Assembly (NCBI GenBank): GCA_965602015.1
Contig: OZ271918.1
Span: 1,152,001 to 1,216,000, forward strand
Reading direction: 5' to 3'
Source: Salinispira sp.
Lineage (GTDB): Bacteria > Spirochaetota > Spirochaetia > DSM-27196 > Salinispiraceae
Length of the DNA stretch: 64,000 bases
This document shows, piece by piece, positions 1-64,000 of the stretch. The first letter of the stretch is position 1, and each line of letters starts with the position of its first letter. Below the pieces are notes generated by a model, which searched no databases, had not been told where the DNA came from, and worked only from the letters and a program-made list of their open reading frames with translations. The position numbers were made by a program, and so were the translations under genes.

Positions 1-888
1 AGAAAGGTGTTCCCGGCGGGACCGGATTTTTCTGGCGCTTTCGTAAAGGCGTTCGGCATTTTCCGCCGGGTCGAGGGAGGGATCCAGGGAAACGGCGATT
101 TCCACACCAGGGTTATCATAATCCTCCAGTAGAACAGACGTTTGGCCGGGTGCTATCTTCCAGATATTGGACAGGACAAGATCAGCCTGATGCTGCAGTT
201 CATCAGCCTTGCCCACATTTTGCTCGGATTTTTCTACCCGGCGGATTCGGGCTTGAAGGGAGTTCTCCCGCATGGAATAGTAGCGCTCAAGTTCCCGCTT
301 GAGCCTGACGCTTTTCTCCTGTTTTTCCCGTTGACCGTACTCGTGGGCGATAAAGTCATTAAAGCTCTGCCCGCCGGGATGCTCTCGAATTTCAAAATCC
401 TCAGTGATTTGATCGGCGTTTATTCCGGCTTGCGGGGCAGCAAAATGGCCTCCGACTATTTCTCCCCGTTGGGGCCGGCGATAAGCGGCCTCGAGTATTT
501 TATGTGTTTCATCGCAGGCAAGAATATTTGCCGCGTTGCCCCATAATTTGACGTAAAGCAGGGTGGTCTCTCCGCCCCGCTCGATGCGGAACTCGATAAT
601 CCTGTCCGATGAGAGCTGGGCGGCAGAGACGATTCTTCCCCCCTTTATTCTGGATCGCAGGAATTCCGAGAACCGTGGTTGCTTACCCTTTGACCCGGGC
701 TTGCGATTGCTCAGATGCAGACGGGTGTTTCCCTGTTCAAGGCAGATTCTCAGGATTCCCGTTTTGCCCGGCCGGTAGATCTGGAAGTATATGTTGCGAA
801 AATCCCGCTGAAATATCTGTTGTATGTGGGCGCCTTCGAGGTCAAGCTCCTGCAGGATCAGGTTGATTTCTTTCCAGTTCAGACTCAT
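1..888 (-). CDS. rqcH: NFACT family protein (RqcH/FbpA-like ribosome quality control), N-terminal part; runs off window start
   Basis: Not in ORF track. Manual translation from ATG at 888: MSLNWKEINLILQELDLEGAHIQQIFQ...RFSEFLRSRIKGGRIVSAAQLSSDRIIEFRI...LYVKLWGNAANILACD, resembling the NFACT N-terminus. Starts just after the folC stop. Confidence 0.75.
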   Translation of the reverse strand, partial: MSLNWKEINLILQELDLEGAHIQQIFQRDFRNIYFQIYRPGKTGILRICLEQGNTRLHLSNRKPGSKGKQPRFSEFLRSRIKGGRIVSAAQLSSDRIIEFRIERGGETTLLYVKLWGNAANILACDETHKILEAAYRRPQRGEIVGGHFAAPQAGINADQITEDFEIREHPGGQSFNDFIAHEYGQREKQEKSVRLKRELERYYSMRENSLQARIRRVEKSEQNVGKADELQHQADLVLSNIWKIAPGQTSVLLEDYDNPGVEIAVSLDPSLDPAENAERLYESARKIRSRREHLS

Positions 889-889
889 G

Positions 890-2284
890 TCATCTCTCCG
901 ACATATCCAGGCAGGAAGCGAGTTCACCAAGCAGGTAAAAAGAGCCGGTAATAAGAACCCCGCTTCCCGCTTGTCCCGAGCGAATTATGGCGCATAATTC
1001 GCCGGTATTTTCAACGAGCTCCGGGCGAATTGCATGGCCTTCGGCTGCCCGTAGGGCCTTCGCATAAAGCCCGGGTATATCTGCCCGTTTGAAATTGCCC
1101 GTGCCGGTAATGATCAGGCGGCTGCATCGGGGTATGAGCAGTGTAAGCATTGAGTCCGCATCCTTGTCTTCCAGACAGGAAAAAATAACCGTGAGCTCAT
1201 GGGGTGCGAATCCCCTTCGCTGTTCTATAGCAGAGACCAGCTGCCTCAGGGATTCGGGGGTGTGGGCAGCATCGAGAATAACCGGGCGCTCCTGTCCACC
1301 GGGAAGGCTGAGCTGGCGCCGTTCGAATCGGCCGGGCAAGGGTGGAGATTGCAGCAAAGCCGCAAGGCGCCGGGCAAATCCCGCCGCGGGAGTATTTTGG
1401 TCTGCATCATTCCGCGAGCCGACCGTCGGCACGGATATTTGGTCCGCGCCGGACTTCGCCGTAAGATTCTGGAAAATCCGAAGCGCCGAGTATGCACATA
1501 GGGCGTTGAGCCGGTAAAACCGCGGCAGGGTATTTATGTCGCGATCGGCCATACCGGCCTCCGCAATAATGCCTGAGAACTCCGGCTCATAATCCACAGA
1601 TTTAAAAACCCGGGCGTCGCGCTCATCGGCTATCGGCAGAATACTTTCCAGCGCCTCCGGTTTTATATCCCCGAGAAGCACCGGCGTACGGGATTTGATG
1701 ATGCCCGCCTTCTCAACGGCAATTTTGCCGATGGTATCACCGAGATACTTGGTGTGCTCCAGTTCGATGGGGGTAATTATAGAGAGCAGGGGCTGAATGA
1801 CGTTGGTGGAGTCCAATCGCCCTCCGAGTCCCACTTCTATTACTGCTCTTCGCAAACCCGCCCGTTGAAAGACCAAAAAAGCCAGCAGGGTCAGAAGCTC
1901 AAAGGTTGTTGCGTTGTGACCCGGTTCGGACATATACCGCTTGATATCATCAAGGCTGGCGGAGTATACCTCGTCGCTAAAAAAGCCGTTGCGGAAATCA
2001 TCCATCCGCGGAAGAGCAGAGCGTATGCGCTCGCGGTAATCGGAGACATGAGGAGAAGAGTAAATACCGACGGGAGCCCCGGTTTCATCGGCAAGTAGGG
2101 AAGCGAGCACAGCAGCCGTGCTGCCCTTACCCTTGGATCCGGCGATGTGGATTAGCTCCATATCTCTGTCGGGGCGCGAGAAATCATCAAGCAGCGTCCT
2201 CATGTTGTCGAGGTGAAAATCACGCTTCTCGCCGGGCTGTTTTTCAAAGTTGGCAAAGCCCTCCAAATAGCCGAAGTCAATCAT
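890..2284 (-). CDS. folC: Bifunctional folylpolyglutamate synthase/dihydrofolate synthase
   Basis: HIAGSKGKGST P-loop, YSSPH..RERI, TFELLT, EVGLGGRLDSTNV, EKAGIIK, LDAAHTP, TGSFYL. Start reset to MIDFG (2284), overlapping the hisD stop. Confidence 0.93.
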   Translation of the reverse strand: MIDFGYLEGFANFEKQPGEKRDFHLDNMRTLLDDFSRPDRDMELIHIAGSKGKGSTAAVLASLLADETGAPVGIYSSPHVSDYRERIRSALPRMDDFRNGFFSDEVYSASLDDIKRYMSEPGHNATTFELLTLLAFLVFQRAGLRRAVIEVGLGGRLDSTNVIQPLLSIITPIELEHTKYLGDTIGKIAVEKAGIIKSRTPVLLGDIKPEALESILPIADERDARVFKSVDYEPEFSGIIAEAGMADRDINTLPRFYRLNALCAYSALRIFQNLTAKSGADQISVPTVGSRNDADQNTPAAGFARRLAALLQSPPLPGRFERRQLSLPGGQERPVILDAAHTPESLRQLVSAIEQRRGFAPHELTVIFSCLEDKDADSMLTLLIPRCSRLIITGTGNFKRADIPGLYAKALRAAEGHAIRPELVENTGELCAIIRSGQAGSGVLITGSFYLLGELASCLDMSER

Positions 2285-3617
2285 GGTCGCTTTGCCGTTT
2301 TTTTGCCCATAGGGGCATTTCCCTGCGATAGGCAAGGGCTTTTTCGTGGGTATAAAATCCCTCGTATCGGGCGAGAACCTCGCTGTGAGCCGCGATTTCC
2401 CCGTAGGCTTCCGCCTGGACATCAATGACCGAAGTGAATTTCATAAAGTCCCTGACCGACACGGCGGACCAGGTTTTCGCCCTGCCTCCGGTGGGCAGCA
2501 CGGCGTTCGGTCCTACGGCGTAGTTCGCAATGCTGAAGGGAACCCCGGAGCCGAGAAGTATTTCACCGGCATTTCGCAGCCTCGGCAAGTACCTCGACGG
2601 ATCTTCCGACTGGACCTGAAGGTGCTCGGTGGCGAAATCATTTACCAAATCAATGGCTTCATCCATGTCATCTGCGATAATAATCCCGCCATAGCCCGCA
2701 AACACGTCACGTATATAGGTCCTGCGGGGCTCTGGAATGGATGGAAGATATTCATCGACATACTTCTTTACCCTTCCTGCCAGACCCATGTCGTCGGTTA
2801 TGAGAAGGGCAGCGGAGTCCGAGCCGTGCTCAGCCTCTATGAGAAGATCCAGAGCAACGGTGTACGCATCGGCACTGGCGTCGGCCAGGATGATGGACTC
2901 CGATGGGCCTGCGGGAGGACCCGGGTCAATTCGGCGGGATAGCAGGCGCTTTGCAGCGGTGACGTATCTACTGCCCGGGCCGACAACCTTGACCACCGGT
3001 TCGACGCTCTCGGTGCCGTAGGCCAGGGCGGCGATTGCCTGGGCTCCGCCGCATCGGTAAACCTTCTCTACCCCGCAAAGCCGGGCCGCGTACAGACAGG
3101 CTGGGTCTACGCTTCCGTCCGGCAGGGGCGGGGTGACGATGGAAATGCGGGGGACTCCGGCAATGACTGCGGGAACCGCGAGCATGTACAGCATGGAGGG
3201 AAAGCTTCCCCGGCCCCGGGGGACGTATAAGCCCACCGAATCAATAGGGCTGGGCCGTTCGCCCGCGGTAATACCCGGACGGATGGTTATATATTCCATG
3301 ACGGAAGGACGCTGGGCCTCATGAAATCGCTTTACATTCTCCACCGCATAGTCGAGAGCGGATTTGACTTCTCCGCTCAGGATGTTTGCTGCCCGATCAA
3401 ATTCCGAGTCCTCGACCTCAATTCCAAGCTCGCTAATGTCCGCCTTATCAAATTTTCGACTGTAGTCAATCAGCGCTTCATCGCCCCGCAGGCGAACATC
3501 TTTGATTATTTCCGCTACAGTTTCTTCCGCTTCACTGATGTCAGCTTCGCTCCGCTCGAGGATCTCCCGGCGCTGGGCTTCATTGAGGCTTTTCCATTCG
3601 CGAATAGCAATGCTCAT
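2277..3617 (-). CDS. hisD: Histidinol dehydrogenase (divergent active-site variant)
   Basis: GLYVPRG, GGAQAIAALAYGTESV, VGPGS, AGPSE, AEHG, TEHL, LPTGG. Several canonical ligands are substituted (see findings). Confidence 0.8.
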   Translation of the reverse strand: MSIAIREWKSLNEAQRREILERSEADISEAEETVAEIIKDVRLRGDEALIDYSRKFDKADISELGIEVEDSEFDRAANILSGEVKSALDYAVENVKRFHEAQRPSVMEYITIRPGITAGERPSPIDSVGLYVPRGRGSFPSMLYMLAVPAVIAGVPRISIVTPPLPDGSVDPACLYAARLCGVEKVYRCGGAQAIAALAYGTESVEPVVKVVGPGSRYVTAAKRLLSRRIDPGPPAGPSESIILADASADAYTVALDLLIEAEHGSDSAALLITDDMGLAGRVKKYVDEYLPSIPEPRRTYIRDVFAGYGGIIIADDMDEAIDLVNDFATEHLQVQSEDPSRYLPRLRNAGEILLGSGVPFSIANYAVGPNAVLPTGGRAKTWSAVSVRDFMKFTSVIDVQAEAYGEIAAHSEVLARYEGFYTHEKALAYRREMPLWAKKRQSDHD

Positions 3618-3631
3618 ATTTCTATCTCCAA

Positions 3632-4105
3632 CTATGATGCGCTTTTGCGCCGTTGATCGGCCTTGATTCCCACATACAGGGAGTGAATATGGATGACCGT
3701 CAGGGAGGCCGCGGCTCCTGCACTGCCTCCTGAAAAAACCGGTCCTCCCTCATTGTGGGATATGATGACAAGTGAGAGGGCGATTATCAAAAAGAAGAAA
3801 CTGATTCCCGCCCAGACGAAGGCTGCCCTCCGGCGGCGTTCCAGATTTTTCCGTCCCAGCTCGCTGTTCACATCCTCGGTGTAATGCCTATTCGGGTCCC
3901 TGATCGTGCCGCTTTGGGCCAACATATAACCCAATAGGCCGCCGAACATTGCCCGAATGCCCGTAATTCCCCCGAACACCAGCATGGAAAAGCCAAAGCC
4001 CGCCACGTAAGGCTGGGGAATCAGGGTCATCACAATGCCGGGAACCGCCAGCGAAAGGGCAATGACCCCGTTGGCTGAAGTAAGCTCACGTTTAATGCTG
4101 TTCAT
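3632..4105 (-). CDS. Hypothetical membrane protein (about 3-4 TM)
   Basis: 157-aa ORF with hydrophobic segments, co-oriented directly upstream of hisD. Confidence 0.6.
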   Translation of the reverse strand: MNSIKRELTSANGVIALSLAVPGIVMTLIPQPYVAGFGFSMLVFGGITGIRAMFGGLLGYMLAQSGTIRDPNRHYTEDVNSELGRKNLERRRRAAFVWAGISFFFLIIALSLVIISHNEGGPVFSGGSAGAAASLTVIHIHSLYVGIKADQRRKSAS

Positions 4106-4265
4106 AGTAAAACCGCCGTCATGGGCACCTATGTGCGACCGGTGCGCGTTTTTTTGTCAAATATTGTTTATACCGATTGAGATAATAGCAAAAGCTGCAA
4201 AGGAAGCAAAGCGCCAACGGCATGAGATTCTTAACGCCTGGTTCCAGCCACGTGCCGCTTGAATC

Positions 4266-4328
4266 CTTCTGCCCCCGGCCCGCCGACCGCTACCCGCCGA
4301 CTTCTGCCCGCTACCTGTCGCCCGCCGA
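4266..4328 (+). repeat. Nine tandem degenerate heptamers
   Basis: CTTCTGC CCCCGGC CCGCCGA CCGCTAC CCGCCGA CTTCTGC CCGCTAC CTGTCGC CCGCCGA in intergenic DNA. Confidence 0.75.
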
Positions 4329-4511
4329 GTGTGCGTAAAAAAGGGGCGGGGAGGCAGCAATTTTTTTATCTGGACATGCAGCGGGCAGAATGGACAATAT
4401 TGAATGCAATTCAGTTAAACCCTTGTGGCTCCCTTGGTTTTTTGTGTAAAATGACGTATTTCCCGTCCCTGCCTTGTGAGCCAGGGGCGAATCAAAATGA
4501 GCGAGGTAGCA

Positions 4512-5687
4512 ATGGTTATTAAACCAATGATTCGCAGCAATATGTGCATGAATGCCCATCCGGTGGGCTGTCAGAAAGACGTTCTTGATCAAATTAATTA
4601 TGTGAAAAGCCAGTCCCCCATTGAAGGTCCTAAAAATGTACTGGTAATCGGCGCTTCAACGGGTTACGGTCTTGCCAGCAGAATTGTCGCGGCCTTCGGT
4701 GCCGGAGCCAACACCTTTGGGGTTTCTTTTGAGCGCGAACCAAGCGAGAAACGCACCGGCACCATGGGCTTTTATGCAAATCAGGCCCTGGAAGCCGAGG
4801 CGAAGAAGGCAGGTCTCATTGCAGAAAGTCTCAACGGCGACGCCTTTAGTCACGAAGTGAAAGATCAAGTAATCGCCCGGGTCAAGGAGCTTTTCGGCTC
4901 GGTTGACCTGGTTGTGTACAGCCTGGCGAGTCCCGTGCGCAAGGATCCCGACAGCGATACCACATTCCGTTCGACTCTTAAACCGATCGGAAAAACCTAT
5001 ACCGCAAAAAGCATTAATCCCCAGACCGCTGAAATTTCAGAAGTTACCATCGAGCCGGCGAACGATGACGAGATTGCCGAAACCATCCGGGTAATGGGAG
5101 GGGATGACTGGAAGCTGTGGACCCACGCCCTTTTAAAAGCAGGGGTACTCAGCGAAGGGGTGAAGACCGTTGCCTACAGTTATATCGGACCGGAGGTCAC
5201 CAAGGCGGTGTATCGCGAAGGCACCATCGGAAAGGCAAAAGAACACCTCGAACAGACTGCCGGGGATCTTGAGAAAGACCTTGCCTCCGTTAAGGGCGAA
5301 GCCTATGTTTCGGTCAATAAAGCCCTGGTAACCCGGGCTTCCGCAGTCATACCAGTTGTGCCCTTATACCTCTCCCTCCTCTTCAGAGTCATGAAGGAAA
5401 AGGGAATCCACGAGGGCTGTATTGAGCAAATGTACCGTCTGTTTAACGCCCGGCTCTACGACGGCGATCTTGAACTTGATGAGAAGGGAAGAATACGAAT
5501 GGATGACTGGGAGCTCAGGCAGGATGTCCAGTCCGCGGTTGACGAATTGTGGCCCCAGGTAAACAGCGATAATGTCCGAAGCCTCGGTGATTTGGACGGC
5601 TACAACCGGGATTTCCTTGGAATTCACGGGTTCGGCCGCGAAGATATTGATTACGAGGCCGATATCGACACCGAGCTTTCTCTCTGA
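4512..5687 (+). CDS. fabV: Enoyl-ACP reductase FabV / trans-2-enoyl-CoA reductase
   Basis: NAHPVGC, VLVIGASTGYGLASRI, NGDAFS, YSLASP, VMGGDDW, YSYIGPE, TIGKAKEHL, KALVTRASAVIP, HEGCIEQ. GAGG RBS before ATG 4512. Confidence 0.93.
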   Translation: MVIKPMIRSNMCMNAHPVGCQKDVLDQINYVKSQSPIEGPKNVLVIGASTGYGLASRIVAAFGAGANTFGVSFEREPSEKRTGTMGFYANQALEAEAKKAGLIAESLNGDAFSHEVKDQVIARVKELFGSVDLVVYSLASPVRKDPDSDTTFRSTLKPIGKTYTAKSINPQTAEISEVTIEPANDDEIAETIRVMGGDDWKLWTHALLKAGVLSEGVKTVAYSYIGPEVTKAVYREGTIGKAKEHLEQTAGDLEKDLASVKGEAYVSVNKALVTRASAVIPVVPLYLSLLFRVMKEKGIHEGCIEQMYRLFNARLYDGDLELDEKGRIRMDDWELRQDVQSAVDELWPQVNSDNVRSLGDLDGYNRDFLGIHGFGREDIDYEADIDTELSL

Positions 5688-5703
5688 TACAGTAGGCCTC
5701 CAT

Positions 5704-6642
5704 ATGACCATGGAAGCCTTTATTCTCGGAACAGGCGGGAGCATGCCCCTGCCGCACCGCCATCTTACATCCCTCCTGCTCAGGCGGGAGGGTGACCTGT
5801 TTCTTTTCGACGCCGGCGAGGGTACCCAGGTCTCCCTCAGGCGCTTAAACCTCCGTTGGAAAAAAATCAACGCCATCTTTATCTCTCATACCCATGCGGA
5901 CCATGTAACCGGTCTCCCGGGTATGCTTATGCTTTCCTCCCAGGTCGACAGGAGCGAACCCTTATACATAATCGGTCCGCCCCGGATAGCCGAGTACGTG
6001 GAATCCAGCCGCCGGATCCTCGAAATGTATATCAACTATGAAATCATCGTTAGAGAAATCGAGAATCCCGGGCAGCCTGCCGTTGTTTATGAGACCGATG
6101 AGTACCAGGTCAGGAGTTTTCCCCTTCGTCATACCCGGGTGTGCGTGGGTTATGCCTTCGAGGAAAAACCCCGCCCCGGAATTTTCGATCCCCAGGCGGC
6201 TGTTACCCTCGATATACCCCGGGGTCCACTATGGGGCCGGCTGCAGTCCGGAGAGCAGGTCGTTCTTGAGGACGGCCGCATCGTCCTTCCGCATCAGGTG
6301 ATGGGCCCTGCTCGCTCAGGTCGGAAGGTCAGTTACGTCACCGATACGGCCTTTATGCCGGAGATTGCCGACCAGGTGCGAAATTCCGATTTGCTTATTA
6401 TTGAGGGAATGTTCGAAACCGCCTTGGCTGAAACTGCGGCGAAAAAGCGGCACATGACCGCCCGGCAGGCGGGCATTGTTGCCCGGGATTCGGCTTCAAA
6501 AAAAGCCGGACTCATTCATTTCTCACCGCGCTATACGGAACGAGAGCTGAAGACCCTGGTAAGCGAGGCGAGGGAGGAATACCCCGAGGCTTTTTTATCC
6601 AGGGACCGGATGAAAATTGACATCCCCTTCGAGGAACAGTAG
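5704..6642 (+). CDS. rnz: Ribonuclease Z
   Basis: LGTGGSMP, FDAGEGTQ, ISHTHADHVTGLPG (HxHxDH), GPLWGRLQ exosite, TDT, KRHMT, IHFSPRY. Confidence 0.93.
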   Translation: MTMEAFILGTGGSMPLPHRHLTSLLLRREGDLFLFDAGEGTQVSLRRLNLRWKKINAIFISHTHADHVTGLPGMLMLSSQVDRSEPLYIIGPPRIAEYVESSRRILEMYINYEIIVREIENPGQPAVVYETDEYQVRSFPLRHTRVCVGYAFEEKPRPGIFDPQAAVTLDIPRGPLWGRLQSGEQVVLEDGRIVLPHQVMGPARSGRKVSYVTDTAFMPEIADQVRNSDLLIIEGMFETALAETAAKKRHMTARQAGIVARDSASKKAGLIHFSPRYTERELKTLVSEAREEYPEAFLSRDRMKIDIPFEEQ

Positions 6643-6696
6643 TTTTCTGACAATCAGCGATTATAAAAATGATCAACCACTGGTGGAGGAAGGGAA

Positions 6697-7647
6697 ATGC
6701 TGGTACTTGAAGAGGTAGCCAAATCCTACGGCGACTTCCAGGCGGTCAAAACGGTAAGTTTTTCTGCGAGGAAAGGAGAGATCCTGGGCCTTTTGGGACC
6801 AAACGGCGCGGGAAAAACCAGCATAATGAGGATAATAACCGGATATCACTTTCCAAGCTCCGGTCGAGTACGTCTGGATAACGACGAGATTCTAGCAGAC
6901 AGTCCCGAGGTAAAAAATCGCATAGGGTATCTGCCGGAAAATGCCCCCCTGTATCCCGAATTCAGCGTGGCTGAATACCTGCGCTTTTGCGCGGAGGCGA
7001 GAATTCCAGGGCCCGGGAACCGGGGGAAGGCCGTTTCACGGGTAGTTAAGGACTGTTCACTGGAAGCGGTCTACCACCGCAGCGTTGCCGAGTTGTCCAA
7101 GGGCTTTCGGCAGCGTGTGGCTCTCGCCCAGGCCCTGTTGCACGATCCCGATATTCTGATTCTCGATGAACCGACCAGCGGTTTGGATCCGAATCAAATA
7201 CAGGATATTCGCAAGCTCATCCGAAACCTGGGGAAGGAAAAAACGGTAATTTTATCAACCCATATCATGCAGGAGGCAGAGGCCCTGTGCGACAGGGTCC
7301 TCATTCTAAGCCGTGGAGTGGTGGTTGCTCAAGGCGATGTCAAAAGCATAGGCCGGGAACTGAGGGGCCGGAGGACGCTCTACGTCAGATTCAATGTTTT
7401 TAACGACAACATCAGCAGGGAGCTCTCCTCCACTTCCGGCATCTCCTCCCTTGTTGCTCAAGATGAAGGCTACGAACTTGTCATCGATAGCGAGGTAAAT
7501 CCCGATTTTATCTTCGACTGGTGTGTCGAGCGGGGCTTCAAAGTTCGGGAGTTACGGCCAATCAGGGAGAGTCTGGAGGAAGTCTTTAATAAACTCACTC
7601 GCTCTGATTATCCGAGTCGGGGAGGAGATGGCAATGATCCGGAGTAA
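6697..7647 (+). CDS. ABC transporter ATP-binding protein (GldA-like)
   Basis: GPNGAGKT Walker A, LSKGFRQR signature, ILDEPTSGLDP, LSTH. Confidence 0.9.
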   Translation: MLVLEEVAKSYGDFQAVKTVSFSARKGEILGLLGPNGAGKTSIMRIITGYHFPSSGRVRLDNDEILADSPEVKNRIGYLPENAPLYPEFSVAEYLRFCAEARIPGPGNRGKAVSRVVKDCSLEAVYHRSVAELSKGFRQRVALAQALLHDPDILILDEPTSGLDPNQIQDIRKLIRNLGKEKTVILSTHIMQEAEALCDRVLILSRGVVVAQGDVKSIGRELRGRRTLYVRFNVFNDNISRELSSTSGISSLVAQDEGYELVIDSEVNPDFIFDWCVERGFKVRELRPIRESLEEVFNKLTRSDYPSRGGDGNDPE

Positions 7648-8365
7648 TGTTGCAGCTCTGATAAAAAAAGAACTCGCCTCCGGGCTTAACAATCCCGCGC
7701 CCTACCTGGCCGGGATTTTATTTCTCGTGTTTTCATGGCTGTGGTTTATGAGGATTTTTAACTTCGCAGCCCGGGATTATGCATCATTCAGGGAGTTTTT
7801 TAGCCTGTTTCCCCTGCTTTTTGTGCTTCTCATTCCGCCGCTCACGATGCGGCTTTGGGCCGAAGAGCGGCGCAGCGGGACCGTTGAATTGCTGCTGACC
7901 ATGCCCTATACAACCGGTCAGCTGGTCCTGGGGAAATTCTTCGGAACTTATTTTCAGTTTGTATGTATCATTCTTCTGACAACTCCGACCGTCATGATTC
8001 TCAGGAACCTTGGGGATTTTGATACCGGGCAGATATTTACCCAGTACATCGGGGTGTTTCTCATGGGGGCAAGCTATATCAGCATGGGTCAGTTCATTTC
8101 CGTTACCTGTAAGAACCAGATAACCGCAGCCCTGATCAGCATCGGCGCCATGCTGCTGAGTAGCCTGGTTTTTTCCGCCCTGGCCGGGGCGGCAGCCCTG
8201 CCGTCGTGGCTCAACGCCGGTCTGCGCTACCTCAGCACCACTTCGCATTTTGAATCATTTGCCCGGGGCGTGGTCGATACCAGGGATCTGGTTTTTTTCC
8301 TGCTGTCAAGCGCAGTCTTTCTCTACCTCAACCGTGCGGTTCTTTTGCTGAGGAAATGGAGATAG
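7634..8365 (+). CDS. ABC-2 type permease (GldF-like)
   Basis: Six hydrophobic segments; TMRLWAEERRSGTVELLLT, LVLGKF, FESFARGVVDTRD. GGAGG RBS at 7621. Confidence 0.88.
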   Translation: MIRSNVAALIKKELASGLNNPAPYLAGILFLVFSWLWFMRIFNFAARDYASFREFFSLFPLLFVLLIPPLTMRLWAEERRSGTVELLLTMPYTTGQLVLGKFFGTYFQFVCIILLTTPTVMILRNLGDFDTGQIFTQYIGVFLMGASYISMGQFISVTCKNQITAALISIGAMLLSSLVFSALAGAAALPSWLNAGLRYLSTTSHFESFARGVVDTRDLVFFLLSSAVFLYLNRAVLLLRKWR

Positions 8366-8367
8366 CC

Positions 8368-10071
8368 ATGGACTTTCGCCGATATGTCAGGCTCAGCGTG
8401 CTTATAATCCTCGCCATTTTTACCGCGACTGCCTTCTTGAGCACTTCGGTGTACGGCCGTTTGGATATGAGCAGGGGAAAAGCTTTTAGCATCAGCTCCT
8501 ACACTGCTCAGATGCTCTCCCGCCTGGAGGAGAGAATCACCATCAGCTATTATGTCTCGGCTAGGCTTACTGCACGGGTTCCGGCGGTTGAGGAAATAAT
8601 CGACCTTCTCTATGAGTATCAGCGCCTTGGCAACGGATTGATAGATCTGGAAATCATCGATCCCGACAGCGCCGAGAGCCCGGCTCCGGAAGATTTAGGG
8701 ATACAGCCCCAGGAGCTTCAGGTTGTTGAGAATAATGAACAGACCTTTGCCCGGGTGTACAGCGGCATTGCCGTATCCTACCTCGACGGTCTTGAAGTGA
8801 TTCCCATCATTGTCGACGCTGCTGATCTGGAGTACGAACTCAGTTCCCGTATTCAGAGTCTTACGCTGGGCGGCAGACCCCGGATTGGCCTTATGCTCGG
8901 CAAGGTAAATGAGGATCCGTCCCAGTATCAGACGGTGCTTCAATACCTTTCCCAATACTATGACATACGCCTTATACCCGCCGGAGATCAGATCCCTCCG
9001 GACATCGAGGTTTTGCTGGTGATGGGTAGCGCTGTGTTGGAAGACCGGGACTTATTCCTGATTGAGCAGTACATGCTATCGGGAAACGGCGTACTATTTG
9101 CCGCCGATGTGGCTGAGGTAAATATCGAGGACAATCTACTCTCCACGGATTACAGCGGGCGGCCGGCCGGCGGTTTTCTTGCCCATCACGGTTTTAGCCT
9201 CGAGCCCGCATGGGTGATTGACGAATCGAATCTTTTGCTGCCGGTACAGCAGCAACAGGGCAGGGTAGTGGTCAACAGTATGCAGCCCTATCCCCAGTGG
9301 CCGGCGATTTTACCGGCGAACGTTGAACCGGGGCATCCCTTAACCGCCGGTTTCGAAGGCCTGGACTTGTTCTGGGCAGGTCCGGTATTTCCCTCTGAAG
9401 AAGCCATTGCCAACGGCGCGCGCATTCTTGCCAAAAGCAGCGAAGTTTCAGCCCTCGATTATGACTTTCTCACCCAGCCGGACACCGGGTCAATTGCTTC
9501 CCGGCCCGATTCTCGGGGCAACTATCCCCTGGTGATCGCCTATTCCGGGCCCCTCCGCGCCTATTACCGGGAGGCGCCGTCGGAGCTGACCAATGTAGAT
9601 TTCGACTCTCCTCTTGGTGAGAGCGGGGAAAGCAGACTGATTATCATGGGTGACAGCGATTTCCCCGGTGAGCTCTTTCAGACAGCGGCCTCGACCCATA
9701 ATATATTTTTTATGCAGAGCATTATTGAGTACCTGTCGGGCGACCGGGAGCTCCTCGAATTGAGAACCAGGGGCCAGCGCAACACCGGTCTTAACGCCTT
9801 GGCCACAGCACAGGAGCGAAACCGCGTCATCGCATTTGCGGAAATACTATCCTTCTTCCTGCTGCCTTCCGTTCTCGCCTCTTTCGGCATTCTGCGGTAT
9901 CTCCGCCGAAGGGCAAAATCCCGGCGATTGTACCCATATGAAGGCGATGTGGAAGCTGTCGGTCCCGCGGGGAACCCGCAAAGTGACGACTCGTTCCCCG
10001 GCGGGCTGCCGAGTAACCTGCATAAGGGCGGCGATTCGTATGGTGTCGATCCGGAGGGCGAGAATGACTGA
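8368..10071 (+). CDS. GldG-family ABC auxiliary component
   Basis: N-terminal TM, RLDMS...FSIS..T..ML, IIDP, YSGIAVSY, LEYEL, IMGDSDF, C-terminal TM. Follows GldA/F-like genes. Confidence 0.82.
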   Translation: MDFRRYVRLSVLIILAIFTATAFLSTSVYGRLDMSRGKAFSISSYTAQMLSRLEERITISYYVSARLTARVPAVEEIIDLLYEYQRLGNGLIDLEIIDPDSAESPAPEDLGIQPQELQVVENNEQTFARVYSGIAVSYLDGLEVIPIIVDAADLEYELSSRIQSLTLGGRPRIGLMLGKVNEDPSQYQTVLQYLSQYYDIRLIPAGDQIPPDIEVLLVMGSAVLEDRDLFLIEQYMLSGNGVLFAADVAEVNIEDNLLSTDYSGRPAGGFLAHHGFSLEPAWVIDESNLLLPVQQQQGRVVVNSMQPYPQWPAILPANVEPGHPLTAGFEGLDLFWAGPVFPSEEAIANGARILAKSSEVSALDYDFLTQPDTGSIASRPDSRGNYPLVIAYSGPLRAYYREAPSELTNVDFDSPLGESGESRLIIMGDSDFPGELFQTAASTHNIFFMQSIIEYLSGDRELLELRTRGQRNTGLNALATAQERNRVIAFAEILSFFLLPSVLASFGILRYLRRRAKSRRLYPYEGDVEAVGPAGNPQSDDSFPGGLPSNLHKGGDSYGVDPEGEND

Positions 10072-11014
10072 AAGGCGCTATACCAAGGCGATTATAGGCC
10101 AATTAGCTGTTTTGGCTATGCTCATTCTGGCGAACCTCATTAGCGCGGGCGCTCAAAACCGGGGACGGGCGGAATTCAGTTCTTCACTCAGCGATTTTAT
10201 CAGTCCCGATATGAATTATCAGCGCATTCTTATTCAACGGCCCGGCGCTGAACCGGTTTCGCTCATTCTGGACGGGGAGCGTTGGCTGGTCGAGACACAG
10301 GGAGCTATTGCTATTGCGCGAAACAGCAGGGTGAGAGATTTTATCCGCGCTATTTTCTCCCTGGATTTTACCCGTCGGGTTGCCGGGCTTGAGGGAAACG
10401 AAGCCGGTTTCGGATTGGATACCGGCGAGCGGATATCATTCTTCGACCCCGGCGGCCGGGAGATTACCAGCCTGATTTTTGGCTCGGTGGCAAGTCAGCT
10501 CAGCGAGCAGTATTTTAGCTTCAGCGGTCATAATGAAATTTTTGCCATACCGACAGATATCGGATTCTACCTGAGCCAAAGCCCGGTATATTGGCAAGAG
10601 CTGCGGGTATGGAATGCCGAATCCATCCTCCCAGACGATGTCATAATGATGAGCCGGGAATACGCCGACGGTTTCGCCGAGTCGTGGCAGCCCGACTCCC
10701 GCGGAAGCTGGGTCGATGATACGGGTACGGAAAACGAAACTGATATGCGCGCTGTGGTCAGAGGTTTCCTTCGGCTGGAAGGGCTTGCAATTCTCGGCGG
10801 CGACCTTCCATCCGAAGCCCGGCCCCAATTTACTATAACGCTAACGGTAACCGACGGCAGAAACCTGTCTGCGGCTTTTTACCGTTCGTTCGGTGAAGAA
10901 GGTGAGCGGTACTTTCTTCGTCCCCTGTCCGGGCCGGATTTCCGATCCGCCGCGGGAATGTCGCGGCTTTATGAAATACCTGAGTGGCGCTTTCTGCCCT
11001 ACCTGGATATATGA
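10064..11014 (+). CDS. DUF4340-like membrane-anchored protein
   Basis: N-terminal hydrophobic anchor, FGLD motif, typical position after GldG-like gene. Start reset to MTERR (overlaps previous stop). Confidence 0.65.
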   Translation: MTERRYTKAIIGQLAVLAMLILANLISAGAQNRGRAEFSSSLSDFISPDMNYQRILIQRPGAEPVSLILDGERWLVETQGAIAIARNSRVRDFIRAIFSLDFTRRVAGLEGNEAGFGLDTGERISFFDPGGREITSLIFGSVASQLSEQYFSFSGHNEIFAIPTDIGFYLSQSPVYWQELRVWNAESILPDDVIMMSREYADGFAESWQPDSRGSWVDDTGTENETDMRAVVRGFLRLEGLAILGGDLPSEARPQFTITLTVTDGRNLSAAFYRSFGEEGERYFLRPLSGPDFRSAAGMSRLYEIPEWRFLPYLDI

Positions 11015-11091
11015 TTACCCATCGAAACTACCAATGAGCGGGCTGTGTCGGGGCTGGTCGTTCCGCTATGTCCGCGAGTCCCGGTGGAGAA

Positions 11092-12351
11092 CTATTTGGG
11101 CGCACCCATGAGGTGGGACCGGTACTTTTGCGGATCGGCTTTGAAGGCGATAATCCGTCCTTTTTTAGGACCAGCTATTCCCGCGGCCTTTAGCCCCTCC
11201 TTGAGCAGCCTGTCACCTCCCATGAGTCTGCCGCTTCTCGAGCTGATGCCGGCATACAATTCGGACTCATCCATACCATTGCCTTCGACCTGAATGAGGA
11301 ACTTCTCCACCTGCCTGACCGACTCGCCCTGGTCATGATTCGGCATAATTGCGCAGTAGTAATTTTTATCCAGTGAAAAAACCATGTCCTCATAGCGAAA
11401 AAATCTCAACAGGCGATCCTCAAAATCTTCACGGGCTGCAGAGTCTTTAACGAGGCCCCTGCTGAGTCGAAAAACCACAAAACTGATGTCGTTTTCGTTT
11501 TCCGCTGAGCGCTCGATCTCATTGTTGAGTCTCAGGCGCAAGAGCTTTGACGGCCATATCCGGTTTTCCTGTGCGTCAAAATCTTCGGGGGATGAGTTTA
11601 CCTGAGCGTTGCTGCCGCCGGCCGCAGAGGGGGCATCGTCCTCATCTTGGGAGATGCTATCAAGTTCCCCTAATGTTTCTGTATCATCTTGCCGTGGCAG
11701 TCCCTTTTCATCGGGAGCTTCGGGTGAGATAGAGTTTTTCGAAGCCTGAGTTCCGCTTGTGTTTTTATAGGACGTCTCTCCAGATTCGCCGGGGTAGTAC
11801 TCAATTCCATCATCCGTGTTCTGATTCTGTGTGATAATCGCAATTACAAGGTATACGAGGGTGAACGCGGCAAATGCGATGAGGATGTAGAGAATACTGA
11901 TCATTATCGGATAAAGATCTGTCAGGAGAATAGCCTGATAAATTACTGTTAAACTGGCACCGTCGGGAAGCAGCCGGGTAATCTGTTCTTCATAGATATC
12001 GTTAAAAACCAGATTTGGCCTGCCTCTGAGGGTGTCGATATTTTCCGGGAGATTTGCCAGGTAATCGCGGTTCCTGCTCCAGAGGGCGGAGATTCCCGCG
12101 CTTTCCCGGTAGACGACGATTACCGCGATCCGGTCCCGGCTCTCACTTCTGCGCAGCTCGCCAATAACATCATTATAGGGAATCGAAGCATCTATCCGGC
12201 GTAGAGAGGCGATCTGTCCATCGAGAACGTCATGCGCCTCTTCCAGTACGGTGTTTCGGGATGTTGAAAGGGCGGCAAAGAAGTATCCCAGGAGGAAAAG
12301 CAGGAAGATGAGTGAAATGCCGATGTAAACCTTCTGAAAAATACCCTTCAT
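11092..12351 (-). CDS. Membrane protein with degenerate C-terminal GGDEF-like domain
   Basis: TM-periplasmic-TM, acidic linker, then RLNNEIERS..DISFVVF..RYEDMVF..AGISSR..AAGIAG cyclase-fold pattern with no GG(D/E)EF motif. Confidence 0.65.
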   Translation of the reverse strand: MKGIFQKVYIGISLIFLLFLLGYFFAALSTSRNTVLEEAHDVLDGQIASLRRIDASIPYNDVIGELRRSESRDRIAVIVVYRESAGISALWSRNRDYLANLPENIDTLRGRPNLVFNDIYEEQITRLLPDGASLTVIYQAILLTDLYPIMISILYILIAFAAFTLVYLVIAIITQNQNTDDGIEYYPGESGETSYKNTSGTQASKNSISPEAPDEKGLPRQDDTETLGELDSISQDEDDAPSAAGGSNAQVNSSPEDFDAQENRIWPSKLLRLRLNNEIERSAENENDISFVVFRLSRGLVKDSAAREDFEDRLLRFFRYEDMVFSLDKNYYCAIMPNHDQGESVRQVEKFLIQVEGNGMDESELYAGISSRSGRLMGGDRLLKEGLKAAGIAGPKKGRIIAFKADPQKYRSHLMGAPK

Positions 12352-12369
12352 ATAAAATATTATAGGAGA

Positions 12370-13935
12370 CTATTCAGTTCTTGCATACTGAAATGCTTCC
12401 CGCAGGCTCTGCTCCTCATCCCCGCTTCTCATCCATTGTACATATGCGGTTTTTACCTCGATTCCATGAGAGATGATCAGACCCTCCAACTGGAACTTAT
12501 TGCCAGGGTTGCTGAAGAGATCCGGCGGAATCCTCGGGGGTAAGGCGGTAATTGCATCCGTTTTGTCCTGAATCATGGTTTTTGTGCTCTGGATGACATG
12601 GTCCGGGCAGGATGTGGTTTCGATTGCCGGCCGGTTCTGTTCAGGGCTGCGAAGTGAATCAATTTCCTCCTCGATTGCCATGAGAAAATCACCTAAGCCG
12701 GGGTAGTTTATTGCTGGTATGTTTGGAGTTCCCGGAGAATATCGTCGTAGCTCGGGCCACTTGTTTGCGTCTGCGTTGGCGTGGGCCCAACGGCGGTAGA
12801 CTTTTAAGTCATCGCCGCGGCTTCGAAGCCAGCGCTCGGTGGTCAGGCCATTAAAGCGGTTTGTGTGAGCCTCTATGTACTCATCAAAACTATGAGGTCT
12901 GGCATGGCTTGCCAGATTCCTCGGCGCAAAATCCGCTCCGGCAAGAAAGACCTTCGCGGCCCCTGAATCGGCTAACAGGTCAATTGCGGAAAAGATTACC
13001 GAACCCCTCTCGGGGATTCGGGGCACATAGGGCATGAGTTCAGGGGCATACTGTTCGAGGGCCGAGCCCTGAGAGAACTGACAGGCAGGTATTGTGCCTG
13101 AACGTATTTTTTGCCGCAGCCAGGCGGGGAGCATTGCCGTGGCGGCGTAAAGCAGAAGGCTGTCTTTATTTAGGTGTCGAAGGTGCAGACCTGCCCAAAA
13201 ACCCCCGTCGCTTGCCACCACCGCATCGGGAATTATTCCCTGTGATTGTAATGCTCTCAATGCGGACGGAAGGGCCCAGATACAGAGCTTTTGACGCGCG
13301 CGGGAAAAAAACGGAAGGCAGTCTTCGAGACTTGGACCGGATGCACAGAGTACTAAGGGTTTACCCAGACGGGAAATCCGGAGCTGTGTTAAAAGAAGAT
13401 TCCGGTTGTGGACTAGATTTCTTTTCCATCGGGGTCCGAAGTAACTCCTGGTCGCAAATCCCTTTTGAAGTTCGGTAAGATAATCAAGAATACCGGCCCT
13501 TAAAAAAGCGTGACCCACTATGTGCTCCCCGGCCGGCCAATCGGAAACAAAACACCCGAGGAAATCAAGTTCGCCCAATAAGGAGCCAAGCACCAGGCGC
13601 AGGCTCCTCGAATCTGGTGTCAGGTATAATTCACATCCTGCTTCACGCACCTCTGCCGGAATACCTGACTTAACCTGGTTAAAAAGCTTCACATCGCTGT
13701 ACAGGGCGGAAATCCGTGATTGGGGAAACTTCTCTCTTATGGGAATTGCGGAGAAGCCGAAGCCCGGATTGACCAGGATAACCTTCAAGGGCCAGCTACT
13801 ATGAACCCGTTGCAGCTGCAGAGATTCTCCGATTTGAGCGCTTACCACTCTCTGTGCTTCTTTGACGGGATTGCGGATGCTGTGCAGCAGACGATTGTTT
13901 ATCCGGTACTGTGGGGGCGAGTTCTTTTTATCCAT
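12370..13935 (-). CDS. Maf/MptE-like (DUF115) motility-associated factor, putative flagellin glycosyltransferase
   Basis: LVLCASGPSL, ALRALQSQGIIPDAVVASDGGFWA, GSV..AIDL..VFLAGADF..SHARPH. Confidence 0.75.
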   Translation of the reverse strand: MDKKNSPPQYRINNRLLHSIRNPVKEAQRVVSAQIGESLQLQRVHSSWPLKVILVNPGFGFSAIPIREKFPQSRISALYSDVKLFNQVKSGIPAEVREAGCELYLTPDSRSLRLVLGSLLGELDFLGCFVSDWPAGEHIVGHAFLRAGILDYLTELQKGFATRSYFGPRWKRNLVHNRNLLLTQLRISRLGKPLVLCASGPSLEDCLPFFSRARQKLCIWALPSALRALQSQGIIPDAVVASDGGFWAGLHLRHLNKDSLLLYAATAMLPAWLRQKIRSGTIPACQFSQGSALEQYAPELMPYVPRIPERGSVIFSAIDLLADSGAAKVFLAGADFAPRNLASHARPHSFDEYIEAHTNRFNGLTTERWLRSRGDDLKVYRRWAHANADANKWPELRRYSPGTPNIPAINYPGLGDFLMAIEEEIDSLRSPEQNRPAIETTSCPDHVIQSTKTMIQDKTDAITALPPRIPPDLFSNPGNKFQLEGLIISHGIEVKTAYVQWMRSGDEEQSLREAFQYARTE

Positions 13936-13961
13936 ATTACTTTGTGAGAATGAGGCTTATT

Positions 13962-15272
13962 TTATGGCCGGCTATCCCGGAGCCGGTTCGAAAGCGACTG
14001 CATTTCCTCCCGGGAGAATTGGATAAAATCGAGGCCAGGCAGGGCGGCGCTAAACGCCTGCTGAAATGAGAACTCCAGCTGTTCAATAATGAGGGAGGGA
14101 TCCAGCTCCTGAATACCACTGATTAGAATAAAAAAGTAATCATCGTCCATGTAGACAGACCCGTCGTCCTGTACGATGCTCCCCAGCACCCGAAGACAGT
14201 CCCGGTAGAAACTCATGCTCCAAACCTGCGGAATAGTGGTTTCAATGAATGAACGGACTTGCGCCTTGGGTAAACCGAGCAGAAGCGAATCAGGAGAATC
14301 GACGGCTTGGCGCAGTTGCGAGGGAAACTCCTGGGAGCTCAGGATAAACAACGGCGAGATGTTTTCAAGCAGAATGCCGCGGCTCTTCCTGATCATTTTG
14401 CCGAGGGCATTGCCCAGGGTGGCTACTACCAGGTCAATGCTTTCCTGAGAGATGCTCGCGATTTTGCTGCCCGAAATGATAAAAAGCCCATCGCTCGTCG
14501 AACCAAGGGGAATGACAATAAGGGATTCTATATTTGACCGGTCCCGGCTGGAAAACATATGCTTCCAGCCCTCCAGCTCGGCAGACTCCCGAAGCAAACC
14601 GCTTTCTATACTGTCAGCCGGGTTGACCCTCAAACGGATGAGGCTGTCTGTATCAAATCCCTTTGAACAGTAGGGAACAAGGGTTTCATCTGCATGTTCG
14701 GGTAACAACAGCAGTGCGCTACCGAGGCCGAGCAGATCGGCCAATATACCAAAAGCGTGATAAGGCGCATCAATTCCCCTGTCGATGCTTCCTATCCCCG
14801 CCATAAGCTGGGGGAGAATTAAAACGGGCTGCGGGGTAAAGTCAGCGCTTCTTGAAGGGAGATTTGAGTTGTGCATGTGGGCAGATGCTGCGGGAAACGA
14901 CGCCGGTTCTCCTTCGTCTGCCGCCGCTGGCTTACCGTCCCGGGCCGAGGGAGCATCTGCGATTTCCGACGGATTTTCTTTGTATGAGCCGGTCGGTAGT
15001 ACAATATTGGACAGATCTTCATCTGCCGGTGTTAACTCCCGGGTGAAGTCATCGGCGGAAAGCACGTCCCGGCTGCTTTCAGACGGGAGGGTTTCCGGCT
15101 CGTCAAAATCGATTTCTTCAAAGAGCCCGTCATTGCCCCTGACATTGTGCGTTTTCTCGCTGAGAATACGGCGTGCCTTGTCGAGGAGACCACTGCCGCT
15201 GGCTGCAGTATCGTTGAGAGCTGTTTCGTTGATGCTTTTCTGATACGCTTTTACCCGCGCCAAAAGGCCCAT
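13962..15272 (-). CDS. Hypothetical protein (amphipathic N-terminal repeats, possible GAF-like domain)
   Basis: MGLLARVK / SGLLDKARR duplicated motif, acidic linker, globular C-terminal half. Starts 3 nt after the acidic gene stop. Confidence 0.65.
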   Translation of the reverse strand: MGLLARVKAYQKSINETALNDTAASGSGLLDKARRILSEKTHNVRGNDGLFEEIDFDEPETLPSESSRDVLSADDFTRELTPADEDLSNIVLPTGSYKENPSEIADAPSARDGKPAAADEGEPASFPAASAHMHNSNLPSRSADFTPQPVLILPQLMAGIGSIDRGIDAPYHAFGILADLLGLGSALLLLPEHADETLVPYCSKGFDTDSLIRLRVNPADSIESGLLRESAELEGWKHMFSSRDRSNIESLIVIPLGSTSDGLFIISGSKIASISQESIDLVVATLGNALGKMIRKSRGILLENISPLFILSSQEFPSQLRQAVDSPDSLLLGLPKAQVRSFIETTIPQVWSMSFYRDCLRVLGSIVQDDGSVYMDDDYFFILISGIQELDPSLIIEQLEFSFQQAFSAALPGLDFIQFSREEMQSLSNRLRDSRP

Positions 15273-15275
15273 GGA

Positions 15276-17798
15276 TTACAGTCCCAGTTCCTCGAAAAGC
15301 TTCTGATATGTTGCGAAGTGCTCCGATTGGGCGAACTCTTCTATTTTCTCTTCCGGAAGATTCTCAAGAAGGGAGTCCATGTACGTCAATACGGCCTTGA
15401 TTTCGCTTTTTATATCGCTTGACAGGGCTTCCCGCGATTGGCTTTCATCCGGGCTGAGCTGTACCGGGGAGGCATCGTGGCTGTCCAGATCGATTTCCTC
15501 CACGTCGCCTTCGCTTGAAAGGTCGAGGGCCGGAGCTTCTTCTTCGAAACCGGCTCCCAGCAGTTCTTCTTCCTCGGCGCTTAAATCTTCTGTGGGGTGT
15601 ATGTCATCGTCGATTTCATCGAGGGTGATTTCCTCCAGCTCGTCTTCGTCGGCCCCGGTTTCCTGAATAAGAATGCTTTCGTCATCATCACTGAGATCAA
15701 GTTCTTCGCCTTCATTGAGGTCGAGGATTTCATCCTCGATTTCCACTTCATCACTCTCAAGGGGTTCGGCCTCGCCGTCGACCACGTCATCGCTGTCCGC
15801 CAGTTCGGGGAGTTCCAGTTCCATTTCCTCCAGGTCGTCTCCGGTGTACAGTTGAATATCATCTTCATCATCGGAGAGGTCGTCTATACCTTGCAGCTCT
15901 TCTTCGATGTCAAGGTCGGCCATAGCCTGAATTTCATCTTCGCTGCCCTTGAAAGGATCCTCGGCGGTATCTACGCTGATTTCGGTTAGTTGGCTGTCGT
16001 CGCCGCCGGCGTCTTCAAAGGCCGGCGAATCGCTGAGATCCTCATCGGGATTTATGCTCGATTCTCCGGCTTCCTCGGTGAATTCCGCGGTATTGAGGAT
16101 ATTATCGAGTTCATCCCCGGTGAGGGCAATGGTTTCATCGTCGTCGTCTGAGGAAAAGAACCCGCCGGCATCGACGCCGTCCCCCTCGCTTTCCTCATGG
16201 GAGTAGCCCTGGCTGATGTCCTCGGTAGCTGTTTCCTGATCGTTCGCTGAAGTTGGCGCCGATTGGATAGCTGGCGATTCGCCTCCGGCTCGCATCCTGC
16301 GCAGTTCTTCGCGGAGATCGGTGAGTTCGCTTTTTATTGAGCTGAGCTCGCTTTCAATGCTGTGAAGTATGTTCTCCGATTCCCGGTCGCTGAGCTGAAG
16401 AGCTTCATCGACCATGGAGCCGTTATCCCCATCGTCCGAATCCGAAAGGCTGTCACTGAATGCCGCTACGTCATCAAAACCTTCATTCTCGGCGGGTGTC
16501 GCTGCTTCAAGCTCATCGTCTGAACCTAGTTCATCGAGCTCTTCGCTGTAATCCGTATCCGGCATATCGTCGAGGCTGACTACATCTTCCTCGGCTCCCG
16601 GCAGTGATGAGTCGTCCAAGTCGACATCTTCTTCATTACTGTCCAGACCGAGAATATCTTCATCGAGATCAATATCTATATCGAGGTCTTCTGCGGGAAG
16701 TTCGGTGCTGAGGGCGTCTTGCTGATCGTCAAGCTCAAGAAAAGAGTCTTCTGAATCAAGCGGTGAATCATCCTCATCGCCGTTTTCAGGAGCGGTTTTA
16801 TCCATAAACTCGTCTATGCTGATGTCTTCGAGGAGATCTTCATCCTGGAGGTCATCCAGCTCGTCCATGCTCTCTAGAGCGCCCGGAGAGGCCTCATCGG
16901 ACGGTGACAGGTCTTCATCGTCGGGTTCTGACGATTGCTTGATAGAAACCGTATCATCATCCAGGTCTTCAATATCGAGTTCGAAATCATCTCCGTCCGA
17001 TGGGGTATCGTCATCTAATACGGAAATTTCGTCATCAAGCTCTGGGATGGTGATGTCTTCAAGTTCATCGTCCAAACCGGGAATTACAATGTCTTCTTCC
17101 AGTTCTTCGTCGCCTTCGAGGACGAGGTCGTCCTCGTGATCGTCTAATTCTAGTTTGAGATCGTCTTCCTCGAGGTAAATGGTGTCACCATCCTCTTCCT
17201 CTTCGAGACTCAGGGCGATTTCCTCTTCCAGGTCAGACAAATCACCGAGGTCGCCAAGATCGTCTTCATCGGAACTGTCCGCTATATCCAAACTGTCGTT
17301 ATCTGCTTCAGAGCTGCTTTCCAGATCCTCAATATCCAGCTCGTCATCCAGGGTCATTTCCAGCTCATCGCTGTCGTCTTCGCTGCTTTCCTCATCGAGG
17401 TCGGCGATGCCGATCAGTTCTTCATCATCCAGTGAAATTTCCGGTTCTTCCGATTCAGACGCATCAACAGAAAAATCCTGATCGGCCGCTAAATCTACTG
17501 AATCATTATTAACGGCTGAAAAATCCGGATCATCGCTCCCGAACGATTCAAGACCCTCAGAATCATCGTCGAGGTCGAGCAGACCATCCTCTTCGAGCAT
17601 TATTTCTTCTTCCTGGAGATCGGCAAGAAGGCTTTCTTCTTCCTCGTCGAGATCGCTTAAACTATCTTCTTCCTGGGCTTCATAAACGTCCTCTGGCCCG
17701 GCCTTTACAAATACGCCGTAGGAGGTGAGTTCATCATCCAGTTCATTAATATCATCAAGATCCATTTCCTGATCCTGTGAATTAGTCTTGTCAGCCAT
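15276..17798 (-). CDS. Extremely acidic, largely disordered protein with central coiled coil and C-terminal helical domain
   Basis: 840-aa ORF dominated by D/E/L/S. GGAG RBS. Coiled coil ILHSIESELSSIKSELTDLREEL; C-terminus EIKAVLTYMDSLLENLPEEKIEEFAQSEHFATYQKLFEELGL. Confidence 0.85.
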   Translation of the reverse strand: MADKTNSQDQEMDLDDINELDDELTSYGVFVKAGPEDVYEAQEEDSLSDLDEEEESLLADLQEEEIMLEEDGLLDLDDDSEGLESFGSDDPDFSAVNNDSVDLAADQDFSVDASESEEPEISLDDEELIGIADLDEESSEDDSDELEMTLDDELDIEDLESSSEADNDSLDIADSSDEDDLGDLGDLSDLEEEIALSLEEEEDGDTIYLEEDDLKLELDDHEDDLVLEGDEELEEDIVIPGLDDELEDITIPELDDEISVLDDDTPSDGDDFELDIEDLDDDTVSIKQSSEPDDEDLSPSDEASPGALESMDELDDLQDEDLLEDISIDEFMDKTAPENGDEDDSPLDSEDSFLELDDQQDALSTELPAEDLDIDIDLDEDILGLDSNEEDVDLDDSSLPGAEEDVVSLDDMPDTDYSEELDELGSDDELEAATPAENEGFDDVAAFSDSLSDSDDGDNGSMVDEALQLSDRESENILHSIESELSSIKSELTDLREELRRMRAGGESPAIQSAPTSANDQETATEDISQGYSHEESEGDGVDAGGFFSSDDDDETIALTGDELDNILNTAEFTEEAGESSINPDEDLSDSPAFEDAGGDDSQLTEISVDTAEDPFKGSEDEIQAMADLDIEEELQGIDDLSDDEDDIQLYTGDDLEEMELELPELADSDDVVDGEAEPLESDEVEIEDEILDLNEGEELDLSDDDESILIQETGADEDELEEITLDEIDDDIHPTEDLSAEEEELLGAGFEEEAPALDLSSEGDVEEIDLDSHDASPVQLSPDESQSREALSSDIKSEIKAVLTYMDSLLENLPEEKIEEFAQSEHFATYQKLFEELGL

Positions 17799-17841
17799 TG
17801 GCGATCTCCTGGTTGATTGATCAGACAGTAGTCTAGCAAAA

Positions 17842-17868
17842 GTATCGGCTGAACGAAAAAAAACGTTA
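17842..17868 (-). promoter_or_regulatory. Putative sigma28 (FliA) promoter
   Basis: Minus strand TAAC-N15-GCCGATAC versus consensus TAAA-N15-GCCGATAA, 43 nt upstream of the acidic gene. Confidence 0.6.
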
Positions 17869-17879
17869 CACCTAATCTA

Positions 17880-17908
17880 AATCTACAGCATGCGCTGTGC
17901 GCTGTCAA
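17880..17908 (-). promoter_or_regulatory. Putative sigma70 promoter
   Basis: Minus strand TTGACA-N17-TAGATT upstream of the acidic gene operon. Confidence 0.65.
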
Positions 17909-17975
17909 TTAAATGGAGATTTAGGGAGTCCATCCACTCAAGGGCCGGCCATCAGGGGCCGTTAATATATGAGAT

Positions 17976-18542
17976 ATGAAAGTCCGCCACCTGCTTATCG
18001 CCCTCTTTGCCGGGCTCGTAACATACTCACTGCTCGCCCTCATTGACGGTCCGTACAGCAGTCGTAGATTAGAGCAATTAATCCAATACCACAGCTCCCT
18101 TGAGGAAAATCTCGAGCTTCTGGCCCAGACCGGTGAAGCTTTAGAGGCCCACTATTATGAACTCCGGGACGATTCCAGGGCGATTATTCGGGAGGCTCAG
18201 AGAATCGGCATGGTACTGCCGGGGGAACAGCTTCTTCAGCAGGCCGGGCGGCAGAGGAGTATCGAGGGAATAAGCCCTGGGCAGATAATAATGTACTCAT
18301 ATCCCGACCCCCCGGATCCGATGTTTCGCCGGGCAATAGCCCTCTCCAGCGGGCTTCTCATTTTTATGCTTTTGGTAATTGCGGATCCTCCCGAGCAGCC
18401 GGGCCGGAGGACAGTCTCCCGGGAACAGCGGGGAAACATGCCCGAAGGCTCAGGCCAGTTCGATCCTCGGATACTGGGTAGAGTGGGAAGCGATGTGGAA
18501 ATGGGTCAGTCAATGCGTGTCCAGGTAGCGTCCCGGGAATAA
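17976..18542 (+). CDS. Septum formation initiator family protein (FtsB/DivIC-like)
   Basis: N-terminal TM, coiled coil, IIREAQRIGMVLPGE motif, second TM. Confidence 0.65.
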   Translation: MKVRHLLIALFAGLVTYSLLALIDGPYSSRRLEQLIQYHSSLEENLELLAQTGEALEAHYYELRDDSRAIIREAQRIGMVLPGEQLLQQAGRQRSIEGISPGQIIMYSYPDPPDPMFRRAIALSSGLLIFMLLVIADPPEQPGRRTVSREQRGNMPEGSGQFDPRILGRVGSDVEMGQSMRVQVASRE

Positions 18543-19450
18543 GTATTATCCACCCGGGAAATCTCGCCGTCTTCTATATAAAAATAAGAAGTAAACTTCC
18601 GTCCTATGAGCAGTTCGCCATCGTCGGTCAGCCGGAACTCCCAGGACATGGGGCGGGCTATGCTGACGATCTGGTTAGCGATGGAAAAGGGGAAGAGGGG
18701 CAGGTACATTTTTGGGGCGTTCGGTTCATCCTGACGGACCCGAACCTGTTCCCCTTCGATGCTCACCCGGATTCTCATCTGATCGTCGCCGGAAAGATTG
18801 GCGAAACCGCTGCCGTCGCTTTCTATTGTTACGGCTCCGAGGCCGGTGTCGCCCTGCCAGGTGCCGCTGATGTAGGCCATGCTGGGCCGCTGCCATTGGA
18901 CATCGCTGCCGGACTGCCGCTCCACGCCCTGCGCGATACCCCTTGATTCCTGCTCTTCCTCAAAGCCGAACAGACTAAACACCATCCCCCGGGATCCGGA
19001 AATACTTGTTTCCAGATCGGGAAAGTCGTCGCTGTGGGCAATAAGCAGTTCTCCGCTGGAAAGGGAGTAAATATGAATGTCCACATAAACGCGGCTTCCG
19101 ATTCTGTTTGCCTGCCCCACGATAACTCCGCGACTCCTGGCGGGTATCTGTCCTCCGTAATCGTCAAAAAACGAGAGGGCGTTTTCCCCGAAGGGAAAAA
19201 AGCGGCGGAAGGCCTGTCGATCTTCTATAGGCACAATCGAATAGTTAGCCTGGCGCGCCACCTCAAGCAGGTGACTGGTCACCCGGTTTTCGAGAACCGT
19301 TATTTCCGAGGATTGGAACTGACTTTCCTCAAAGAGGAATCCGGCGTAGGCAAAGGTAATACTCGAACGGGGAATCTGAGCGTAGACGGAGGAGATGATC
19401 AGCGTGAATGCCGATAGTAACAGTAGTACGCGACGGGTTAGGGCACCCAT
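18506..19450 (-). CDS. Exported hypothetical protein (spirochaete TP0183-like)
   Basis: Signal peptide (..SVYAQ), ISGTWQGDTGLG, ARPMSWEF. Family recalled, not searched. Confidence 0.55.
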   Translation of the reverse strand: MGALTRRVLLLLSAFTLIISSVYAQIPRSSITFAYAGFLFEESQFQSSEITVLENRVTSHLLEVARQANYSIVPIEDRQAFRRFFPFGENALSFFDDYGGQIPARSRGVIVGQANRIGSRVYVDIHIYSLSSGELLIAHSDDFPDLETSISGSRGMVFSLFGFEEEQESRGIAQGVERQSGSDVQWQRPSMAYISGTWQGDTGLGAVTIESDGSGFANLSGDDQMRIRVSIEGEQVRVRQDEPNAPKMYLPLFPFSIANQIVSIARPMSWEFRLTDDGELLIGRKFTSYFYIEDGEISRVDNTYSRDATWTRID

Positions 19451-19500
19451 GCAGTTAATGTACTCCCGGCGGACTAAAAAATCCATAGCCCGAACCGGGC

Positions 19501-20838
19501 CTATCGGACCTTGCGGGCTTCGTAATAGTATCGCTTCTCCTCGGCATCTCCCATGCTGAAGGCTTTGCGAGGCAGGGCACCGTGATGAATCACATAGGAA
19601 AACAGATCCTCCCGTGCAATAACGTTAAAAAACACCGCAATTCTGTCCGAGTGGTCAGCAGCGAGGTTTTTGCTGTGTTCCCAGCCGTGAATGAAATCGA
19701 TGGTTGAGCCCTGATTCTCCAGCCTTTTTTGAGCGCGGTCAACGGTTGCCGGTGCCAGCTCGTTCCTTGAGCCTGCAAACGCGTACCACCGCTTGTTATT
19801 AAAAACGACTGCCCCGTCTTTATTGGATTGTAACCATTTTTTTGCGGCGGTTTCACCCTCCAAATGGGTCAGTCCGCCGGCTTCAGGGGCTTCACCAGCC
19901 AATGCATCGGCAAAGGATGTGAAGTCGGTAGTAAAAAGGACCCTGTGGATCGGTTCGAAGCGCAGGCCGGGACTGTATATGTTCACTATTTCCGCCAACG
20001 CGTATCTGGCGGGGTGATCCTGTATGTCCTCCATGGCTCCGCCGGAATCCACATGCTTCTTTTTTAGTGTTTCCCACACGGTTTTTGCGGTGGCCAGGCT
20101 GTGATTTCCGTCACCCATGGCGAATAATAGCGGGGTGGAGCTGCCGTAACGGGCGGAGGTTATTTCCGGGCTGGCAAGCTGTCCCAGCTTGCCGGCGATT
20201 GAATTAATCAGATCGGGGTCGTCAATCCAGTACCCTTTTATGCTGCCGCCGTCTTCCATCAGGTCAAAACTGTAGAGAGGCTCAAGTTCATCGGTCATCG
20301 ATGACAGGGGTTCGATAATCTGGTTTTCCCGGTCGTCGATGAGAATCATGACGTGGGGAAGTTCCAGCGGTGCTTCTTCCCGGACCCGTACCCGGGGAGG
20401 GATGCGTTCAACGATTGTGCCCTCAGTGGCCCGGATCAGGCTGGTGCTGCCCGGTCTGAAATCGTATTGCTCAAGATCGACGGCCAAAACCAATCCCTGC
20501 CGAAGACCCGAGGCCTCGGTGCGCCGTTCCACGTAGACCCAGCCGTATCCCCGGCTCTCCAGCACTCCCTGTTTTATATATTCGTCCATAGCCTGGTGTA
20601 TGGCTTTGATGCGTCGGGGAGCGTCTTCATCTTCGAGATACACCTCGGGAAACACCAGCTCCAGACTGCTGGGAGATGTACTGCAACGCTCTTCTACCCG
20701 CTTCCAGTATGATCTGTCGGAAGTGTGCTGATCACAGGCGATAACCGCCCAGTTGCCGGGATCGACAGCCTGAGACGGCAGAAGTATCTCCGGTACAGTG
20801 ATGCCAAGGGATTGCAGTAGACTGCTGTCAATCTTCAT
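19501..20838 (-). CDS. DUF1015 family protein
   Basis: WAVIACDQHTS, AVDLEQYDF, IRATEGTIVERIPPRVRVR, LELPHVMILIDD, AMGDGNHSLATAK, FEPIHR, LPRKAFSMG..EKRYY.E. Confidence 0.85.
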   Translation of the reverse strand: MKIDSSLLQSLGITVPEILLPSQAVDPGNWAVIACDQHTSDRSYWKRVEERCSTSPSSLELVFPEVYLEDEDAPRRIKAIHQAMDEYIKQGVLESRGYGWVYVERRTEASGLRQGLVLAVDLEQYDFRPGSTSLIRATEGTIVERIPPRVRVREEAPLELPHVMILIDDRENQIIEPLSSMTDELEPLYSFDLMEDGGSIKGYWIDDPDLINSIAGKLGQLASPEITSARYGSSTPLLFAMGDGNHSLATAKTVWETLKKKHVDSGGAMEDIQDHPARYALAEIVNIYSPGLRFEPIHRVLFTTDFTSFADALAGEAPEAGGLTHLEGETAAKKWLQSNKDGAVVFNNKRWYAFAGSRNELAPATVDRAQKRLENQGSTIDFIHGWEHSKNLAADHSDRIAVFFNVIAREDLFSYVIHHGALPRKAFSMGDAEEKRYYYEARKVR

Positions 20839-20939
20839 CGGGCCCCCCAATGTGCTGTAGATCGCTGACAGCATAGTAAGTATTGAATTATCATGCAATA
20901 AGCTTGTGTACCGGCCCGACGGGCCATATACTGCTGATT

Positions 20940-21878
20940 ATGCCTGCGCCCCTCCCGGATTTTGTACTTCACACTGGTCCTCTTGCGCCGTCCCCGGAAA
21001 TCTTTATTAAATCCCTGCGAGGCCTGCTCGCCGATACGGCCCGGCCCCTGTCGCTTGATTTTATATCGATGTATCCCTTTGAAAACCGCGATGACCGGCT
21101 GGCCTATGACGAGCACCTCTTTGCGGCGCTTTTTGAGAAGGCCGGACATATTCGGCCGGTGTTCGATCTTACGACGCCGTTCAGGCCGCCGGGCCGGGAG
21201 GATTGGGAGTCCGGGCTCGATGAGGGAAACGGGGAGGGACTTCCATTTTTAGTCCGAAGGATTTGGGACGCCCTGGAAGATATCCACGGAATCGCCGACC
21301 GTCGATTTCACGGAATTGACCTGCTGATTCGTACCGATGGATCAAGGGGAGATGAGCTGATTTCCAGGCTTGCACAGCTGGGGAGTTACCCCCGGGAGGC
21401 ATACCGCCTCATCGATTCATCTCGATTTCCGGCGCCGCCTTCCCGCTTCCGCCTGTTGCCATCGGCAATCTGGGAGGAGCAATTTGCGCTCTTTGGCTTA
21501 CAGCGCGGAGGGGCCGGGGGGACAATTCCCTTTGGAGATCCCATTGAACCTCAGCTCGACTACATAGATGAGTTGTGGACCGAGTATTGTCGAACGGCAT
21601 CCCGGCTGGGGTTCCGTGTTCAGCGCCGAAACATAAACCGCTTGCGGGGGCGCAGAAGGAGGGAAAACTGGCCGTTTATCCCAATCGGACAGCCTGCGGT
21701 GGATCTTGAAGCGAGCTACGAGCGATTGACCGCCGCCTGCGACGCAGTTTTACAGGGGCGAAGCGAAGAGCGCTGGTATGGGGAGTTCCGACTTACACTG
21801 GATGCCCATCACCGGACGATGAGGTCTGCCGCCGCTATGGGTGAATATCCCGTTCTTCCGGGGGATTCTCCTTCCTGA
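20940..21878 (+). CDS. Hypothetical protein
   Basis: Long ORF filling the gap; 3' end overlaps the convergent U32 gene by 44 nt. Confidence 0.55.
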   Translation: MPAPLPDFVLHTGPLAPSPEIFIKSLRGLLADTARPLSLDFISMYPFENRDDRLAYDEHLFAALFEKAGHIRPVFDLTTPFRPPGREDWESGLDEGNGEGLPFLVRRIWDALEDIHGIADRRFHGIDLLIRTDGSRGDELISRLAQLGSYPREAYRLIDSSRFPAPPSRFRLLPSAIWEEQFALFGLQRGGAGGTIPFGDPIEPQLDYIDELWTEYCRTASRLGFRVQRRNINRLRGRRRRENWPFIPIGQPAVDLEASYERLTAACDAVLQGRSEERWYGEFRLTLDAHHRTMRSAAAMGEYPVLPGDSPS

Positions 21879-23079
21879 TAATGTAGCCCTCTTGAACCGG
21901 CAGCTTGGTTTGAAGCTCGTAGTATTTGCCGTGATCGGCCTGGTTTACCGGACTGCCCGCTTTATCGAACAAGGCAAAATCTTCATCTCTGATGTATAGA
22001 ATATCCGGACCGATGTACTCCAACACGTCATCCGATCGAATCTGGTTCTTAACATTCACTATCCATCGGCCGTTCGGCATGCGCCGCTCCAGAGTGCCCA
22101 GGAAACGGTGGCTCCGCCGGTATGAGATTTCATTTGGCCGGGATATTTCTTCATTCCCGAAATAGAAGCCCGTGGTAAATTCCCGGTGACTTACCTTGTA
22201 GAGCTCCTGCCGGTAGGCATTGGTGACAGAGCGGTCTAGTTCTCCCCGCAAAACCCGGTCGATTTCCGCCCGGTACGCGCGGGTGACCATGGCCGCGTAA
22301 TACAGACTTTTCATCCGGCCCTCAATTTTAAGGCTGTCCACCCCGGCATCCTTCAGGGCATCGATGTGGTCAATCATGCAGATATCTTTGCTGGAGAGGA
22401 TGGTAGTGAATCCCGCGCCTTCGGTAACCGGGTAATACTCGCCGGGGCGTTTCTCTTCCTCCAGCACGGTCTTTCCCTCGGCGAGCATTCTGAAATTCCA
22501 CCGGCAGCTGTGGCTGCAGTCGCCCTTATTGGCTGACCGGTCGGCCATCCAGCTGCTGAGAAAGCAGCGGCCGGAATACGCCAGGCACATGGCCCCGTGC
22601 ACGAATGTTTCGATTTCCAGCCCGGGAAGGCGCTGTTTGATTTCTCCGATTTCTTCTATGCTCAGCTCTCTTCCGGGAATAATACGGCTGAAGCCCATAT
22701 CGGCGTACATGGCGGCGGCTTCGGCGTTGACGCAATTGGCCTGGGTCGATAGATGGAACTCCATATCCCCAAAACGCCGGCGGAGGACCGGCAGGGCGCC
22801 GATGTCTGAAATAATAAGGGCGTCAAAGGGATACCGGGAGAGATAATCCAGGTTTTCCTCAAGCTGCCGCAGGTCCCGGTTGTGGAAATAGATGTTTAAT
22901 GCGCCGTAGAGTTTCCTGCCGCCCTTGATTCGGGAGATTTCCTTCCAGTCCTCGTCGCGAAAGTTCTCGGCCTTTGCCCTGAGGCTGAACTGGCCGATTC
23001 CGATGTAGGCCGCATCGGCACCATAGCGGTACACCGTTTGTAATTTTTCAAGATTGCCGGCGGGGGCCAGAAGTTCCAT
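21835..23079 (-). CDS. Peptidase U32 family (TrhP-like tRNA hydroxylation protein)
   Basis: MELLAPAG, GADAAY, HLSTQAN, RELS, HGAMCLAYSGRCFLS, ANKGDCSHSCR (Fe-S cysteines), SLKIEGRMKS. Confidence 0.9.
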   Translation of the reverse strand: MELLAPAGNLEKLQTVYRYGADAAYIGIGQFSLRAKAENFRDEDWKEISRIKGGRKLYGALNIYFHNRDLRQLEENLDYLSRYPFDALIISDIGALPVLRRRFGDMEFHLSTQANCVNAEAAAMYADMGFSRIIPGRELSIEEIGEIKQRLPGLEIETFVHGAMCLAYSGRCFLSSWMADRSANKGDCSHSCRWNFRMLAEGKTVLEEEKRPGEYYPVTEGAGFTTILSSKDICMIDHIDALKDAGVDSLKIEGRMKSLYYAAMVTRAYRAEIDRVLRGELDRSVTNAYRQELYKVSHREFTTGFYFGNEEISRPNEISYRRSHRFLGTLERRMPNGRWIVNVKNQIRSDDVLEYIGPDILYIRDEDFALFDKAGSPVNQADHGKYYELQTKLPVQEGYIIRKENPPEERDIHP

Positions 23080-23089
23080 ACCGGTACCG

Positions 23090-24103
23090 TTAATCCCTGC
23101 GGAGGGAGGTGAAGTCCCCCGCGGCCTCATGCATAAACAGCATAAGGTACTGCTGAAGGTCGAGAAAAAACTCCTGCTGAAGGTATATGAGGTCGGGACC
23201 CACATAGCGGTAATGCCAGGGTTCAAAGATGTACCCCGTCAGCTCCTCGTACCCGTCGGGGTAGGAGAGGCTGAAACCGAAGCGGTGTGCGTTCTCATTC
23301 AGCCAGATCCCCGCGGGATGCTCGGCAAAGGCTGCGGTAACCGACCCGAAATCCACCGTGGTTCCCAACTGGTGCTGGCTGGTACCCGCCCGGGCGCTGA
23401 CCCGTTCTGCCTGCTCGAGTCCAAGCTGATCGACCCAGCGCTGGAACAGCCCCTCCTGGTACTCGTAGCTCCGGTAGGTGCTCGACAGGTCGAGTACGAT
23501 GCCGTCCTGCAGCGCCGCCTCGTTCATAGCCAGGAGCCAGGGCATAATCACGGCGCGCAAACTCAAATCATTGCGGTTCTGCACAAGCTGGTCAGCATAT
23601 CCGCTTAGGGAAACCAGGTCCTCCGGTTCATAATTTTCCGGGAGGAAGGTCTGTTTATCCGCCAGGGCGTAGAACATCGGGTCCCCGTCGAGAACCATGG
23701 CCATCCGGTCCAGGAAGGTTTCCCGGCGTAAAGAGATGGCTGATATAATCTCGGACGCAGCGGGTTCGGGGATAGCATCGCCTATGCGGAGAAAAACATC
23801 CTGCAGAATGCTGTCAAGACCGTCGGCGTCCAGGTCAAACTTCGGGTGCGCCGGCTCAAATGCCTCGGGTTCAACGCCGGTGCCCTCCTGGGAGATTGGG
23901 CTGTCCTCCGGGCTGATAGCGCCGTTTGCGCCGAAACCGAGGCTGTCGGAAAATCGGGCGCCGGCGGTAAAACCGACCAGCAAGGCGCCTAACACAAGCA
24001 GCAGCCCGGTTGTTATCCGAACCAGGCGCTGCATAAAGCTGTTATTCCGCATGCTGCGGGATTTCCCTGTTCGGGAATTTCCGTCTCGTGATTGTGGACT
24101 CAT
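23090..24103 (-). CDS. D-alanyl-D-alanine carboxypeptidase (M15B, VanY-like)
   Basis: SSTYRSYEYQ, SARAGTSQHQLGTTVDF, FEPWHYRYVG; N-terminal TM. Confidence 0.9.
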   Translation of the reverse strand: MSPQSRDGNSRTGKSRSMRNNSFMQRLVRITTGLLLVLGALLVGFTAGARFSDSLGFGANGAISPEDSPISQEGTGVEPEAFEPAHPKFDLDADGLDSILQDVFLRIGDAIPEPAASEIISAISLRRETFLDRMAMVLDGDPMFYALADKQTFLPENYEPEDLVSLSGYADQLVQNRNDLSLRAVIMPWLLAMNEAALQDGIVLDLSSTYRSYEYQEGLFQRWVDQLGLEQAERVSARAGTSQHQLGTTVDFGSVTAAFAEHPAGIWLNENAHRFGFSLSYPDGYEELTGYIFEPWHYRYVGPDLIYLQQEFFLDLQQYLMLFMHEAAGDFTSLRRD

Positions 24104-24117
24104 CTCAGGCCACTGTA

Positions 24118-26460
24118 TCAGCCGGGGAAGAGAATCTCAATCACCTCGTCCATGTGCTCCACCGGATGGAAGCTAATGCCTTTTTTTACGTTTTCCGGTA
24201 TTTCGTCCAGGTCCCGCTCGTTTGCCTTTGGGATGATTATTTCCTTGACCCGTGATCTCTTGGCGGCAATGGTTTTTTCCTTGAGCCCGCCGATGGGCAA
24301 TACCGATCCGCTCAACGACAGCTCTCCGGTCATCGCGAGACTTTTCCGTATTTTTCGGTTATTCGCCATTGAAAGCAGGGCGGATGCCATAGTTATGCCC
24401 GCCGAGGGACCGTCCTTGGGAGTGGCTCCGGCGGGAATGTGAATATGAATCGTATGCTTCTCAAAATACGAGTCCTCGGTACCCGTCGATTGAAGGTGGT
24501 GTTTGACCCAGGTATAGGCGATGTTCGCCGACTCCTGCATGACCTTGCCCATTTGTCCGGTGAGTTTGAAGGCTTCCCGTCCCTGGGTGGCCACGGTCTC
24601 GATTATCAGCGTGTCTCCGCCGAAATTCGTCCATGCAAGCCCGGTTACCATTCCGGGCCTGAGAATCTTGCGCTCCTCCCCGCGAAAATACGGCTGACCG
24701 AGAAACTCCGACAGCTTGTTTTCGTCAACCAGAACCGGCGCTGTCATGGTCTCGGTAACCAGGCCGGTAACCACCTTGCGGTTGATCTTGTTTATCGCCT
24801 TTTCGTAATTGCGCATCCCGGCCTCCCGGGCATAGCCCTCGGCAATGAGCTGAAGGGCTTTTTGCTTGTAGGTAATCTCTTTTTTGCTCAGACCGTTTTT
24901 TTCCAGACTTTTCGGGATGATGTATTTTTTGGCTATGGCGATCTTCTCCTGAGCGATATAGCCGCTGAGCCTGATGACCTCCATCCTGTCCAGAAGGGGG
25001 CGGGGAATGGTATCCATGGTATTGGCCGTCACGATGAACAGGACCCGGCTGACGTCAAAGGGCAGGTCGAGGTAGTGATCGCGGAAGCTCGAGTTCTGTT
25101 CGGGATCCAGGACTTCCAGAAGGGCGGAACTCGGGTCGCCCTGGTAACTCGATCCGAGCTTGTCGATTTCATCGATCATAAAAACCGGGTCCTTGCTTTT
25201 GACGATTTTTAAGCCCTGAATGATCTTCCCGGGCATGGCTCCCACATAGGTGCGCCGGTGGCCTTTAATTTCCGCCTCGTCACGCATGCCTCCAACGGAA
25301 AAACGGAAAAAATCCTTGTCGAGCGCACGGGCGATGGATTTCCCGATGCTGGTTTTACCCACTCCCGGCGGTCCCACGAGAAGAATAATCGAACCGTTGA
25401 AGTCCCGCTTCTTTTTCCGGACCGCCAGAAATTCAAGAATGCGCTCCTTAACATCTTCAAGGCCGTAGTGATCCGCATCGAGAATCTTCTTCGCCTTGGC
25501 AATATCGAGGTCACGGGCTTCGGGATCGTTCCAGGGCAGGCTGGTGATGGTGTCCAGATAGTTTCTGGTTACGTGATAATCCGAGCTGTTGGGATCCATG
25601 AGGCTGAACTTGTGTACTTCGTTATCCACCTGTTCTTTGACATCAGGCGGCAAATCGAGGGTGTCCAGGGCTTCCTGGATGCGCCGGAGTTCGTCGCTTT
25701 TCCCGTCGACGGCGATTCCCAGCTCCTCCTTGATGGCACGCAATTGCTCCTTGAGAAAGTACTCCCGCTGGCTCTTTTCTATTTTTTCGTTGATTTGCGA
25801 TTGAATCTTCTTCTGTATTTTCAACAGTTCTTTCTCATTTTTGAGAAAGACCAGCACCTTTTCCATCCGCTTTTGAATAGCAATCGTTTCCAGAACATCC
25901 TGCTGTTTATCCCGTTCGATATTTAATATCGACGTGATGAAGTCCGCAATTTTTCCGGGATGGTCGATGTTTACCATGTTGAGGCGCATTTCCTCGGAGA
26001 AGAGCGGGTTGCCCTCGGAGATTTGCTTTATCTCACTCAGGAGGCTGCGGGCCATGGCCTTTATCTCCAGACTGTCTTCATACCGGTCTTCGAGATATTC
26101 CACTGCGGCTATCATTGCGCCGTCTTCCTGAATGCTCTTTTTAATCCGGAAGCGCTTAATGGTTGAAATAAAGACGTTGAGGCCGCCGTCGGGAAGATTT
26201 ATTTTTTTTACGATTTTCGCCGCGCAACCAACGGTAAAAAGGTCATCAAAACCCGGATCATCCTGATCTTCGCTCCGGGTCAGCACCAGGCCGATGTGCC
26301 CGTCGCTTTCCATGGCCTGCTCGACGGCGGTCCTGTCGGTATCGCCGCTGATCATTATGGGGGTAAAAATGCCCGGAAATATTGGTTTTCCGTTGAGGGC
26401 GATGATGCGCAGTTTCTGGGGCAGGGCCAACTCCAGCGGAGCGATTTCGAATTTAGACAT
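24118..26460 (-). CDS. lon: ATP-dependent protease La
   Basis: GPPGVGKTS, DEAEIKGHRRTYVGAMPG, DEIDK, PKDGPSAG catalytic Ser, PIGGLKEK. Confidence 0.97.
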   Translation of the reverse strand: MSKFEIAPLELALPQKLRIIALNGKPIFPGIFTPIMISGDTDRTAVEQAMESDGHIGLVLTRSEDQDDPGFDDLFTVGCAAKIVKKINLPDGGLNVFISTIKRFRIKKSIQEDGAMIAAVEYLEDRYEDSLEIKAMARSLLSEIKQISEGNPLFSEEMRLNMVNIDHPGKIADFITSILNIERDKQQDVLETIAIQKRMEKVLVFLKNEKELLKIQKKIQSQINEKIEKSQREYFLKEQLRAIKEELGIAVDGKSDELRRIQEALDTLDLPPDVKEQVDNEVHKFSLMDPNSSDYHVTRNYLDTITSLPWNDPEARDLDIAKAKKILDADHYGLEDVKERILEFLAVRKKKRDFNGSIILLVGPPGVGKTSIGKSIARALDKDFFRFSVGGMRDEAEIKGHRRTYVGAMPGKIIQGLKIVKSKDPVFMIDEIDKLGSSYQGDPSSALLEVLDPEQNSSFRDHYLDLPFDVSRVLFIVTANTMDTIPRPLLDRMEVIRLSGYIAQEKIAIAKKYIIPKSLEKNGLSKKEITYKQKALQLIAEGYAREAGMRNYEKAINKINRKVVTGLVTETMTAPVLVDENKLSEFLGQPYFRGEERKILRPGMVTGLAWTNFGGDTLIIETVATQGREAFKLTGQMGKVMQESANIAYTWVKHHLQSTGTEDSYFEKHTIHIHIPAGATPKDGPSAGITMASALLSMANNRKIRKSLAMTGELSLSGSVLPIGGLKEKTIAAKRSRVKEIIIPKANERDLDEIPENVKKGISFHPVEHMDEVIEILFPG

Positions 26461-26569
26461 ACGTTAGTCTCCCTTTACTAGTTTTCGACGATCTAATCGT
26501 ATATTGGTATTGTAGTGGATGGCGGTATACATCGGGCAGACAGCGTCGGCAGAACTGCCCGATATGTGG

Positions 26570-26598
26570 AAAATATGAACAGTTGCATAAATCGTCAA
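26570..26598 (-). promoter_or_regulatory. Putative sigma70 promoter of lon
   Basis: Minus strand TTGACG-N17-TATTTT about 110 nt upstream of the lon ATG. Confidence 0.5.
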
Positions 26599-26616
26599 GG
26601 CCAATCATGATGAGCC

Positions 26617-27372
26617 ATGTCCCAGAGGAATTTCATTAGTCCTGGAATCATTCTCCGAAGCCGTCCTTCGGGAGAAAAGAACCGCCGCCTAGAAATCCTC
26701 ACACCGCAGCGCGGCATCGTAACCGCGACCGCATACGGCGCCGCGTCTCAAAAAAGCACCCTGCGATCGGCGGTTCAAAGTTTCCACGCCGGCGAAATGT
26801 TTTTTTATACGGATCCCGTGAAGGGCTACACAAAACTCCGCGATATTGACCTGCAGTTCGATTTTCCGGGCATCAGGATGGACAGCAAGCGGCTGTACGG
26901 TGCGAGCCTTATGGCGGAGATACTCCTTGTTTCTTCAGCCTCCGGCGGCGAGGACCCCCAGACCTACCGGCTTACCTTTGAATTCCTCGAAGCCATGGAC
27001 AATTGTCCGGCTCCGTCCGTTGCGAGACTCTGCGTTCTAGGTATGTGGAGATACCTGGAGATTATGGGCCTGGCCCCGGATCTCGAATACGACGCGGACA
27101 GCGGCCGTCCTCTTCCCTCAGGGGCTCCTGTGTTTTACCGATTCGACGAGGGGGGATTCTCGGGAAGGCAGGCCGGAGTCGACCAGGCCTTTTTGAAAGC
27201 CGGCGAGATGGCCTTTCTGAAAAATCAGGGACGAAGACGTCTGGTTGAGAACCTGGGCGTCAGCATGTCAGATCAGGGCTCGGACCTTCGCCTTTTTTCA
27301 TTTATGAGCAGATTATACCAGTACCAGCTTCAGCGAAGACTCTACAGCCTGGATGCCGGGGTGCTTCCCTAG
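26617..27372 (+). CDS. recO: DNA repair protein RecO
   Basis: GIILRSRPSGEKNR.L.ILT...G...A.AYGA...KS OB-fold pattern, 251 aa. Confidence 0.82.
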   Translation: MSQRNFISPGIILRSRPSGEKNRRLEILTPQRGIVTATAYGAASQKSTLRSAVQSFHAGEMFFYTDPVKGYTKLRDIDLQFDFPGIRMDSKRLYGASLMAEILLVSSASGGEDPQTYRLTFEFLEAMDNCPAPSVARLCVLGMWRYLEIMGLAPDLEYDADSGRPLPSGAPVFYRFDEGGFSGRQAGVDQAFLKAGEMAFLKNQGRRRLVENLGVSMSDQGSDLRLFSFMSRLYQYQLQRRLYSLDAGVLP

Positions 27373-27866
27373 GCTGATGCGCCGAATCCCCGTTCCCGCA
27401 GGGCTGAGATGCTCTGCTTCGCGGAAATGTGATGGATGAACAAGCCGCCCATTTCTTCCCAGGCTACTTTGAGCTTTTCCCGGTCGTCCACCAGAACCGG
27501 AATCAGGTCCCCGCTTCGCTCCCGGGCTTTTTCGGCCTTCTGACGCGACATGCAGGTTATCACTTCCACATCCGCACCGAGCTCCCGGCTGCACCAGATT
27601 CGTTTTTGAGGTTCCGCCCATTTTCCCATGGGAAGTCCGGTGAGGATTATCGGTGTAAATTCCCTGGCAAAATCCCATAATTCCCGGCCGTCTTCCATCC
27701 ATTCCAGATCGGCGTAAAAATCCGGAGTTCGGGCCAGGCGGGGCCACATGGACCGGGGCTCGAGATCAGACGGCGGCCGGCCGGTAATCCGTTCGACCCC
27801 CCGGTCAAAATCCACCAGAACCCCGTCGAGATCGAGAAACAGTTGATATCCTGTGCTCACATTCAT
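27369..27866 (-). CDS. HAD-superfamily 5'(3')-nucleotidase-like protein
   Basis: LFLDLDGVLVDF (DxD motif I), ILTG, VLVDDR...WEEMGG.FI.H. Confidence 0.75.
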   Translation of the reverse strand: MNVSTGYQLFLDLDGVLVDFDRGVERITGRPPSDLEPRSMWPRLARTPDFYADLEWMEDGRELWDFAREFTPIILTGLPMGKWAEPQKRIWCSRELGADVEVITCMSRQKAEKARERSGDLIPVLVDDREKLKVAWEEMGGLFIHHISAKQSISALRERGFGASA

Positions 27867-27935
27867 TCGGTCATCCTAACACAACCCCCGGTCCATGTGA
27901 TAGAATAGCCACACTATTTCACTGGCGAGGTATGC

Positions 27936-29297
27936 ATGAGAGCCTTAGACATTATCATGAAAAAACGGGACGGCGGAGAGCTCAGCGAGGAGGAGATCCG
28001 GTTTCTTATCCGGGGATATGTAGATGCCTCCATTCCCGAGTATCAAATTTCCTCCTTTCTCATGGCGGTGTTTTTTCGGGGTATGAGCGCCCGGGAGACT
28101 TCTGTACTCACCACAGAGATGATACGCTCGGGCACCGTAATGGATCTCAGTTCCTTAGCGGCCTTTGATTCGGGGAGTCTTGTCGATAAGCATTCCACCG
28201 GAGGGGTGGGTGACAAGGTCAGTCTCATTCTGGCGCCCATGGCCGCCGCAGCAGGCGCTCAGATACCCATGATGTCCGGCCGGGGACTGGGGCATACCGG
28301 CGGTACCCTGGATAAGCTGGAAAGCATTCCGGGCTACAGCACGGCCCTCAGACAGGATGAATTTATTGACATAATTTCCCGCTGCGGATTCGCCATGACC
28401 GGTCAAAGCGCAGACATTGTCCCGGCGGATAAAAAGCTCTATGCACTGCGGGATGTCACCGCAACCGTGGAGTCTGTACCCCTCATCACCGCCAGCATTC
28501 TCAGCAAGAAATTCGCCGAAGGCGCTCAGCATCTGGTTTTCGATGTCAAATACGGCTCCGGAGCCTTTATGAAGACTCCAGAGGAAGCCCAGGAGCTTGC
28601 CAGGTCCTTGGTGCGAACCGGTCAGGAGCTCGATCGGGGAGTTACCGCCGTCATTACGAATATGGATGTCCCTTTGGGCTATATGGTCGGCAATTTCCTT
28701 GAAGTGGAGGAGTGCATCGCCTGCCTCGATTGCCGAGGCTGGGAAGCGGATTTTGATTCCCGCGGGCTTTTGATCAGCGGCCGGTCCGCCGATCTCATGG
28801 AAGTCACCATAACCCTCTCGGCCTGGATGCTGGTCGTCAGCGGAATCGCCAAAGACTTCAGCCATGCAGTCGAGAAATCCCTGGAAGTTCTACGCGACCG
28901 CACAGCCCTTTCCCGGTTCTGGCAGAATGTTGAGCTGCAGGGCGGAAGCCAAAAAAAAGCCGAAGCGCTGGTAGGGCAGCGTAAATCCGTCACCTCGCAT
29001 AGCATTGCAGCCGAAGATTCGGGCTATCTGGCGAAAATGGACGCATTCAAGGTAGGTACCGCCTCGGTTCTGCTTGGGGCGGGCAGGAATGTGGCCAGCG
29101 ATGATGTGCTTCCCGATGTGGGTATCGAGATTCATAAAAAACCCGGTGACGAGGTCCGGTCGGGAGATCCCCTTCTTACCCTCTTTGCCCGGGATAAAAA
29201 AAGTCTCGATAATGCCCGGGAATACCTGGCCGACGCACTGGCGGTCAAACGTGAAGCACCGGAAAAAGTCGGGATCATCCATAGCGTAATCGAGTAG
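27936..29297 (+). CDS. pdp: Pyrimidine-nucleoside (thymidine) phosphorylase
   Basis: DKHSTGGVGDK, MSGRGLGHTGGTLDKLESIPG, ADKKLYALRDVTATV, SILSKK, DVKYGSGAFMK. Confidence 0.93.
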   Translation: MRALDIIMKKRDGGELSEEEIRFLIRGYVDASIPEYQISSFLMAVFFRGMSARETSVLTTEMIRSGTVMDLSSLAAFDSGSLVDKHSTGGVGDKVSLILAPMAAAAGAQIPMMSGRGLGHTGGTLDKLESIPGYSTALRQDEFIDIISRCGFAMTGQSADIVPADKKLYALRDVTATVESVPLITASILSKKFAEGAQHLVFDVKYGSGAFMKTPEEAQELARSLVRTGQELDRGVTAVITNMDVPLGYMVGNFLEVEECIACLDCRGWEADFDSRGLLISGRSADLMEVTITLSAWMLVVSGIAKDFSHAVEKSLEVLRDRTALSRFWQNVELQGGSQKKAEALVGQRKSVTSHSIAAEDSGYLAKMDAFKVGTASVLLGAGRNVASDDVLPDVGIEIHKKPGDEVRSGDPLLTLFARDKKSLDNAREYLADALAVKREAPEKVGIIHSVIE

Positions 29298-29320
29298 ACG
29301 GCTAGGCAACAGGAAAAAAT

Positions 29321-31438
29321 ATGAATGACAACATCCCTTCAATCAGCCGGGAAGATGCCCGGCTTTTTGCTGATAAATACGGAATCGATGAGTTAACCGC
29401 AACTCTGCTGCTGAGCAGGGACATAATCGAACCCGAGCGACTGAAATTTTTTCTCAACGACGATATCCGAATACTTCACAACCCCTTTTTATTCAGTCAA
29501 ATGGACCTGATGGTCGAACGATTAGAGGCCGCCGCCGCCGAAGGCGAGCGGGTTCTGGTATTCGGCGACCGGGATACCGACGGCATAACGGCGACAGTTC
29601 TGATGGTCGAGGAACTGAGGAGACGGGGACTGGAGACCTTTTGGGAAGTGCCCATGGGCGATGATCACTATGGCCTTCAAAAGGACGTCATCGACCGCTA
29701 CGCCGAAAAAGACGTGACGCTTATTATCAGCGTAGACTGCGGCATCGGCAGCGTTGATGAAGTGGGATATGCCGCATCGTTGGGAATCGACAGTCTGATA
29801 ATCGATCACCATAATGCGGGCGATGTTCTTCCCGATGCGATTGCCATCGTAAACCCCAAAACTCCCGGTGAAACCTATCCCTTCGAGGGGCTGAGCGCTG
29901 TGGCCCTGGTCGCCAAGGTGATTACCGCCTTGGAAATCGCCGCATGTGAAATTTACAACCAGCAGTTCTGCATACTCAACGTCCGTCCTGGAAACGACAG
30001 CATCATTGTCGAGGCGGTCAAACTGATAAACCTCGTAGAACAGGAGCGGATTACAGAAACCTTTGTTAACGGTTCGAGCCGTGAGCAGATTCAGCATCTG
30101 GTGGATTTTATCCGCGATCAGGCGATTCTGGTATACCAGGGCGACTATCAACGCAAGCTCCTGGCCGGCCTGTTTGGCGAGTCAGTTGAGATCGGATTCA
30201 CCGATATCGCCCCCGAGATATGGAAACAGTTTCCCCGGCTCAAAGGCCGGAGCCTGTTGAAAATGCTGCAGGGCTCCCGGCTCACCCGGTTCAGTAAGCG
30301 ACCGGCTCAGGAGATCGACGCGGCGGTGCAGCTCATCGTGAGCTACCTTTATGCCCGCCATCCGGCGATTCTCGAGACCCTTGAGCGGCAACTGGATCTG
30401 GTCGCCCTGGGGCTGGTGGCCGATATGATGCCCCTGTTTGATGAAAACCGCATAATGGTGCGTCACGGCCTCAAGGTACTGGAAAACACTCCCAGGAAAG
30501 GCCTGAGGGAATTGATGGCACGCCTTGGTCTTTTAGGCCGACCCCTGTCCGCAACAAGCGTTTCATGGAAACTCACCCCGAGCCTCAATGCCACCGGACG
30601 TATGGGCAGACCCGATATGGCTGTCCGGCTCCTGCTCGACGAGGGAGACCCGGTTGCCCTGGCTGATGAAATCTTTTTGATTAATGAAGAGCGCAAACGT
30701 CTGGGAAATGAGGCATGGTCTGCCGTGCTTCCAATGGCCCGGGAATCCCTTGATGAGTACGCCAGGACCCTGTCAGTTGTTCGCCACCCCAGCATCAACC
30801 GGGGAATTACGGGCATTCTTGCCGGCCGGCTGTGCCGAAGCCTGGACGTCCCGTCGGTTGTCATCGCGGAAATTGATGACCACTATGTGGGGTCTGTGAG
30901 AAGTATCCGGGGTTTCCACGTCACCGATTTTCTTTCACGCTTCGAGGATATTTTTGATGACTTCGGCGGTCACGATGCTGCAGGCGGGTTTCACCTCAGG
31001 CAAGAGCGTCTCGGAGAGTTTTTGCAACGGCTGAAAGACCACTCCGGGACAATCGAGCTGGCTGAGAGCATCGAGGAGCCGGTGGACCTGGAACTTCCCG
31101 GCGACAGGGTTACGGAAGATCTTGAAAAATTTCAGAGTCGCCTCGAGCCGATGGGCATGGATTTTCCGCCGATTCGCTATCTGGTCCGAAATGCGGGTAT
31201 TGAAAACGCCCAGGTTATCGGAAAAGACCAGAGCCATCTCCGGCTCCTTCTCGCCATTGGAAACCGAAAATGGCCGGCGGTTTTCTGGTCCGCCGCCGAT
31301 CGATTAAATGGTGATTTTTCCCTGGGCTCCCGGGTGGACATCAGCTTCACCGTGGAGCGCAATTATTTCGGAGGCAACAGCAACCTCCAGCTCACTATCA
31401 TCGACATGGCTGCCGTGGATGATGGGAGCACTACATGA
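29321..31438 (+). CDS. recJ: Single-stranded DNA exonuclease RecJ with internal insertion
   Basis: GDRDTDG, SVDCG, IIDHH, ALGLVADMMPL..ENR, LNATGRMG, GSVRS, GGHDAAGG. Confidence 0.93.
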   Translation: MNDNIPSISREDARLFADKYGIDELTATLLLSRDIIEPERLKFFLNDDIRILHNPFLFSQMDLMVERLEAAAAEGERVLVFGDRDTDGITATVLMVEELRRRGLETFWEVPMGDDHYGLQKDVIDRYAEKDVTLIISVDCGIGSVDEVGYAASLGIDSLIIDHHNAGDVLPDAIAIVNPKTPGETYPFEGLSAVALVAKVITALEIAACEIYNQQFCILNVRPGNDSIIVEAVKLINLVEQERITETFVNGSSREQIQHLVDFIRDQAILVYQGDYQRKLLAGLFGESVEIGFTDIAPEIWKQFPRLKGRSLLKMLQGSRLTRFSKRPAQEIDAAVQLIVSYLYARHPAILETLERQLDLVALGLVADMMPLFDENRIMVRHGLKVLENTPRKGLRELMARLGLLGRPLSATSVSWKLTPSLNATGRMGRPDMAVRLLLDEGDPVALADEIFLINEERKRLGNEAWSAVLPMARESLDEYARTLSVVRHPSINRGITGILAGRLCRSLDVPSVVIAEIDDHYVGSVRSIRGFHVTDFLSRFEDIFDDFGGHDAAGGFHLRQERLGEFLQRLKDHSGTIELAESIEEPVDLELPGDRVTEDLEKFQSRLEPMGMDFPPIRYLVRNAGIENAQVIGKDQSHLRLLLAIGNRKWPAVFWSAADRLNGDFSLGSRVDISFTVERNYFGGNSNLQLTIIDMAAVDDGSTT

Positions 31439-32598
31439 ATGAGCCGGTGAGAGTCATTCGCCATGCCGTTTTGTGCCCCGGTGCTGGCGCGCTTCCTGCG
31501 GCTTTGGCTGCCGGTCCGGTTTTGGCTTCGGCTGCCGATGTGGTACATGCGGCACGGGCTGCTGCGGCTCTGCGTCGACTTTTTGCCGTGTTGCTGGGCA
31601 TTACCTTACTCATTACCTCATGCCATGACCCGGTCAGCCCGGCGCTGCCCGCCGAAGATGAGGCCGGGGAGCCAGGCAGCAGCATTGAAGAGACTGAGCT
31701 TTCGGTACCGGGATTTATTGTGATTCCCGGCCCTCACTATCCCGGCGGCATTGTGGAAGCCTTCGCGCCGCGACTGTTGGAGAGCGATTCGGCGCGTTTG
31801 GTACTCACCGGCCCCGATGGCCATGTCTACCAAGAGGTCGAGGGTATTATTACCGATCTGGAGGGCATCGAAGCCCACTGGTATTTTGTTATCGGCATTG
31901 ACAGCTGGGCCGCCCCGGGAGCCTATGATCTGGAGCTGGTGCATCTATTCCAGGGCGAGGTGCTCTTTTCTCAGAACTATGATCTTCCGCTTATCTCCAG
32001 AGAGTACGAGCGGCAGGTAATCCCCCTCAACAGCCGGCTCACTGATATCCGCACCGATGAAAGTCCCGAACGCATGGAGCAAAGCCGCCGGCTCTCCGAG
32101 CTGCTTCTCCGGGTGGATCCGGCCAGCCGCTACATAGCGCAGGACCAGCGCCGGCGCCTGCCGCTGGACAGCATTTACCATACTTCCGGCTTCGGCGTGC
32201 GTCGCATTTATGAGTACAGCGACGGAAGCAGGGCCTCGAGCATTCACAACGGCCTAGATTTCCGCGCCGCAGTAGGCGAGTCAGTTTTCAGCCCCTTGAG
32301 CGGTTTGGTCGTTATGGCGGAGTTTCGTCTGGTCACCGGCTACACCGTGGTGCTCGAGCACTTGCCGGGAGTGTATAGCCTGTACTATCACCTCGATGAT
32401 CTTGCCGTTTCCCCGGAAGAGGAAGTGCTGCCCGGCGACGTGCTCGGCGGGGCGGGTCGGACCGGACTTGCCACCGGAAGCCACCTTCACTGGGAGATTC
32501 GAATCGGGGGAAAGGCCGTGGATCCCGAGGAGTTTATGTCCTCGGTCTTACTTGACAGGGAGCGGCTTTTACAGGTACTTTCTGGACACAACACATAA
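31435..32598 (+). CDS. M23 family metallopeptidase (lipoprotein-like)
   Basis: HNGLDF (HxxxD), YYHL, GRTGLATGSHLHWE (HxH); LLITSC lipobox. True start may be downstream. Confidence 0.88.
   Translation: MNEPVRVIRHAVLCPGAGALPAALAAGPVLASAADVVHAARAAAALRRLFAVLLGITLLITSCHDPVSPALPAEDEAGEPGSSIEETELSVPGFIVIPGPHYPGGIVEAFAPRLLESDSARLVLTGPDGHVYQEVEGIITDLEGIEAHWYFVIGIDSWAAPGAYDLELVHLFQGEVLFSQNYDLPLISREYERQVIPLNSRLTDIRTDESPERMEQSRRLSELLLRVDPASRYIAQDQRRRLPLDSIYHTSGFGVRRIYEYSDGSRASSIHNGLDFRAAVGESVFSPLSGLVVMAEFRLVTGYTVVLEHLPGVYSLYYHLDDLAVSPEEEVLPGDVLGGAGRTGLATGSHLHWEIRIGGKAVDPEEFMSSVLLDRERLLQVLSGHNT
32552..32581 (+). promoter_or_regulatory. Putative internal sigma70 promoter for rpsU
   Basis: TTGACA-N18-TACTTT within the 3' end of the M23 gene. 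Confidence 0.45.
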
Positions 32599-32613
32599 AA
32601 GGTGGTGATTACC

Positions 32614-32823
32614 ATAGCATTCATTAAGGTTGACGAAGGCGAAAACCTCGAAAAGTCCATCAAGCGCTTCAAGCGGATGGTGGAAAAAGAGGGCATCATC
32701 CGCGAGTGGAAAAAGCGGGAATATTATGAAAAGCCTTCTACCATTAAGAACCGCAAGCGAAAATCTTTGGAGCGAAAGCTTCAAAAGAAAATACGCAAAC
32801 TGCAGAACATGAAGAGCTACTAA
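32614..32823 (+). CDS. rpsU: 30S ribosomal protein S21 (probable ATA start)
   Basis: [41 protein letters not shown]. The track start (GTG 32602) lies inside the SD. Confidence 0.95.
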
Positions 32824-33569
32824 TGGCTTTCGTCTGCGAATCAGCCCGTTTCCAAAGGATACGGGCTCTTTTTTTATCCGCATTGCTCATCAGTTCTCTC
32901 TTTTTCTTCCTCACTTCATGCAATCCCGCGACCTTTCGCGCAGAGCGCGCCGAGCTATACCCGCTTTTTGTCCATGACCCGGGCAGAGGCGGGGAACTCC
33001 TCTCCTTTGCGGCCCTTTTTCTGGCGTTTGACAGCGGTGATACACGGATTGCGGGAATTGAGCTGACCCATACGGCATCCGGAGTCAGCTGGAATGTGCG
33101 GCTGCCGGGCACCGAGGCAGCGGGGAATCGGAGCCCGTTTGAAGGCGAGGAGTATCAGCGCCCTGATTTCTACAGCGAGAATCCGGGAAGCGCAAACAGT
33201 CTGTTGTATCCCTGGTTTGTCCTCCCGGACGACAGTTTCCAGGGCAGCTTTACTGTTGCAATAGAGGACTTGTCTCTTGAACGGCAACAGCTGGAGCTCG
33301 ACTTCAGGACTCTGTCCCGGGTCGATTCTCGGGAACTGGCAGAGCGGCTTGGGGGGTTAAGTCCGTCGCTGATCGCTCTTCCCGGCAGCTGGGAACTTCT
33401 TGCGGTTGATTCATCTGACGGAACAATTATTGCGCGAATCGATTACTCCGCTTCAAACAGGTCAGAGCTTATGACAGCCGACACAATCCCTGCTGATGCC
33501 CTGTGGTATATTTGGGGAGTACCTGCGGAGTATGACTGCATGCTCCTTTCAGGCCCCTATCTCCCATAA
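32823..33569 (+). CDS. Hypothetical lipoprotein
   Basis: Hydrophobic signal ending FLTSC; TAATG overlap with rpsU. Confidence 0.6.
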   Translation: MAFVCESARFQRIRALFLSALLISSLFFFLTSCNPATFRAERAELYPLFVHDPGRGGELLSFAALFLAFDSGDTRIAGIELTHTASGVSWNVRLPGTEAAGNRSPFEGEEYQRPDFYSENPGSANSLLYPWFVLPDDSFQGSFTVAIEDLSLERQQLELDFRTLSRVDSRELAERLGGLSPSLIALPGSWELLAVDSSDGTIIARIDYSASNRSELMTADTIPADALWYIWGVPAEYDCMLLSGPYLP

Positions 33570-33585
33570 GCAAAACGCATCAGCA

Positions 33586-34512
33586 TTATTCATCGGATAT
33601 CTGCTTGCCCTTGATAAATTTTCTAAAGAAGTATCGTATTCGCTGAATAAGATTCAATCCTCGCCGTTTGACCACATCCTGGGCAGCCTGGAGGATTGTC
33701 ACCTCGTGGCCGTATTTTTCCTTGAGATAATGCCAATGCTTGACAATCCACACATACAAGTCACCCTCGGTGCGGTCAGGGAAGCTGTTGAGCAGGTTGT
33801 ATTCTCTGACGATGGCCAGAATGGGGGTGAAAACGTTTTCAAACCACGAAAAGAGGGCTGAGCTCAGGGGCAGCTCCTCCTCATAGCCCTGATTAATGAA
33901 ATATTTATGTTCTAGAATGTGATACAGCACCTCATTGTATCGACCTGTCGCGGTGAAGCTGAGTCGATAGTCGGGGATCACCGAGCTGAAGTTCGTTTTT
34001 TCCTCGAACTGAAGCCGTTCATATTCTATGACCGCATCCCGGAGTTCAATCCTGTCCATATCGGGAGTAATGCTAATGCTGCTGTCCAGGCTTACCACCT
34101 CCGCATCAATCATCTCAATACCCTGGGTCCGGGCCACACTCACCCGGTGATTTCCGTCCCGCACAAAATACACGCCGCCGACCTCGTACAGCTGCACCGG
34201 CGGTAAATTGATGTTTTGCAGGTGGAGCTTATCAATATTGGTCCACCTGTTCTTCAAATGCTCGTGTCTGGGCAGAAAGGTTTTGTTAAAATCCTGGTAC
34301 CGGCCTTCGCTGCCCACAATGAGGTCAATTTCTACTGTTTCAAGACCCTTATAGCTCTCTATTTTGGGACTCAGTAGCTTTTTGACTTCCTCGAGTGACA
34401 GCAGGTCGAACTTGCTAGGTCTGAGAATGTTGAGAATGCGGGAAAACATGGCTTTTTTTCTGGCCTTGCTGAAGTTTTCCTGGGAACTCATGTCATAATA
34501 ATCACTGCTCAT
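33586..34512 (-). CDS. ParB/Srx-like fold protein (DUF4032-associated type)
   Basis: IVGSEGRYQDF...FLP, LPPVQLY...YFVRDGNHRVSVAR, ILEHKYFIN, SWFENVF.P, TEGDLYVWI..HW. Confidence 0.7.
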   Translation of the reverse strand: MSSDYYDMSSQENFSKARKKAMFSRILNILRPSKFDLLSLEEVKKLLSPKIESYKGLETVEIDLIVGSEGRYQDFNKTFLPRHEHLKNRWTNIDKLHLQNINLPPVQLYEVGGVYFVRDGNHRVSVARTQGIEMIDAEVVSLDSSISITPDMDRIELRDAVIEYERLQFEEKTNFSSVIPDYRLSFTATGRYNEVLYHILEHKYFINQGYEEELPLSSALFSWFENVFTPILAIVREYNLLNSFPDRTEGDLYVWIVKHWHYLKEKYGHEVTILQAAQDVVKRRGLNLIQRIRYFFRKFIKGKQISDE

Positions 34513-35248
34513 CGGCGCCCTCCGGTGCAGCATCTTTTCCCGGCCGGTGACCGGAAAAATCCAGTACGAAGTGATCGTATACATTGATGATTTTTGTTTC
34601 GTGAAAATCGAACTCCCGGTTGGCATTTTGATCATAGAGATGTACATGTCCGTGCAGAAGATACCGGGGCTTAAACGCCTTCATAAACCAGCGGAATGCC
34701 TTAAACCCCCGATGGCAATTATCGTTTCTGTCGCCGAGACCAAGGGGCGGACTGTGGGTCAAGAGGATGTCAAGGAAGCGTCCGTGGACAATCCGATTGT
34801 ATAGTAGCCGGGGGATCAGACGGATGCACTTGAAGTACATTTCAAGATCGCTGTACTGATTTTTGCCGTCATTGTATTTGATGCTTCCCCCCAGGCCGGC
34901 GACCAGCAAACCTTTTATGTGACGCACCCGGTCGCCCACATAGGTGCTGCCAAAAAAATTCGCCGTGAGGTAGGTATCGTTCATTCCTTCCCGCATGAAA
35001 TTTTGGCTCTGCCTGAATAGCTCGTAATGTTTGAGGTTGTGGTTGCCGAAGACAAACAGGACCGGGCGGTTCAGGGTGCTGGCCACATAGCCGAGGTAAC
35101 TCATGTTGAGGTCGCCGGCGCTGAGCACCAAATCTACATCCTTAAATCGTTCCTTAGCCTGGAGCGAGTAGACCAGTGGATCGACGTGATCGGCTATGCA
35201 CAGTATTTTGACGGTATGCGGAGCGGAACCCACGGTTTTCGCCCTCAT
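34502..35248 (-). CDS. Calcineurin-like metallophosphoesterase
   Basis: IADH, SAGDL, VFGNH, LLTHSPP, LHGHVH. Confidence 0.88.
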   Translation of the reverse strand: MRAKTVGSAPHTVKILCIADHVDPLVYSLQAKERFKDVDLVLSAGDLNMSYLGYVASTLNRPVLFVFGNHNLKHYELFRQSQNFMREGMNDTYLTANFFGSTYVGDRVRHIKGLLVAGLGGSIKYNDGKNQYSDLEMYFKCIRLIPRLLYNRIVHGRFLDILLTHSPPLGLGDRNDNCHRGFKAFRWFMKAFKPRYLLHGHVHLYDQNANREFDFHETKIINVYDHFVLDFSGHRPGKDAAPEGADEQ

Positions 35249-36606
35249 CCCTGCTTGACAGCCGCTTTTAACACCTTTTGCAGCTTGTCCTTGTCGTACA
35301 GTTCGATAGGCCGGCTTTCGGCGAAGACCTGCGCGAGTTTTGAAAAAACCGAGCTGGTGAGGATGATTCCCCGGGGGAAATTGTTCTCGCGCATTTTATC
35401 GTTGAAGCTGCGGACCGTAGCTTCGTCGATGGGGTCGGTAACCCGAAGGAAATATATCAGCCGCGGCTGCTTTTTCTGATTCCGCCATTTTTTATCAGAG
35501 TTTTCCGCAGCCATAATTTCGCATCCGCCATTGATCGGGGATATTTCGTGCACCACAAAACTCATGGCTCCGGCGGCCTTTTTGCACATTTCAAGAAACT
35601 CTTCCTGACTGGCTATGAGAAAATCCTTGAGGGTGTCGTCTGTGCGTAGATCCTGGTAGTTGGAAAGCTTCTCCGCAACATCACGGAAATCTTCTCTTAC
35701 CTTGTATATCTCTTCCCATTGTTCGATGGCCTCTTCAATTTTGCGCTCTTTTTCATAGAGATAGGCCATGAGGTACCGGGCATACAGCAGCTCCTGAGAT
35801 TTTGGATTTTTCGATAGCTTTATGGCCCGGCCGAGCTCGGCATACGCCCGGTCGACGTCCCCCATGTTTATATAACAGGCGCCCCGTTCCGCAAGGCTTT
35901 TTACCTTTAATTCGGGATCCTTCGCCGATTTTTCAAACGCCTTGAGGGCGGCCTGGTAATCCTTGCTGTCTTTGAGTATTTTTCCCAGATAGTAGCTGCC
36001 GAGGGTGTTGTCCGGATCGAGGGTAGTGGCCTTGTCCAGATATATGCGGGCGTCATTAAAACGCTTAGCCCGGTACAGCAGGCTTCCCAGAGCGGCGTAG
36101 CTTGCCGAATGGCGCTCGTCGAGACTGACGGCTTTTTTGTAATAGTTCACCGCCTTGTCGGGTCGGCTTCGCTGCTCGAACAGGCTTCCTATGAGGTAGT
36201 AGTACTCGGGGTTGCTCTCATCCTTTTTGACTAAGAGCAGATATTCCTTGAGGGCTTCCTCTGTTTGATTGAATTTCAGGTATAATTCGGCTATTTTTTT
36301 CCTGAACGCCAGTTCGGACACATATTCATCGAATTTGCCGAGCTGATTGACGGTTTTTAATTCCATAAGGGCCAGTTCGGTCTTGCCTTCCGCCTCGTAA
36401 CACAGGCCGAGAAAGTAGTGAGCATCCGAGTCCCGGTTATCTTTTTGGATAATTTGCCGGGCCATTCGCGTTGCCTGGCTGTACTTGCCTTGTTTATACA
36501 GTTGGGCGATGGTTTTAACCCGCTTAGGCTGAAATAGGATTCTGACGATGATGACTATGGAAGCGGTAACTATAATTCCCAGTACGATGAGGGGTATGTA
36601 TAACAT
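35245..36606 (-). CDS. Membrane-anchored TPR protein with C-terminal Mrr-like (restriction endonuclease fold) domain
   Basis: N-terminal TM, multiple TPRs, C-terminal RGIILTSSVFSKLAQVFAESRPIELYDKDKL. Confidence 0.78.
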   Translation of the reverse strand: MLYIPLIVLGIIVTASIVIIVRILFQPKRVKTIAQLYKQGKYSQATRMARQIIQKDNRDSDAHYFLGLCYEAEGKTELALMELKTVNQLGKFDEYVSELAFRKKIAELYLKFNQTEEALKEYLLLVKKDESNPEYYYLIGSLFEQRSRPDKAVNYYKKAVSLDERHSASYAALGSLLYRAKRFNDARIYLDKATTLDPDNTLGSYYLGKILKDSKDYQAALKAFEKSAKDPELKVKSLAERGACYINMGDVDRAYAELGRAIKLSKNPKSQELLYARYLMAYLYEKERKIEEAIEQWEEIYKVREDFRDVAEKLSNYQDLRTDDTLKDFLIASQEEFLEMCKKAAGAMSFVVHEISPINGGCEIMAAENSDKKWRNQKKQPRLIYFLRVTDPIDEATVRSFNDKMRENNFPRGIILTSSVFSKLAQVFAESRPIELYDKDKLQKVLKAAVKQG

Positions 36607-36673
36607 GAACTATACGGGATCCTGTACTTTAGTATCTACGTTCAGAATAGATGAATACGTGAAGGCTTGTCAA

Positions 36674-37447
36674 ATGCGCCTGAGAGGACGAACAGCCCTC
36701 ATCGCGCTAATTGCACTGTTGGCATCAGTTTTACCTGTGGCCGCCCAGGAGGATTCCCTGTATCAGTCGGGCGTGGAGGCCTTTATGTCGGGAGAAGCCC
36801 AGGAAGCCGCCGCCATATTCGAAACCCTTATTGCCCAGGGCAGCAGTAATCCGGATGCCTTCCTGTACCTCGGGTACAGCTACGAACAGCTTGAGCTCTA
36901 CGAGCAGGGGATCAGCGCCCTTCAGCGCGGTATGGCTTTTTCCCGTGACAAGCGGCACCTGTTTCATTTCAACACCGGTAATCTCCACCTCAAGAATGGA
37001 AACCCTCAAGCCGCCATTGATCAGTACAGCCTTGCCATCAGCAGCCGGGGCAGTTATGCCGATGCATACCTCAACCGGGCAAATACCTACCTTCGCGAAT
37101 GGCGGCTCAATGATGCGTTGGGTGATTATCAGCGTTTCGTCAGCCTCGCGGCGGAGCACCCGCTTACCCCTGACGTCAGACGGATGATATCAGCTATTCA
37201 GTCCGAAATAACTGCGGAACAGGCCCGGGAGATCGAGGAGGCACGGCTTGCGGAAGTCGAATCCGAGCGCCAGCGCCTCGCGGAACTTGAAGCCCAGCGT
37301 CAGGCGGAGCAGGAGGCCGCCCGGCGCCAGGCCCTCCTCAATGATATTCTCGGTAACCTGAACAGGGCCACCGACGAAGCCCAAACCTTGGGCGCGGGAA
37401 CCGAGGAGATTTCCGATGAAGAGGATGATTTTCAACGGGCCGATTAA
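36674..37447 (+). CDS. Exported TPR protein
   Basis: Signal peptide (VAAQ), TPRs (AFLYLGYSY, AYLNRAN), E/R/A-rich helical tail. Confidence 0.82.
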   Translation: MRLRGRTALIALIALLASVLPVAAQEDSLYQSGVEAFMSGEAQEAAAIFETLIAQGSSNPDAFLYLGYSYEQLELYEQGISALQRGMAFSRDKRHLFHFNTGNLHLKNGNPQAAIDQYSLAISSRGSYADAYLNRANTYLREWRLNDALGDYQRFVSLAAEHPLTPDVRRMISAIQSEITAEQAREIEEARLAEVESERQRLAELEAQRQAEQEAARRQALLNDILGNLNRATDEAQTLGAGTEEISDEEDDFQRAD

Positions 37448-37512
37448 TTCAGGAGCAGCGCTGGAGATTCGCTGCCCTTGTGTTGTACTATCCATAGTTT
37501 CCAGGAGCTACC

Positions 37513-39471
37513 ATGAGCAATAAACATACTACGCGTAATATCATCATCGCCGCCGGGGGAATTCTTGCGGCCCTACTAATAGCCGGTGTAATTTTTCTCC
37601 TCCCAGGGTCGTCGGACTCTTCAGCGGATGCAAACCCTGAGCGGGAGAACACCCTGATTCTTGCAGGGGAATACATTGAACAGGGTGAGTATGACCGGGC
37701 CCTCGACCTTCTCGAACGTTTGCTGATTGCCAACCCTTCGGATGAACAGGCCCGGACTCTGCGCGATCAGGCCCTGGAGGGCAAACGCATAGCCGCGGCC
37801 GAGGAAGCTGCCGCCGAGGCTGCGAGGCAGAGAAATCTTCAAAACAACATTAGCGCCGATCCCTTTGCCGCCCAGCAGGCCGAGGCTGAAGCCCGGGCAA
37901 GAGAGGCGGCGGCGCGGGAGGCTGAAGCCGAAGCCCGCCGCAAAGAAGCCGAACTTGAGCTGCAGCGGCAGCTGGAGGCTCAGCGGGCAGCCGAAGCCGA
38001 ACGGCGGCGCCAGGAAGAGGAATCCCGCCGGCAGCAGGAAGAAGAGCGTCTTGCCGCCATGAGCGCAGAGGAGGCTGATCGGCAGCGCCAGATTAGCGAT
38101 TTGCTTGAGGAAGCCCGGCGGCTGCAGCAGCAAAGCGAATTCATCAATGCCCGGGGAAAAATAAACCAGGCATTTACCATTGACGACGATTCGGCCCTGG
38201 CCTATGCCCGCATGGCGGAGACCTACGTAGAAGAAGATATAACCAACAACGACAATCTCGCCAGGGCGATCAGCTTTTCCGAACAGTCCATCGAACGAGA
38301 TCCCCGTCTTTGGGAACCCTATTACACCTTGGGTCGCATTTTTAATGAAACCCGTCAATATGACAAGGCGATCCGAGAGCTGACCACCGCTTCGGAGCTT
38401 AACGGCACTAACGCCGATGTTTTCTACGCCCTGGGCAATGCCCAATTCGATGCCAGGCGTTTCAGCGACGCCCGTCAGAGTTATGAGGCCTCGGTGTTCC
38501 TGGACTCCAGCAATGAACGGGCCCATTTTAACCTCGGGCTGACCTTCGAGAGGCTTGGGCAACGGGACCTGGCAATCCAGGCCTACCGCCGGGCTATCGC
38601 CGTCAAGGCGGACTATGCTTCGGCTTACAACCGAATAGGGGAGCTGCTGCTTGAAAACTGGGATCTTGAAAACGCCCTGGTGAACCTCCAGCAGGCGGTG
38701 ACCCTGGAAAACAATGCCCGGAATAACCGGGCCCTTGCCCGGTCGTACTACAGCATGCAACGCTATGATCAGGCCCTTGAGTTCTATCTCGTGGCAGTAC
38801 GGCTGGAGCCCGGCAGGGCGCAAAACCAGTACAATGTGGCTGCAGTCCTGCTGGACCTCAATCGAGCAGAGGAAGCCCTGCCGTATGCCGCCCGGGCCGT
38901 AGAAATAGACAACTCTGTTCCCGAATACTTCTACACCCTTGGATTGGCGATAAAGCAGCTCGGCTCCGGCGACCAGGCCCGGCAGTACTTTGAAGCGGCA
39001 ATCCAGCTCAATAACGCCTATCTCAGGCCGAGGATTGAACTGGCCCGGATTCATATTGACGAGGAGGATTACGACGCCGCTCTACAGGAACTGCTTGATG
39101 CGTACCGGATTAACTCGACCAGGGCTGACGTTAACAACAACCTGGCCACTGTATACCGATTAAAGAATCTCTTTGAGGATAGTCTCTCTCACTCGGCATC
39201 GGCCATACAGGCAGAGCCAAATTCGGCGTTATTGCGGTATAATCTCGCCCTGACCCTCATAGCCATGGAGAGCTTTCCCGAGGCGGAAAGCAGCCTGGAA
39301 ACCGCGATTAATCTCAACGCCAGTTATTGGGATGCCTACCTGCGGCTGGGGGAAGTGCTCATCGCCCAGGATAAAAAATCCGAAGCCCGAACTGTGCTGG
39401 AAAATCTGGTTAGCCGGGGCTCTGATACTGCCCAGGCCGCAAGCGCAAGCGAGCTGCTGCAATCATTGTAA
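37513..39471 (+). CDS. Membrane-anchored TPR protein (LMP1-like architecture)
   Basis: N-terminal TM, E/A/R/Q-rich helical stalk, about a dozen TPRs; adjacent to mutL. Confidence 0.82.
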   Translation: MSNKHTTRNIIIAAGGILAALLIAGVIFLLPGSSDSSADANPERENTLILAGEYIEQGEYDRALDLLERLLIANPSDEQARTLRDQALEGKRIAAAEEAAAEAARQRNLQNNISADPFAAQQAEAEARAREAAAREAEAEARRKEAELELQRQLEAQRAAEAERRRQEEESRRQQEEERLAAMSAEEADRQRQISDLLEEARRLQQQSEFINARGKINQAFTIDDDSALAYARMAETYVEEDITNNDNLARAISFSEQSIERDPRLWEPYYTLGRIFNETRQYDKAIRELTTASELNGTNADVFYALGNAQFDARRFSDARQSYEASVFLDSSNERAHFNLGLTFERLGQRDLAIQAYRRAIAVKADYASAYNRIGELLLENWDLENALVNLQQAVTLENNARNNRALARSYYSMQRYDQALEFYLVAVRLEPGRAQNQYNVAAVLLDLNRAEEALPYAARAVEIDNSVPEYFYTLGLAIKQLGSGDQARQYFEAAIQLNNAYLRPRIELARIHIDEEDYDAALQELLDAYRINSTRADVNNNLATVYRLKNLFEDSLSHSASAIQAEPNSALLRYNLALTLIAMESFPEAESSLETAINLNASYWDAYLRLGEVLIAQDKKSEARTVLENLVSRGSDTAQAASASELLQSL

Positions 39472-39519
39472 ATCCCGCACCTCACTGGTTTTGGGGAGGC
39501 TCAGATAAAAACCGCCTGG

Positions 39520-41337
39520 TCACACAACACGGCCGACCAGCTGGAAGAGCTCGCTCTTTGTAAGGGTAAACCAGATGGGCCTTCCGTGGGGACAGCGTTT
39601 TACCGGCAGGCGCCAACTCTCTTCTATGATCATCCGCGCCGTGGCGCGGTCGAGCACGTCGCCGTCCTTGACCGCTGTGCGGCAGGCCATATTCTCATAT
39701 AAACGGGTCTCCAGGTCTTTCACGCTGGAACCCAGTTCATCGATCAGCCCCGGCAGCATGCGCTCTTTACCGGAAAACGCCGAAGGAACCCGGCGTATTT
39801 CCAAATTTCCCGCACTATCCGCCGAAGCCTCAAAGCCGATGCTGCCCAATTCCTCTGCCAGAAACTGGCGGTGGCCTGTCAATAACGGATCATCATTCTC
39901 CATCACCAAGGGAATAAGCAGGTTCTCACTCGGCCCTGACGCTTTAAACCGTTCAAACAGGATTCTTTCATGAGCCGCATGCATATCGATAAGATACAGG
40001 CTGTCTTTCATCTCAACCATAAGGAAAAGAGAAAACACCTGCCCCAAGTAACGGTAGGGTGGGATATCATGGGAACCACTACGATCCGGGCCGGTTTCAT
40101 CGATAACGGAGCCGGGGATGGATTCCCGGATTTCCGGCGCGTCGTCAAATTGACTGTGATAATTAAACGCCCGGTCAGGGGCGGAATCCGGCACAGCGCC
40201 GGAAAACGGCCTCATTGCTTGATGACTATCACTCAGACTGTCCCTGAAGCTTCGCTGAGATTCCGTTGACTCTCGGTCTACCCGTTGAGTGAACAAGGTA
40301 CGGGGTTCAACAAAGGGCTGGGGTTCACCGCTGACGATGTCATTGAGGGCGTTTTGAATGTGCTGACGAAGCGAACGGTGAAGAATATCGGGCCGGGAAA
40401 ACCTCACCTCCCGTTTCGCCGGATGAATATTGAAGTCAACCTCCGACGGATCGATGGTAAGGAAGACAAAGCCAACCGGGTAGGTTCCCCCGGGCAACAC
40501 GTCCGACATGGCGTATTCAACAGCATGAACCAGGGAAAATTCGGATATTCTTCTGGTATTGCAGTGTATATGAATGAATTTCCTATCGGACCGGTGAAGC
40601 GGCGGTACCCCGATAATGCAGGTAAAGGAGAAGCCTTCACCGGCCCCCCGCACTTCACGCAGCAAGTCCACCGTGCATTGGGCGGGATACATTTGAGCGA
40701 TGCGCTGAAGGAAGTCATGGGCACCCAAGGCCGGCAGCAGATCCCTGGTCTGTCCGTCGGTAAAAAAGCGGAACTCTACCTGGGGGTGGGCGGCGGCCTT
40801 TTCCAGGAGCACATTTCGGCACAGCCGGGTTTCGGCCCCCGCCGACTTAATGAACTTCTTTCTCGCCGGCAGATTGAAGAAGATATCCCGTACGGCCACC
40901 GAGGTTCCCCGGTCTGCGCTGACTTTTATAAGCCGCGGCGATGATCCGCCCTGTACCGTCAGGCGGTTTGCCGCCGGCGATTCCTCAGTTCTGCTGGTTA
41001 TCTCAAGTTTCGATACCGCTGCTATGCTAGACAGGGCTTCCCCGCGAAACCCCAGGGTGCTTACAGTGAGAAGATCATCTTCATGGCGGATTTTGCTGGT
41101 GGCGTGGCTGTGCCAGCAGAGCTGTATATCCTCTTTCGACATACCCGCTCCGTCGTCCCTGACTTGAATGAGGGAGGTGCCCCCCTGTTCAATGCGGACC
41201 TCGATGTTGCGCGCGCCGGCATCAAGTGCATTGTCGAGAAGCTCCCTCAATACGGAAAACGGCCGGTCGATTACCTCGCCGGCCGCGATCTTTTTTGCAA
41301 CGTCACCCCGGAGGACCTCGATCCTCCGGGGGTTCAT
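39520..41337 (-). CDS. mutL: DNA mismatch repair protein MutL
   Basis: KIAAGEVIDRP, ELLDNALDAGA, DDGAGM, HATSKI, LGFRGEALSSI, DFNIHPAKREV, DMHAAHERI, ACR, CPHGRP. Confidence 0.97.
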   Translation of the reverse strand: MNPRRIEVLRGDVAKKIAAGEVIDRPFSVLRELLDNALDAGARNIEVRIEQGGTSLIQVRDDGAGMSKEDIQLCWHSHATSKIRHEDDLLTVSTLGFRGEALSSIAAVSKLEITSRTEESPAANRLTVQGGSSPRLIKVSADRGTSVAVRDIFFNLPARKKFIKSAGAETRLCRNVLLEKAAAHPQVEFRFFTDGQTRDLLPALGAHDFLQRIAQMYPAQCTVDLLREVRGAGEGFSFTCIIGVPPLHRSDRKFIHIHCNTRRISEFSLVHAVEYAMSDVLPGGTYPVGFVFLTIDPSEVDFNIHPAKREVRFSRPDILHRSLRQHIQNALNDIVSGEPQPFVEPRTLFTQRVDRESTESQRSFRDSLSDSHQAMRPFSGAVPDSAPDRAFNYHSQFDDAPEIRESIPGSVIDETGPDRSGSHDIPPYRYLGQVFSLFLMVEMKDSLYLIDMHAAHERILFERFKASGPSENLLIPLVMENDDPLLTGHRQFLAEELGSIGFEASADSAGNLEIRRVPSAFSGKERMLPGLIDELGSSVKDLETRLYENMACRTAVKDGDVLDRATARMIIEESWRLPVKRCPHGRPIWFTLTKSELFQLVGRVV

Positions 41338-41354
41338 ATGTTGTGTATCCAATA

Positions 41355-43652
41355 TCAGTTTCCGATTCTGGTCTCCAGTCCGATGGACGGACCGATGACG
41401 GGTTTTCCATCCCGGTACACGATATTGCCGTTTTCATCCCGCAGCACGTTGGTGCTGACGGTGAATGCCAGGTTGATTCCAGGCGCTATGGCCACGACGC
41501 CTTCGCCCTTCAACGTGGCATTTTCGTCGAAGAGCTTGGTAACCGCGTCTTCCTGGAATACATCCCTGAAACGAACCCTGTCGTAGGCCAGGGACGCTTC
41601 CATTTCCCAGGGAAGGAAGCTCAGCAGTTCCTTGTCGACGCCGAAGCTCAGGTTAAAATAGTCCTCAGCGTCGGTGGAAATCTCGTTGGTGGTTTGGTCA
41701 ATGGTCCAGGGCCACAGATATCCCATTTCCAGGGTCAGCCGGTCCTGGAAGAGGCTGAAACCTCCCTGGCCGTACACGCCCATGGTGTAGCTGTCGTATT
41801 CCTCGGCTTCCGGGTTTTGCAGATAGTTGACCACCCCGACGGCCCGCTCGCCGCGGATTCGGTCGTAAGGCTGGTTGTAGAAACCCGGGATAAAGCTGCC
41901 GGTGTAATACTGGAACTGAAGCCGATAATCGATGAACAGCACGTTACCAAAGGCGCCGGCTTCGATACCGTAGTTTCTGAAACCGTCCTCGGTGAAAATG
42001 GCGTCAAACTTGAAGCCTTCCTCGAGTCCCAGGTCGGAGTTTGATTCTCCCAGATACGGCAACAGGGAGGCGGCGTCGGCGAAGAACACCAGAGAAAGAA
42101 TATCGTTTTCCATGATGGGCATATCGAGGTCAACCGCAGCATTGATAAATGCCGGTTTAACGGATAAGGCGTCTTCCTGATCGTCGTTCAGATCCGCCGG
42201 GTCTACCCCGTCAAACACTTCCCATGGTGTCAGGTCTGCGGCGGCGCTGATCGCGAATCCTGCCCGGGCACCGAATTGAATACGGAATCCGTACAGGAAG
42301 GGATCGGATAGGTCATTCACCAGGGTCTGGATCTTTAGGCCAGGAGTGGTGATGCCCAGGTTCACGCCGATGCGGCGTACAGACGGGAAGTCGGCATCGT
42401 TCGCGTAGCCCCGAATAAGAATGCCGTGTCCCAGCGTCATGCTTTCAACATTACCGAGCTGGAAGAAGAATGGATCGCGAAGATCGCCCCATTGCAGGTA
42501 CTTAAACTTCAGCACCAGGTCACTGGTAAAGTCGGAGATAACCGCCAGAATGTCTTCCTGATCCTGATCCGTACCAAAACTCCACTCGTCGTTGCCCCGG
42601 GGGCGGTACCAGTCATCGGGATCGAGGAAATTCGAGGTGTAGATAATCGGCAGATAAAGCTGGGTTTGTAATTTGCCGAGGCTGAACTCGGGCTGGAAGA
42701 CCGCTTTGCTGTAGGTTTCCCCGTCAATGGTAATTGAACCGATTTCCATGCCGAGCCATCCCAAGGCATCCATGATTATGCTGTCTTCGGGGATGGTGTC
42801 CGGAAGTCCGTCTTCTTCTTCACCTTCGGTTCCCTCATCTCCACCATCGCCGGCAGCGGGGTTCTGAACGACAACCGGATCGGCGCTGTCGCCATCTTCG
42901 GCGGCTTCTTCATCTTCAGCTTCTTCTTCGGCGCTTTCTTCTTCCTCAGCCGGCTCTTCGTCTTCCAGCTCGGTGGGAACCGTGCCGGTATCCACGTTTT
43001 CGCTGAACTGGTTGAGGTCTGCAAATTGCTCGGCGAACTGCTCGGGATCGAAGGCGTTGGCTATGAGTTCTGTGGCGTTGGCGAACTGGTTTTGTGCAAG
43101 CTGCACAATTTCACCGGCGAAGTCGAAGCCGCTCTCGCTGGCTGGACCGAAATCCACAAGACCCTCGAGGACGAACAGCTCATTGCTGTTGGCGTCGAAG
43201 GTGAAGTCGGTTCCCCGCACCCCTGCAATGGCCGAGGTGGAGCGGATGCGCATATTGGCGCTGCCGCCCAAGCGGGCTGCGACGGTCCTCACCCGACCGC
43301 TGGTAACTGCGAAGTTGTTGTTTCCGCTGTTCCGGCTGGGAGAGAGGCTGTCGATGGTAAAATCGGTGCCGGGAGCCAGCTTCATGATTGACCCGTTGGG
43401 ATCGAGCTGAAGCTCGGCTGTGCCGTTTACCGTTTGAATGCGTGAACCCGGCGGTAATTCAAGATCAAACACAAGGTTGCCGATGTCATCGCTGTATGTG
43501 GTAACGGTATTGTCGGCTTCAGGCACCACGACGACAACTTCAAAGGCATCGTAGTACACCAGCCGGGCGACCGGGCCGTCGGCCTGGGCCGTCAGGAGGG
43601 CCAGCGGCAATATCAGCAGCAGCCCAATGGCTAAAAATCGTTTTACATTCAT
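41355..43652 (-). CDS. Exported FecR-domain protein with acidic linker and C-terminal beta-rich domain
   Basis: Signal peptide; IQT..GTAELQL, AIAGVRGTDF, VLEGLV FecR motifs; C-terminal half paralogous to the next gene. Confidence 0.75.
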   Translation of the reverse strand: MNVKRFLAIGLLLILPLALLTAQADGPVARLVYYDAFEVVVVVPEADNTVTTYSDDIGNLVFDLELPPGSRIQTVNGTAELQLDPNGSIMKLAPGTDFTIDSLSPSRNSGNNNFAVTSGRVRTVAARLGGSANMRIRSTSAIAGVRGTDFTFDANSNELFVLEGLVDFGPASESGFDFAGEIVQLAQNQFANATELIANAFDPEQFAEQFADLNQFSENVDTGTVPTELEDEEPAEEEESAEEEAEDEEAAEDGDSADPVVVQNPAAGDGGDEGTEGEEEDGLPDTIPEDSIIMDALGWLGMEIGSITIDGETYSKAVFQPEFSLGKLQTQLYLPIIYTSNFLDPDDWYRPRGNDEWSFGTDQDQEDILAVISDFTSDLVLKFKYLQWGDLRDPFFFQLGNVESMTLGHGILIRGYANDADFPSVRRIGVNLGITTPGLKIQTLVNDLSDPFLYGFRIQFGARAGFAISAAADLTPWEVFDGVDPADLNDDQEDALSVKPAFINAAVDLDMPIMENDILSLVFFADAASLLPYLGESNSDLGLEEGFKFDAIFTEDGFRNYGIEAGAFGNVLFIDYRLQFQYYTGSFIPGFYNQPYDRIRGERAVGVVNYLQNPEAEEYDSYTMGVYGQGGFSLFQDRLTLEMGYLWPWTIDQTTNEISTDAEDYFNLSFGVDKELLSFLPWEMEASLAYDRVRFRDVFQEDAVTKLFDENATLKGEGVVAIAPGINLAFTVSTNVLRDENGNIVYRDGKPVIGPSIGLETRIGN

Positions 43653-43663
43653 GCTTCCTCCCC

Positions 43664-45013
43664 TTAATTAAAGAGCGAGACGGTAGTCTCAAGCTTGGTG
43701 GTAATCTGCCAATTCTCCCCGTCCGCGTCGGTGGTCGGCGAGTATTTCAGATCGTAAATCATACTGATGGTAGCCGGACCGGTGGTGTAACCAATCCTGG
43801 CTTGAATAAGAGCATTTTCTGCGGAAACCAGGTCAGACAGACTGGTTATGTATTTCTTCTGATAGCTTGCGTCAATGCCGAAGCCGAATAAAAGCTCCGG
43901 TGAAACATGGAGCCGCCCGGTGAGGGTGGGATTCGCCTCATCGACCTCGGGGTCCGGCGCGAAGGGTCCCTCGATGCTTGCGGTAAAGCTCACCATTTCT
44001 TCGAGGGCATCGAATCCCAGGCTTGCGAACCAGCCGAAATAGCCGTCGAGTTCCACTTCGCCGGTGTATACCAGCCATTTCTCAACCCGGAACAGGTCGT
44101 AACTCGAGTCAAAGTAGGCGGGAATAAAATTATCGCCAAGGAGCCGAAGCTGGGCACCGTAGGTTATGAGGTTTATCAGCTTACCCCCTGCGCCGAGCAT
44201 TGCCCCGGTATTGCCGTTTTGGACCACCACATCTGAAAAGGCGGCGAGACTGACTGCCTGACTTGCGAGAATCGGCAGGCGCAGATCCACACCCCAGACG
44301 CTGACCGGCGAGGCCTGATCAAAAAATGCGGTATAGGGGCTGTCGTCCTTTTTACGCTCGAAATAGAAGGGATCCCGGTCGACAACGGCGGTGAAGCCAA
44401 GCTGCAGGTCCTTAATGATGGGGATTCCGGTAAAATAGATCGGCCGGGTATAGAGTCTGCCTCCCAAAAGGTCGAAGGCCGCCAGGTTGCCTATGACGGT
44501 CTCGAGTCCGATGTAGGGGAAATCGAAGAGCATGGCGTCAAAATCGAAGGCCAGCCCGGACACCCGCTGCTCAGGGAGAAATAAGCTGTTGGAGTAATTC
44601 GCGATGATAAAGCCGTTTCCTAAAAGAAAGTCATCGATGGCGCCGATTTTTCCAAATAGATCATCGCCTTTGAAGCCATACCGTATGTAGCGGAATATCG
44701 GCAGGTAGAGCTCGACGAAGCTGTACTCCTCGCTGGGGATCCAGTCTTCTTCACGGATGCGGAATCCCGGGCTGCCGTCTTCCTGGCTGAATGAAAAATT
44801 GAAATCCAGGGCCAGGCCTATTCCCCAATTTCCGAACGAAAAGTCCGGTCTGGGGCTTAAATTCTGCCAGCTTTCCAATTCTCCGGTCTCCGGGTCTTCT
44901 ATGACCACAGTGCCAAGGCCGAGATCCATCCCGAATCCGAAGCCTTCCTGGGCGACCAGCATTACCGGTGTCAGTAAAATAATGAGTATAAGCAGTGGAC
45001 GAAACAACCTCAT
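43664..45013 (-). CDS. Putative outer-membrane beta-barrel protein
   Basis: Signal peptide, alternating amphipathic strands, near-terminal Phe; GGAGG RBS. Confidence 0.6.
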   Translation of the reverse strand: MRLFRPLLILIILLTPVMLVAQEGFGFGMDLGLGTVVIEDPETGELESWQNLSPRPDFSFGNWGIGLALDFNFSFSQEDGSPGFRIREEDWIPSEEYSFVELYLPIFRYIRYGFKGDDLFGKIGAIDDFLLGNGFIIANYSNSLFLPEQRVSGLAFDFDAMLFDFPYIGLETVIGNLAAFDLLGGRLYTRPIYFTGIPIIKDLQLGFTAVVDRDPFYFERKKDDSPYTAFFDQASPVSVWGVDLRLPILASQAVSLAAFSDVVVQNGNTGAMLGAGGKLINLITYGAQLRLLGDNFIPAYFDSSYDLFRVEKWLVYTGEVELDGYFGWFASLGFDALEEMVSFTASIEGPFAPDPEVDEANPTLTGRLHVSPELLFGFGIDASYQKKYITSLSDLVSAENALIQARIGYTTGPATISMIYDLKYSPTTDADGENWQITTKLETTVSLFN

Positions 45014-45059
45014 GGTATCCTCCTGTTGTTTGCGCGGGAACGAAGGCCTCGCAAGGCTA

Positions 45060-45087
45060 AATATATCTCAGCATTCCCTCATGTCAA
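45060..45087 (-). promoter_or_regulatory. Putative sigma70 promoter
   Basis: Minus strand TTGACA-N16-TATATT upstream of 45013. Confidence 0.5.
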
Positions 45088-45089
45088 TT

Positions 45090-48000
45090 CTAATAAGAAA
45101 GTTTGAGTAATGCATCCAATTCTACACCTAATGTATGAGAAAAACGGTAATTAATATCCTCAATGGCCCGGTTTTCATATCTCGCCCGAATGCCAAGGCT
45201 CAGGCTGCCCAGCTCGGAGAACTGCAGGGCGCTTCGGTGACTGAGGTCAACGCTTACTCCCGGCGGGGAGGTAATGAGGTTTTGGCCGCCGGGGGATCCG
45301 GGACGCAGCCCCGAGAAGGATATCTCCAAGGACTCTTTGTTCTCCAGCCTAAGCTCCTCGGAAAGGCTGCTCCGCTCTTCAATAAACCGGCTCAAGGCCC
45401 CTTCCCGGTTTAAGGGAACTACCCAGGTCAAAACCTGATGTAGGCTAATCCGCCATGGCACCGGCCCCCGGGAGGCGAAGTCTGCGGAGAGCCGGTTTGT
45501 CAAAGACGAGGCCTTCCATGGCTCATACAGCACTGGTTCGAGGATAAAAGAGAGAAGCCAATCATCCCGGGTATCGATATCGCTTCTAAGCCGCTGTTCG
45601 AAAAACCATTCATCTGAACGGTAGAAGTTTAGCCCGCCATAGCGGCCCAGGCTGCCGAACAGATTTACCGCCTGCCAGCTCACCACGGATTCCAGCTCCC
45701 TCACGTCGCTGACGATGCCCGATTCCCACAGGATTGCCCGGTCTATCGAAAGGGAAACTCCCGCCGGATGCACAATATCGAGAAGCTTGGAACCGGGAGT
45801 TCGCCAAAAATTTATGCCGGCCCGCTGTTCATGGCGGAGAAGCCATGGAGAACCGATGGCCTGGCTTTGATTCAATTCTGTAATGAGCTGATTATCCAGC
45901 TCATCCTGAAAAATACCGAAAACGTATCGTGGAACGGCTATGCCGTGTATTGCCTGAATCTGAGCTGCCGCCCTTCCCATGTCGTCAAAAAAACCTCCGG
46001 TTTCGCGAAATTCCGAAATTCCGTGATCCTGGTCAAATGAGATGCTGATTCCGCTGTCAGGAGTTATATCCAGACCAACTGAGACGTCCTGAGTCAGTCC
46101 GCCGTTGAACGTTGCCTCCGGCAGGCTTTGGTAGCCGGTGGACAGGGCGAGGGACGGTGAGAAGTCAAGACGCCCAACCTGAATTGCAGGAGCAAGGGTA
46201 ATTTCAGTCTGCCGGGTAAAATCGGGACTCTCGCTAAGCCTCCAATCAGCCCTGAGCAGACTGGCGGCATAACCGGCAAAATAGTCCGGCGCTTCATTCC
46301 CTGACAGGCTGGTCGGTCCTTCGAGGGCTTCGTTTATGGAAAACTGCAGCGAACTGCGTAACCCAAGCCGGCTCGACGGATTATCGGCGTCCGCTTCACC
46401 AATATTCCGCGAGTAATCCAATGAGCTGTTCCAGCCCCGCTGGATGTTTGCCTCATCCTGGGAGAGCGAATAGTCGATGCCCGCATCCCCGGCTTCGCCC
46501 AGGCTGACGGTAATGCCGGCTCCCCGCTCGTGACGGACGCCGCCATCCGATGCAGCCTGGCGATAGCTATCGCGGATTGTAAGACCATTAATGGGATTGG
46601 CAATAATCCGCTGCTCAATATCTCTGCTAATGGTTCCATCGGTGGGAAAAAAAAATGCGGAATCAAAAAGGACTTCACTGAACCCAAACCGTCCATCTAT
46701 CAGCGCCCGGGAATCAACTCCTGCCGGCTGATCAAAACCTCCGCTCTGGTATCCTCCGGAGAATCTCACTCTCCGCAGCCGGACCTCAAAAGGGGTCTGC
46801 TCGGCAAGAACCCAGCCCTGGGGCCGGTATTCCATATCAGCGGCAAATGAACCGCGAATAGAACTGGCCGGCCGGGAAAACCGGGGAGTGCCGGTCACCA
46901 GGCTACCGGCTGCCCCCTCGGTGAACCGGAGGCCCAGGTATCGCAGGTCACCTGAGGGGAGTGATGCGGAAAAATCGACCTGCTGCACTATTTCCCCCGA
47001 CGGGTCGCGAAGAAGCAGCAGGTTGTTTTCAAGATCGATGCCTAAGGTAACATCGCCGCTCAGGGCTCCCGGGGACAGGCTGCCGAGGGCAGTACTGTTA
47101 ATTTCTACGGAAATCTGGCCGGCGCCGCCGCTTAATTGGGAAAGCGGTACTTCCAAAAGGCCGTACATTCCCATTGGGCTTGCGCCGAGATCGTACAACA
47201 GGGTTGCCGCTTCCCCCGGACGGCTGTCCCACCGGACTTCATAGCTGCTATTGGCAGTCTCACGCACCCGGCCGCCTGCGCCGTTCACGCTTAGCGGGGT
47301 GCGGGTGAAGCTCGCCCGGGAAACAAGTATTCTGCCCTGGCTGGCAGCGTCGCTGTACAGTACTAGGCGCAGCGACGGCAGTTCGGGAACCCTGGAAATT
47401 TCCAGGTCGCTGAACTGTATTTCGTATTTCTGCCACACATCGGAGGCCGTGTCGATCTGCCCCAGGTAACGGGTAATGTTTGCCGCTCTGTTAGCCCGGT
47501 TGAGAATTCCGTCGCCGTTTATATCCTCGCTGACCGGCTCCCAGTTTTCCCGGTATTCCCTTCCGGGATAGCCGGCGATCAGGTCTCCCGAATCAAGGGA
47601 GAGCACATACCCCAGGTCTTCGGGACTAGCCTGGCTGTCCAGCACATTGTCCCCATCGCTGTCTTCCGAAAGGGCGCCGAATTCAAGGGCAAGTTGCAAT
47701 GGCCCCGCACTGACTTCTTCTGCGAGAATGTACAGCTCAAGACCCTGAATCAGCCCCGGCGGATCCCCGGGGGAGTACTGATATCCGCTCCAACTCCCGG
47801 CGCTTAAGTCGAACTCCAGGGCCGCCACGGCTCCCGAGACCGGATCATCCGTTGATGCCAATATCGGGTACGGTCCGGCGGCTTGCTCTACTAAGTCGGG
47901 TTCGGAGGAAAAAGCATCCCTGGTTAAAAGGAAGCCCCGGAAATCGCTTCGATAGTCCCGGAAGCGCAGGCTGCCCCTGCGGCCCCCGAGATTGCTGATA

Positions 48001-49931
48001 TTCGCCGCGGGAATCAGGCCGCCGGATGCGGTTTCCAGTGCCTGACCGTTAGGCAGGGCTGAGGGCAGGACCCCGGGGAAGGGCATCGCCGGGCTCCAAT
48101 CATCTACTCCGTCGTACAGCGGCCGAAATTCCAGCCGTGTGTCGGCGGAGAACAATCCTGCCCCAGCTTCAATTGTCAGATCAAGATTCGCATTATTGTA
48201 CGCGTAGGATGTGGAGAGTTGAACGTAGCCGGGATTCTCTCCAGGGCTCCGGCTGAATTCGCCGGGTTCGGTGGCAATGCTTCCGGCAACGGCAATATCG
48301 AGGTTACCAAAATCGCCGATTGACATGCGGTTCCCCTGACCGGCAACAATGGTTCCTCCGCCGGCTCCCTCCTCGAGGCTTCGGTACAGAAGGGTAATGT
48401 CGTCCAGATCGCTCACTGGACGGGAAAAGACGACTTCTCCGTTATCTATTGAGAAATCGTCGCTGGTCTGGCCATTTATGAATACCTGAAGGCTGCCGGG
48501 TACCATTGATTCATCGATGCGAATTCCGCTGTTCTCCTCACTGATGGCCGAAAGGCGAAAGCGGTTAATGCTGCTCGCGTAGGGGATCTCCCCCGGCCCA
48601 TAATAGCGACCTATTTCACTGCCCGCCATGTCCAACAAGGGATAGCGGATTTTCCAGGGTTGACTGAGGGGATCGGCGGCTGAGCCCGGCAAAATCCGGA
48701 TTCCAGAGGGGCTGCGGCGGATTGTCAGGTTTTGCTTCGGACCGGCGGCATCCTGCAATTCTAAGCGGGAGAATCCACCGTCAAGGTAAACTGCCCGGAT
48801 TTCAAAGGGTGAGAAAAGCCCCGGCTCGTACAGTACCAGTGAAGTGGGGCCGCCGCCGATGCTCCGTTGATAATCCGCATTGCTGAGACTGCCCGTCTCA
48901 AGCCCGAGTATGCCTTCCAGGGGGCCGATAAAAGCCGTTTCGAAACTGCTCCAGGAAAAGGTAACCAGGTCGGTTCCGACCTGTTGGCTGGCGGCCAGAT
49001 CGGCAATGGGGATTTCCCCCGGCTGATCCCCCACCGGCGAACCGGCCTTTTCATAATAAATCACCAGCCGCCCCGCCGGCAGGTCTGCGGAAAGAGTTAC
49101 TTCTGCCCGGGCGGAGTCTATTCCGTAATCCTCTGCGGGCACCAGGCGGCGGTACCAGCTTCCGTACTCGTCGCTGGCGCTGATGTCCCCGTAGCCAGTC
49201 TCGAAACGGCTGCTCTCCAGCCACAGTTCCACGGCTTCGGGGTTCCGGTCGGGCAAGAGGAAATGCTTTCCCCGGATGTACTCATCTATATGAATGCTTT
49301 CCGTACTGTACTCATTTGTCCCGGAAAATGTCCTCACGCGGCGGGAACTGCTGTCATAGCGGATAAAAAACTCGTGCAGGCTTTTTTCTCCCGCGAGGCT
49401 CAGGGAAAGTCCCGGACTGCCCGTGGCACCGTCTCCGATGTTCAAGAGGGGATATTCGGACATCCCGATAGTAGTATTGCCGAGTTTTAGCTCTCGGAGC
49501 AGGCCGTCGCCGTAATAACCGGCGAGAATGCTGTTGTCGCTAAAGCCCGATTGGAAACTGCTTTCGAAAAAAAACCGATTGTCGACCCAGAGGGAAACCA
49601 GGAGATCGACGGTATTTGTCAGCGGTCGGCTGCTCATACCCAGGGGCGGGTAGGAGATTCGCCGATATCCGCCGGAATCAAGGGGCAGCCATGTGCTGCC
49701 GAGGGCGAGAGCCGCCGAGGCTTCCCAGTCGCCCAGGAGGAAAAAATCCACCTCCGAATCGCCGATGCCGTAGCTGAGCAATTCCTCGGGCGATTCGTCG
49801 GGAAAAATAAGCTCGCCCTGAGGGCCCAGACTGGGCAGCAGGCTTTGGGCCCGGGCAGCGGCGGAACCAAGGAGTCCGATTATCAGCAGAACGGCGATGC
49901 GAAAAACTTTGTCGCTTGTGTAGCGTTTCAT
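45090..49931 (-). CDS. Large exported/outer-membrane protein (1613 aa)
   Basis: Signal peptide (AAARAQ), beta-rich, Ca-loop-like DSDGDNVLD and EDINGDGIL motifs, C-terminal Tyr. Confidence 0.7.
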   Translation of the reverse strand: MKRYTSDKVFRIAVLLIIGLLGSAAARAQSLLPSLGPQGELIFPDESPEELLSYGIGDSEVDFFLLGDWEASAALALGSTWLPLDSGGYRRISYPPLGMSSRPLTNTVDLLVSLWVDNRFFFESSFQSGFSDNSILAGYYGDGLLRELKLGNTTIGMSEYPLLNIGDGATGSPGLSLSLAGEKSLHEFFIRYDSSSRRVRTFSGTNEYSTESIHIDEYIRGKHFLLPDRNPEAVELWLESSRFETGYGDISASDEYGSWYRRLVPAEDYGIDSARAEVTLSADLPAGRLVIYYEKAGSPVGDQPGEIPIADLAASQQVGTDLVTFSWSSFETAFIGPLEGILGLETGSLSNADYQRSIGGGPTSLVLYEPGLFSPFEIRAVYLDGGFSRLELQDAAGPKQNLTIRRSPSGIRILPGSAADPLSQPWKIRYPLLDMAGSEIGRYYGPGEIPYASSINRFRLSAISEENSGIRIDESMVPGSLQVFINGQTSDDFSIDNGEVVFSRPVSDLDDITLLYRSLEEGAGGGTIVAGQGNRMSIGDFGNLDIAVAGSIATEPGEFSRSPGENPGYVQLSTSYAYNNANLDLTIEAGAGLFSADTRLEFRPLYDGVDDWSPAMPFPGVLPSALPNGQALETASGGLIPAANISNLGGRRGSLRFRDYRSDFRGFLLTRDAFSSEPDLVEQAAGPYPILASTDDPVSGAVAALEFDLSAGSWSGYQYSPGDPPGLIQGLELYILAEEVSAGPLQLALEFGALSEDSDGDNVLDSQASPEDLGYVLSLDSGDLIAGYPGREYRENWEPVSEDINGDGILNRANRAANITRYLGQIDTASDVWQKYEIQFSDLEISRVPELPSLRLVLYSDAASQGRILVSRASFTRTPLSVNGAGGRVRETANSSYEVRWDSRPGEAATLLYDLGASPMGMYGLLEVPLSQLSGGAGQISVEINSTALGSLSPGALSGDVTLGIDLENNLLLLRDPSGEIVQQVDFSASLPSGDLRYLGLRFTEGAAGSLVTGTPRFSRPASSIRGSFAADMEYRPQGWVLAEQTPFEVRLRRVRFSGGYQSGGFDQPAGVDSRALIDGRFGFSEVLFDSAFFFPTDGTISRDIEQRIIANPINGLTIRDSYRQAASDGGVRHERGAGITVSLGEAGDAGIDYSLSQDEANIQRGWNSSLDYSRNIGEADADNPSSRLGLRSSLQFSINEALEGPTSLSGNEAPDYFAGYAASLLRADWRLSESPDFTRQTEITLAPAIQVGRLDFSPSLALSTGYQSLPEATFNGGLTQDVSVGLDITPDSGISISFDQDHGISEFRETGGFFDDMGRAAAQIQAIHGIAVPRYVFGIFQDELDNQLITELNQSQAIGSPWLLRHEQRAGINFWRTPGSKLLDIVHPAGVSLSIDRAILWESGIVSDVRELESVVSWQAVNLFGSLGRYGGLNFYRSDEWFFEQRLRSDIDTRDDWLLSFILEPVLYEPWKASSLTNRLSADFASRGPVPWRISLHQVLTWVVPLNREGALSRFIEERSSLSEELRLENKESLEISFSGLRPGSPGGQNLITSPPGVSVDLSHRSALQFSELGSLSLGIRARYENRAIEDINYRFSHTLGVELDALLKLSY

Positions 49932-49987
49932 TCCCGATGTATTATACTTTTATACAGTATTTGCCATAACCCCAACAGGGAAAGTAT

Positions 49988-50914
49988 ATGAACCAACATC
50001 AACAGCGCGCTTCAGCCTTTGTGCACCGGCTTATAGCCAATCCTGCCCTCAAGCAGTTTACGCCCTTGCAGCGTGAGGAACAGGTTTCTCAGTTTCTCTC
50101 GGGCAATCTACAGCAGCTCGGTCCGACCCTTATGTCCCCAGCTTTTTTTCCCGGGATGCAGCTGGACCAGATACATCAGCTGCTCCAGTCGGTATTAATC
50201 CAGCTTACTAATGAGCGATTTCTCCCGGCCTTGAAGGCCGTTGTCCAGAAAATCGATTTCTCTTTTGTGCAGTTTCTTCGTCAGCAGCAAACCCGACCGG
50301 CAAACATCCAGGATCAGATTCTCCGCTTCCTTAATCAGAACCTGGGCAAGAGCGATGTCAGGCGGGCGTTTTCCGGAGCATACACTGCCCTCTATTATGA
50401 TATCGCCGCGAAGTATGTGAACGAAGCATACCGGATGCGCCGTCATATTTACTTTGAGCTGACCAAGGTTCAGCGCCTTAAGATGAGCAAGGAAGAGGTG
50501 AAGTCCTATGTGGAAGCCAGCCTTCTTTTAAAGGCCGCGGTTCAAGCCATGGGCTCCGGCGCCGAGGACCCCAGCGTCGATGCCCGAAGCGGGCTGATAA
50601 GCAGCAATTATGCCAAAACTCTTGTCGACCAGCTTAAGGGAGAGCTTACCATGCTGCCTCCCCAGGTGATTTCAAGCGCGGTGTACTCAAATGTATCCTT
50701 CCTTGAAAACAGCCAGGTGCAGACCACCGCCCGAATCGCTGCGGTTCTCGCCGGACGGGGCAAATCCTTCACGCCCGGCATGAAGGTTGATCGGGGAGCC
50801 GACAGTCCTGATAAAAGCTGGCTCAACATCGCCCGGCGAAACTATAAGTTCTATGGATTTGATATCAAAATGCTCGATGAAATGTACATGATTGCCGCTG
50901 AGAACGGCTGGTAG
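49988..50914 (+). CDS. Conserved hypothetical cytoplasmic protein
   Basis: 308-aa ORF ending DRGA..DKSWLNIARRNYKFYGFD..MLDEMY.IAAENGW; upstream of the voltage-sensor gene. Confidence 0.75.
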   Translation: MNQHQQRASAFVHRLIANPALKQFTPLQREEQVSQFLSGNLQQLGPTLMSPAFFPGMQLDQIHQLLQSVLIQLTNERFLPALKAVVQKIDFSFVQFLRQQQTRPANIQDQILRFLNQNLGKSDVRRAFSGAYTALYYDIAAKYVNEAYRMRRHIYFELTKVQRLKMSKEEVKSYVEASLLLKAAVQAMGSGAEDPSVDARSGLISSNYAKTLVDQLKGELTMLPPQVISSAVYSNVSFLENSQVQTTARIAAVLAGRGKSFTPGMKVDRGADSPDKSWLNIARRNYKFYGFDIKMLDEMYMIAAENGW

Positions 50915-50946
50915 CCCGCTGCAGCCCGGACCCGTGAGGAGAAAAA

Positions 50947-52545
50947 ATGCAAACCCGATTTACCCGCTTTCTTGAAAATTTCATCCTGTTCGCCATCATA
51001 CTGGTACTAATTCAAACATTTCTCGAGGATTTCTCCGTCCTGGCCGGGTGGTCATGGGATATCCGGCGCATTCTTATCATTACCGGGTTCGGCTTTGATT
51101 TGCTGTTTACCGCCGAATTCTTTTCCCGAGCCATCTCTTCCGGCTCAAAAAGCCTTTTCGGTCGCTACTTTCTCGAGGAAAGGGGATGGATTGATTTTCT
51201 TGCCTCTGTACCCCTTCTGCTTTTTAATTCCGGTCCCGAGCTTTTTGCATTGGTGACCGGCACCGGTGCGGTGCTGGCCTTCGGAAGCCTGCTGAATATC
51301 CTCAAGGTTGTAAAAGCCATCCGGATTGCCCGGGTATTGAGGCTGCTTCGGGTATTAAAAATATTCCGCCGAATAAAGAACACCGATTCGGTTATGGCCC
51401 AACGTCATGTGGCCAGGATGGCCACCATGGTGGTCACTACCCTGGTCGTGACCCTCCTGCTTTTCGCCGTGGTGGAGAGCCTTGTGGAGTCCCCCGATGT
51501 GGATCTCCTGTATCAGGATTCGGCGGTCGCCATTCTCGACTATATAGACTCGGAAAACCTCGCCGACCGGGCCAGCAACGCCGAATTGTCCCGCTTTGCC
51601 GGCTCCCTGCCTATGGTGCTCCAGGTAAGACAGAACGGCGCCATTCGTTACGATGCGACGGAGGGCGTCTCTGCGCTGGCCCCGTCGGATTACGGCTATG
51701 TTCAAAGCGGCGATGTTGAGCTCTATCTGGATCTCCGTCACGTAAATGTATCTGAAGCGTCGGTCAACCTCCGGTATTTCTTCCTGATCATCACGCTGGT
51801 GCTCATGCTGATGTTCCTCTACAGCCCCCATTTCGCGCTAACCATATCCGATCCCATCCACGTCATGCGCAAGGGATTTGACGAGTCGGGTTACAATCTC
51901 GAAGTCCGAATTCCCGAGGAGTTCCGCAATGACGAGATTTACCGCCTGGCGTACTCATATAACCGGAATTACCTTCCTTTAAAAGATCGGGAAAATGCTG
52001 CGAATACCTCCTCTGTCCTCGATTTGTCCATGGATGATCTTCAGGGCATTGCCGGCTTTGATGATGATCTCGAAATGGACCTGGGTGATGATCTCGATAT
52101 GGACCTCAGTGACAGTATTGACCTCAATGATGATGCCGACGACGATAACACTATCGGAAGCAAAAGCGATGGAGGATTCGGCGACGGGCTCGATCTGGAA
52201 AGCGATTCGGTGTTCGATGCTGAAATTTCCGATGATCTTCAGGAATCAGATTTCCCTGAGGACCTGGACCTTTCGGCTCCGGATTTTGGTGAAGAAGAGT
52301 TTTCAAGCATGCCGGATATTGATATGGAAGCCCCGGAGGACGAATTTACAGAACTTGACGAGAGTCTGAGTTCGGATGAGGACGGGGGATTTGACCTGGA
52401 TTCCGTGGAATCCGCCGAACCGGAAAACGATGGTCCCGCAGACTCACCGGAATCTGACGGCGATTTTACCCTTGATGACGTAGACCTGGATGAATTGGAT
52501 CTGGAAGATTTTACCTTTGACGATGAGGATGAGGAGAAGGCCTAG
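50947..52545 (+). CDS. Voltage-sensor (S1-S4) domain + TM-periplasmic-TM-HAMP-like + acidic tail membrane protein
   Basis: FDLLFTAEF (S2), WIDFLASVP (S3), KVVKAIRIARVLRLLRVLKIFRRIK (S4); no pore/selectivity filter; ISDPI...NDEIYRLA..YN HAMP pattern. Confidence 0.75.
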   Translation: MQTRFTRFLENFILFAIILVLIQTFLEDFSVLAGWSWDIRRILIITGFGFDLLFTAEFFSRAISSGSKSLFGRYFLEERGWIDFLASVPLLLFNSGPELFALVTGTGAVLAFGSLLNILKVVKAIRIARVLRLLRVLKIFRRIKNTDSVMAQRHVARMATMVVTTLVVTLLLFAVVESLVESPDVDLLYQDSAVAILDYIDSENLADRASNAELSRFAGSLPMVLQVRQNGAIRYDATEGVSALAPSDYGYVQSGDVELYLDLRHVNVSEASVNLRYFFLIITLVLMLMFLYSPHFALTISDPIHVMRKGFDESGYNLEVRIPEEFRNDEIYRLAYSYNRNYLPLKDRENAANTSSVLDLSMDDLQGIAGFDDDLEMDLGDDLDMDLSDSIDLNDDADDDNTIGSKSDGGFGDGLDLESDSVFDAEISDDLQESDFPEDLDLSAPDFGEEEFSSMPDIDMEAPEDEFTELDESLSSDEDGGFDLDSVESAEPENDGPADSPESDGDFTLDDVDLDELDLEDFTFDDEDEEKA

Positions 52546-52563
52546 GCCTTTCCGGAGCACAGC

Positions 52564-52854
52564 ATGGTCATCTCAATGCTTCAGTTCATTATCGAACTGC
52601 CTGAGACTACGAGCCTCAAGGAAAAACGCCACATCGTCAATTCCCTCAAGCACCGGATCATTCGCCGCTACAAGGTGAGCGCCGCAGAGGTCGACCTGCA
52701 CGAAAGCATCGCATTTGCCCAAATCGGCGTTGCCGTAGTGTCAAACAGCCGGAAATTCGGGGAATCCCTCATGCAAAAAATTCTGACCTTCGTCGAAAAC
52801 GACTATGACGGCAGGATTCATGATTCGGCGGTGTTTTCCGAAAACTATGCATAA
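52564..52854 (+). CDS. DUF503 (YlxP-like) protein
   Basis: SLKEKR..VNSLK.RI..RYKVSAAEVD.HE....AQIGVAVVSN. Confidence 0.88.
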   Translation: MVISMLQFIIELPETTSLKEKRHIVNSLKHRIIRRYKVSAAEVDLHESIAFAQIGVAVVSNSRKFGESLMQKILTFVENDYDGRIHDSAVFSENYA

Positions 52855-52899
52855 GCTTCCCCGCCGGGCAGCGGTGCAGAATAAGGTCTCAGGGAACAG

Positions 52900-53613
52900 C
52901 TATCGGATTTCGTCGTCTAAGGGCAACAGAAAAAGATCCTGCAGGTTGTAGTCTCTCAGGGATTTCATCCCCTTCACCGGCTTCACCCTCTCCGCAGTAA
53001 GCTTGAGTGAGAATGAGTGGAGAAATGGTTCAAACCTGTCATCATGGACGACCAGCTCGAATACGAACTCCCGTTCCTCGCCGGAGTTCTCCGCTTCGAC
53101 GGGTTTTGGCCAAAAGAGGTAGGTCCCCGGAGTATTGGTAACAATGGGGTAGGGGTTTTGCCACCGGGTGTCCACCATGGGGACCTTCTCTCCGTTGCAT
53201 CGAAATTCCACATCGACATCAATCACCGGCTCGAAATTTAGGCCGTTAAAAAGCCTGCCCTTTATCATCGGGAACTGGAAATACAGTCCCTCATCGATGG
53301 TTTCTGACTCCGGGTCTTTTTTGTCGTAAAAACTGCGTTGGATGGTTGTCACTCTCCGCAGGCCTTCATGGGCTAGAGTGACGATATCGATGTGAATTTG
53401 CGGGTCGTTAAGATCATTTTCTAAATGGGCGAAACCCCTGCCTGAGGTGACATATCGCTGAGGTATCCTGTTGAGAACGAAACATGCGGCGTCCATACGG
53501 CACTGGGGGCTGGTACAATAACCGCTTTCATCCTTTTTCTCTTCGTCATCGCAGATTTCATTGAGAACGTTGAGTACCTTGTCTTCCATAAGATTATGAA
53601 TTTCCAAATTCAT
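52900..53613 (-). CDS. ComFB (late competence development) family protein
   Basis: HNLMEDKV...C...C..CRMDAACFVLNRIPQRYV plus C-terminal extension. Confidence 0.82.
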   Translation of the reverse strand: MNLEIHNLMEDKVLNVLNEICDDEEKKDESGYCTSPQCRMDAACFVLNRIPQRYVTSGRGFAHLENDLNDPQIHIDIVTLAHEGLRRVTTIQRSFYDKKDPESETIDEGLYFQFPMIKGRLFNGLNFEPVIDVDVEFRCNGEKVPMVDTRWQNPYPIVTNTPGTYLFWPKPVEAENSGEEREFVFELVVHDDRFEPFLHSFSLKLTAERVKPVKGMKSLRDYNLQDLFLLPLDDEIR

Positions 53614-54052
53614 CCCCCTTCTGGAAATCCTGTCTAATATCGAGCAACTCGCTGAGGTTTTTCACCGCAGCCTTGAAGTCCCGCAGGGTTTCCTTCAGCG
53701 CGTAATAGTTCAGCCCGGCATAGTAAATTTTGCTGAACAGGCTGAACGCAATTTCGTCCTTGCTGTTTATTATATTAACGTATGTGCCGAACTCGTAGCA
53801 AATTTGAAGCATCTCATCGAGGCGGTCGCGAATAAAATCCTGAAACTCCGGCGAGAAAGAAAAAACAAAGCTGAGTTCGAGGAACTTGCTTTCCCGGTCA
53901 ATATAATAAGCCGCCATGAATCCCTGATCGTCCTGGATGCTCGCCGAGTACGCTTCCTCCAGTTCCTCCGCGTCCATTATTTCAAAATTCAGCTCCTTGA
54001 GGATGATTTCAACCCGGCGCTTCCGCTCATCTACAATGCTCGCTCCGCTCAT
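53594..54052 (-). CDS. Hypothetical protein (YbjN/T3SS-chaperone-like fold possible)
   Basis: About 150-aa acidic ORF coupled between the HD and ComFB genes. Confidence 0.65.
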   Translation of the reverse strand: MSGASIVDERKRRVEIILKELNFEIMDAEELEEAYSASIQDDQGFMAAYYIDRESKFLELSFVFSFSPEFQDFIRDRLDEMLQICYEFGTYVNIINSKDEIAFSLFSKIYYAGLNYYALKETLRDFKAAVKNLSELLDIRQDFQKGDEFGNS

Positions 54053-54070
54053 GCCCCGCTCCTTACTCAA

Positions 54071-55363
54071 TTATAGTCCGCCCAGGCGCACAAGCTCGCT
54101 CTGACTCAAGGATTTTTCCGCAATTTTTTCATGAAGTTCGGGGGACAGGGCGAGGCGAATTTTCCGAAGACTTGAGACGAACTGATGTACCACTTCAGGA
54201 GTGAATACAGAGGGCACGGCGCTATATGAGCGCAGTTCGGATCCGTCGGCCACCATCATTTTCATTTCGAAGGAAATATTCTCCGGTATATCGAGAATCA
54301 TATCGTTTTCTCCCACCGGAAGTCCTATCATGTCAGCCAACTCAGCCCGGATAAAATCCTCCCTGATTGCCCGCTGTTCCAGATCCTCCAATGAACTGTG
54401 TACCGGGTTTTCCGAATCGAAGGGAATGGTCAATACGGTTTTATGAAGGTTCCTGTTGTACACCCGCCGTATAAGCTCAAATTCCTCGCCCCGGCGGCTG
54501 CCGATAGTGGTATAAAAACTGTCGTCATCCAAACCATAGAGCTCGGTCGCCAATAGTGCGCCGTTGTGCAGCGCCCGGTGAAGGGATTTTTTGATCATGC
54601 CGGTGGCGATGCGCACGGTATTGTGCCAGTACACCGCCCGGTACATGAGGTATTTGGCGAACAGCAGGCTCTCGATGGCCGCGACACCGCCGGATTCGAT
54701 GACGACCCCGTGTTCCCGGTCCGGATGGAGTACCGACAGGATGTAATCCACGTCCTGCGAACCGTAGGGTACTCCGCAAAAATACGCGTCGCGGTTAAGG
54801 TAATCGAGCTTGTCGGGGTCAATTGGGGCGCTCAGCAGCTTACGAAAGAACAGGACATCGGACTCCCGGCTCTCGCGCCGCTCATCCACGATGGCTGCGC
54901 ACAATTCCGGGCTGGTGCCGATATCGCGCTTTATGATTTCCCGAATCGGGGAACTCAGTATGTATTCGGCGGTCAGCTCCTCGTGTTCCCTCAGGGGAAG
55001 TTCCTTCAGACTGTGGGTGAAGGGAAAGTGCCCCATGTCGTGGAGCAGCGCCGCCGTGAGGAATGCTTTTACCCCTTCAATTGTCATGGTAAAATCAGAG
55101 CCTCTGCTGACAAAGCTGTTGATTATCCGGTATGCGGTATGAAAAACCCCGAGACTGTGGTTTAATCTGCTATGGGTGGCTCCCGGATAGACGAGATAAC
55201 TGGGTCCCAGCTGCTTTATCCTCGCAAGCTGCTGAAACTGAGCAGTTTCAACCAGCTTTTTTAAACCCGGTGAGAGATAAATGTGACCCCACAGGGTGTC
55301 CCGGATTGGAATGTAATAATCATTGAGGAGATGCTCTCGAATATCTGTTATGCGTGATTTCAT
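54071..55363 (-). CDS. HD-domain phosphohydrolase (SAMHD1/dNTPase-like)
   Basis: IRDTLWG, FQQLARIKQLG, YPGATHSRLNHSLG, LLHDMGHFPFTH, DPDKLDYLNRD, MYRAVYWH. Confidence 0.9.
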   Translation of the reverse strand: MKSRITDIREHLLNDYYIPIRDTLWGHIYLSPGLKKLVETAQFQQLARIKQLGPSYLVYPGATHSRLNHSLGVFHTAYRIINSFVSRGSDFTMTIEGVKAFLTAALLHDMGHFPFTHSLKELPLREHEELTAEYILSSPIREIIKRDIGTSPELCAAIVDERRESRESDVLFFRKLLSAPIDPDKLDYLNRDAYFCGVPYGSQDVDYILSVLHPDREHGVVIESGGVAAIESLLFAKYLMYRAVYWHNTVRIATGMIKKSLHRALHNGALLATELYGLDDDSFYTTIGSRRGEEFELIRRVYNRNLHKTVLTIPFDSENPVHSSLEDLEQRAIREDFIRAELADMIGLPVGENDMILDIPENISFEMKMMVADGSELRSYSAVPSVFTPEVVHQFVSSLRKIRLALSPELHEKIAEKSLSQSELVRLGGL

Positions 55364-56054
55364 TGTCAGACACTATAGCCGGCGAAAAGCGGCTCTTGCA
55401 ATCCTGATTGCCCTCGTTTTCCTCATAGCAATGGTTGTCCTTGTCCGGATTTCCGAGCGTGGGGGAGATTCTTCACCCGATGGGAATGATTCGACGGGAA
55501 ACCAGAACAGAATGGTGATCGGTCCTCAGGGAGATGATTCCGGGCAATCCGCTGCCACCGGCACTGCTGCCGATGCCTCTTCGCCGGGTTCACAGGCCGG
55601 AGATTCCGAAGCTCAACATCAGCGGGATGGCGAAGCGGTTACCCTCGACGCCGATCAAAATCAGGGGCAGGTTCCCGTAAGCGCAGCAAACCGCCAGATT
55701 CAGGGCCTGGCCAAAAGGCATGACCTGTCTTTTCGCGATGCAGTCATCCCCCGCCATCCGGTAATTGGCGATCTGCCACCGGCTGTCGCGCAGGTCGGAA
55801 TCGATGATGCACTTTTACGCACAGTGGAGGATGCCGAGTTTTGGAGCAATCTCGCGTGGGATTCTACCGGCCGTCAGGATACGCCCCGGGGACCCTTTCG
55901 CAGGAGCCTCCCCGGTCGCATCACCCGGGTCGGCGCACAACGATACCGACTAAGCGTCGTTCTTGATTCTTTTGAAAACCGGTATTTTGTCGACACTGTG
56001 TTATATTTTACTCTCGGGGAATACCGCCTGGAGAGCTTCCGTTATCTCCAATAA
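55350..56054 (+). CDS. Hypothetical membrane-anchored protein
   Basis: N-terminal TM then low-complexity linker; start uncertain (head-to-head with the HD gene). Confidence 0.5.
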   Translation: MRDFIVRHYSRRKAALAILIALVFLIAMVVLVRISERGGDSSPDGNDSTGNQNRMVIGPQGDDSGQSAATGTAADASSPGSQAGDSEAQHQRDGEAVTLDADQNQGQVPVSAANRQIQGLAKRHDLSFRDAVIPRHPVIGDLPPAVAQVGIDDALLRTVEDAEFWSNLAWDSTGRQDTPRGPFRRSLPGRITRVGAQRYRLSVVLDSFENRYFVDTVLYFTLGEYRLESFRYLQ

Positions 56055-56114
56055 CAGAAAAAATAGATAGCAATTAATCCATGATATGCGTAGTATTAGA
56101 AGGTAAGAACAACC

Positions 56115-57338
56115 ATGGCACAGCAAATACACCGAATCGAGAAAGAATTTATCTTCAAAACTCTCATAGAATCCGATGCGCCAATCGCCATCCATTTCCA
56201 TCAGGAACGTCATCGGGGAAGCGTCAAGCTATTTACCAAATCCGAGCTCAAAATACGTCTGGAAGATGCTGCCAAAGCCGAGTTTTCACGGGGAGACGAG
56301 TTACGGCTTTTTTTCAGGTTTAGGGGTACGCCGATAACCTGCAGCAGTAAATACCTCAAGCGGGATGACGGAGACTTCATTCTTGAGCCCCCGTCAGCGG
56401 TATACCGCGACCTCAGCAGGCTTTATGAACGGGTCGAAGCCGATAAAAGCATGTCAGTGAGCCTTCTGATAAACGGCGAGCGTCTGAACATCGATTTTCC
56501 GGCCAGCGAATCGTATTATGAGCCCGAGCCCCCCAGCCTGGATTTGAACTTCGATGTCTCCCGCATTTCCGAACTCCTGAGGGCTTTTCGTGAGCGATCC
56601 GCGGCGTTCGCCAGTGAAAATAAAATCACCATGTTCAGAGAACGAAGACCTACCGACATCGTCGAACGGATGCTCGCCCTGTCCGGAAAAATCGTGGTCC
56701 TGCCCTTCGATAACCTAGACAGTTTCACCATGGTGCGCTCGAAACTGGCTACCAGTCTGCTCAAGGAAGGCGACCTCCACCGGATGTTCAGGGAAGCCGG
56801 AGAGGACCCCATGCTTGCGGCATCGGAGCTTCAGGATCACCTGGGAAAACTAAAAACCCAAAAAGTCTGGCACGAGCTGTACTGCCCGGTACTCTTCAGG
56901 GAGTTCGTCGTGGGATATATTTATCTCATGCGGGCCGACATGAGCATCACTCCTTTCAGCCAGGAACACCTGGATATGGTGCATCAGTTCAGCCGGCTGC
57001 TTTCTTATTCACTGAAGTTAAACGGATATTTCAAGGCTGAACCTGTACAGGAAGAGTTTACCAGTTCCGAGCTGGTGGATATAAGCGGCTCTGGCCTGTT
57101 GTTTTCATATCCCTTGGATGGTCCGTCGATTCAGCTGTACACCGACGTGGAACTCACCGTTACCCTTGCAGAACAGCCAATCAAAATTCTCGGCCGGGTG
57201 GTGAGGAAGTTCAGGGATGCGGGACAAATATATCTTGGCGTGCAGTTTATGGATCTCTCGGATGAGGACCAACATCTTCTTCTCAGCAGGCTGTACGGAG
57301 CGGATTATGACGGCCAGATAGAGCAGCCGGCGGAGTAA
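56115..57338 (+). CDS. PilZ-domain protein (DUF1577-like spirochaete type)
   Basis: RDLSRLYER, ELYCPVLF..VVGYI, C-terminal LVDISGSG...GRVVR...LGVQF PilZ barrel. Confidence 0.75.
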   Translation: MAQQIHRIEKEFIFKTLIESDAPIAIHFHQERHRGSVKLFTKSELKIRLEDAAKAEFSRGDELRLFFRFRGTPITCSSKYLKRDDGDFILEPPSAVYRDLSRLYERVEADKSMSVSLLINGERLNIDFPASESYYEPEPPSLDLNFDVSRISELLRAFRERSAAFASENKITMFRERRPTDIVERMLALSGKIVVLPFDNLDSFTMVRSKLATSLLKEGDLHRMFREAGEDPMLAASELQDHLGKLKTQKVWHELYCPVLFREFVVGYIYLMRADMSITPFSQEHLDMVHQFSRLLSYSLKLNGYFKAEPVQEEFTSSELVDISGSGLLFSYPLDGPSIQLYTDVELTVTLAEQPIKILGRVVRKFRDAGQIYLGVQFMDLSDEDQHLLLSRLYGADYDGQIEQPAE

Positions 57339-57404
57339 GCGCGGCTCCCGGATACCCTCGGCGATTGAACAAGCTCGACTAGTAAAAAACACGGCAGTTG
57401 ATCC

Positions 57405-57734
57405 TTAAGAGTACATTTCGAGTAATTTCTGCAGGTACATCCGGGCTGCGCCGTTAGCGCTGTCTGACTCGAGACCAATCTGATAGTACGGTGATTCCCG
57501 ACGGATCCATTTCACAATAGCTGCGCACGAGAAGGCTTCCACTCCGGTTTCAACCTCCGGATGTATTCCCACCTCGATTTGCTCACCGACTTCGCACCCC
57601 GGAGGCATTAAAAACTCCGTGCCGATGCCCCGGGAGCTGATGTTTCGGATATATCCTGGCATACCGTTGAGGAGAATTTTTGCATAGGTAACCTTTCGGT
57701 TCGCCGTTCTTTGCTCCGATTTCTTATCACTCAT
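57405..57734 (-). CDS. Stand-alone PilZ domain protein
   Basis: EQRTANR (RxxxR) and NISSRG ([D/N]xSxxG), VKW, IGLE. Confidence 0.8.
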   Translation of the reverse strand: MSDKKSEQRTANRKVTYAKILLNGMPGYIRNISSRGIGTEFLMPPGCEVGEQIEVGIHPEVETGVEAFSCAAIVKWIRRESPYYQIGLESDSANGAARMYLQKLLEMYS

Positions 57735-58281
57735 TGCCGTCTCCCCAATGAATCAACGAAATTCTCGTCCCGCGGATTTTATCCGGTGCGTAGCTGCGCA
57801 CTTCGCCTTCTAAACCGATAAACTCCAGTCTGAAACTATGAAAGGTCCGCTTGGTCACCAGCAGTCCCATTCCGAATCGCTGCTGATTATGCATTTCTCG
57901 ATAAATTTGGAAGGCCTCGCTCTGGAGATCGATATCCTCCACCGAGCCGTAGATGTTATAGGGAAGGTCGGCGGGATCAAAACCTCCGCCCCGGTCTTCA
58001 AGCATTATCCTCAAGCCAGGAGAACCTGCGGCTTGCCCGATTTTCCTTACCAGGGAAAACTCGACCATAATGCGGTCTTCAATTTTTCCTGATCGGTGAG
58101 CCCGAATGGAATTGCTTATCAGTTCGAGCAATGAAAAGCGGATATGCTCCATATGAGCTTCCTGACAATCCGACCGGATATCCTCCAAAGTACTCAGGAC
58201 TATTCCGAAATCTATTTCTGGTTTAATATAGAGGGACAGGCGATACAAACGCCGCGCTCTATATGCAATATGGTTTACCAT
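57727..58281 (-). CDS. Anti-sigma factor/RsbW-like HATPase_c protein
   Basis: LELISNSIRA (N box), EDRGGGFDP (G1), FGMGL (G2), GTRI. Confidence 0.78.
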   Translation of the reverse strand: MVNHIAYRARRLYRLSLYIKPEIDFGIVLSTLEDIRSDCQEAHMEHIRFSLLELISNSIRAHRSGKIEDRIMVEFSLVRKIGQAAGSPGLRIMLEDRGGGFDPADLPYNIYGSVEDIDLQSEAFQIYREMHNQQRFGMGLLVTKRTFHSFRLEFIGLEGEVRSYAPDKIRGTRISLIHWGDGNE

Positions 58282-58330
58282 CTTCCTTCATTGTAGATGA
58301 GGGCTCTGGAGATAATCAAGAAAAACACTC

Positions 58331-61276
58331 ATGTACTATCTTAGTATAGATATTCAGCATTTTTCACAGTTTGCCATTGTTGAACCTGATGCCTCCGCAG
58401 CCCTGCTGAAGGATCTTCATGGGCACTGTTCGCGCTACGGAATGAAGCCCTATCCAGGCTCCGACGGCCTGCTGTTCTACCATCCGAATCTAGGCGCTGG
58501 GGAGTATGCTCCGCTCTTAAAGGTCATGTTTGCCCTGGAATCCCGCTTGAAAGATTTCGATGAAGATATCCCGGGCTTTAGCATAATTCTAGAAGCCTTG
58601 GAGAACTCCGAGCCTTCCCTTCATGACATCATCGGCCTGCGGCTGAGTATCAGAGAGCGGGTCGGCATGTACCTCGGGCCAAATGCGGAAAAATTGATCT
58701 CCCGCTTTCTCATCGGAGAATCCTTTCGCGGCCTGTGGAAAATTCTGGCACGGAAACGGAAGGACGATGAAAATCTCGGCACCGCCTCTGAATTTGTCCT
58801 GCGCCGGGAGTTTACCGAATCGGTATTTAATGCCATAGAACCCTGGATGAACGGCGAAGCTCCCCCAGGGGTTGTTTGTATTTCCGGACAGGAAATGGAC
58901 GGAGTACATTTGGCAGCCCGGGGACTTATCCATCGCCTGAGTTCAACCGAAGCCCTGGGACGCATACCATTTATTCTGATCAGCGAGAGACAGGATTTTC
59001 TGTTTTCCCTCATGCAGGCGGTTCTCATACAGCAAAGCCTGTGGGTCCCGGAATACCTATGCGAATGGGAGTCTGCAGTCTGGACAATGAAGCGCGATTG
59101 CCTTACGCGTTTTCACTCCAGGGCGACGGACCGGGGAATGCGCAATGAGCTTCTGCCCGAGTCAGCGGATTCCGATACCCTGGTGGCATTTTCCTTGTAT
59201 CTAAAGGCCTACGCCCGTTGGAGCCGGGAGAACGGAAATCTGCCGATGGTAGCGGTGCACCTCGAGAGAGGTCTGAGCGATTGGGAGCAGCAGTATTTCG
59301 TCCGGCTGATGCAGGACAAGGATAGTCGGCTGGTTTGGCTGTTTTCCGGCGAACACGAGTACCTGGAAATCAAGGATCTACCCCTTGCTCGTGCCGACTT
59401 CACGCTGAATCGCTATACTGAACATGACATACAGCAGCTGCTTGATAGGCAGGAGGACCAACGCCCGGGAGCGAACCCCGGGTACCTGCATTCCTCGGCG
59501 GGCGGGTGCGCCCTTCCCATATACTTTTTCCTCAGCGACTACGAGTACTTTGCCCAAATCCTGCCCAGCCGCCTGAGAAACTACGGCAACAGCAGCATAG
59601 AGTCACAAGAGGGGATCGTCCAACGCTTTATCGATCGATTGGAATTCGAGACCAGGGAACTGTTATACACCCTCGCTTTGGCAGGGGATTTTCTGGACAA
59701 GGAGCAACTCTTCCGATTTATGGAAGTCCGCGGCCGTCTTCGAATCCGCATCACCCAAATGTACAAGGATCTCCAGTCCCGGGGCCTGCTACTATTCGAA
59801 CAGCTCAACCATGTGCCCTTCAGGGACATCATACTTCGGATGGCCTATGCCCTCGGCGATGTGCGCACGAGCATTATAACCCAGCTGGTAGAGTACATGT
59901 GTGACGATGCCTCGGATTTTCAGGCCCACCCCGGAGCCCTGATTTTTGTCGGTAAATACGGCAGAACCGCCGGGCAGCTTATTTGGTGCTACCGCAAGAT
60001 ACAGGACATGATCGACAGCTCCAACATCGATTTGGCGCAGGGGCTGGTCGCCAAACTCCCGTCTCTTCCCCAGAGTAAAAAAGCCGAGGAACTACTGGGC
60101 TATCACATTGCTCTCCACGAAGGTACCTCGGGCCCTGCCCCCATAAATCCCGAGAAATTCGAGAACGGATTTTGGTATGCCGAATCGCTGCTTATCGCCG
60201 CCCGCCAGATGCTGAACCAAGGGGATATAGATCAAGCCAGATTGATGGCGAAGCGGGCGATTATTGAATATCAGCAACTTGATGACAGACGCGGCCTGGC
60301 GGCATCGAATATCCTCTTTGGCTTTCTTCTTTTAAAAAACGGAAAACATCAGGATGCCAGCCACTACTTCTCCATCGCAGAGAGAAGCCAGTCCCGGTTT
60401 AATCTGAGCCGCATACAGTCGATTATGCTGCCTTGCCTGAGCGATTTTACCCAGGGCAAGTACAGCAGGGTGCGGCAGCTCCTTGAGGGAAGTGACGGCC
60501 TGATAAGCGTACTGTACCGCTACGGCAGCCGCTCCTGGTCTGCAGCAGCCTCCTTTATTTTGGCCCGATGCTACTTCGCCATGGGATTGTTCAGTGAGTC
60601 ATATGAACTCCTGTCACGGGAAATGAATACCCTGCAGGGTGAGCGCTTACGCAACGTGCGGAGAATTTTTTACAGCTGGATGGCGAGAAATCTGGTATAC
60701 ACGAAAAACCTGGAAGCCGGGCTGGCTCTCCTTGAGAATCAGCCGAACAGTGGGGAAGCCATGGTTTTTTTAGCAGAAGCAATGATTCTTGCAAACAGAT
60801 ATGAAGAAGCCCTGGAAATCCTGTCAAATCCGGTTTCCCACAGTAAACACAGCCTAAGTATCGGACAGCTGTTACCCTGGGGCAGCGGATTCTCCTGGCT
60901 TGAGGATTTATACATCAATGATGTGGAAGAGCAGGGGGTGCTGAGCAATTACGCCTATGGTTTGTGGTGCTTCGCCTTAGGAAATCTGGGCAGTTTCGAG
61001 CAAAGCATTGAAGGATTCCACTGGCTTACCCGGGAGAAAAAGCTTCCGGAAAGCGACCCTCACATCAGCGTAATTCTCTACTGGTACTCCCTCATAATAG
61101 AAAAGGCTAATGACAGCGAAAACGAGGACAGATTGACCCTCCTCGGCAGGGCCGTCAAGGCCTTGCAGGAACGCTCAAGCAGGATCGAGGAGCCGGCAGA
61201 CAAGCGCGAGTACCTGAAGAATGTGGTGTGGAACCGGGAGCTTCTGGAAAAGGCAAAGCGCTTTAATCTGGTCTGA
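58331..61276 (+). CDS. Large hypothetical protein, degenerate cyclase-like/STAND-NTPase-like N-terminus and TPR-like C-terminus
   Basis: YLSIDIQHFS; VVCISGQEMDG at a P-loop-like position; AGGCALPI; helical repeats; ALQERSSRIEEPADKREYL..WNRELL. Confidence 0.6.
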   Translation: MYYLSIDIQHFSQFAIVEPDASAALLKDLHGHCSRYGMKPYPGSDGLLFYHPNLGAGEYAPLLKVMFALESRLKDFDEDIPGFSIILEALENSEPSLHDIIGLRLSIRERVGMYLGPNAEKLISRFLIGESFRGLWKILARKRKDDENLGTASEFVLRREFTESVFNAIEPWMNGEAPPGVVCISGQEMDGVHLAARGLIHRLSSTEALGRIPFILISERQDFLFSLMQAVLIQQSLWVPEYLCEWESAVWTMKRDCLTRFHSRATDRGMRNELLPESADSDTLVAFSLYLKAYARWSRENGNLPMVAVHLERGLSDWEQQYFVRLMQDKDSRLVWLFSGEHEYLEIKDLPLARADFTLNRYTEHDIQQLLDRQEDQRPGANPGYLHSSAGGCALPIYFFLSDYEYFAQILPSRLRNYGNSSIESQEGIVQRFIDRLEFETRELLYTLALAGDFLDKEQLFRFMEVRGRLRIRITQMYKDLQSRGLLLFEQLNHVPFRDIILRMAYALGDVRTSIITQLVEYMCDDASDFQAHPGALIFVGKYGRTAGQLIWCYRKIQDMIDSSNIDLAQGLVAKLPSLPQSKKAEELLGYHIALHEGTSGPAPINPEKFENGFWYAESLLIAARQMLNQGDIDQARLMAKRAIIEYQQLDDRRGLAASNILFGFLLLKNGKHQDASHYFSIAERSQSRFNLSRIQSIMLPCLSDFTQGKYSRVRQLLEGSDGLISVLYRYGSRSWSAAASFILARCYFAMGLFSESYELLSREMNTLQGERLRNVRRIFYSWMARNLVYTKNLEAGLALLENQPNSGEAMVFLAEAMILANRYEEALEILSNPVSHSKHSLSIGQLLPWGSGFSWLEDLYINDVEEQGVLSNYAYGLWCFALGNLGSFEQSIEGFHWLTREKKLPESDPHISVILYWYSLIIEKANDSENEDRLTLLGRAVKALQERSSRIEEPADKREYLKNVVWNRELLEKAKRFNLV

Positions 61277-61314
61277 ACGGCAGATCCCGTATTGCGGTTT
61301 TTTATCCCATGTCG

Positions 61315-61344
61315 TTGACACGGACAGCCCCGGTTTGATATATT
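61315..61344 (+). promoter_or_regulatory. sigma70 promoter of tRNA gene
   Basis: TTGACA-N18-TATATT with TGn extension, 17 nt before the tRNA. Confidence 0.65.
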
Positions 61345-61361
61345 CCGGTCTTGTAAAAAAT

Positions 61362-61434
61362 GGTGGCGTAGCTCAGTTGGTAGAGCAAACGGCTCATATC
61401 CGTTCGGTCAGGGGTTCAAGTCCCTTCGCCACTA
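61362..61434 (+). tRNA. tRNA-Met (CAT), probably elongator; CCA not encoded
   Basis: Acceptor GGTGGCG/CGCCACT, D arm GCTC/GAGC, anticodon stem AACGG/CCGTT with CAT at 61395-61397, T arm AGGGG-TTCAAGT-CCCTT. Confidence 0.93.
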
Positions 61435-61438
61435 TCGG

Positions 61439-61477
61439 CCCGGTGTAATCCTTGGAGATGACGCCGGGTTTTTTTTT
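61439..61477 (+). terminator. Intrinsic terminator after tRNA
   Basis: CCCGGTGT...ACGCCGGG stem followed by T9. Confidence 0.85.
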
Positions 61478-61560
61478 ATTAAGTGATGGTATGAAAGCGG
61501 TGCCTCCCCCGAGATCCTGCCAGTCAGGGTCTATATTAAATACCGGAGGAGGACAACCAA

Positions 61561-62613
61561 ATGAGTAGTATTATTATATCCCTCGACAGCCATAAACGGT
61601 ATACCGTGGCTGCAATTGAGGACGAAAAAGGAAGGAAATCCTCACAGCGCATAGAACATTCTCACGGGTGTATTCGTGATTTTCTCCAACAATTTGAGCC
61701 GGGACAGGAAGTCGCACTTGAAACAATCGGAAGTTGGTACTGGATTGTGGATGAGATTGAGGAGGCCGGCATGAACCCCTTGCTGGTACATGCCGGTAAG
61801 TCAAAATTGATGATGGCCATGTTTAACAAAACTGACAAACTCGATGCTGAAGGTCTCAATAAACTTCAAAAAGCAGGCACACTGCCTACTGTGTGGATTC
61901 CACCAGGAGAATTGCGTGATAAACGAGAACTCTATCGAACCCGGATGCAGTTCGTTCAGGAGTTGATACGTGAAAAGAACCAAATTCATGCCGGGTTCGA
62001 GAAATATGGGTTTCGATTCAATGATGTGAGCGATCTGTTCGGAAAAGCAGGTACAGAAGCCATGAAGAAGGTAATGCCAAAACTCCCCGAGCATACCCGC
62101 ACCATGATGAAACTCAAGCTCGATAATCTCGCGTTTATTAAGCAATCTATCACCGACTGCGAACAACGAATGCATGAAGCGTTTGATGAAAATGCTGAAA
62201 TGAAGTTGGTGAAATCCATTCCCGGGATCGGATTTATTCTCAGCGCAGTCATTGTGCATGAAATTGGAGACATACATCGCTTTAAGACCGCTGAACATTT
62301 TGCATCATACTGTGGTACAACGCCGCGCGTTCACTCGAGCGGAGGTAAAACTCATTATGGTCGAACATCGAAAGCATGTAATCGATACTTGAAGTGGGCA
62401 CTTACTGAAGCAGCTAATGTAACCTGTCTTAATCAAAGAAATTGGGCGAACCGACATACGGTAAAACTCTACAAGAGAGTTCGTACTAAACGTAATCATA
62501 AGGTTGCAATAATCGCCGTGGCACGGCACTTAGCAGAAGCAATATTTTGGATATTGCAGAAAGAACAGCATTACAAAGATCCTGCATTAGCGGGTTTGTC
62601 CAGACAGGGGTAA
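61561..62613 (+). CDS. IS110-family DEDD transposase/recombinase
   Basis: SLDSHK (D), VALET (E), KTDKLDA (D,D), SIPGIG, FASYCGTTPRVHSSGG (catalytic Ser loop), AVARHL; GGAGG RBS. Confidence 0.95.
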   Translation: MSSIIISLDSHKRYTVAAIEDEKGRKSSQRIEHSHGCIRDFLQQFEPGQEVALETIGSWYWIVDEIEEAGMNPLLVHAGKSKLMMAMFNKTDKLDAEGLNKLQKAGTLPTVWIPPGELRDKRELYRTRMQFVQELIREKNQIHAGFEKYGFRFNDVSDLFGKAGTEAMKKVMPKLPEHTRTMMKLKLDNLAFIKQSITDCEQRMHEAFDENAEMKLVKSIPGIGFILSAVIVHEIGDIHRFKTAEHFASYCGTTPRVHSSGGKTHYGRTSKACNRYLKWALTEAANVTCLNQRNWANRHTVKLYKRVRTKRNHKVAIIAVARHLAEAIFWILQKEQHYKDPALAGLSRQG

Positions 62614-62735
62614 GCGCGTTTTTGGGGCTACAGCGCGAATACGAGGCTGTGCAAAGTGATTGCGACACCCCTGGAAGGACATTTTCATGCCACGTGGATG
62701 GCGGAGATATGACTCGGACAAAACCGATTTGCAGA
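62598..62735 (+). ncRNA. Putative bridge/seek RNA in the IS right end (boundaries approximate)
   Basis: Stems CAGGGG/CCCCTG and ACAGC/GCTGT flank segments matching the target; downstream segments match the donor junction (see findings). Confidence 0.75.
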
Positions 62736-62872
62736 ATTTTTGTAATAGAACATTGAAAACTCTTGCGGGGAGGCACCGCTTTCAGATATGCCCCCAAAAC
62801 AGCTGATCGAATCAACATAACTCTTTTGCCAGTAGTCTTCTATGACACGATTCCCGCTCATAGGAGATTGCC

Positions 62873-64000
62873 ATGGCGTTTCACCCCCGTTTCTGTCCGT
62901 ACTCGGACTGCTCTCAGCATCATCGCGACAGAGAATCAAGCCGGTGCTGGTTTGTCCGAAACGGTCACTATCACTGCCGCCGCCTCGGTTCTTCCCAGCG
63001 CTATCGCTGTAAGCATTGCCGTCGATACTTCTGCGAAAGCGCGTTTCACCTCGATTATCGCGCACATCATCGCCTCGATTACCGGCGCATCTTTTCTTCG
63101 ATCAACTCGGCTTCTGGCATCCGCGACATTGCCCGGGAGTTTTATGTCACCGACAAGGTCATTCTCAATCGATTGAGTCGCCTGTCCCGTCAGGCGATCG
63201 CTGCCATGGCCCAGTTATTGAGCGATCATACAATCGATGAGGATATTGCCGTTGATGGGTTTGAAAGCTTTGTGTACAGCCAATACTGGCCGAACAACTT
63301 CACCCTCGCGGTGGGTTCCGACAGCCAGGTTGTCTATGCCTGCGACTATGCGCAGATGCGGCGCAAAGGGCGGATGACCCCCGCACAAAAGCGCCGGCGC
63401 GATGAGCTCAATCGCCGGTATCCTATTGCAGGGGGACAAATTGCGCGATCTTTCCGTGATGTGATAAACACCATTCTTCCCAGGTGGAGGGCTTATTCAT
63501 CGAAGAAGCCATGCTATCTCTTGAGCGATGAAAAACTCGAATACCGCCGTGAGCTGTTCGCTCACCGGGACTGGGCGGCGTTGGAAAATGCAGGGCGGGT
63601 GATCCATCACCGAACCTCATCGAGGGTGGTCAGGACCACTGAGAACCCCCTGTTTCCGGTGAATTACCTGGATCGGGAGATACGAAAGGATCAATCCTGT
63701 CATGTCCGCCAGAGTGTCCAGTGGTCAAAATCGGTGAACAACAGCATGGAGCGGATGATGATTTACATCGCCTATCATAACCTGCTCAAGCCGTATCGGA
63801 TAAACGGACGAAACGATATCAGCCATGGTGAGGTTGCGGGGTTTGACCGAAAGCGGGTACTCACGTTGGCAAAAAGGATGTTTACACAGCGGGCCTTCGT
63901 TCATCATCTGGTGCTGGACATCAGCCAATGGAAGACCTGGCACCGGATCTGGAAGACACCGGTGAGTGCGCTGAAGATCGATCTTCCCGATTATGCGGTG
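62873..64000 (+). CDS. IS1-like transposase (zinc ribbon + HTH + DDE-type), runs off window end
   Basis: Not in ORF track. AGGAG RBS; MAFHPRFCPYSDC...QRYRCKHCRRYF, GIRDIAREF..TDKVILNR, AVDGFESF, LLSDEK, NPLFPVNYLDREIRKD, YHNLLKP; open to 64000. Confidence 0.75.
   Translation, partial: MAFHPRFCPYSDCSQHHRDRESSRCWFVRNGHYHCRRLGSSQRYRCKHCRRYFCESAFHLDYRAHHRLDYRRIFSSINSASGIRDIAREFYVTDKVILNRLSRLSRQAIAAMAQLLSDHTIDEDIAVDGFESFVYSQYWPNNFTLAVGSDSQVVYACDYAQMRRKGRMTPAQKRRRDELNRRYPIAGGQIARSFRDVINTILPRWRAYSSKKPCYLLSDEKLEYRRELFAHRDWAALENAGRVIHHRTSSRVVRTTENPLFPVNYLDREIRKDQSCHVRQSVQWSKSVNNSMERMMIYIAYHNLLKPYRINGRNDISHGEVAGFDRKRVLTLAKRMFTQRAFVHHLVLDISQWKTWHRIWKTPVSALKIDLPDYAV

Follow-up and report, generated by a model that had tools for sequence, protein, structure and literature searches.

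A predicted four-guide bridge/seek RNA in an IS110-family element found in the end repeats of IS1-like elements and MITEs of Salinispira sp.

A mobile element that carries a long non-coding end downstream of its recombinase gene raises the question of how its landing sites are chosen, and whether an RNA encoded in that end could choose them. The window analysed here, a stretch of 64,000 nucleotides from Salinispira sp., contains such an element close to its right-hand border. The initial annotation of this DNA had proposed an intact IS110-family element with a TG core, four guides and a downstream bridge/seek-type RNA, and ten copies with one target together with covariation among homologues bear out this prediction. 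Very probably, the four guides belong to a bridge/seek RNA that sends the recombinase to the end repeats of both IS1-like elements and miniature elements (MITEs).

The element is 1,305 bp long, intact, and laid out like IS1111, with subterminal repeats and with 175 bp of non-coding DNA downstream of the recombinase gene against 75 bp upstream. It spans 61486-62788 and is flanked by TG at 61484-61485 and 62789-62790, which represents the duplicated core (Table 1). The spacer between the repeats at a joined junction would be 12 bp (4+2+6), and the subterminal repeats are perfect over at least 9 bp in 71 of 82 elements of the clade. The recombinase scores 226.8 bits against NF033542 (cut-off 140) and combines an N-terminal DEDD RuvC-like domain with a C-terminal Tnp domain bearing the SG motif; residues D9, E54, D92, D95 and S260-G261 are all present. 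Its stop codon falls within the outer stem of the predicted RNA. Directly upstream of the insertion (61361-61478) lies a tRNA-Met followed by a hairpin and a T run, which would insulate the element from read-through. Further upstream, 58331-61276 encodes a 981-aa protein with TPR-type matches confined to its C-terminal part, the N-terminal 600 aa being without a Pfam match.

Table 1. Features of the element, its predicted RNA and its target site (window coordinates)
Feature	Coordinates	Strand	Evidence
Left target half TTAAG and left copy of the TG core	61479..61485	+	AG-TG in 10/10 copies
Left terminal extension ATGGTA, right half of the donor junction	61486..61491	+	covaries with RDG in homologues
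Left subterminal inverted repeat, 18 bp	61492..61509	+	perfect match to 62767-62784
IS110-family DEDD recombinase, 350 aa	61561..62613	+	PF01548, PF02371, NF033542
Predicted bridge/seek RNA scaffold	62598..62735	+	fold z -3.04; compensatory changes in consensus pairs
Right target guide (RTG), complementary to G-CCCC-N-AAAA	62619..62628	+	covariation
Left target guide (LTG) CAAAG-TG	62652..62658	+	AG-TG alone matched by every insertion
Right donor guide (RDG), covarying register against TG-ATGGT	62681..62687	+	covariation in 82 elements
Left donor guide (LDG) GATA-TG, equal to right tip and core	62706..62711	+	327/328 positions match in 82 elements
Right subterminal inverted repeat, 18 bp	62767..62784	+	pairs with left repeat
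Right terminal extension GATA and right copy of the TG core	62785..62790	+	read from element end and copies
Remainder of target, left end repeat TGCCCCCAAAACAGCTGAT of IS1-like element	62789..62807	+	126 matches in G000
Transposase of IS1-like host element, running past the window end	62873..64000	+	12 full-length copies in G000

Ten copies with 98.9-100% identity are present in the source genome (G000), and all four guides are unchanged in every one of them. The right flank reads CCCC(C/G)AAAAC in eight copies, CCCCTAAGC in one and GCATATAAC in one; the last of these marks the inner junction within a tandem duplication, leaving nine independent sites. All nine lie in AG-TG-CCCC-N-AA, in line with the expectation of the initial annotation that other copies would occupy related sites, and all share a single orientation and a short common core with no further duplication. 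The rebuilt target that it had derived by removing the element, TTAAG-TG-CCCCCAAAAC, occurs empty at G000:1392641. AAGTG, its left match, holds as AGTG in all ten copies, the remaining A not being common to all. The preferred target which it named, AAGTGCCCCAAAAAC, has to be replaced by the motif above, as neither this string nor the other guide-perfect targets AAAGTGCCCCAAAAA and AGTGCCCCAAAAA has any match in G000.

Several copies have histories of their own. The tandem duplication (G000:C1:3399670-3402533) comprises the element and about 255 bp of upstream host DNA, and at its inner junction the right tip meets a TG of the chromosome that bears no relation to the target. This fits one-sided half-match recombination, events of which are described in the accessible text of 10.64898/2026.08.14.744561 and 10.64898/2026.08.31.748434. 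Another copy (G000:C1:1706985-1709279) has been interrupted by a further insertion sequence of about 1.3 kb and is missing some of its 5' region; its host is a 110-bp MITE of a second IS1-like family, in whose end it lies. The copies at G000:C1:1234164 and 644930 carry the same one-base change in the right subterminal repeat, which suggests that one was copied from the other. No circle joint was detected in contigs from four runs of one sample, contigs being prone to drop rare forms. No strong promoter was found at the circle junction built in silico; a sigma-70-like match of 8/12 was no better than two matches located off the junction. The element was not found in the congeners G001 (83% complete) and G002 (99%), and proteins about 50% identical occur in 3 of 60 other relatives.

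The initial annotation overlooked that other mobile elements carry this target as their end repeat. The right flank begins a repeat, TGCCCCSAAAACAGCTGAT, whose matches in G000 listed in Table 1 were counted at no more than two mismatches. It forms inverted pairs around elements of 1,247 bp, MITE-like units of 133-145 bp and palindromes of 42-47 bp, and also occurs as solo ends. The copy in the window interrupts the left end of its IS1-like neighbour, a 1,247-bp element starting right after it. The filled sites consist of seven end repeats of this family (family A), one truncated family-A-like end and one MITE end of the second family (family B), whose ends read TGCCCCNAAGCTTGTT, whose transposase is 34% identical and in which the copy at G000:1709279 lies. 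G000 contains 73 empty occurrences of AGTGCCCCNAA, always in the end repeats of the two families (66 in family A and 7 in family B), and all 65 occurrences of AGTGCCCCNAAAA there belong to family A. Base U62623 of the RTG faces a variable base of the repeat, and with U at this guide position the filled sites include C, G and T variants. Across the clade this position is often mismatched (68% match), and no selection for it is claimed. Among family-A ends, AG precedes the core in 7/7 filled against 68/119 empty ones, a weak difference (Fisher p = 0.04).

The host elements deserve a description in their own right. The transposase encoded from 62873 onward reaches 34.8 bits against NF033558, below the cut-off of 100, and has weak matches to DDE/integrase-type folds (TM 0.2-0.3), PF03400 as atlas neighbour, spirochaete-rich relatives and no Pfam model for its family. 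Members of the IS1 family combine a zinc finger and a DDE transposase with terminal repeats and make target duplications of 8-9 bp. The IS1-like family here lacks a clean duplication: of 39 pairs, only 5 show a near-exact one of 9 bp, at offset 5, and even between IS1-like copies of 95-99% identity the five bases outside TGCCCC differ. A reading of the repeat as a REP/RAYT system was rejected, the linked protein, present in 12 copies, being DDE-like and not an HUH enzyme. At G000:C1:2757300-2760735, a full element of the second family is interrupted by a 2.2-kb two-ORF element, which has three further identical copies in G000 and whose layout we take to resemble that of IS21. IS1-like relatives whose ends begin with TGC(C/A)CC exist in both congeners (L188-L194), and G001 holds 63 family-A repeats without the IS110 element having been found there.

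Since every insertion lies in the end of a mobile element and insertions occupy only 9 of the more than 80 sites with the motif, the site might instead be chosen by a protein or by DNA structure, such as the IS1-like transposase bound to its ends or a MITE hairpin, with the RNA match being secondary. A preprint on ISPpu10 (10.64898/2026.03.19.712850) reportedly concerns structure-assisted targeting, going by its title. We regard this explanation as highly improbable. The motif is confined to these ends in G000, so that sequence alone accounts for the pattern; insertions are found in solo ends, in MITE ends, at either end of full elements and in the second family; and relatives with other guides have other flanks, amounting to 50 distinct 3+3-mers in 73 elements.

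The evidence in favour of RNA guidance begins with the predicted RNA itself. Rfam offered no family over it; tRNA-Met alone passed, and two matches stayed below threshold. Folding of the right end, which the initial annotation had suggested as a check, gave z = -3.04 over 62598-62760, with 1 of 200 shuffles equally good. The stems that it had described are present, namely an outer one (CAGGGG 62605-62610 with CCCCTG 62668-62673) and an inner one (ACAGC 62630-62634 with GCTGT 62646-62650), but what directly closes the target loop is a nearly invariant stem, CGCG/TGCG (62615-62618 with 62661-62664), each pair of which is kept in 82/82 elements. Because this stem takes G62618, that base belongs to the scaffold, and the 10/11 complementarity reported between GTTTTTGGGGC (62618-62628) and the right flank is real with the guide limited to 62619-62628. 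A consensus fold of 82 sequences, in which the window's own row is poorly aligned in the inner hairpin, contains 20 pairs, 17 of them with compensatory changes, and leaves all four guides unpaired. The guides follow the order RTG, LTG, RDG, LDG, the RTG at 62619 preceding the LTG at 62652, with the top-strand match 5' of the bottom-strand one. Across the insertions, the LTG finds a match at 2-4 of its 5 positions, and no clear selection was seen at its positions -5 to -3 among the insertion sites in G000. The bases after RTG and RDG are a near-invariant TG, and no covarying handshake guides are evident there.

All strings quoted in the initial annotation stand where it placed them, the others being AAGTG at 62654-62658, TTTCATGCCA at 62683-62692 and AGATATGA at 62705-62712. 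Could such matches arise by chance? Of 5,000 dinucleotide shuffles made from 62598-62735, 21, 537, 8 and 15 reached the four matches singly, and the 537 cases, which concern the 5-nt left match, show that this one alone is easily obtained. The four together were never reached, and covariation refutes the idea; we consider its probability negligible.

For the covariation analysis, homologous elements were collected through an alignment of 60 homologues, used in two alignment-based searches of genome contigs from which the best 80 loci each were taken; a search with the single protein had given no match. With three loci from relatives and the window copy, these 160 made 164 loci, of which 125 have both ends and a shared core (TG in 124), 30 have no detectable repeat pair and 9 no shared core. 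Removal of redundancy at 90% and of short flanks left 84 elements. Of these, 82 were placed by their scaffold motifs, without recourse to the flanks (L134 and L142 were left out), giving a non-redundant set with 45-56% protein identity to the query, and 73 of the 84 served for the counts of registers and flank diversity. About a quarter of the homologues (L016-L171) have targets resembling GCAA/GGAA/AGAA-TG-AC, often after CTC, which may be other host repeat families; L043 and L051 lie after tRNA-like ends.

All four guides covary with their partners in the 82 elements, in the kind of comparison that the initial annotation had proposed. Own matches amount to 346/410 for the LTG (permutation mean 134, maximum 172), 387/492 for the RTG (mean 163, maximum 204), 327/328 for the LDG (mean 267, maximum 284) and 299/410 for the RDG (mean 223, maximum 247), and none of 10,000 permutations reached the observed value for any guide. 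In 41 tree-independent pairs, own matches exceeded cross matches by 32:1 for the LTG, 30:4 for the RTG, 5:0 for the LDG and 11:0 to 13:0 for the RDG, independent changes being few for the donor guides, with 6 and 13 informative positions. Since the guide segments match the landing site and the element ends and covary with them, the RNA likely steers the element into the end repeats of other elements. As for the claim that the system is reprogrammable, covarying guides and differing flanks point to natural reprogramming among relatives, and it stands in that sense only.

The donor side requires closer consideration. The identity of AGATATGA with the circle junction is well founded, as the LDG within it follows the changes of the right tip among GATA, GAGA, TACA and TAGA. 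The RDG of this element is degenerate, having four Watson-Crick pairs, two G-U pairs and one mismatch; TCA (62685-62687) faces the core TG and the first base of the left end, and pairing continues upstream. At the place where each of the other 17 elements with an ATGG left end retains one C or more, this guide has U-U. The initial annotation had placed this guide elsewhere, pairing TTTCATGCCA with TGGTATGAAA. That 9/10 match, with one wobble, is real (15 of the 5,000 shuffles), and a register shifted into the left subterminal repeat would suit an element in which the canonical one is weak. Such a register is very unlikely, however: it appears in 1 of 73 elements, the other 72 scoring 3-7; about six of its matches are accounted for by scaffold and end bases that do not vary; GCCA, one half of it, takes part in a stem whose pairs are each preserved in 79-82 of 82 sequences and which would have to open; and it leaves out the TG core. 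The match is probably a coincidence peculiar to this element, and the covarying register is that of Table 1.

A further possibility is that the target loop alone (about 62600-62675) acts as a processed short RNA, the ends being recognised through the subterminal repeats and the donor matches being dispensable here. An 82-nt seekRNA with target matches alone supported movement of ISEc11, according to the accessible text of PMC11187229; the subterminal repeats here are long, and ten near-identical copies exist despite the degenerate RDG. We nevertheless consider it unlikely, as the LDG matches the right tip almost without exception and tracks its changes, the RDG covaries in tree-independent pairs with none contrary, and the donor-side stem is conserved.

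By analogy with IS621 and ISEc11, the four-guide RNA would work as follows. The element would form a circle joined as GATA-TG-ATGGTA, and the RNA would be transcribed with the recombinase mRNA, through the gene, and bound by the protein. Its target loop would open AG-TG-CCCC-N-AA by pairing with both strands while the donor loop holds the circle junction, and strand exchange at TG would yield insertion in one orientation without extra duplication. The repeat offers more than 70 empty landing sites outside host genes, and the case shows a mobile element that makes its home in the ends of a second one.

The locus provides a natural example with defined ends, core and four guide registers, accompanied by dozens of natural guide-target pairs, which makes it a candidate TG-core programmable recombinase and suits it to asking whether an RNA in the IS1111 layout needs its donor loop. 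The recombinase is 23-24% identical to the IS4321/IS5075 proteins, is distant from IS621 and has a best plasmid match of 31.7%. In an unrooted tree of 18 proteins with no named IS110-group outgroup, this clade stands apart from IS4321/IS5075 and two IS1111-like proteins (100/100), L184 being presumably one of the IS1111-like kind. From the sequence data, the element is best described as an IS110-family member that would work like an IS1111-type seek/bridge system. The downstream non-coding region, subterminal repeats (18 bp against the usual 11-13 bp) and top-strand-first order of strict IS1111 elements are all found, but their terminal extensions are 7 (or 6) bp on the left and 3 bp on the right. 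Strict IS1111 membership is therefore not granted, because the spacer is 12 bp rather than 10 and the protein clade is separate in the unrooted tree.

It is conceivable, though rather doubtful, that these elements form a widespread bridge-recombinase clade without a named ISfinder member, which reached the IS1111 layout separately, kept a full covarying donor loop and was retargeted here to the most conserved bases that two IS1-like families have in common. If so, nature would have supplied a compact, already reprogrammed system with a TG core for testing whether downstream 'seek' RNAs also bridge the donor. In the accessible table of the bridge RNA paper, rows that resemble this recombinase by eye bear no ISfinder name, and no end or scaffold motif of the clade was found in the readable parts of its supplements. 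A search for publications on the clade, extending to sources other than subscription papers and bioRxiv supplements, returned none. To find donor covariation in such a layout has some value, since a 2026 review (PMC13604230, accessible part) still separates target-only seekRNA from two-loop bridge RNA; donor pairing for IS1111 elements had already been predicted by Durrant et al., as far as that text was available.

Both the mechanism, described in 2024, and the targeting of repeats are already published for IS621, ISEc11, IS4321 and IS1111 in QMITE2. IS4321 and IS5075 reportedly target the terminal repeats of the Tn21 family (Partridge and Hall), and the IS4321-type locus L180 adjoins a Tn3-family transposase gene. 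The present element resembles them as an IS1111-type element within the terminal repeat of another mobile element, and differs in that its target is an IS1-like/MITE end and its circle spacer 12 bp against their 10. Going by the available text of PMC11187229, it shares with the seekRNA systems of ISEc11, ISKpn4, ISPa11 and ISPst6 the downstream non-coding region, the subterminal repeats, the leading top-strand match (the IS1111 guide order), a single target and orientation, and natural reprogramming among relatives. Unlike them, its donor guides covary, whereas the short seekRNA needs none; its spacer of 4+2+6 contrasts with their 7+3, and its recombinase sits on a distant branch. In comparison with the IS621 bridge RNA, as presented in the accessible part of PMC11208160, four guides, a shared 2-bp core, target and donor loops and a DEDD plus serine recombinase (phmmer E 1.7e-11) are shared. 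However, the RNA lies downstream instead of upstream, the guide order is reversed, the core is TG instead of CT, long subterminal repeats are present and no handshake guides are evident. A parallel in habitat is IS1111 of Coxiella burnetii, 20 of whose 21 copies lie in QMITE2 according to the accessible text of PMC5896051. In both cases nearly all copies occupy one MITE family, while in Salinispira the autonomous parent of the MITEs is present and itself hit, and two related families are used.
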